IMG/VR virus record: IMGVR_UViG_2526164651_000005
Direction: 5' to 3' (one strand)
DNA: 16,069 bases
Origin: a virus
Lineage: Duplodnaviria; Heunggongvirae; Uroviricota; Caudoviricetes
Shown here: positions 1-16,069 of the stretch, in pieces
How the letters are laid out: each line of letters begins with the position of its first letter
How positions within the stretch are numbered: the first letter of the stretch is position 1
The notes under the pieces: generated by a model
Told to the model about the DNA's origin: nothing
What the model saw: the letters and a program-made list of their open reading frames with translations, nothing else
Database searches by the model: none
Made by a program: the position numbers and the translations under genes

Positions 1-7029: not shown

Positions 7030-7167
7030 TTTCCCGCCTGTTAATGTGCTCGCCAATATTCATTACCAGGCGGGAAAACGATCGGTGCGATTACTGATTT
7101 CCTTATGAAAAACGGTTGAGTGTTTGCCGCGTCCTGGAGTTCCTTACTTAACCCCAGGACTTTTTTT
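7030..7167 (+). promoter_or_regulatory. Structured leader of the capsid operon: perfect 11-bp long-range stem (7030..7040 with 7067..7077) and a terminator-like hairpin (GTCCTGG 7131..7137 with CCAGGAC 7154..7160) followed by T7 abutting the capsid ATG
   Basis: Inverted repeats read from the sequence. The T7 run occupies the position where a Shine-Dalgarno would be expected. A second CCAGGAC copy at 7012..7018 could pair alternatively with 7131..7137. Confidence 0.4.
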
Positions 7168-8325
7168 ATGCAGAGAATAATCGAATTACGCCAGCAGAAA
7201 ACCGCCATTAAAAATCAGATGCGCGACATGCTGGAGAACGCTGAAAAAGAAAACCGCAGTCTTAACGATGCTGAGGGCGCAAAATTTGACGAATTACGCG
7301 CTAAAGCTGAATCCCTCGCTAAAGACATTTCCCGCCTTGAAGCCATTGCAGACGAAGAGCGCAGCAAGCCAGGTAAAAGCAGCCAGACCACTGACCCCGC
7401 AGAACTACGCAACTACATTCTGACCGGTGAAACCCGCGCATTAAGTACAGGCGTTCCCGCTGATGGTGGTTATACCGTTATCCCTGAACTGAACACCGAA
7501 ATCATGCGAATGCTGGCGGATGAATCCACCATGCGCCGCATCTGTACCGTGAAGAAAATCAGCAGCAACGAGTTTAAGCAGCTTGTTTCCGCTGGCGGTG
7601 CGACCGTTAACCACGGTGAAGAGGGTAAGGCACGCGAACAGACCAGCACCCCGCAGATTAACGAGGTGAGCATTAAGCTGTATCCGGTCTATGCGTACCC
7701 GCGCACCACACAGGAAATCGTGGATTTTTCCGATGTGGACATCCTTTCATGGCTGACGGGTGAGATTGGCGACACCTTCACGGAAACCGAAGAAAGCGAT
7801 CTGGTTGTGGGCGACGGTGACAAAAAAGCAAAAGGTTTTTTATCCGTACCCCGTGCAGAGAAGAACGACAAAGAGCGTGATTTTGGTACGTTGCAGGTAA
7901 TTAAACCTTCCGAATCTCTGGCGTGGACATCTGCGGACCCGCTGATCGACCTGAAATTTGCATTACGTAAAAAATACCGCAAAAACACGGTCTGGGTGGT
8001 TAACTCCACGACGGCGGCAAAACTTCAGAAGGTGAAGAACGCGAACGGTGATTATATCTGGCGCGACCGTTTACAGGCGGGTGATCCTGATACGTTGCTG
8101 GGCCTTCCGGTCGAATATCTGGAGTTTATGCCTGATAACGTTATTGCCCTGGGTGACTTCAAACGCGGTTACTACATTGTTGATCACGAAACAGGTGTTC
8201 GCACCAGACCGGACAACCTGACAGAACCAGGATTCATCAAAATTTTCACGCAAAAATATTTAGGCGGTGGCGTGGTGGATTCGAACGCGATCAAGATTCT
8301 GGAACTGCCGGAAGACGACGATTAA
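7168..8325 (+). CDS. Major capsid protein, HK97 fold family, 385 aa
   Basis: Coiled-coil-like N-terminal delta/scaffold region (MQRIIELRQQKTAIKNQMRDMLENAEKE...) followed by a capsid body of typical HK97-like length. Gene context (protease and portal downstream). The track start at 7120 (GTG) was rejected in favour of the ATG at 7168. Confidence 0.9.
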   Translation: MQRIIELRQQKTAIKNQMRDMLENAEKENRSLNDAEGAKFDELRAKAESLAKDISRLEAIADEERSKPGKSSQTTDPAELRNYILTGETRALSTGVPADGGYTVIPELNTEIMRMLADESTMRRICTVKKISSNEFKQLVSAGGATVNHGEEGKAREQTSTPQINEVSIKLYPVYAYPRTTQEIVDFSDVDILSWLTGEIGDTFTETEESDLVVGDGDKKAKGFLSVPRAEKNDKERDFGTLQVIKPSESLAWTSADPLIDLKFALRKKYRKNTVWVVNSTTAAKLQKVKNANGDYIWRDRLQAGDPDTLLGLPVEYLEFMPDNVIALGDFKRGYYIVDHETGVRTRPDNLTEPGFIKIFTQKYLGGGVVDSNAIKILELPEDDD

Positions 8326-8335
8326 CAGCATACAG

Positions 8336-8364
8336 AAGGGGCTAAAAAGCCCCTTTAGTGTTTT
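8336..8364 (+). terminator. Intrinsic terminator-like hairpin after the capsid gene (AAGGGGCT-AAAA-AGCCCCTT, then TAGTGTTTT)
   Basis: Perfect 8-bp GC-rich stem with a 4-nt loop immediately after the capsid stop; the downstream T-tract is interrupted, suggesting a partial terminator. Confidence 0.5.
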
Positions 8365-8937
8365 ATGGGTGAAAAAATTATGAAGAGTATGGAAATCCGG
8401 TCATCGGAAATCACCACCAGCGGAGCCGGCACGCTGACGGGCTACGTTGTTCGCTGGGATAAGCTTTCAGAACTGTTATGGGGTGAGTTTTACGAAAAAT
8501 TCCAGCGGGGGGCGTTTACTGAATGGCTTGCGGCGGGTAATGACGTTCGCGGCCTGTATGAGCATGACCACAGCATGTTACTGGGGCGCACCCGTTCCGG
8601 CACGCTGAAACTGGAAGAGGACGAAACAGGGTTACGCTTTGAACTGACCCCACCGGATACCAGTACAGGGCGCGACGTTATCGAACTGGTTAAGCGTGGG
8701 GACATCTCGGGGATGAGCTTTGGCTTTCGCTCCCGTAAGGATGTATGGGATACCACAACAGATCCATGCGTGCGCACCGTGCTGGTGGCGGAACTGTACG
8801 AAATTACCGTTACATCGGTACCGGCTTACCCCGATTCCGGCGTGGAGCTGGCCCGCCGTTCCCTGTATGAGCAGCACCCCGAAAAAATGCCGCGTGCGGA
8901 TAATCGCCGCTGGTGGGCGGATTTAGCGGGGGTGTGA
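8365..8937 (+). CDS. Prohead maturation protease, HK97 family (about 185-190 aa)
   Basis: Size, position between capsid and portal genes, and HK97 prohead-protease-like sequence (…HDHSMLLGRTRSGTLKLEEDETGL…). Start is ambiguous between ATG 8365 and ATG 8380; the latter has GGGTGA upstream. Confidence 0.85.
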   Translation: MGEKIMKSMEIRSSEITTSGAGTLTGYVVRWDKLSELLWGEFYEKFQRGAFTEWLAAGNDVRGLYEHDHSMLLGRTRSGTLKLEEDETGLRFELTPPDTSTGRDVIELVKRGDISGMSFGFRSRKDVWDTTTDPCVRTVLVAELYEITVTSVPAYPDSGVELARRSLYEQHPEKMPRADNRRWWADLAGV

Positions 8938-8938
8938 T

Positions 8939-10150
8939 ATGTGGCCTTTCAGACGAAAAAAAGAGCAGCGCAGCATGACGCTTGATGAATTTATGGCGCT
9001 GGCCGGCACATCGAACACGGGGGCGGGTGAGTACGTATCATCTGGGACAGCGGAATCACTCCCCGCCGTCATGAACGCCGTCACGGTCATCTCTGAGGCG
9101 GTGGCTACCATGCCGTGTTACCTGTACCTGGTACGCAATGAGAAGGGGAAGGAGGCCCGCGAATGGCTTGATTCTCATCCGGTCGATCACATCCTCAACG
9201 AGCGCCCGAACGCGTGGCAGACACCCTACCAGTTTAAGCGAATGATGATCCGCCACTGCCTGTTAAGTGGTAATGCTTATGCGGTTATTCAGTGGGGGCG
9301 TGATGGTTTTCCGGCGGCTTTACATCCTTACCCGCCGCAGTCGGTGAACGTGGAGCAGACAGGTGATCATAACTGGCGCTACTGCATCACTGACGCCTAC
9401 ACCGGAAACACCCGCAACTATTTACCGTGGGAGGTTCTCCACCTTCGTTACTCCACGGATGACGGTTTTATGGGGCGCTCACCTGTAACCATCTGCCGCG
9501 AATCGCTGGGGCTTGGGCTGGCCCAACAACGCCACGGCGCGAGCGTGATGCGTGATGGCATGATGGCGGCAGGGGTTATCACGTCAGGCGAATGGCTGGA
9601 CGGCGTGAAGGGCAAACAGGCATTAGCCGCACTGGAACGCTACAAAGGGGCCAGAAACGCCGGAAAAACGCCCATCCTTGAAGGGGGGATGAGCTATCAG
9701 CAGCTGGGCATGAGTAATCAGGATGCCGAATGGCTGGCCTCCCGTCGCTTCACCATTGAAGACATCGCCCGAATGTTCAATGTCTCGCCGATTTTTTTGC
9801 AGGAATACAGCAACAGCACCTACAGCAACTTCAGCGAGGCAAGCCGCGCATTTCTCACCATGACGATGCGCCCGTGGCTGGCGAACTTTGAGCAGCAGAT
9901 AAAAAACGCCTTGCTGGTGGCCTCGCCTGTACCTGGTATCCGGTATCAGGTGGAGTTTGACAGCGCGGACCTGTTACGGGCCACACCTGGCGAACGCTTT
10001 GCCACCTATGAGCGCGGCATAAAATCCGGCGTTATGTGTCCGAACGAAGCCCGCGAACGTGAAGGGCTGTCACCGCGTGATGGTGGTGATGAGTTCAGCC
10101 AGGCATGGAAACAGGAAGTAAAAATCAGCGAGGGAGAAAAACCGGAATGA
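8939..10150 (+). CDS. Portal protein, HK97 family, 403 aa
   Basis: Length and sequence character of HK97-type portals; tightly coupled to the protease gene upstream and the head-closure gene downstream (overlapping ATGA). Confidence 0.9.
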   Translation: MWPFRRKKEQRSMTLDEFMALAGTSNTGAGEYVSSGTAESLPAVMNAVTVISEAVATMPCYLYLVRNEKGKEAREWLDSHPVDHILNERPNAWQTPYQFKRMMIRHCLLSGNAYAVIQWGRDGFPAALHPYPPQSVNVEQTGDHNWRYCITDAYTGNTRNYLPWEVLHLRYSTDDGFMGRSPVTICRESLGLGLAQQRHGASVMRDGMMAAGVITSGEWLDGVKGKQALAALERYKGARNAGKTPILEGGMSYQQLGMSNQDAEWLASRRFTIEDIARMFNVSPIFLQEYSNSTYSNFSEASRAFLTMTMRPWLANFEQQIKNALLVASPVPGIRYQVEFDSADLLRATPGERFATYERGIKSGVMCPNEAREREGLSPRDGGDEFSQAWKQEVKISEGEKPE

Positions 10151-10485
10151 ACATAGGGCGACTGCGTGACAGGATAACGATTCAGACCCTGAAACAGACC
10201 AGGGATATAACCGGCGAAATACTCGAAACGTGGGAGGACGGTCACACACTCTGGGCAAGCGTGAACATGGTCAGCAGCAAGGAGGCCATTTCATCGGGCG
10301 CAGAGCTGGCGATTGGTACCGTAAGGATCTGGATACGGTACCGGAAGGACATCAACGCCACCAGCCGGATAAAGGTCAGTACGGGGCCGCTGGCGGGGCG
10401 TGTACTGAATATCATCGGGCAGCCGCTGCCGGATGCCGCCAGGACACGCCTTGAAATTCTTTGTCGTGAGGGCGCGGAAAAATGA
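10147..10485 (+). CDS. Head-closure / head-tail joining protein (SPP1 gp16-like), 112 aa
   Basis: N-terminal MNIGRLRDRITIQ... and ...RIWIRYR... match the conserved pattern of phage head-tail joining proteins. ATG at 10147 overlaps the portal stop; AGGGAG lies upstream. Confidence 0.8.
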   Translation: MNIGRLRDRITIQTLKQTRDITGEILETWEDGHTLWASVNMVSSKEAISSGAELAIGTVRIWIRYRKDINATSRIKVSTGPLAGRVLNIIGQPLPDAARTRLEILCREGAEK

Positions 10486-10778
10486 CAGAAGAACTTATCA
10501 CCCTGGAAGAAGTGAAACTCCATTGCCGCATCGATGGCGACGATGAAGACCAGTTAATCAGCGGATACATTGCCGCATCGCTTGAGGCGTGCCAGATACA
10601 CATAGGCAGGCGCTTTGATGACGGGCTGGCGTTCACGCCAGCCATAAAGATTGGCTGCATGATGTTTATCGCTCACCTGTATGAAAATCGCCAGATTGTC
10701 GCGGATAACGCAAAAACACGCGTACCCATGACGATAGGCGCACTCTGGACGGCTTACCGTGATGTGGGGGTGTACTGA
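10482..10778 (+). CDS. gp6-like head-tail connector (adaptor) protein, 98 aa
   Basis: N-terminal ...ITLEEVKLHCRIDGDDEDQLISGYIAAS... resembles the gp6-like connector family. Start overlaps the upstream stop (ATGA). Confidence 0.75.
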   Translation: MTEELITLEEVKLHCRIDGDDEDQLISGYIAASLEACQIHIGRRFDDGLAFTPAIKIGCMMFIAHLYENRQIVADNAKTRVPMTIGALWTAYRDVGVY

Positions 10779-11218
10779 TGCCGTGGCAACCATTAAGACG
10801 ATGCACAGAACCAGGCTGTAACAGGCGCGTTAAATCCGGCAAGTGTGAGGAGCACAGGCGGGCGGCATGGCGTGCAGAGGATGCCAGACGAGGACACCGC
10901 CGCGCGCGTGGATATTCCAGACAGTGGGACAAATACCGCGCCATGTATCTGAGTAAAAACCCGTTATGCGTGCGATGCCTTGAGAAGGGGATATATACGC
11001 CCGCCGTGGTGGTGGATCACATTATCCCGATTAATGGCGGTGATGATGTTCTCTTCTGGCCCGAATGGAACCATCAACCATTGTGCCAGGCGTGTCATAA
11101 CCAGAAAACGAAATGGCTTGATCCGGCAACAAAAAGCAAGCGTGCCGCAGGTGGATTTCGTGAAGAGGAAGAACGGGCTGCTAACCGCAATAACTGGATG
11201 TATGACGCTGATGAATGA
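10778..11218 (+). CDS. HNH endonuclease (terminase-associated), 146 aa
   Basis: Cys-rich zinc-binding pairs (CTEPGC...C..H; C..C; C..C) and the HNH core (VDHIIPI...N.QPLC..CHN.K). Position directly upstream of TerS and TerL, as in HK97-like cos packaging modules. Confidence 0.85.
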   Translation: MPWQPLRRCTEPGCNRRVKSGKCEEHRRAAWRAEDARRGHRRARGYSRQWDKYRAMYLSKNPLCVRCLEKGIYTPAVVVDHIIPINGGDDVLFWPEWNHQPLCQACHNQKTKWLDPATKSKRAAGGFREEEERAANRNNWMYDADE

Positions 11219-11384
11219 GCGGGAACAAAACCGCCTTATCCGTGGACTTATAAGGCAGCGTGACGCATGGAAGACACAGGAAACAGGGCATAAAGATAAA
11301 GCGTCAGGACGCGCAGAACGCATCACAGCGAAGCGATTAACCGACCGTGACCGCGAGGTTATGGAATGTTTCCGCAATCGCTGA
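11211..11384 (+). CDS. Hypothetical small basic protein, 57 aa (MNEREQNRLIRGLIRQRDAWKTQETGHKDKASGRAERITAKRLTDRDREVMECFRNR)
   Basis: ATG overlaps the HNH stop (ATGAATGA), suggesting translational coupling. It is the tail of a longer alternative-frame ORF in the track, so low confidence. Confidence 0.3.
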   Translation: MNEREQNRLIRGLIRQRDAWKTQETGHKDKASGRAERITAKRLTDRDREVMECFRNR

Positions 11385-11506
11385 TGAGGCTGTATGATGG
11401 GGTGGGGGGCGTTTTCAGGACAAACCCGACCCCGCCGGGCACCGAACGCCTCCCCAAATTTTTATGCACGGGAATTTTTTGAAAAATAATCTGACGAAAA
11501 ATAAGC

Positions 11507-11863
11507 ATGGCAAGACCACCGAAAGCCCCCGCCTACCTGGATGATATCGCCGTGAAGCAGTGGCGGGAAAAATCGCGGCAGCTTGCGGAACGGGGAGACC
11601 TGACCCCCGCCGACTGGAGCAATCTGGAACTGTATTGCGTCAACTACTCCATTTACCGGAAAGCCGTTGCAGACCTTGCGGCGCGCGGGTTCAGCATTGT
11701 TAACAGTCAGGGCGGCGAGAGCAGAAACCCCGCATTAAGCGCAAAATCCGACGCTGAAAGAGTGATGATAAAAATGGCCTCCTTGCTCGGTTTTGACCCG
11801 ATAAGCCGCCGTAAAAATCCACCGGAAACAGAAGAAGAGGACGAGCTTGACTGCCTGGAATAA
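11507..11863 (+). CDS. terS: Terminase small subunit, P27 family, 118 aa
   Basis: Conserved P27-family pattern (W...L......D...L..YC..Y........G.........G....NPA.......M......GF.P.SR) and position immediately upstream of TerL. Confidence 0.75.
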   Translation: MARPPKAPAYLDDIAVKQWREKSRQLAERGDLTPADWSNLELYCVNYSIYRKAVADLAARGFSIVNSQGGESRNPALSAKSDAERVMIKMASLLGFDPISRRKNPPETEEEDELDCLE

Positions 11864-13508
11864 GTACGCAGAAGACGTAAAAACGGGCAAAATTCCGGCC
11901 TGTAAACGGTTAAAACAGGCTGTTAAACGGTACTTTTCGGACCTTAAAAGCCCCCTTTACACGTTCGATCGTGAGGTTGTGGAGCGGTTTATTGCCTTTT
12001 CCAGGGTGTGCCCGCACGTAAAAGGACCGATGCGTGGCAGACCCATTGAGCTGGAGCCGTGGCAGCAGTTCGCCTTTGCGTGCATCCTCGGCTTTAAGGT
12101 TAAGGCCACCGGACGGCGCAAATACACGAGCGCCTTTATCGAAGTGCCGCGCAAAAATGCGAAATCCACGACCGCCGCGATTCTGGCTAACTGGTTTCTG
12201 ATTATGGAGAACGGTCAGCAGGATATCTACACCGCAGCGGTGAGCCGTGACCAGGCGCGGATCGTGTTTGATGATGCGCGTCAGATGTGCCTTTTATCCC
12301 GACCGTTACGCAGGCGGGTGAATATTCAGGCGCATAAGGTGATACACCCGAAAAGCAACAGCCTGTTAAAGCCGCTGGCAGCAAAAGCGGCAACCATCGA
12401 GGGGACAAACCCCAGTCTTTCCATCGTGGACGAATACCACCTACACCCCGATAACGGCGTTTATTCCGCGCTTGAGCTGGGGATGGGCGCACGTCCCGAA
12501 GGGCTGTTATTTGCCATTACCACATCGGGCAGTAACGTCGTTTCAGCCTGTAAACAGCACTATGATTATTGCTGCCAGATCCTGGACGGCGAAGAGGTCA
12601 ACGATTCAATTTTTGTACTGATTTACGAACTGGACGACGAAAACGAGGTTGATGATCCGGCGATGTGGATAAAGGCGAACCCTAATATTGATGTTTCCGT
12701 GGATCGTGAAAAACTGGCCTCAACCATCCAGAAAGCGCGGGGTATTCCGTCGCAGTGGGTGGAGATGATGACAAAGCGATTTAATATCTGGTGTCAGGGG
12801 ACTACCCCGTGGATGGGTAATGGTGCATGGGCTGAGTGTGCCGGAACGTTCACGGAGGAAGATTTACACGGTCAGGAGTGTTACGCGGGGCTGGACTTAT
12901 CATCAACCAGCGATATTTCCAGCGTATGCTATGCCTTTCCGGTCGGTAAAACCATTATGCTGATTTCCCGTCATTATCTGCCGGAGTTCCAGCTACAGAA
13001 CCCCGCCAATAAAAACCGCGCTGTCTATCGCCAGTGGGCTAAAGCGGGCTGGATACGCACAACGCCAGGTGACTGCATTGATTACGACCGGATCAGAGAT
13101 GACATCATGCAGGATGCGGAGAAATTTAATATCAGGCTGGTGGGCTTTGATACGTGGAACGCCACGCATCTCAGGACGCAATTACAGGGGGCTGGTTTTG
13201 AGGTGGAGCCGTTCCCGCAAACCTACCTCAGATTCAGTCCGGCGGCGAAATCGTTCGAAGTTTTTGTTAACCGCAGGGTGATTGTGCATCGTGGCGATCC
13301 GGTGTTGTCCTGGTCGATGAGTAACGTCGTGATGCAGAGTGACGCGAACGCCAATATCAAGCCGAACAAGAAAAAATCACCGAACAAGATAGACCCGAGC
13401 GTAGCGGTGCTGATGGCGTTTGGTACATTCCAGGCAGAGCATGAGGCTTTTGCTTTTGATATAAGCGACAGCCACCGCCAGAAACTGGAAGAATTTAGCG
13501 GGGTGTAA
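11847..13508 (+). CDS. terL: Terminase large subunit (ATPase/nuclease), 553 aa
   Basis: Length and sequence features of large terminases. Probable TTG start at 11847 with GAGGA 5 nt upstream, overlapping the end of terS. Start codon uncertain. Confidence 0.9.
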   Translation: MTAWNKYAEDVKTGKIPACKRLKQAVKRYFSDLKSPLYTFDREVVERFIAFSRVCPHVKGPMRGRPIELEPWQQFAFACILGFKVKATGRRKYTSAFIEVPRKNAKSTTAAILANWFLIMENGQQDIYTAAVSRDQARIVFDDARQMCLLSRPLRRRVNIQAHKVIHPKSNSLLKPLAAKAATIEGTNPSLSIVDEYHLHPDNGVYSALELGMGARPEGLLFAITTSGSNVVSACKQHYDYCCQILDGEEVNDSIFVLIYELDDENEVDDPAMWIKANPNIDVSVDREKLASTIQKARGIPSQWVEMMTKRFNIWCQGTTPWMGNGAWAECAGTFTEEDLHGQECYAGLDLSSTSDISSVCYAFPVGKTIMLISRHYLPEFQLQNPANKNRAVYRQWAKAGWIRTTPGDCIDYDRIRDDIMQDAEKFNIRLVGFDTWNATHLRTQLQGAGFEVEPFPQTYLRFSPAAKSFEVFVNRRVIVHRGDPVLSWSMSNVVMQSDANANIKPNKKKSPNKIDPSVAVLMAFGTFQAEHEAFAFDISDSHRQKLEEFSGV

Positions 13509-13521
13509 TGAGGTCAGCAGC

Positions 13522-13803
13522 ATGACAGAAGCCGAAATACTGCGATTAATCCGCCGCGTCTCTGGAATCAGCCAGCAGGCTGACGAACAGACCACGCAGC
13601 CGGACAGCGTGACAGCCGAAAATTATGCGCGTGTTGTTGCTGAGGTGATGCGCCGTGATGGTATCCAGCTTAATGATGCGGATATGCGCGACATACGGAT
13701 CCGCGTTCTGGAAATGCTGGCCTACAATCGCCGCGTTGAACTGTATCGGGAGAAGGAGAAAATCACGTACCACTGGAAGAAGCCGGAGCGGTTACGGCGG
13801 TAA
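13522..13803 (+). CDS. Hypothetical protein, 93 aa (last ORF of the element)
   Basis: GAGGT about 10 nt upstream of the ATG. No recognisable family. Confidence 0.45.
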   Translation: MTEAEILRLIRRVSGISQQADEQTTQPDSVTAENYARVVAEVMRRDGIQLNDADMRDIRIRVLEMLAYNRRVELYREKEKITYHWKKPERLRR

Positions 13804-14052
13804 CTCACTGAGATTAAAGCAAAGCGCAAAATTGCGCTGGCTACATCCCTCACATCTGAGGACTGTTAACCAGCAGGCCGGAATATATTCACAAACTACG
13901 AAATTTTCGCAGTTTAATTACTCGTCAGCTTAATCGCTAACCCGCTCTGATATTTTCGGAAACCTCAATTTGAGGAAGTCGGCGAGGTAACTGTTTGATA
14001 TTCCCGATAGCGCAAAAATGCGCGGTCGGGCAGAATGACCACCACCTCAATC

Positions 14053-14088
14053 GTGACGGAGAGTGACAACCAGTGACACACCGTGACA
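14053..14088. repeat. Four GTGAC(A) motifs at exact 10-bp phasing (14053, 14063, 14073, 14083); candidate binding array for a recombination or regulatory protein
   Basis: Read directly from cGTGACggag aGTGACaacc aGTGACacac cGTGACaaaa. The helical-repeat spacing places all sites on one DNA face. Confidence 0.45.
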
Positions 14089-14140
14089 AAAAGACGGTTT
14101 AACCGTTCATTAAAAATCGACGTGATTTTGTGCTTTCCGG

Positions 14141-14165
14141 ATGACGTGGCCAACGTCATTTTTTA
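14141..14165 (+). terminator. Rho-independent terminator (ATGACGT-GGCCA-ACGTCAT followed by T6)
   Basis: Perfect 7-bp stem with a 5-nt loop and TTTTTT at 14160..14165. On the minus strand no U-tract follows, so it is orientation-specific to the plus strand. Confidence 0.6.
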
Positions 14166-14466
14166 GCGAAAAATTCTGATTAAGGTCACTGGCTGAACGG
14201 TCATAATGACCACGCAGACCATCGAGGCAACCATAGCGATCATCGTTACGGTTGGAGCTTTTCCGCCATTGGTGGAAAAGGTGCACATCTGGATCATCAT
14301 TACGGTGATCAAGGGTATGTAAAACCCACCAGCCTGATTAAAGGTTAACCGGAAAAAAATCCGGTAGCCCCGTTATGGGGATCCCCATATCGACATTAAC
14401 GCCCCTCATGAATTGGTGCGCTTCCCCCTGGAAAGATTACCCGCCTGTATATTTCTTGTGTCTATT

Positions 14467-14481
14467 TGTTCCACGTTGTTT
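14467..14481. repeat. Second copy of the 15-bp motif TTGTTCCACGTTGTT (also at 6938..6952)
   Basis: Exact 15-bp identity between two loci about 7.5 kb apart in the same element; both are preceded by TATTTGTTC. Confidence 0.5.
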
Positions 14482-14498
14482 CATACAGTGCACCGAAC

Positions 14499-14522
14499 GG
14501 TGTAGTTAATGGTGTAGTCAAT
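14499..14522. repeat. Tandem 12-bp direct repeat GGTGTAGTTAAT / GGTGTAGTCAAT, with a (CTTGA)x3 tract nearby at 14573..14587, close to the phoQ 3' end
   Basis: Read directly. Located in the non-coding stretch between the element cargo and the phoQ stop codon; candidate att or arm-site region. Confidence 0.35.
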
Positions 14523-14608
14523 TTGCGATTTTTGGCACTTTTTCAATGAAAATTGTTTAATCGAATCAATGGCTTGACTTGACTTGATGTAGTGATAAAA
14601 GGACATAT

Positions 14609-16069
14609 TTATTCATCTTTCGGCGCAGAATGCTGGCGACCAAAAATCACCTCCATCCGCGCACCGCCCAGCATGCTCTCTCCGGCGACGATTTTACCCT
14701 CATATTGCTCGGTGATTTCGCGGGCTACCGCCAGCCCTACACCTTGCCCAGGGCGTAAAGTATCAACCCGTTGACCACGGTCGAAAATGATCTCTCGCTT
14801 GCTTAATGGAATACCGGGGCCATCATCCTCGACCACAATATAGAGATGCTCGTCGGTTTGCCTTGCAGAAATTTCGACAAACTCGAGGCAATATTTACAG
14901 GCATTATCCAGCACGTTGCCCATCACCTCGACAAAATCGTTCTGCTCACCGACAAAGCTGATCTCTGGCGAAATATCGAGAGAGATATTGACCCCTTTGC
15001 GTTGATACACTTTGTTCAGCGCTGAGGTGAGATTGTCCAGCAGTGGGGCGACCGGATGCAGCTCGCGGCTGAGCAATGTCCCGCCGCGCATACTGGCACG
15101 ATGCAGGTAGTAGCCAATTTGCTGTGAAATGCGGCTGATTTGCTCCAGCATTACCGGCTCAGCATCACTGACGCTCATCTTTTCACTACGCAGAGAACGC
15201 AGCGTACTTTGCAGCACCGCCAGTGGCGTTTTCAGACTATGGGTCAGGTCGGTGAGCGTCGTACGGTATTTGTCGTAACGTTCGCGTTCACTTTTTAACA
15301 ATCGGTTCAGGTTTCGTACCAGACTGGTCAGTTCTCGCGTTGTGGCTGGATTGAGCAATTCGCGGTTATGTTCTTCCAGTTCGCGGACTTCTTTTGCCAG
15401 GGCTTCGATGGGGCGTAAACTCCACCAGGCGGCGACCCACAGCAGCGGGATCACTAACAGCAGATTGGCTGAGAGCACATAGATAAACCAGCTCCAGACC
15501 ATATAGGAACTTTTTAGCTCCACCGGAATGGTATCCACCACCACAATGGTTAATTTTGGCATCCGCGATGTTGCCGGGTAGACGTTTACCGCCACCGAGT
15601 GGGTCATCTCCGCGTCGTCATCATCTTCCCGCACTTCCTGCAACTGTTGCTGTATCGAATGATCTCCACTCAGCAAGAGGCTGGTATCGTTAACATCCGC
15701 TTCAATTTCATGAAAACCATTCGATTTCAGCCAGTCAGGCTGGATCATTTTCATCAGCCAGGGCACGTCACGTTGCGCCCATAAAAGCTGCCCGTTCTCA
15801 TCATAAATTAGCGTCATGGTGGGGCTTTGCTTGTCGATATTTTCGGGTAACTCGACATGCAACTTATTGTTTTCCCACTGCGCAAGGGTATAGAACAGAT
15901 TGCTCTCGCCACGTAACAGCCGAAACGTAGTTTTATCGAAACTGACGCTATAACCGATCAGCGCGACCATTCCGTAGGCAAGCGAAAGCACCAGTACTAC
16001 CGCTGCCGTTGCCAACAGAAAACGTACCCGCAGCGAGAGCGGGAAAAAAAGACGCAGTAATTTTTTCAT
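14609..16069 (-). CDS. phoQ: Sensor histidine kinase PhoQ (PhoP/PhoQ two-component system), 486 aa, host chromosomal gene
   Basis: Full-length translation matches E. coli PhoQ by recollection ([25 protein letters not shown]... through ...[18 protein letters not shown]). Contains the histidine-kinase H-box ([12 protein letters not shown]) and the ATPase G-boxes ([14 protein letters not shown]). The start codon is the last three bases of the window. Confidence 0.97.

Follow-up and report, generated by a model that had tools for sequence, protein, structure and literature searches.

Gene organization of the capsid-and-packaging operon in a close variant of the EcCIEDL933 island

Between positions 7168 and 13508, which coincide exactly with gene ends, the window (the whole 16,069-nt stretch analysed, IMGVR_UViG_2526164651_000005) carries nine intact and tightly packed ORFs, all on the + strand. 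Their order, assigned with Pfam and PHROGs, is MCP-protease-portal-Hc1-Ad1-HNH-60-aa ORF-TerS-TerL. A preliminary description of this DNA had listed capsid-protease-portal-head closure-connector-HNH-TerS-TerL; this order is real, and the 60-aa ORF is to be added to it. The features of the window are listed below.

1-1230, + strand: tyrosine integrase (Pfam Arm-DNA-bind_3 and Phage_integrase)
1605-1793, + strand: AlpA regulator (Pfam Phage_AlpA, E 5e-18)
3692-5443, + strand: D5-type primase/helicase (Pfam D5_N, DUF5906, Pox_D5)
5539-5699, no strand: origin-like repeats (inverted repeat 5539-5554/5598-5613; four tandem TAAGGTAGA units at 5664-5699)
6887-6904, + strand: terminator-like hairpin directly 5′ of the head operon, with an identical copy at 6524-6541
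6928-6952, + strand: two overlapping TTGTTNNNNNTTGTT motifs 5′ of the capsid gene
7168-8325, + strand: HK97-fold major capsid protein, MCP (PF05065, E 5e-61)
8335-8356, + strand: terminator-like hairpin (GGGGC-loop-GCCCC and a T-run) in the capsid-protease spacer
8365-8937, + strand: prohead serine protease, S78 (PF04586, E 7e-48)
8939-10150, + strand: portal protein (PF04860, E 4.8e-90)
10147-10485, + strand: head closure protein Hc1, termed "adaptor" by He et al. (PF05521, phrog_25)
10482-10778, + strand: gp6-like head-tail adaptor Ad1, termed "connector" by He et al. (PF05135, phrog_40)
10778-11218, + strand: HNH endonuclease, packaging cofactor (PF01844, phrog_144)
11202-11384, + strand: 60-aa ORF, homologue of EcCIEDL933 gene 1792 (phrog_3173, E 7.5e-37)
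11385-11506, no strand: non-coding G+C-rich spacer, putative cos location
11507-11863, + strand: TerS, P27 family (PF05119, E 1.3e-23)
11847-13508, + strand: TerL, TTG start (PF03354 and PF20441)
13522-13803, + strand: 93-aa ORF after terL (orf93), no assigned function (phrog_1561, E 1.5e-55)
14498-14518, no strand: attR core CGGTGTAGTTAATGGTGTAGT, which bounds the island on the right; the phoQ stop codon is about 90 nt away

The nine-gene module is 97.3% identical to E. coli EDL933 over 100% of its length and lies at the same roxA-phoQ site (megablast), and its proteins share 96‒100% identity with those of EcCIEDL933. MCP is 98.4% identical to the EcCIEDL933 capsid protein and nearly identical to the capsid of PDB 9gyi (E 1.9e-252, few differences among 385 residues); a near-identical capsid protein has been solved as a T=4 shell. 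The identities to EcCIEDL933 are 99.3% for HNH, 99.8% for the integrase and 96.8% for AlpA, which is required for EcCIEDL933 induction, and orf93 is 93.5% identical to its EDL933 counterpart. Hc1 matches PDB 2kz4 (E 2.7e-70). From the TTG start of TerL, residues 1‒553 are matched in relatives, and the EDL933 RefSeq annotation uses the identical start. The 60-aa ORF, overlooked in the preliminary description, has an annotated counterpart in EDL933 and homologues in 23 of 58 genome loci (tblastn), and in EcCIEDL933 mutation of gene 1792 severely reduces transfer.

With a length of about 14.5 kb, the island lies in the interval between roxA and phoQ. It spans from int to the attR core adjoining phoQ, and its left end lies about 46 nt 5′ of the window start. 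The same 21-mer, CGGTGTAGTTAATGGTGTAGT, also flanks EcCIEDL933 in EDL933 (L001:1205 and L001:16433). A tRNA scan of the window found none, which rules out a tRNA gene as the att site; an Rfam scan of the entire window at E up to 0.1 gave zero matches. Only about one in ten E. coli genomes (10%) carries the island, as would be expected of a mobile element.

All 11 core components of a capsid-forming phage-inducible chromosomal island (cf-PICI), as defined in SatelliteFinder (de Sousa et al. 2023, PMC10085698), are present. The left half holds the integrase, AlpA and the D5-type primase (Pfam), and the island's own capsid, protease and portal proteins score far over the curated cut-offs of PF05065, PF04586 and PF04860. 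Both head-completion families of the definition are represented, by Hc1 and Ad1, as are HNH (PF01844), TerS (PF05119) and TerL (PF03354 and PF20441). The organization, with capsid, protease, portal and head connectors followed by hnh-terS-terL, agrees with the published description of proteobacterial cf-PICIs. Tail, holin and lysis genes, which are forbidden components, were absent among the Pfam- and PHROGs-scanned ORFs from int to attR, and no ORF longer than 64 aa lies within 13804-14497. An intact HK97-like temperate phage would carry tail, lysis and immunity genes and show the order TerS-TerL-portal-protease-MCP-Ad1-Hc1; the ~14.5-kb island has no tail or lysis genes and a different order. 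We consider it very probable that 7168-13508 is the nine-gene capsid-and-packaging operon of an EcCIEDL933-type cf-PICI, and we found no evidence contradicting the cf-PICI assignment. The functional traits of cf-PICIs, namely their own small capsids, packaging of their own DNA only and helper tails as their sole need, were shown for EcCIEDL933 and are predicted here from the genes by analogy.

The genes had also been described as all translationally coupled through five ATGA-type overlaps. When the junctions are read out, two strict ATGA overlaps (portal to Hc1 and Hc1 to Ad1) stand, and the rest do not, with two clear breaks in coupling. The protease and portal genes abut with zero overlap (TGAtATG), Ad1 and HNH overlap by 1 nt (TGATG), and TerS and TerL overlap by 17 nt. 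A 39-nt gap holding the terminator-like hairpin separates the capsid and protease genes; such a hairpin occurs in 47 of the 48 distinct capsid-protease spacers of relatives, and Proteus has a different, longer stem. Between HNH and TerS lies a 288-nt gap, which contains the 60-aa ORF and then a 122-nt non-coding spacer. This spacer probably holds cos: cf-PICI DNA has cohesive ends, and the pre-terS spacer is where the linear vB_KppS-Ant and P12620-1 records are both broken.

The window contains 8 matches to the TTGTTNNNNNTTGTT motif found upstream of the operon, where 0.64 would be expected. Among 127 distinct relatives, 26 carry the motif in the interval −202 to −246 relative to the capsid start, in each case on the + strand. 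The motif pair is a candidate regulator-binding site. A promoter scan detected no sigma-70-like promoter on the + strand 5′ of the capsid gene. The repeats at 5539-5699 are a putative replication origin, judging from their position 3′ of the primase gene.

EcCIEDL933 shares with the island the roxA-phoQ site, the 21-bp att core, the nine-gene order, the cos spacer and the hairpin 3′ of the MCP gene. The two differ in size (15.2 kb in EcCIEDL933), in a number of short ORFs lying between alpA and the MCP gene, in the orf93-attR stretch, which is divergent, and in a replaced replication module: the 583-aa D5-type primase here and the DUF927 protein there share only 53% identity over 232 aa. In the 248-aa ORF 3′ of alpA, a possible coding sequence, the substitutions relative to EDL933 show no codon-position bias. 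Gene order and content are also shared with the KpCIDSM30104-like "Escherichia phage vB_KppS-Ant" (LR881103) and the Pasteurella "phages" Pmp7 and Pmp8, while these gammaproteobacterial cf-PICIs differ in their int, regulation and replication modules and some relatives lack Hc1. Classical E. coli PICIs of the EcCICFT073 type have the same int-alpA-replication left half and AlpA-dependent induction, but lack capsid, portal, TerL and head-completion genes and instead redirect helper capsids, as published.

The order of the operon is conserved in all 58 complete genome loci, from Enterobacterales, Pasteurellales, Orbales and Aeromonas, counted at species level and excluding loci whose module is interrupted by a contig end or has suffered a partial deletion, and in about 72 IMG/VR loci on contigs mostly of 13‒18 kb. 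This conservation far exceeds chance, and MCP-protease-portal-Hc1-Ad1-HNH-1792-TerS-TerL is a fixed signature of the gammaproteobacterial cf-PICI clade. It matches EcCIEDL933 and the published proteobacterial cf-PICI order, whose difference from phage organization was stated by Alqurainy et al. (bioRxiv 10.1101/2022.09.08.507074). An IMG/VR scan aimed at true phages with the reversed order used a capsid alignment including two phage capsids; its best 80 loci were all satellite-type, with no such phage among them. Since the scan thereby left distant phages unsampled, seven phages were sampled individually (HK97, HK106, BiPBO1, YeP1, vB_EcoM-606R7, VW-6S and ST64B), and all seven show TerS-TerL-portal-protease-MCP-Ad1-Hc1; the order of the element occurs in none. 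The 106-kb Klebsiella phage P12620-1 was considered as a large phage bearing the module and rejected as an assembly concatenation. In this record, the terminal ~16 kb consist of the module in cos-to-cos permutation; the junction with unrelated DNA falls precisely on the start of TerS, and the 1792-like ORF is truncated by the end of the record.

HK97 and HK106, cos/HNH-type lambdoid phages that include a known helper, use the same protein families for each of the eight functions, place HNH beside cos with TerS-TerL just beyond, and have a terminator-like hairpin after the capsid gene. Their order, however, continues from Hc1 into tail genes, whereas the island has neither tail nor lysis genes. 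The portal (26%) and TerL (27%) are only distantly similar between the island and HK97/HK106, and MCP, protease and TerS have no BLAST-detectable similarity to theirs. The heads differ as well, with T=4 in the prototype EcCIEDL933 and T=7 in the helper, as published. The preliminary view that the trio is reversed and the terminase genes come last holds for MCP-protease-portal; the terminal position of the terminase genes reflects attP, which lies just 3′ of terL, and HNH-cos-TerS-TerL is the phage arrangement retained. The true departures from phage order are the location of the head genes 5′ of HNH and the reversal of both MCP-protease-portal and Hc1-Ad1, neither of which involves strand inversion.

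The head and packaging proteins are all of HK97-type families, as they would be in a decayed, cryptic HK97-like prophage in which the genes for tail, lysis and regulation disappeared and deletions and rearrangements scrambled the head genes that remained. The annotation of ST64B likens one of its proteins to "CP-933C", which we take to be the cryptic-prophage name of this EDL933 region, and degenerate copies exist, including one in Shigella flexneri from which the cos spacer and the start of TerS are missing. This origin is nevertheless very unlikely and effectively refuted by the intact, tightly packed ORFs, the identical order and content in the 58 genome loci and ~72 IMG/VR contigs, the PICI-type int-alpA-primase left half, the identity of at most about 40% to any phage protein and the experimental mobility of the prototype. 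A host-domesticated, GTA-like system packaging random host DNA would likewise have small heads and no tail genes, and the next-closest solved capsid after the prototype's own is that of the Rhodobacter GTA. Against such a system stand the element-encoded integrase and TerS, the att sites, the replication module and the cos-type spacer, the presence in so few E. coli genomes, and the prototype's specific packaging of its own DNA; we regard this possibility as negligible.

Recent capture of a phage head module by a classical PICI draws on the int and alpA genes, which match those of classical E. coli PICIs, and on the phage-like Hc1. Among 50,697 phage records, however, real phages reach at best 36% identity in TerL and 33‒40% in the capsid, and no tailed phage with this order and more than ~80% TerL/capsid identity was found. 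Satellite-type sequences, namely the 10.7‒16.5-kb records, one fragment of 3.8 kb and the satellite part of chimeric P12620-1, reach 57‒82% for both proteins. Within the clade, TerL identity is 68‒81% across several bacterial orders, which indicates an old origin, and published trees place cf-PICI capsid and TerL apart from phage homologues. Together with the order shared by none of the seven phages, these data make recent capture scarcely credible, and the earlier proposal of a separately evolving module, close to EcCIEDL933 and not near-identical to any phage, is borne out.

Hc1 departs from the pattern of the other module proteins. Relative to vB_KppS-Ant, identities are 81% for TerL, 81% for portal, 83% for TerS, 72% for HNH, 65% for capsid and 62% for Ad1, but only 38% for Hc1, with a median of 41% over the genome loci. 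The best database matches of Hc1 are temperate Klebsiella and E. coli phages (48‒54%), not sibling satellites; identity to temperate-phage Hc1 proteins is 47‒54%, including a gap-free 47% to HK106 gp7. Of the two completion proteins, only Hc1 thus looks helper-matched at the sequence level. The literature assigns tail specificity to the two head-completion proteins, and in the experiments of He et al. (bioRxiv 10.1101/2025.02.11.637232) swaps of the adaptor and connector genes altered tail compatibility, which supports the earlier suggestion that these proteins dock stolen helper tails. Hc1 is probably the tail-docking face. It is absent from about 18% of relatives, which would need the head-closure protein of the helper besides its tail. 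Flanking phage genes were found near just 2 of 25 Hc1-less relatives, so that embedding of all of these in prophages was rejected, with no clear link.

In the cf-PICI cycle proposed here, an HK106-type lambdoid helper would trigger AlpA-dependent induction, and the island would excise at the 21-bp att core and replicate from its own primase and origin, as shown for the prototype. Its HK97-fold capsid protein, protease and portal would form small heads, presumably T=4 like the prototype capsids (He et al.). TerS, TerL, HNH and the 60-aa 1792-like protein would then cut and package island DNA at a putative cos in the spacer 5′ of terS. The portal would be closed by Ad1 and then Hc1, through which the filled, tail-less head would join a helper-made tail. 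In prototype genetics, every module gene is required for transfer, gene 1792 partly, and the helper supplies only tails. The gene order may represent an expression ramp, in which the most abundant MCP comes first, followed by the conserved hairpin and then by protease, portal, completion proteins and terminase at progressively lower copy. Combining this ramp with Hc1 as an exchangeable helper-derived cassette, and with Hc1-less relatives that borrow the helper closure protein too, gives a joint reading that we put forward tentatively and consider rather doubtful.

The element is a close variant of the published prototype, and thus no new kind of system; its gene order and tail-stealing lifestyle are real and already described, and none of the core interpretation is new. 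A cf-PICI can be recognized, and its biology correctly inferred, by a reader from the sequence alone. The modest details added are Hc1 as a helper-matched cassette, the Hc1-less relatives, the conserved, attenuator-like hairpin in the capsid-protease spacer and the repeated upstream motif. As established on EcCIEDL933, cf-PICIs make heads of their own and take nothing but tails from phages, which allows them to cross species boundaries.

The window holds an E. coli-type chromosomal island that starts with a tyrosine integrase gene (int, 1-1230); its other end lies just ahead of phoQ (14609-16069, minus strand). By Megablast, its head-and-packaging module (7168-13508) is present in 538 of 5426 complete E. 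coli genomes, chromosomal in every case, and matches E. coli O157:H7 EDL933 with 97.3% identity over 100% of its length. The EDL933 counterpart lies between roxA and phoQ and is annotated with the same series of genes. On either side of the EDL933 island (15,228 bp core to core) stands a 21-bp direct repeat, CGGTGTAGTTAATGGTGTAGT, and its right-hand copy is located at 14498-14518 in the window, so that the island here is about 14.5 kb. Protein identities to EDL933 are 99.8% for Int, 96.8% for AlpA, and 93.5% for the 93-aa ORF after terL (orf93); those of the module are listed below. The replication module differs, with a D5-type primase gene (3692-5443) in the window and a DUF927 protein in EDL933. 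With the same genes at these identities and another replication module, the island is thus a mosaic variant of the prototype capsid-forming phage-inducible chromosomal island (cf-PICI), EcCIEDL933.

Genes of the module assigned with Pfam and PHROGs, with protein identity to EDL933
7168-8325, plus strand: major capsid protein (MCP, HK97 fold; PF05065), 98.4%
8365-8937, plus strand: prohead protease (S78, PF04586), 97.9%
8939-10150, plus strand: portal (PF04860), 98.8%
10147-10485, plus strand: head closure protein Hc1 (PF05521, phrog_25), 96.4%
10482-10778, plus strand: gp6-like adaptor Ad1 (PF05135, phrog_40), 98.0%
10778-11218, plus strand: HNH endonuclease (PF01844), 99.3%
11202-11384, plus strand: 60-aa ORF, homologue of EcCIEDL933 gene 1792 (phrog_3173)
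11507-11863, plus strand: TerS, P27 family (PF05119), 100% in the aligned part
11847-13508, plus strand: TerL, TTG start (PF03354 and PF20441), 98.4%

Near-identical proteins in the PDB are 9gyi for the capsid and 2kz4 for Hc1; the closest solved capsid after 9gyi is that of the Rhodobacter capsulatus gene transfer agent (6tb9, E 3e-46), not HK97. A cf-PICI is defined by 11 core components and by having no tail or holin genes (de Sousa et al., PMC10085698). All 11 were found in the island, and neither the Pfam/PHROGs scan of its ORFs nor an ORF check of 13804-14497 yielded tail or lysis genes. This stretch of about 700 nt from orf93 to attR, where cf-PICIs usually bear accessory or defence genes, diverges from EDL933 and contains no ORF longer than 64 aa. 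Downstream of alpA, a 248-aa ORF (1851-2597; a hypothetical protein in the EDL933 annotation) has no Pfam or PHROG match. Its divergence from EDL933 is about 10%, against 0.3% for int, and the substitutions show no codon-position bias (11/19/18), so this frame may be non-coding.

EcCIEDL933 was described by Alqurainy et al. (bioRxiv 10.1101/2022.09.08.507074), who mutated each packaging-module gene; transfer was abolished in all mutants except that of 1792, where it was severely reduced, and only tails are needed from the helper phage HK106. The same study already stated this gene organisation for proteobacterial cf-PICIs, with hnh-terS-terL, and placed cf-PICIs apart from phage homologues in capsid and TerL trees. 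Tail-less T=4 capsids were shown by He et al. (bioRxiv 10.1101/2025.02.11.637232), who also found that an exchange of the adaptor and connector genes (Hc1 and Ad1 here) alters which phage tails serve. The preliminary description had read the operon as a satellite packaging module, and the near-identity to EcCIEDL933 together with the published order, trees and tail swaps bears it out. With the component definition, these reports mean that every element of that interpretation is already in the literature, for a system known in detail.

The gene list, gene order and end coordinates of that description agree with the Pfam and PHROGs assignments and the gene ends, and it had overlooked the 60-aa ORF. 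Its claim that all genes are translationally coupled through five ATGA-type overlaps does not hold. ATGA overlaps occur only at portal/Hc1 and Hc1/Ad1; Ad1/HNH is joined by TGATG, protease and portal abut (TGAtATG), and TerS and TerL overlap by 17 nt. Coupling is broken by a 39-nt gap between the capsid and protease genes, which contains a terminator-like hairpin, and by a 288-nt interval between HNH and TerS, in which the 60-aa ORF is followed by a 122-nt G+C-rich non-coding spacer.

Candidate regulatory and replication elements
5539-5554/5598-5613: origin-like inverted repeat downstream of the primase gene
5664-5699: four tandem TAAGGTAGA units in the same origin-like region
6523-6545 and 6886-6908: two identical 23-nt terminator-like hairpins, CAGCCGGAGCAATCCGGCTTTTT
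7030-7046/7061-7077: 17-nt inverted repeat in the capsid leader
8335-8356: terminator-like hairpin after the capsid gene (GGGGC-loop-GCCCC and T-run)
1278-1322, minus strand: motif sites TTGTTNNNNNTTGTT between int and alpA
6928-6952, plus strand: motif sites TTGTTNNNNNTTGTT right behind the hairpin that precedes the capsid gene
14466-14480, plus strand: motif sites TTGTTNNNNNTTGTT 18 nt from the attR core

Of 48 distinct relatives, 47 have the GGGGC/GCCCC hairpin with T-run behind the capsid gene, the exception being Proteus, with another, longer stem at the same position; in HK97 and HK106, too, the capsid gene is followed by a putative terminator. Placing MCP first with a hairpin behind it could create a stoichiometric expression gradient. 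The CAGCCGGAGCAATCCGGCTTTTT hairpins stand on either side of a 100-aa ORF (6565-6867), and the second immediately precedes the head operon. When up to 3 mismatches are allowed, the window has 8 matches to the motif TTGTTCCACGTTGTT, in which TTGTT recurs with 10-nt spacing; 0.64 matches would be expected. Its capsid-upstream site is kept in position in 26 of 127 distinct relatives, and EDL933 has a similar sequence left of attL.

A TerL genome scan gave 80 loci in Enterobacterales, Pasteurellales, Orbales and Aeromonas (68-99% TerL identity). The order MCP-protease-portal-(Hc1)-Ad1-HNH-(1792)-TerS-TerL was found in all 58 genome loci with an uncut module and in about 72 of the best 80 IMG/VR loci, the others being truncated. 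All seven sampled phages (HK97, HK106, BiPBO1, YeP1, vB_EcoM-606R7, VW-6S and ST64B) have the standard order (HNH-)TerS-TerL-portal-protease-MCP-Ad1-Hc1-tail genes, in agreement with the earlier view that the island order is unlike that of ordinary phages. On the same strand, the island head genes lie upstream of HNH rather than downstream of TerL, and both MCP-protease-portal and Hc1-Ad1 are reversed relative to the phages. The terminase genes come last in the integrated map only because attP directly follows terL.

The linear record of vB_KppS-Ant (LR881103), a KpCIDSM30104-like satellite recorded as a phage, comes from an induced prophage; it opens 22 nt ahead of terS and runs to just past the 1792-like ORF. 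In the chimeric Klebsiella phage record P12620-1, the break in the satellite part falls in the same pre-terS spacer. Since cf-PICI DNA has cohesive ends (He et al., bioRxiv 10.1101/2025.02.11.637232), we infer from these breaks that cos lies within 11385-11506. The packaged map would therefore start with the terminase genes: cos-TerS-TerL-(orf93)-attP-int-alpA-replication-MCP-protease-portal-Hc1-Ad1-HNH-1792-cos. TerS and TerL would then occupy the left end, and close to the right end HNH would be followed by the short 1792 ORF, an arrangement similar to HK97, where TerS-TerL is at the left end and HNH is last. A Shigella flexneri SFBU1023 copy (L005) has about 97.6-99.7% DNA identity apart from a 90-nt deletion between CCCCGCC repeats, equivalent to 11437-11526. 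Most of the putative cos spacer is lost with it, as is the terS start, so this copy is probably immobile.

Two IMG/VR loci (L103, UViG_2541047774_000008; L104, UViG_2917393062_000003) have a cf-PICI inserted in a prophage terL gene. Satellite and phage orders therefore adjoin on one contig, as phage TerL N-terminal part, int, satellite, phage TerL C-terminal part, phage portal, capsid and connector. In Xenorhabdus hominickii (L050) and Gilliamella (L076), Hc1-Ad1-HNH-TerS-TerL directly follows int-alpA, and X. kozodoii (L047) retains only HNH-TerS-TerL of the module. Capsid, protease and portal had no matches in these three loci, though the contigs reach further upstream; these loci could be either deletion remnants or a reduced variant.

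In tblastn against 50,697 phage records, TerL had at most 36% identity to real phages (Brucella BiPBO1 and Vibrio K303), and the capsid about 33-40% (Yersinia YeP1, ST64B and Pseudomonas phages). Only satellite-type records reached 57-82%: vB_KppS-Ant (16.5 kb), Pmp7 and Pmp8 (10.7 and 15.3 kb), a 3.8-kb fragment and P12620-1 (106 kb). Near-identity to a phage clade was thus not seen among these records, and the proposal of a separately evolving module is upheld.

Hc1 is the sole module protein that resembles its helper-type phage counterpart. It is 47% identical, gap-free, to gp7 of HK106 and HK97, while portal, TerL and Ad1 are 26%, 27% and 26% (E 2e-5) identical to their counterparts and MCP has no detectable similarity to its own. 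In the phage database, Hc1 best matches temperate phages of Klebsiella and E. coli (48-54%), whereas Hc1 of vB_KppS-Ant is only 38% identical; for Ad1, TerL and capsid, the best matches are sibling satellites. With a median identity to the window of 41% over the genome loci, Hc1 is less conserved than any other module gene of assigned function (57-77%); the short 1792 ORF, at 42%, is the only one about as low. This phage-like, poorly conserved character fits Hc1 as the docking face matched to the helper and Ad1 as matched to the portal of the island itself, and the closer similarity of Hc1 to phages than to sibling satellites suggests exchange of an Hc1 cassette with phages. No gene lies between portal and Ad1 in 25 of 136 related loci (about 18%), namely L022, L027, L029, L031, L052, L057, L066, L067, L082 and 16 IMG/VR loci (e.g. 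L099-L107). Among the ORFs scanned in the Yersinia aleksiciae island (L066), there was no Phage_HCP gene; in this island, terL is followed by an AIPR gene, and a PrtN-like activator is encoded upstream of the capsid gene.

In the proposed course, an HK106-type helper would trigger AlpA-dependent induction, and the island would excise at the 21-bp core and replicate from its primase and the iteron region (5539-5699). T=4 heads would be built from its own MCP, protease and portal, and its TerS, TerL, HNH and 1792-like protein would carry out cos cleavage and packaging, followed by closure with Ad1 and then Hc1 and attachment of a helper tail. All steps except cos cleavage have been shown for EcCIEDL933 and are carried over to this copy by analogy. 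Since the island is nearly identical to this prototype, we consider this the most likely course for the present copy.

Follow-up and report, generated by a model that had tools for sequence, protein, structure and literature searches.

A likely HNH-dependent cos site in the gap upstream of terS of an Escherichia coli capsid-forming PICI

Capsid-forming PICIs (cf-PICIs) are phage satellites that use capsids of their own to spread across species and genera, and what is packaged is determined in cis by the cos site. cf-PICIs package DNA with their own HNH-TerS-TerL, and the Proteobacterial elements share the gene order capsid, protease, portal, connectors and hnh-terS-terL (bioRxiv 10.1101/2022.09.08.507074). 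The helpers are HK97-type phages, which reportedly package their DNA separately from the satellite (bioRxiv 10.1101/2022.09.08.507074). The position of cos is given in none of the cf-PICI papers accessible to us. Among phages with related packaging genes, SfI has a cohesive end that was determined on virion DNA: run-off sequencing revealed a 10-nt gap, TGCCCGCCCC (PMC3636060). HK97 has a 10-nt 3′ overhang, and the minimal site of its TerS, at +15..+29, is composed of a GC triplet and an A/T tract; one of two models for this phage has TerL and gp74 each cutting a different strand (PMC11331095). Moreover, the HNH proteins N.phiGamma and N.phiE2 have been shown to nick DNA strand-specifically at CG/GT, i.e. 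AC^CG on the other strand (here and below a slash marks a cut or boundary); they tolerate the variants ACCC, ACTG and ATCG, and their biological function was called unknown (Xu and Gupta, PMC3592412).

The stretch of DNA analysed here as a whole (the window, 16,069 nt) is an E. coli cf-PICI. Pfam matches over 7120–13508 follow the published gene order, and the element is chromosomal in E. coli: the segment 11150–11600 was found in the chromosomes of 489 of 5426 complete E. coli genomes, O157:H7 strains included, with identities of up to 99.3%. The Pfam matches comprise the major capsid protein (7120–8325), prohead protease (8365–8937), portal (8939–10150), a head completion protein (10105–10485) and a connector (10482–10778), followed on the plus strand by an HNH endonuclease gene (10778–11218; Pfam HNH, E=1.8e-8), whose context is that of a packaging nickase, by terS of the P27/Terminase_4 family (11507–11863, ATG at 11507; PF05119, E=1.3e-23) and by terL of the HK97 type (11847–13508; TerL_ATPase and TerL_nuclease). 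A 55-aa ORF on the same strand (11217–11384, with its stop codon at 11382–11384) lies between the HNH gene and the gap before terS; it matches phrog_3173 (E=1.4e-34), has no Pfam match and is labelled as a hypothetical protein in RefSeq. The 3′ end of this ORF is poorly kept between genera. In E. coli/Klebsiella-type islands a phrog_3173 ORF is always located between the HNH gene and cos, and the islands of Xenorhabdus, Serratia and Pasteurella carry a different sequence upstream of the G-tract described below. A stretch of low G+C at 1201–1650 (0.34–0.35, compared with about 0.52 elsewhere in the window) follows the first long ORF, and may be a regulatory or attachment region of the island.

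Comparisons with proteins of known structure and with phage homologues place these genes in the HNH-dependent class of packaging systems. The sole match of the window TerL among PDB sequences was HK97 TerL (6Z6D, E=4.1e-42). The window HNH matches the GVE2 HNH protein 5H0M over its full length (E=2.2e-15), is homologous to both N.phiGamma (35% identity) and N.phiE2, and is 37% identical to the SfI HNH. TerS is 36% identical to SfV/SfI TerS, and searches of PDB sequences with the window TerS, alone or as a 13-sequence profile, returned no match. The HK97 TerS falls outside Terminase_4, and hhalign of the window TerS against it gave a probability of 0.1, i.e. no detectable similarity. No TerS structure has been solved for the P27 family, and because similarity between the two TerS proteins is not detectable, the HK97 TerS-DNA structure can be used as a positional analogy only. 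The initial annotation had argued from the proximity of HNH and TerS genes, and the Pfam and PDB sequence matches bear this out: an HNH protein, a P27-family TerS and a HK97-type TerL are all present.

The gap preceding terS, as read directly from the sequence, spans 122 bp (11385–11506) and does contain the three G/C tracts and the following AT-rich run reported in the initial annotation, namely GGGGTGGGGGGCG at 11399–11411, CGACCCCGCCGGGC at 11427–11440, CGCCTCCCC at 11447–11455 and the AT-rich run at 11456–11506. We consider it highly likely that the cos site of the E. coli cf-PICI lies in this gap. This location, which had already been proposed from the tracts, agrees with a common register with SfI and ST64B, with virion-derived assemblies of relatives, with the published packaging of cf-PICIs and with a composite motif that is unique in the window. 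The composite pattern, G-tract-N34-ACCR-C-rich, occurs once in the window versus 0.01 occurrences expected, and the AT core sequence AAATTTTTNNGCANGGNNNTTTTTT once versus 0.00 expected. The exact GGGGTGGGGG likewise occurs once versus 0.02 expected; with one mismatch permitted, 0.87 occurrences of it are expected per window, which is hence unremarkable.

Conservation is stronger evidence than these motif counts, and alignment of related loci resolves the gap into blocks that differ in it. The upstream G-tract (11399–11411), with its conserved core GGGGTGGGGG at 11399–11408, is followed by a partly conserved block, TTTTCAGGACAAA (11412–11424), in which GAC and A are nearly invariant in the alignments, and by a spacer (11425–11437) that varies in sequence and is fixed at 13 nt in length. 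Then come GGCACCG (11438–11444), conserved as GG-N-ACC-R with an invariant ACC at 11441–11443 and holding the predicted HNH nick AC^CG, and the predicted 9–10-nt 3′ cohesive end CGAACGCCT(C) (11443–11452), which stands in gapless register with SfI and ST64B. The AT-rich conserved core AAATTTTTATGCACGGGAATTTTTTGAAAAATAA (11456–11489) is the predicted TerS site, and a poorly conserved leader with indels between genera (11490–11506, plus strand) leads to the terS start. Thus the outer two of the three tracts singled out in the initial annotation are conserved, and the middle one (11427–11440) is mostly variable spacer, of which only the GG at 11438–11439 is kept.

The loci for this alignment were gathered by TerS protein homology alone, with one genome per species, and the resulting set contains 33 loci (31 of them intact) with TerS proteins 68–83% identical. 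At least 20 genera are represented, including Klebsiella, Aeromonas, Citrobacter, Enterobacter, Kosakonia, Serratia, Rahnella, Erwinia, Pantoea, Pectobacterium and Xenorhabdus, among others. The region from the G-tract to the T-run aligns nearly gap-free across these loci, and in most of them the interval separating the G-tract from the AT core is free of indels. Measured from the first base of the G-tract, AAATTTT lies at a distance of 56 nt in 22 of the 25 loci measured. In 32 TerS-selected sequences, information content reached 1.81 bits/column in the G-tract, 1.71 in GG-N-ACC, 1.54 in the C-tract and 1.59 in the AT core, which can be set beside 1.68 for positions 1 and 2 of the terS codons and 1.01 for position 3. 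Lower values were obtained in the 17 nt that directly precede the ATG (0.86), at the 3′ end of the small ORF (0.56) and in the spacer 11425–11437 (0.46). The invariant ACC is continued as ACCG in 16 and as ACCA in 11 of 32 loci, and the remaining five, from Xenorhabdus, have it with a 1-nt shift; among motif-selected sequences, ACC is followed by G or A in 89 of 94. Conserved blocks held at fixed spacing around a variable spacer are the signature of a protein-DNA assembly site. The design is also retained in Pasteurella cf-PICIs (TerS 66% identical) and in the Acinetobacter phage AbIPP1 (38%). In IMG/VR, terS almost always follows the AT core; none of 120 IMG/VR loci with an AT core clearly ended at cos, where the ends of a locus are not reliable contig ends.

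The initial annotation had named flanking terminase-binding repeats as typical of cohesive-end sites. No conserved repeats of this kind were found here: neither the GAAAAATAA duplication nor the inverted repeats are kept in relatives. The inverted repeats I1 and I2 and a possible CCCG/CGGG hairpin in the spacer were tried as candidate elements and rejected, since other genera retain them only inconsistently. The window also has a direct repeat, CACCGAACGCCTCC / CACCGAAAGCCCCC (86%), with one copy at 11440–11453, in the predicted nick and overhang region, and the other at 11517–11530, covering terS codons 4–8. Synonymous differences are seen in the terS copy when other genera are compared, and the repeat may thus be a chance product of Pro/Ala codons.

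Close known relatives of the site are found in SfI, SfV and ST64B, which have an HNH gene just upstream, a TerS in the same Pfam family as that of the window and the same gene order of HNH, cos, terS and terL. These are complete phages, whereas the window is a presumably tail-less satellite. The SfI record terminates exactly on the cohesive end, reading ...GGAC TGCCCGCCCC / GTCGTTTTTTTATACCCGCG. When anchored at the T-run, the window, KpCIDSM30104 and Pmp8 align with ST64B and SfI in one single gapless register in which G-tract, C-tract and T-run all coincide, and the core of the window is identical to the SfI/ST64B cos at 24 of 36 positions, a score matched by 0 of 100000 shuffles. Shared features are the AC/ left edge, a C-rich 10-nt end, the T-run and a GC triplet. 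So aligned, the cohesive end of SfI falls opposite positions 11443–11452 of the window (CGAACGCCTC). The boundary reads AC/TG in SfI and AC/CG in the window, and the AT core is TTTTTATACCCGCGAAAAATGAAATTTAACC in SfI/SfV/ST64B compared with AAATTTTTATGCACGGGAATTTTTTGAAAAATAA in the window. The cohesive ends themselves were mapped for SfI (PMC3636060), and because termini are mapped in such relatives rather than in this element, the positions given for the window are transferred by homology. On this basis the cohesive end of the satellite probably falls within 3 nt of 11443–11452, a placement in which we have moderate confidence.

More distant phages show the same layout. The HK97 cos region reads GGGCAGGGGGGGGG-N32-AC/CGCCGCCAAA/GTTTG..CTAACCCGATTTTTTT; HK97 resembles the window in its homologous TerL, its upstream HNH gene, the AC/CG boundary, an overhang rich in C and, some two helical turns farther downstream, a GC triplet with an A/T tract, and differs from it in having a TerS of another family and a TerS site of unrelated sequence. 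In the Bacillus phages Gamma and Cherry, CGCCGCCCC stands at both ends of the record as a 9-nt terminal repeat with AC before it, and the WBeta record ends with ...GTCCGTAC and starts with CGCCGCCCCCTCAAC; the cohesive end of these three phages is taken from the record ends. They share with the window a P27-family TerS and an HNH that is 35% identical, and their G-tract, GGGTAGGGGCGGG, begins exactly 44 nt before AC/CGCCGCCCC/CTCAA, to which the cf-PICIs of other genera have the counterpart CACCCGCCCC/CTCAA. On the other hand, their host is Gram-positive, the overhang has 9 nt compared with the predicted 10, and the downstream A/T-tract region is another one. A literature search with the string CGCCGCCCC returned unrelated papers only. 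In the window, KpCI, SfI and Gamma alike, the G-tract begins 44 nt ahead of the left edge of the cohesive end; the corresponding distance is 46 nt in HK97 and 43 nt in AbIPP1. As for GVE2, its record is linearised within the HNH gene and thus carries no information on ends. In the Clostridium phage PhiS63, which has a very AT-rich genome, GGTGGGG is located 39 nt upstream of an 11-nt terminal repeat, CGCAGTGTCTA, so that the G-tract is retained even there; the boundary in this phage is GGT/CG, not AC/CG.

Assemblies of virion DNA from relatives break in the same gap. LR881103 (vB_KppS-Ant) was assembled de novo with SPAdes from a Nextera XT library of a phage preparation on K. pneumoniae DSM 30104, and its methods mention no contig re-orientation (PMC8006926). 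In that publication the authors regard it as a new genus of filamentous ssDNA phage (PMC8006926); the record actually encodes capsid, portal, HNH, TerS and TerL, and is identical to the island of K. pneumoniae ATCC 13883. This cf-PICI was subsequently named KpCIDSM30104, and its packaged DNA is reported to concatemerise via cohesive ends (bioRxiv 10.1101/2025.02.11.637232). The record also labels a 2.3-kb gene after terL as a tape measure protein, an odd label in a satellite without tails. The first base of the linear contig lies 22 nt ahead of terS and its last base 37 nt beyond the small ORF, and because the contig spans the integrase region, it crosses attP. Aligned to the chromosome of its host strain (ATCC 13883), it matches at 100% identity for 300 nt on either side of the break and is without exactly 69 chromosomal nt, GAACACGAGGGCGCCAGGCAC-CACCCGCCCC-CTCAAATTTTTTCGCACGGTGATTTTTTTGAAAATAAA, i.e. 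21 nt, the predicted 10-nt overhang and 38 nt. Tagmentation libraries lose some tens of bases at each end of a linear DNA, and such depletion of reads at linear ends would account for the 69-nt loss. A second virion-derived record, PQ569648.1 (Klebsiella phage P12620-1), also breaks in this gap. The 106.5-kb ‘complete genome’ of PQ569648.1 is a chimera, in which the ∼16 kb at 90640–106503 are a cf-PICI; this part runs from terS codon 2, where it is joined to unrelated phage sequence, through the end of the small ORF.

These records bear on whether the gap could instead be a pac-type recognition site for headful packaging, with no defined cohesive ends. Many satellites with a TerS of their own, the pac SaPIs, do use headful packaging (bioRxiv 10.1101/2022.09.08.507074). 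The TerL of the window is nevertheless of the HK97 cos type and has an HNH partner as in HNH-dependent cos systems, the LR881103 assembly shows one single defined break and is unpermuted, and concatemers joined via cohesive ends have been reported for KpCIDSM30104 (bioRxiv 10.1101/2025.02.11.637232). Hence we regard headful packaging as the least probable of all the readings considered, to the point of being nearly negligible.

The conserved non-coding stretch directly upstream of terS might alternatively serve mainly to control terS-terL transcription or translation, as a late promoter, operator or leader, with cos located elsewhere, and its AT-rich sequence with TTGAAA-like hexamers would fit such a role. 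A scan of the plus strand over 11000–11900, however, returned no sigma-70-like promoter and no terminator, and conservation is lowest over the 17 nt that lead up to the ATG. Moreover, the conserved blocks align with mapped phage termini, two virion-derived assemblies break in the gap and the composite motif is found nowhere else in the window. A control region with cos elsewhere is therefore very unlikely, and a dual role of the gap, as cos and in terS-terL control, is possible.

Slightly more remote is the view that the G-tract and C-tract form a hairpin which, with the T-run, makes up an intrinsic terminator, an attenuator or a structured RNA after the small ORF. The inverted repeat GGGGGGCGTT/AACGCCTCCC is 90% complementary and is followed by AAATTTTT, and RNAalifold pairs the G-run with the C-run in 27 of 27 sequences. 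But the loop would be 31 nt long, the terminator scan was empty, and the DNA fold of 11390–11500 was no better than that of shuffled sequences (z = 0.41). The RNAalifold covariation term was −0.19, where the pairs of the G-run and C-run are nearly invariant and thus uninformative on covariation. No Rfam family matched at E up to 1, and in phages these tracts are found on both sides of mapped DNA ends.

Taken with these comparisons, the gap is very probably a HK97/P27-type, HNH-dependent cohesive-end site, a new member among the known ones, at a location that a specialist would expect. It lies between the HNH gene and terS-terL, next to a TerL of HK97 type and an HNH protein homologous to terminase-associated nickases, and it is homologous in sequence and architecture to the experimentally mapped cos of SfI. 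The left edge of the predicted cohesive end, AC/CG, is the nick site of the homologous terminase-associated HNH nickases; AC/CG is also the left edge in Gamma/WBeta, the former being the phage of N.phiGamma itself, and in HK97, and SfI has AC/TG. We have not found this coincidence stated in the literature to which we had access, which was limited. The strand cut by these nickases corresponds to the bottom strand here, the one that has to be opened at the left edge for a 3′ overhang to form; this agrees with the HK97 model that divides the two strands between TerL and gp74 (PMC11331095). ACCG has only 4 bp and is common by occurrence, and HK97 gp74 has been described as non-specific. Since the motif is so short and frequent and gp74 is non-specific, the assignment of the bottom-strand nick to HNH is an inference from position and homology, and we give slightly less than even odds that the HNH protein makes it.

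From this architecture we infer the steps of a packaging cycle. By analogy with HK97, the satellite TerS would bind the AT core (11456–11489), just downstream of the cut, on concatemeric DNA, and TerL together with the HNH nickase would make two staggered nicks. HNH would nick the bottom strand at AC^CG, between 11442 and 11443, and TerL would nick the top strand 9–10 nt downstream, at about 11452/11453, to leave a C-rich 3′ overhang of CGAACGCCT(C). Packaging would run rightwards with terS entering first, and the G-tract (11399–11408), exactly 44 bp upstream of the nick, would fall at the last-packaged end. There it would probably come into play once the motor arrives at the next cos, where it could resemble cosQ, make the motor pause or let TerL/HNH dock. 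The G-tract is accordingly labelled here as a predicted distal cos subsite in a cosQ-like position.

This layout recalls lambda, whose cos is tripartite (cosQ-cosN-cosB) with the binding region of the small terminase subunit on the first-packaged side, by the small terminase gene. The window has the same series of a distal upstream element at the last-packaged end, a nicking site and a small-subunit region on the first-packaged side. In lambda, 12-nt 5′ overhangs are cut by TerL alone, cosB carries R-repeats and an IHF site, and there is no HNH. No lambda-type R elements are kept in the gap region, whose sole direct repeat is the two-copy match reaching into terS.

The AT core, on the first-packaged side, is predicted to be the recognition site of TerS by analogy with HK97, where the minimal TerS site at +15..+29 matches it in position. 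Across SfI, Gamma and HK97 the AT core diverges with TerS lineage, and the G-tract and the AC/C-rich part do not. Because the G-tract and the AC/C-rich part are common to HK97 despite its unrelated TerS while the A/T region differs, the A/T region is the part that TerS would read. Being lineage-specific, it would also carry the specificity that tells satellite from helper, and since the AT core is unlike that of HK97-type helpers, it would keep the packaging of the two apart. Classical Gram-negative PICIs such as EcCICFT073 with Rpp resemble the window in that a satellite-specific cos diverts packaging to the island; in those islands the helper terminase is re-targeted by Rpp, whereas the window has its own TerS, TerL and HNH.

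Going beyond the single element, we tentatively suggest that HNH-dependent cos sites, from Bacillus Gamma to HK97, the Sf phages and the cf-PICIs of at least 20 gammaproteobacterial genera, could share one deeply conserved tripartite design: a G-tract 43–46 bp upstream of the cut, an AC^CR recognition and nick site of HNH as the left edge of the 3′ end, and a lineage-specific A/T-tract TerS site. If this design is true, HNH cuts the bottom strand and TerL the top strand, which would explain both the need for HNH and the assignment of strands, and the G-tract would represent a new kind of cos subsite, recognised by the conserved TerL/HNH pair and not by TerS. The coincidence of the edge with AC^CG in Gamma/WBeta, HK97 and SfI offers a testable answer to the question posed for HK97, i.e. 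how the 3′ overhang originates and what HNH does. What merits testing is the model at base level, together with the coincidence of the HNH nick site. A prediction of cos at this resolution opens tests of packaging and specificity, such as satellite versus helper and transfer across genera, and would help in building minimal transducible cassettes and in detecting cf-PICI termini in virome data.

One locus may provide a natural variant of the site. In Shigella flexneri SFBU1023 (CP182556.1, 1161908–1164640), the region equivalent to window 11431–11533 reads CAAACCCGACCCCGCC/TAC, owing to a deletion between two CCCCGCC repeats (window 11431–11437 and 11527–11533). The deletion takes out the C-tract and AT core together with the nick site, and terS loses its first seven codons; this island is thus a natural cos/terS knockout and should be unable to package itself.

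What the first reader, a model, noticed from the sequence alone, without database searches (positions are those of the whole stretch)
13804..14608. Insertion junction immediately 3' of phoQ without a tRNA; undefined att site
P4-family integrases most often target tRNA or tmRNA 3' ends, but no tRNA-like sequence is evident in the roughly 800 bp between the last element gene and the phoQ stop codon. The stretch contains a tandem 12-mer (14499..14522), (CTTGA)x3 (14573..14587) and the shared 15-mer, and phoQ appears intact to its native C-terminus. The element therefore seems to use a protein-gene-proximal attachment site, with the core probably within 14166..14608. The integrase-proximal junction lies upstream of the window.
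Basis: partly seen in the sequence, partly recalled or inferred. Interest (0 to 1): 0.55.

Follow-up and report, generated by a model that had tools for sequence, protein, structure and literature searches.

The report
Known satellite attachment site beside phoQ
The stretch is the right-hand end of a capsid-forming phage satellite (a close relative of the published EcCIEDL933) sitting in the already published roxA(ycfD)-phoQ attachment site of E. coli, so the junction is real and tRNA-free but ordinary.

Summary
There is no tRNA or tmRNA, phoQ is intact, and the 12-mer tandem, (CTTGA)x3 and a shared 15-mer are all present.

The attachment site is not undefined. Comparison with empty-site and occupied E. 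coli genomes puts the duplicated core, GGACATATTT, at 14601-14610, overlapping the phoQ stop codon. The second copy lies about 172-180 nt upstream of the integrase start, outside the window.

Fillol-Salom et al. 2018 (Table S1) list exactly this core and site (ycfD-phoQ) for EcCICFT073. The prototype cf-PICI EcCIEDL933 sits at the same place in EDL933. About 11% of complete E. coli genomes have the site occupied.

I read the rest of the stretch as a lambda-style complex attP arm:
- The tandem 12-mer is repeated upstream of int and changes together with the integrase N-terminal arm-binding domain, so it is probably an arm-type site.
- An IHF consensus sits between the arm sites and the core.
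- The reconstructed attP has TGATAAAA-GGACATA-TTTTATCA, an 8-bp inverted repeat around a 7-bp spacer.
- The shared 15-mer belongs to 10-bp-phased TTGT iterons, which may be AlpA sites.

(CTTGA)x3 is an extra 5-nt unit absent from every related element compared. The same lineage has a 1-nt deletion in attL.

Novelty: already known.

The parts
1..1230 (+). Tyrosine integrase (409 aa) with an N-terminal arm-DNA-binding domain
   Evidence: Pfam Arm-DNA-bind_3 at residues 8-95 and Phage_integrase at 214-375. It is 99.3% identical to the Int of the O157:H7 classical PICI at the same site and 90.5% identical to the tqsA-targeting Int.
1273..1322 (-). Array of five 10-nt-phased TTGT iterons between int and alpA
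   Evidence: There are 4 such arrays in the element and none in 300 shuffles.
1605..1793 (+). AlpA-family regulator/excisionase-like protein (62 aa)
   Evidence: PF05930 is recorded for this gene in L003. PHROG 2790, 'excisionase and transcriptional regulator'. The protein is near-identical across all the elements compared.
6907..6957 (+). Array of five TTGT iterons upstream of the capsid operon; it contains the second copy of the shared 15-mer (6938-6952)
7120..13508 (+). cf-PICI packaging module: capsid, prohead protease, portal, head completion protein, connector, HNH, TerS and TerL
   Evidence: Pfam hits. It is 96.8% identical to EcCIEDL933 over 6523-13805.
13804..14322 (.). Variable, mostly non-coding right-end segment of the element. 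It includes the 15-nt near-repeat AGCGCAAAATTGCGC / AGCGCAAAAATGCGC and a small hydrophobic ORF on the minus strand at 14163..14312
   Evidence: The alignment of right arms shows large indels here between elements. No family match was found for any ORF.
14323..14455 (.). Conserved outer part of the P arm. It holds a reverse Chi site, the hairpin CCGGAAAAAAATCCGG and the 16-nt palindrome TATGGGGATCCCCATA (14374-14389)
   Evidence: Largely conserved in cf-PICIs and classical PICIs, including the tqsA type. Palindrome and Chi-containing 14-mers.
14456..14485 (+). Three 10-nt-phased TTGT iterons (TTGTGTCTAT TTGTTCCACG TTGTTTCATA); they contain the 'shared 15-mer' at 14466-14480
   Evidence: They are identical in window, L001, L007 and L008. 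A matching array of four lies in the P' arm at L003 2912-2951.
14499..14522 (+). Tandem 12-mer GGTGTAGTTAAT GGTGTAGTCAAT, probably arm-type integrase binding sites of the P arm
   Evidence: TRF. These are the only exact matches in the window. A second exact pair lies upstream of int at L003 2955-2978. The tqsA-type element has GGTGTAGTCACT at both arms and its Int differs mainly in residues 1-75.
14564..14576 (+). IHF consensus match AATCAATGGCTTG between the arm sites and the core
   Evidence: Exact match to WATCAANNNNTTR. There are 3 matches in the window against 0.65 expected. A match to the consensus is kept at this position in L001, L007 and L008.
14573..14587 (+). (CTTGA)x3, an extra 5-nt unit absent from all relatives compared, in the spacer between the IHF site and the core
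   Evidence: TRF. L001, L007, L008, L010 and L133-L136 all lack the extra 5 nt.
14593..14600 (+). C half-site TGATAAAA, the element-side core-type site
   Evidence: In the reconstructed attP it is the perfect inverted partner of TTTTATCA (L003 2827-2834) across a 7-nt spacer.
14601..14610 (.). Duplicated att core GGACATATTT (attR copy). 14601-14607 (GGACATA) is the inferred 7-bp overlap region
   Evidence: Comparison of attL, attR and attB. The same core is published for ycfD-phoQ.
14608..14615 (+). B' half-site TTTATTCA, the chromosomal core-type site. It covers the phoQ stop codon and its last codon
   Evidence: It matches C' (TTTTATCA) at 6 of 8 positions. The sequence is native chromosome, identical in K-12.
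14609..16069 (-). phoQ, intact
   Evidence: 486 aa, 484/486 identical to K-12 PhoQ.

Best explanation
Region 13804-14610 is the right (P-arm) end of a roughly 14.8-kb capsid-forming phage-inducible chromosomal island (cf-PICI). The island is integrated by its own tyrosine integrase into the roxA(ycfD)-phoQ intergenic attachment site of E. coli.

Shown:
- The insertion is precise.
- The core GGACATATTT is duplicated, at 14601-14610 (attR) and about 172-180 nt upstream of int (attL).
- No tRNA is involved.
- phoQ is untouched, because everything to the right of the core is native chromosome.
- The same core, site and integrase type are published and were experimentally validated for EcCICFT073. 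The prototype cf-PICI EcCIEDL933 occupies the same site.

Inferred (the excised attP is a lambda-style complex site):
- Two 8-bp inverted core-type half-sites, TGATAAAA and TTTTATCA, flank a 7-bp overlap, GGACATA.
- Pairs of arm-type sites (GGTGTAGTYAAT x2) lie on both arms, bound by the Int N-terminal Arm-DNA-bind_3 domain.
- An IHF site in the P arm bends it.
- 10-bp-phased TTGT iterons sit next to the arm sites on both arms. They are candidate sites for the AlpA-type excisionase/regulator.

In this lineage attL has lost one G of the overlap and the P arm has gained 5 nt, which together may impair excision.
For: Precise insertion:
- The K-12 roxA-phoQ spacer is 75 nt.
- A synthetic empty site built from the two flanks is 100% identical to real genomes, and 4823 of 5426 complete E. 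coli genomes have the site uninterrupted.

Duplicated core:
- attL, attR and attB were compared in window/L003, L001, L008 and L010.

Literature:
- PMC6092414 Table S1 gives core GGACATATTT at ycfD-phoQ for EcCICFT073, and ATAACAGCA in tqsA for EcCI042. I derived both cores independently.
- The same paper shows excision and circularisation by PCR and int-attP plasmid integration.
- The cf-PICI paper says cf-PICIs share four attB sites with classical PICIs.

Relatives at the same site:
- EDL933 carries its cf-PICI between roxA and phoQ. It is 95-97% identical to the window over int and the packaging module.
- The cf-PICI gene set is confirmed by Pfam.

Arm sites:
- There are exact copies only at the two arms.
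- They covary with the Int N-terminus: 19 of 39 differences from the tqsA-type Int fall in residues 1-75.
- The EcCIDI14 Int keeps the same arm repeat. Its N-terminus is less changed (8 differences in residues 1-75), while its central domain and its core differ.

Other elements:
- IHF consensus.
- Iteron arrays: 4 observed, 0 in 300 shuffles.
- Absence of tRNA.
Against: - No excised attP junction was found in any public collection searched. Activity of this particular copy is therefore not shown.
- Position 3 of the proposed overlap is polymorphic (G/A), and lysogens occur in all four attL/attR combinations. Either Int tolerates a mismatch in the overlap, or the true overlap is CATATTT rather than GGACATA.
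- The inverted-repeat symmetry is only 5/8 in the tqsA-type attP.
- Protein binding to the arm repeats, the IHF site and the iterons is inferred from sequence only.
- The attL 1-nt deletion and the 5-nt insertion suggest this copy may no longer be mobile.
Confidence: 0.9

Rival explanations
1. This is a conventional tRNA/tmRNA-targeting P4-family element whose tRNA lies just outside the window or is too degenerate to see.
For: The integrase belongs to the P4-like group with an Arm-DNA-bind_3 domain, and many members of that group target tRNA genes (general knowledge).
Against: - There is no tRNA or tmRNA in the window, in the 3 kb upstream of int in the same lineage, or within the 3-20 kb flanks fetched for related occupied loci.
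- There are no Rfam hits.
- The left neighbour is roxA and the empty site is a 75-nt protein-gene spacer.
Confidence: 0.01
2. The tandem 12-mer (GGTGTAGTTAAT x2) is itself the attachment core, being the direct repeat found at both ends of the element. A published table lists it this way for EcCIDI14.
For: - It occurs in direct orientation near both ends.
- PMC6092414 Table S1 gives CGGTGTAGTTAATGGTGTAGTTAATT as the 'att site core' of EcCIDI14.
Against: - Both copies lie inside the element: 79 nt left of the junction at attR and about 125 nt right of it at attL.
- The empty site contains no such sequence.
- Chromosomal sequence stops at GGACATATTT.
- In EcCIDI14 the repeat also lies about 80-110 nt inside both ends.
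Confidence: 0.02
3. The site and core are as described, but strand exchange takes place in CATATTT (14604-14610) rather than GGACATA. The TGATAAAA/TTTTATCA symmetry would then be coincidental.
For: - CATATTT is the only block identical between the element and K-12-type attB (GGGCATATTT).
- Lysogens with attL G / attR A and with attL A / attR G exist. This is what is expected if position 3 lies outside the overlap.
Against: - There is a perfect 8/8 inverted repeat exactly 7 nt apart in the phoQ-type attP, and 7/8 at the same geometry in the EcCIDI14-type attP.
- All four half-sites begin with TGA.
- Conservation between phoQ-type and tqsA-type P' arms begins exactly at TTTTATCA.
- Segregation of a heteroduplex with a mismatch inside the overlap also yields both discordant types.
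Confidence: 0.25
4. In this lineage the element is a locked-in remnant. It reached or stayed at the site by vertical descent or homologous recombination of the flanks, and it can no longer excise.
For: - attL in four assemblies that encode the window's exact Int protein reads GACATATTT, one G short.
- None of 587 complete genomes with this attL junction matches the window-lineage variant exactly.
- The P arm carries an extra 5-nt unit not seen in the eight relatives whose P arm is intact.
- The copy in Nissle 1917 shows that such elements do decay at both ends.
Against: - int, alpA and all packaging ORFs are intact.
- One-base and 5-base changes may be tolerated.
- No functional test was possible.
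Confidence: 0.35

Closest known systems
EcCIEDL933, the prototype capsid-forming PICI of E. coli O157:H7 EDL933 (Alqurainy et al., bioRxiv 10.1101/2022.09.08.507074)
   Same: - Same insertion site between roxA and phoQ, with the same attL and attR core.
- Same gene order: int, alpA, replication genes, capsid, protease, portal, head completion, connector, HNH, TerS, TerL and the 93-aa ORF.
- 95-97% nucleotide identity over int and the packaging module.
   Different: - The replication module differs: a D5_N/DUF5906 primase here against a DUF927 protein in EDL933.
- The variable right-end segment differs.
- The window has the extra CTTGA unit, and its lineage lacks one G in attL.
EcCICFT073 / EcCIRM12579 ycfD-phoQ attachment site (Fillol-Salom et al. 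2018, PMC6092414, Table S1)
   Same: - Identical published core GGACATATTT and identical flanking genes.
- The Int of the O157:H7 classical PICI at this site is 99.3% identical to the window's Int.
   Different: Those are classical PICIs of about 11 kb that hijack helper-phage capsids. The element here encodes its own capsid and terminase.
EcCI042-type elements integrated in tqsA (core ATAACAGCA)
   Same: - Same element family. The cf-PICI in O103:H2 (L007) matches the window at 93% identity over 86% of its length, up to about 30 nt from the core.
- Same iterons and same C' half-site.
   Different: - Different core and target, which lies inside a gene.
- The arm repeats are GGTGTAGTCACT.
- Its Int is 90.5% identical, with the changes concentrated in the arm-binding domain.
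Lambda-type complex attP, and P4/CP4-57-type Int with an AlpA/Vis regulator (general knowledge)
   Same: - Int has a separate arm-binding domain.
- Arm-type repeats lie on both arms, and an IHF consensus lies between arm and core.
- Inverted core-type sites flank a 7-bp spacer.
- A small Xis/AlpA-family protein is encoded next to int.
   Different: None of the protein-DNA contacts has been tested for this element. The site is intergenic rather than in a tRNA gene, unlike P4 (tRNA-Leu) and CP4-57 (ssrA).

Membership tests
E. coli PICI attachment site ycfD(roxA)-phoQ (EcCICFT073/EcCIEDL933 type) | The element lies between roxA (ycfD) and phoQ | tested here: met
   phoQ is at 14609..16069. roxA lies immediately left of int in L003-L006, which encode the identical Int. 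The same arrangement is seen in L001, L008 and L010.
E. coli PICI attachment site ycfD(roxA)-phoQ (EcCICFT073/EcCIEDL933 type) | A direct repeat of the core GGACATATTT at both junctions, with one copy in the empty site | tested here: met
   - attR copy at 14601-14610.
- attL copy at L003 2821-2829, which lacks the first G in this lineage.
- A full 10-nt core is present at both ends in L001, L008 and L010.
- The empty site has a single copy.
- Published core.
E. coli PICI attachment site ycfD(roxA)-phoQ (EcCICFT073/EcCIEDL933 type) | An integrase of the same specificity group | tested here: met
   409 aa, 99.3% identical to the O157:H7 PICI Int at this site and 95.1% identical to the L001 Int.
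E. coli PICI attachment site ycfD(roxA)-phoQ (EcCICFT073/EcCIEDL933 type) | Int-dependent excision, circularisation and re-integration | not testable with these tools
   This was shown experimentally for EcCICFT073 in PMC6092414. No attP junction turned up in public data for this element.
Capsid-forming PICI (cf-PICI) | Encodes its own HK97-type capsid, protease, portal, head-tail connectors, HNH, TerS and TerL | tested here: met
   Pfam hits: Phage_capsid, Peptidase_S78, Phage_portal, Phage_HCP, Phage_connect_1, HNH, Terminase_4, and TerL_ATPase plus TerL_nuclease.
Capsid-forming PICI (cf-PICI) | Has int, alpA and a primase/replication module, has no tail or lysis genes, and is about 10-15 kb | tested here: met
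   - Int, AlpA and a D5_N primase are present.
- No tail or lysis gene is annotated in the close relatives L001 and L010.
- Every large ORF of the window has a counterpart in those relatives.
- The element is about 14.8 kb from core to core.
Capsid-forming PICI (cf-PICI) | Helper-phage-dependent induction and use of helper tails | not testable with these tools
   Known only from experiments on EcCIEDL933.
tRNA/tmRNA-targeting P4-family integrative elements | The att core lies in the 3' end of a tRNA or tmRNA gene at one junction | tested here: not met
   ARAGORN and Rfam find nothing in the window or in L003. Both flanks are protein-coding genes.
Lambda-type complex attP (heterobivalent integrase site) | The integrase has a separate arm-binding domain, and the arm repeats differ in sequence from the core | tested here: met
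   PF13356 at residues 8-95. GGTGTAGTYAAT pairs lie on both arms. They covary with the Int N-terminus.
Lambda-type complex attP (heterobivalent integrase site) | Inverted core-type half-sites around a 6-8 bp overlap | tested here: inconclusive
   - TGATAAAA-GGACATA-TTTTATCA is a perfect repeat in the reconstructed attP.
- The EcCIDI14-type attP matches 7/8, but the tqsA type only 5/8.
- The G/A polymorphism inside the proposed overlap leaves the exact crossover open.
Lambda-type complex attP (heterobivalent integrase site) | Binding by IHF and by a directionality factor | not testable with these tools
   Only sequence matches are available: the IHF consensus at 14564-14576 and the TTGT iteron arrays.

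The most novel reading that the evidence does not exclude
The 10-bp-phased TTGT iterons occur as four arrays: on both att arms next to the Int arm sites, between int and alpA, and upstream of the capsid operon. The reading is that they are the binding sites of the PICI master regulator AlpA. One protein would then act both as the directionality factor for excision and as the activator of int and of the packaging operon, tying excision physically to late-gene expression.

A side consequence is that several 'att cores' listed in the literature, such as those for EcCIDI14 and possibly the yejM-luxR group, would be arm repeats rather than crossover sites.
Probability: 0.35. Interest if true: 0.4.

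Novelty: already known. Interest (0 to 1): 0.12.

Why it matters
It matters little as a discovery. The site, its 10-bp core and the element family are all published, and the prototype cf-PICI sits at the same place.

The practical value is in annotation:
- The window's element can be named a cf-PICI of the EcCIEDL933 type.
- Its right boundary can be set at 14600/14610.
- phoQ can be recorded as unaffected.

The finer anatomy proposed here gives specialists concrete sites to mutate. It covers the arm-type sites, the IHF site, the core-type inverted repeat, the iterons shared between the att arms and promoter regions, and the private att lesions in this lineage. It also flags that some tabulated PICI 'cores' are probably arm repeats.

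Tried and rejected
- tRNA/tmRNA target: ARAGORN and Rfam were run on the window and on upstream sequence of the same lineage and found nothing. Rejected.
- Direct evidence of an excised form: I searched for the reconstructed attP 23-mer TGATAAAAGGACATATTTTATCA in viral, metagenome and genome contigs. I also searched a 193-nt attP against phage and plasmid records. No contiguous attP was found. The three 'plasmid' hits match one arm each, and two of them carry phoQ.
- The 12-mer tandem as crossover core: rejected, because it is internal to the element and absent from empty sites.
- Locating the crossover from the G/A polymorphism at core position 3: all four attL/attR combinations exist. This does not discriminate between the two overlap models.
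- Small ORFs in 13804-14322: there are no Pfam, NCBIfam or PHROG matches, and no Rfam family.
- Supplementary att-site table of the cf-PICI paper: not held in the library.
- Papers found by combining phoQ with attB, ycfD, integrase or prophage: none that I opened or listed dealt with this site.
Full report
**What is in the window**

The window runs from the ATG of a 409-aa tyrosine integrase at position 1 to the start codon of phoQ at position 16069. Between them lie:
- an AlpA-family gene;
- a D5_N-type primase;
- a complete HK97-like head and packaging module: capsid, prohead protease, portal, head completion protein, connector, HNH, TerS and TerL;
- a conserved 93-aa ORF ending at 13803 (PHROG 1561).

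This is the gene set of a capsid-forming PICI. No tail or lysis gene is annotated in the close relatives L001 and L010.

**Check of the observation**

- ARAGORN finds no tRNA or tmRNA in the window.
- Rfam finds nothing in 13400-14800 at E<=1.
- TRF reports the 12-mer tandem at 14499-14522 and (CTTGA)x3 at 14573-14587.
- The 'shared 15-mer' is TTGTTCCACGTTGTT, at 14466-14480 and again at 6938-6952.
- PhoQ is 486 aa and 484/486 identical to K-12 PhoQ, with the same C-terminus.

**Where the junctions are**

In K-12 MG1655, roxA (ycfD) follows phoQ after only 75 nt. Related occupied genomes have an element inserted in that spacer.

The left junction is outside the window. I recovered it from assemblies that encode the identical integrase. 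L003 differs from the window at 1 of 4230 shared bases.

Reading the three sites side by side:

| Site | Sequence |
|---|---|
| attB (K-12) | gaagtatGGGCATATTTattcatc |
| attL (L001, L008, L010) | gaagtatGGACATATTTtatcaatt |
| attR (window) | gataaaaGGACATATTTattcatc |

The duplicated core is therefore GGACATATTT, at window 14601-14610. It overlaps the last two bases of the phoQ stop codon (TTA, 14609-14611). Everything to the right of the core is native chromosome, which is why phoQ is intact.

A synthetic empty site made by joining the two flanks is 100% identical to real sites in many genomes. 4823 of 5426 complete E. coli genomes have the site uninterrupted. 587 genomes carry the attL junction. 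62 genomes carry an element that covers at least 80% of the window.

It fails: there is none in the 3 kb upstream in L003 and no Rfam hit there.

**This is already published**

- Table S1 of Fillol-Salom et al. 2018 (PMC6092414) lists EcCICFT073 and EcCIRM12579 with 'att site core GGACATATTT, att gene ycfD-phoQ'. It lists EcCI042 with 'ATAACAGCA, tqsA'.
- I derived both cores independently. The tqsA core came from an O103:H2 cf-PICI that matches the window at 93% identity over 86% of its length.
- The same paper shows spontaneous excision and circularisation by PCR, and int-attP-dependent plasmid integration.
- The cf-PICI paper states that cf-PICIs use six attB sites in E. coli, four of them shared with classical PICIs.
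- In EDL933 the prototype cf-PICI lies exactly between roxA and phoQ. It is 95-97% identical to the window over int and the packaging module, and its replication module differs.
- Sakai annotates the locus as prophage Sp7.
- The window's Int is 99.3% identical to the Int of the classical PICI at this site in O157:H7 strain Z866.

**Anatomy of the 800 nt**

An alignment of five right arms splits the stretch into two parts.
- 13804-14322 is variable, with large indels between elements.
- From about 14323 to the core, the sequence is conserved in both cf-PICIs and classical PICIs.
- The tqsA-type arm diverges only in the last 30 nt or so before the core.

Within the conserved part I assign the following features.

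1. **Arm-type sites.** The tandem GGTGTAGTTAAT GGTGTAGTCAAT (14499-14522) has its only other exact copies as a second pair 23 nt upstream of the int ATG (L003 2955-2978), in the same orientation.
   - The tqsA-type element has GGTGTAGTCACT at both arms. Its Int differs from the window's at 39 residues, 19 of them within the first 75, inside the Arm-DNA-bind_3 domain (residues 8-95).
   - EcCIDI14 keeps the GGTGTAGTTAAT repeats. Its Int N-terminus is less changed, while its central domain and its core differ.
   - I therefore read the tandem as arm-type Int sites. This is inferred, not shown.
2. **IHF site.** AATCAATGGCTTG (14564-14576) matches the IHF consensus exactly, and a match to the consensus is kept at that position in L001, L007 and L008.
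3. **Core-type half-sites.** Joining the two element ends gives TGATAAAA-GGACATA-TTTTATCA, a perfect 8-bp inverted repeat around 7 bp.
   - The EcCIDI14-type attP has the same geometry at 7/8. The tqsA type reaches only 5/8.
   - The chromosomal half-sites TGAAGTAT and TGAATAAA (reverse complement of TTTATTCA) share the leading TGA.
4. **Iterons.** The 'shared 15-mer' is part of 10-nt-phased TTGT iterons. There are four arrays and none appear in 300 shuffles.

| Iteron array | Coordinates |
|---|---|
| P arm | 14456-14485 |
| P' arm | L003 2912-2951 |
| Between int and alpA | 1273-1322, minus strand |
| Upstream of the capsid operon | 6907-6957 |

   - AlpA is nearly invariant across elements whose Int types differ, and so are the iterons. 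AlpA is therefore my candidate binder. That is a hypothesis.

**Private changes in this lineage**

- (CTTGA)x3 is an extra 5-nt unit that none of the eight relatives with an intact P arm has. It lengthens the spacer between the IHF site and the core from 11 to 16 nt.
- attL reads GACATATTT, one G short, in four assemblies that encode the window's exact Int protein. None of the 587 complete genomes with this junction matches that variant exactly.

If GGACATA is the overlap, attL has a 6-nt spacer against 7 in attR. Together the two changes could impair excision, but nothing here tests that. The Nissle 1917 copy shows that such elements do decay, since it lacks the P-arm sites and most of int.

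**Open point**

Position 3 of the core is G in K-12-type sites and A in many others. Lysogens exist in all four combinations:
- A/A: L001, L008, L010;
- G/G: L133, L134;
- attL G with attR A: L135;
- attL A with attR G: L136.

This fits either a mismatch tolerated inside a GGACATA overlap followed by heteroduplex segregation, or an overlap placed in CATATTT. I favour the first on symmetry grounds but cannot exclude the second.

**Searches for an excised attP**

I searched viral, metagenome and genome contigs and phage and plasmid records. All were negative.

**Verdict**

The att site is already known, and the element is a new member of the EcCIEDL933 cf-PICI group at its usual site. Interest is low. 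The arm-site, iteron and att-lesion readings are modest additions that need experiments.

Noticed in passing
window 14163-14312 (minus strand) and 14085-14325 (plus strand): There is a small hydrophobic ORF on the minus strand. Its core, MIAMVASMVCVVIMTVQPVTLIRIFR, shows only conservative hydrophobic substitutions in L007 and L008. It lies antisense to a plus-strand stretch that folds unusually well (z -4.5, against -1.3 for the minus strand). No Pfam, NCBIfam, PHROG or Rfam match was found. It may be a type I toxin-antitoxin-like module in the accessory segment.
   Followed up: partly
L131 (NC_017652.1 244000-265000) 5049-5072 and 15665-15688; PMC6092414 Table S1: The published 'att site core' of EcCIDI14 (CGGTGTAGTTAATGGTGTAGTTAATT) is the internal arm repeat, which lies about 80-110 nt inside both ends. 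The real junctions share only about GTGA, inside an IS110 element. The tandem-looking cores listed for the yejM-luxR group and for NmCIFF6 may be arm repeats too.
   Followed up: partly
window 1273-1322 (-), 6907-6957 (+), 14456-14485 (+); L003 2912-2951 (+): There are four arrays of 10-nt-phased TTGT iterons: at both att arms, downstream of int, and upstream of the capsid operon. None appear in 300 shuffles. They are candidate AlpA or directionality-factor boxes.
   Followed up: partly
L003-L006 2820-2829 (attL of the window's lineage); window 14573-14587: The lineage has a private 1-nt deletion in the attL core. None of the 587 complete genomes with this junction matches that variant exactly. 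It also has a private 5-nt CTTGA insertion in the P arm. Both may immobilise this copy.
   Followed up: partly
core position 3 (window 14603); L133-L136: There is a G/A polymorphism in the att core. Natural lysogens occur as A/A, G/G, attL G with attR A, and attL A with attR G.
   Followed up: yes
window 2041-2054, 6104-6117, 13131-13144 (+) and 14323-14338 (reverse): Four Chi sites (GCTGGTGG) sit within a longer shared context of 12-14 nt (CAGGCTGGTGGG, up to ATCAGGCTGGTGGG). Three face one way and the one in the P arm faces the other.
   Followed up: no
window 14374-14389: A perfect 16-nt palindrome, TATGGGGATCCCCATA, lies in the conserved outer P arm. Its GGGGATCCCCATA core is conserved in L001, L007 and L008, and its function is unknown.
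   Followed up: no
L009 (E. coli Nissle 1917) 19049-19282 and 28811-28990: The classical PICI at the same site in Nissle 1917 has lost most of int, with the deletion starting inside the attL core. It has also lost the whole P arm, including the arm sites. It looks like a decayed, immobile copy.
   Followed up: partly
L007 (E. coli O103:H2 CEC12044) 3820-19770: A cf-PICI that matches the window at 93% identity over 86% of its length is inserted inside tqsA, splitting the gene. Its core is ATAACAGCA.
   Followed up: yes
window 13823-13838 and 14009-14023: Near-palindromic 15-16-mers (AGCGCAAAATTGCGCT and AGCGCAAAAATGCGC) lie within a roughly 40-nt repeat (GGTAACTGTTTGATATTCCCGATAGCGCAAAA). The repeat borders the indels between elements in the variable right-end segment, so it may mark module-exchange boundaries.
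   Followed up: no

Follow-up and report, generated by a model that had tools for sequence, protein, structure and literature searches.

At the right end of a capsid-forming PICI (cf-PICI) inserted between roxA and phoQ, four GTGAC(A) sites follow each other along the + strand (14053..14087), and the most likely reading is that they are a phage-type iteron array without its initiator, which would be a familiar type of site in an unfamiliar place. More specifically, we propose at a probability of roughly 0.4 that they form an orphan iteron cluster for a phage O-type initiator that would serve as an auxiliary origin or as a decoy. The sites were recognized from the letters and a pattern scan, and the proposal is made because they match the iterons of phages in motif, phase, and copy number. 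All coordinates refer to the window, by which we mean the whole stretch of 16,069 nucleotides that was analysed.

From left to right, the island carries genes for an integrase (1-1230), an AlpA-family protein (1605-1793; PF05930, E = 5e-18), and a D5-like primase-helicase (3692-5443), followed by a block encoding capsid, protease, portal, connectors, HNH, P27-type TerS, and TerL (7120-13508). Its last + strand gene is a conserved 93-aa ORF of unassigned function (phrog_1561; 13522-13803), and the phoQ gene occupies the - strand at the end of the window (14609-16069). The original prediction had described four GTGAC sites at exact 10-bp phase that are located between the last element gene and phoQ and close to where transcription of the element would end, and all of this holds, the transcription being that of the rightward operon. 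The sites start at 14053, 14063, 14073, and 14083 on the + strand, three of the four read GTGACA, and together they are the sole occurrence in the window of the pattern GTGAC-N5-GTGAC-N5-GTGAC with at most one mismatch. None of 200 dinucleotide-preserving shuffles gave a match to this three-site phased pattern, and GTGAC is not enriched elsewhere in the window (15 occurrences on the + and 9 on the - strand, with 16.5 expected per strand). The best generic reading of such a sequence is a putative platform for cooperative protein binding to one face of the DNA.

Islands with a nearly invariant version of the array are found at six insertion sites, which are phoQ, clpS, tqsA, yejO, yrbL, and yifB. 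Of the complete E. coli genomes (5426), 232 have the array, in no case on a plasmid, and the cassette around it gave no match in phage or plasmid collections. Related right ends occur in roughly 900-1150 genomes, so the array, which only 232 of them carry, must be dispensable. It is common to capsid-forming islands and classic PICIs, occurs with both D5-primase and RepA-helicase modules, and is joined to at least six different upstream and three downstream flanks, with the homology between islands stopping exactly at its left edge; the array is thus independent of all other island modules. Five of its positions vary between islands, and all of them lie in the spacers (5 of 15 spacer positions compared to 0 of 20 within GTGAC; hypergeometric p ~0.009). 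The sequences in which these five were seen had come from BLAST or from a search anchored downstream of the array, and not from a pattern that requires GTGAC. Some islands carry five GTGAC copies, which indicates that copy number is maintained or expanded, and a contig from a food metagenome (L387) has a single GTGAC left between unchanged flanks, as expected of slippage between direct repeats. Another variant (L446) has kept the array after loss of the A+T-rich stretch and of the 5' arm of the hairpin that follow it in the window. As judged from these comparisons, the array is the part of the cassette that appears to be under selection and the terminator is not. Sequence diversity of the array is low, and its conservation may partly result from recent spread by recombination.

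The same arrangement recurs in phages. A scan of IMG/VR for four GTGAC sites at 10-bp phase found at least 120 loci in viral contigs, and among the matches listed 98 of 120 arrays have diverse spacers and are therefore not simple tandem repeats. Of these 98, 67 lie inside mutually homologous phage replication-initiation ORFs (again among the matches listed) that match PHROGs 3729, 1408, and 21423, each described as "replication initiation protein." The annotation of the gene in E. coli phages Evi, Tritos, and vB_EcoS-640R1 is "DNA replication protein O," and DnaB-like genes come after several of the array-bearing initiator ORFs. When control 5-mers were run through the same scan, only one of 44 diverse-spacer arrays of TGGAC and one of six of GAGTC fell into such ORFs. 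The 44 TGGAC arrays at 10-bp phase (viral contigs L251-L341), one of which is in the GTGAC-type initiator family, may themselves mark binding arrays of another protein family. Among the matches listed, the phage arrays comprise 43 distinct cores with 4-13 copies and keep a spacing of 10 bp in 174 of 204 intervals. They always run antisense to the initiator ORF, and in most cases a pyrimidine-rich periodic tract lies before them. The origin of phage lambda, too, lies inside its O gene, and we infer by analogy that GTGAC at 10-bp phase is the iteron, and thus the origin signature, of this O-like initiator family. A search of the literature for GTGAC iterons returned nothing relevant, and in a generic scan of genome contigs the matches listed were for the most part tandem repeats rich in G+C.

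The array of the window, with four GTGAC at 10.0 bp, falls within the range of this phage family, and the 17-mer AGTGACACGCCGTGACA is found both in an E. coli phage array and in the arrays of L003, L004, and L005. The enterobacterial initiator gene is common among complete E. coli genomes (2186 of 5426, 40%). No cognate initiator gene lies in or beside the island array, and a profile search for the O-like initiator found no matching ORF in seven islands (positive control, 4.6e-125), which makes the island array an orphan. The two kinds of array differ in some other respects as well: an A at position -1 is present at 2 of 4 island sites versus 17 of 247 phage iterons, the pyrimidine-rich periodic tract is absent before island arrays, and incoming transcription would meet the island array in an orientation opposite to that in phage initiator genes. 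We considered oriJ/YdaU of the Rac prophage as a known counterpart and rejected it, given that YdaU has neither GTGAC nor GTCAC and contains different repeats. The ydaU gene itself (DUF1376, initiator-like, E. coli K-12 Rac; L386 1620-2477) shows TGTTCAAACA-type repeats in its middle, and this sequence suggests the same layout of a putative origin inside an initiator gene with another iteron. In a Scandinavium hiltneri contig of ~1168x coverage (L032), an origin-like region at 1330-1880 contains many GCCACT/AGTGGC repeats and five GTGACC at 10-12-bp spacing, followed by an A+T-rich stretch that is flanked by more GTGACC/GGTCAC pairs. It adjoins a 561-aa ORF with no Pfam match and may be a plasmid or phage-plasmid origin with a GTGAC-type iteron.

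In the window, the array is part of an optional non-coding cassette of ~190 bp (13995..14185) that comprises the array itself, an A+T-rich stretch, and a hairpin and belongs to the variable DNA between the last operon gene and attR. It was delimited by alignment to the O157:H7 island, which occupies the same insertion site and is otherwise collinear but lacks the cassette. The cassette is bounded by a direct repeat, CTGAATGGTCATAATGACCAC, and this repetition in the flanks leaves its exact edges ambiguous. The left bounding repeat is a degenerate copy (CGGGCAGAATGACCAC; 14027..14042) that is less decayed in L003 (TTCTGAATGGTGATAATCACCAC), and the right one (CGGTCATAATGACCAC; 14198..14213) includes the palindrome GGTCATAATGACC. 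Two copies of a ~39-bp module, GGTAACT...GATATT...AGCGCAAAA(A)TGCGC, are found 187 bp apart at 13799-13837 and 13986-14023, and both finish with a palindrome, GCGC-A/T-GCGC. The stop codon of the 93-aa ORF adjoins the first copy, which scores as terminator-like on the - strand. Directly behind the array, an A-tract opens a stretch of 67% A+T (14088..14135), which may or may not be a DNA-unwinding element. Most variants retain this stretch, the L006/L447 type has other sequence in its place, and L446 lacks it. It contains a small palindrome, ACGGTTTAACCGT (14094-14106), with a T-run after it on the - strand, and this site is a weak terminator-like match on that strand (-4.4 kcal/mol, z = -1.05).

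The hairpin that follows (14141..14164, + strand) resembles an intrinsic terminator, with arms ATGACGT (14141-14147) and ACGTCAT (14153-14159) forming a 7-bp stem around the 5-nt loop GGCCA and five T behind it (14160-14164), so that a stable stem precedes a U-run on the transcribed strand. It had been described as a strong, perfect terminator with a run of six T. The 7-bp stem and the T-run are indeed there, but the fold energy of its RNA (-10.1 kcal/mol, z = -3.2) points to moderate rather than high strength, and only five T lie beyond the stem while the sixth is the last base of the stem itself. An intrinsic terminator of moderate strength is plausible. A terminator consensus scan did not list the hairpin, probably because a G-T extension of the stem consumes the T-run. 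Its stem carries uncompensated mismatches in L003, L004, and L005, with fold energies of -6.5 kcal/mol in L003 and -5.4 kcal/mol in L005, and its 5' arm is deleted in L446; compensatory changes in the stem were not seen among the relatives compared. A T-run is located 10-80 nt past the array in all three downstream variants. On the - strand, a small hydrophobic ORF (14163-14312) with the C-terminal sequence ...GKAPTVTMIAMVASMVCVVIMTVQPVTLIRIFR* has its stop codon inside the T-run of the + strand hairpin. Its relatives, including the array-less O157 island, show a hydrophobic core and conservative changes, and one relative's copy has an internal stop; the ORF could be a small membrane peptide, a toxin-like gene, or no gene at all.

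The sites for integration and replication of the island were located away from the array. Comparison of an empty site (UTI89, L002), attL (L001), and attR (the window) places the att core GGACATATTT at 14601-14610, where it forms the right host junction and overlaps the stop codon of phoQ. Island-free strains match the window only from 14601 on, and the array is thus DNA of the element and not of the host, in line with what the original prediction had assumed. Closer to this core, a tandem of GGTGTAGTTAAT / GGTGTAGTCAAT (14499..14522, + strand), made up of 12-bp GGTGTAGT(T/C)AAT repeats, is found both in attR and beside int in attL (L001 1341-1364). The same tandem recurs in the yifB island L447 and in L249, a tqsA island with an Int of 91% identity, and from this distribution we consider it likely to represent arm-type sites of the integrase. 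The island's own replication origin, with GGTAGA/TCTACC iterons in both orientations, lies directly 3' of the D5-like primase-helicase gene (5457..5704) and includes 4.6 tandem copies of TAAGGTAGA. This layout corresponds to that of Gram-negative PICI origins, which have iterons on either side of A+T-rich DNA immediately downstream of rep (PMC6092414), and the array was rejected as the island's own origin since the published layout is matched at 5457-5704 instead. With the Pri-Rep origin of PICIs the array shares iteron-type DNA (PMC6092414), but the GGTAGA/TCTACC repeats are 8.3 kb away from it and the array is found with various Rep types.

The window also has a gap of ~290 bp between the HNH and terS genes (11218-11507), and HK97-type phages place their cos between HNH and terS. 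Classic PICIs with the array contain lambda-type cosN GGGCGGCGACCT (L004 2866-2882 (+) and 3626-3642 (-); L005 2549-2565), and the two copies in L004 point in opposite directions, which agrees with the pair of cos sites reported for EcCICFT073 (PMC6092414). In both L004 and L005, cosN is more than 1.1 kb away from the array. The capsid-forming PICI literature that we searched contains no mapped cos site and does not mention the array.

This map bears on two explanations that would tie the array to integration or packaging. Phased direct repeats are typical of excisionase-type proteins, the island encodes a member of the AlpA family, and the array is on the attR side, all of which agrees with the original prediction that it represents AlpA/excisionase sites or integrase arm sites of the recombination arm. 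The distance of 514-548 bp between array and att core is, however, well beyond the roughly 200 bp or less expected of such sites, and the candidate arm repeats are those at 14499-14522. Besides, no GTGAC is present in the 321 bases of L001 that span the end of roxA, attL, and the start of int. Presence of the array furthermore dissociates from Int and AlpA in both directions: the O157:H7 island at the same site has no array despite an Int of 99% and an AlpA of 98% identity and the same core and arm repeats, while an island at yejO (beside tRNA-Pro) has it with two spacers altered (GGAGA to GGAGG, ACACC to ACGCC), although its Int is 25% identical and its AlpA barely alignable. A single AlpA protein accession is even shared by the array-less O157 island and the array-bearing tqsA island. 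Xis-type arrays and the arm sites of attP thus resemble the array as direct repeats on about one helix face in an integrative element but differ in that the array is far from the core and does not track Int or AlpA. The recombination role is largely refuted, and we hold it to be highly improbable. Small terminases often bind phased short repeats, too, and the array begins ~550 bp downstream of terL, which would be compatible with a cosB- or pac-like recognition site of the terminase small subunit. But the same array is present in classic PICIs, where cosN is >1.1 kb off and no such terS/terL exists, as well as in capsid-forming islands with their own HNH, TerS, and TerL, and the array sequence was not found in the phage collection, so that we give hardly any credence to this explanation. 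Because the array is independent of recombination, replication, and packaging modules, it is neither an RDF or arm site nor a cos site nor the PICI origin, and the exclusion of these roles counts in favor of an orphan iteron array.

Three other explanations need to be weighed against orphan iterons. The array might be bound by some island or host protein for a purpose that has nothing to do with initiators, e.g., to regulate the operon's end or to form a roadblock or nucleoprotein boundary there. Phased direct repeats are typical targets of small oligomerising DNA-binding proteins, and the islands offer two candidates. One is the product of the 93-aa ORF, which is conserved, has no assigned function, and is encoded upstream of the array in every array-bearing island seen, with only 7-17 nt between its stop codon and the first site in L004 and L006. 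Yet this ORF is also found in islands without the array, and its predicted three-helix model (AlphaFold, pLDDT 71.5) shows no detectable DNA-binding fold and no significant match in the PDB (none at E < 0.9; the top TM-score of 0.53, to the ColE2 Rep DNA-binding domain, has E = 2 and is not significant). It was also rejected as a hidden initiator, with an hhalign probability of 0.2 against the initiators. The other candidate is a YlcI/YnfO-family protein whose sequence looks ribbon-helix-helix-like, but the type of protein varies among array-bearing islands, the homologous region is present in an array-less island, and no GTGAC cluster lies by the promoter of its own gene. Binding by an island or host protein would moreover leave the same motif and spacing in phage initiator genes unexplained, and we regard it as unlikely. 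We find it slightly more doubtful still that the array is a slippage-prone repeat without function, which might descend from a phage origin and be carried along in mosaic non-coding DNA while it spreads among islands by recombination. The optional nature of the cassette, the collapse to one copy in L387, the mosaic flanks with breakpoints at the array, the low sequence diversity, and the decay of the downstream parts in relatives would all be accounted for in this way. Against it, the array has stayed intact beside six or more upstream and three downstream flanks, in one case next to an ORF whose 93-aa protein is of 59% identity, all five variable positions are in spacers and none in GTGAC, and the islands with five copies speak for maintenance or expansion; a neutral remnant fits poorly with this retention across contexts and with changes confined to spacers. 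The array could finally act as RNA, either in the 3' UTR of the late operon or in a 3'-derived small RNA that ends at 14141-14164, with GUGAC repeats to which proteins or target RNAs would bind. The last ORF precedes the array and a terminator-like hairpin follows it on the same strand, and a T-run lies within 10-80 nt of it in every downstream variant, as one would expect. But Rfam has no match at E <= 10, 14048-14166 folds in no remarkable way (z = -1.5), repetition at exactly 10 nt reflects the helix of DNA and not a motif in RNA, and the terminator mutations are uncompensated. Given also that there is no conserved upstream promoter, since islands cease to be homologous where the array begins on its left, the small-RNA locus that had been offered as an alternative does not hold up, and a role as RNA is very unlikely overall. 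MatP, for which GTGAC is the half-site of matS, was considered and dropped, as matS is palindromic and the islands occupy many positions in the chromosome.

For orphan iterons, a chain of events can be envisaged in which a co-resident or infecting lambdoid phage of the GTGAC replication type makes its O-type initiator, which would then load cooperatively onto the four same-face sites of the island. In one outcome, the array would be an auxiliary, helper-driven origin on island DNA, and the 67% A+T flank in the window and transcription from the operon into the array would serve it as in the lambda ori. In the other, the array of the amplified island would titrate the phage initiator and thus act as a decoy. 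We slightly prefer titration or recruitment over a complete origin because L446 keeps the array and has lost the A+T-rich stretch. It is a tentative proposal from sequence comparisons that a satellite may carry, in a small accessory cassette, orphan origin repeats of a widespread initiator family of temperate phages, with which a phage initiator would either fire replication of satellite DNA or be soaked up so as to curb the phage, and we would put it at somewhat less than even odds.

The proposed role has parallels in three known systems. Like lambda-type origins, the array has at least four direct repeats, which in those origins are cooperatively bound by the N-terminal domain of the initiator (such binding is predicted for the island), and, in the version of the window, an A+T-rich neighbor and transcription that reads in; the phage GTGAC arrays additionally share with the lambda ori their location inside the initiator ORF. 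Unlike these origins, the island array is intergenic, has no initiator gene, and is reversed in its orientation to transcription, its repeat is a 5-bp GTGAC core at 10-bp phase compared to the 19-bp iteron of lambda, and its origin activity is putative. In origin-derived phage resistance ("Per") and in plasmid iteron titration or incompatibility, extra origin repeats sequester the initiator and depress its replicon. The array resembles them in having origin-type repeats without an initiator gene and in the proposed sequestration, but those are cloned fragments or control elements of plasmids, whereas here a natural cassette on a satellite amplified upon induction would be responsible for a putative titration. 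P4, SaPIbov5, and EcCICFT073 carry the cos sites of their helpers (PMC6092414; bioRxiv 10.1101/2022.09.08.507074), which, as proposed for the island array, are short cis sites for a helper protein that the satellite does not encode itself. They serve packaging, whereas the array would serve the initiation of replication.

This analysis corrects the map of the island's right end in that the att core, the probable integrase arm repeats, and the origin of the island itself are all assigned to places other than the array. The PICI literature that we searched does not describe an initiator-recruiting interaction of this kind, which, as a matter of a cis site, is invisible to gene-based annotation. 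The signature of GTGAC every 10 bp, antisense and within the initiator gene, could serve to locate the origins of a large and poorly annotated initiator family and would, if our reading is true, be the origin signature of a family that is present in 40% of E. coli genomes. If an O-type initiator indeed binds the array, satellites would exploit or sabotage the replication of their helpers through a cis site of ~35 bp and without any gene, and this would be the replication counterpart of satellites that carry helper cos sites.
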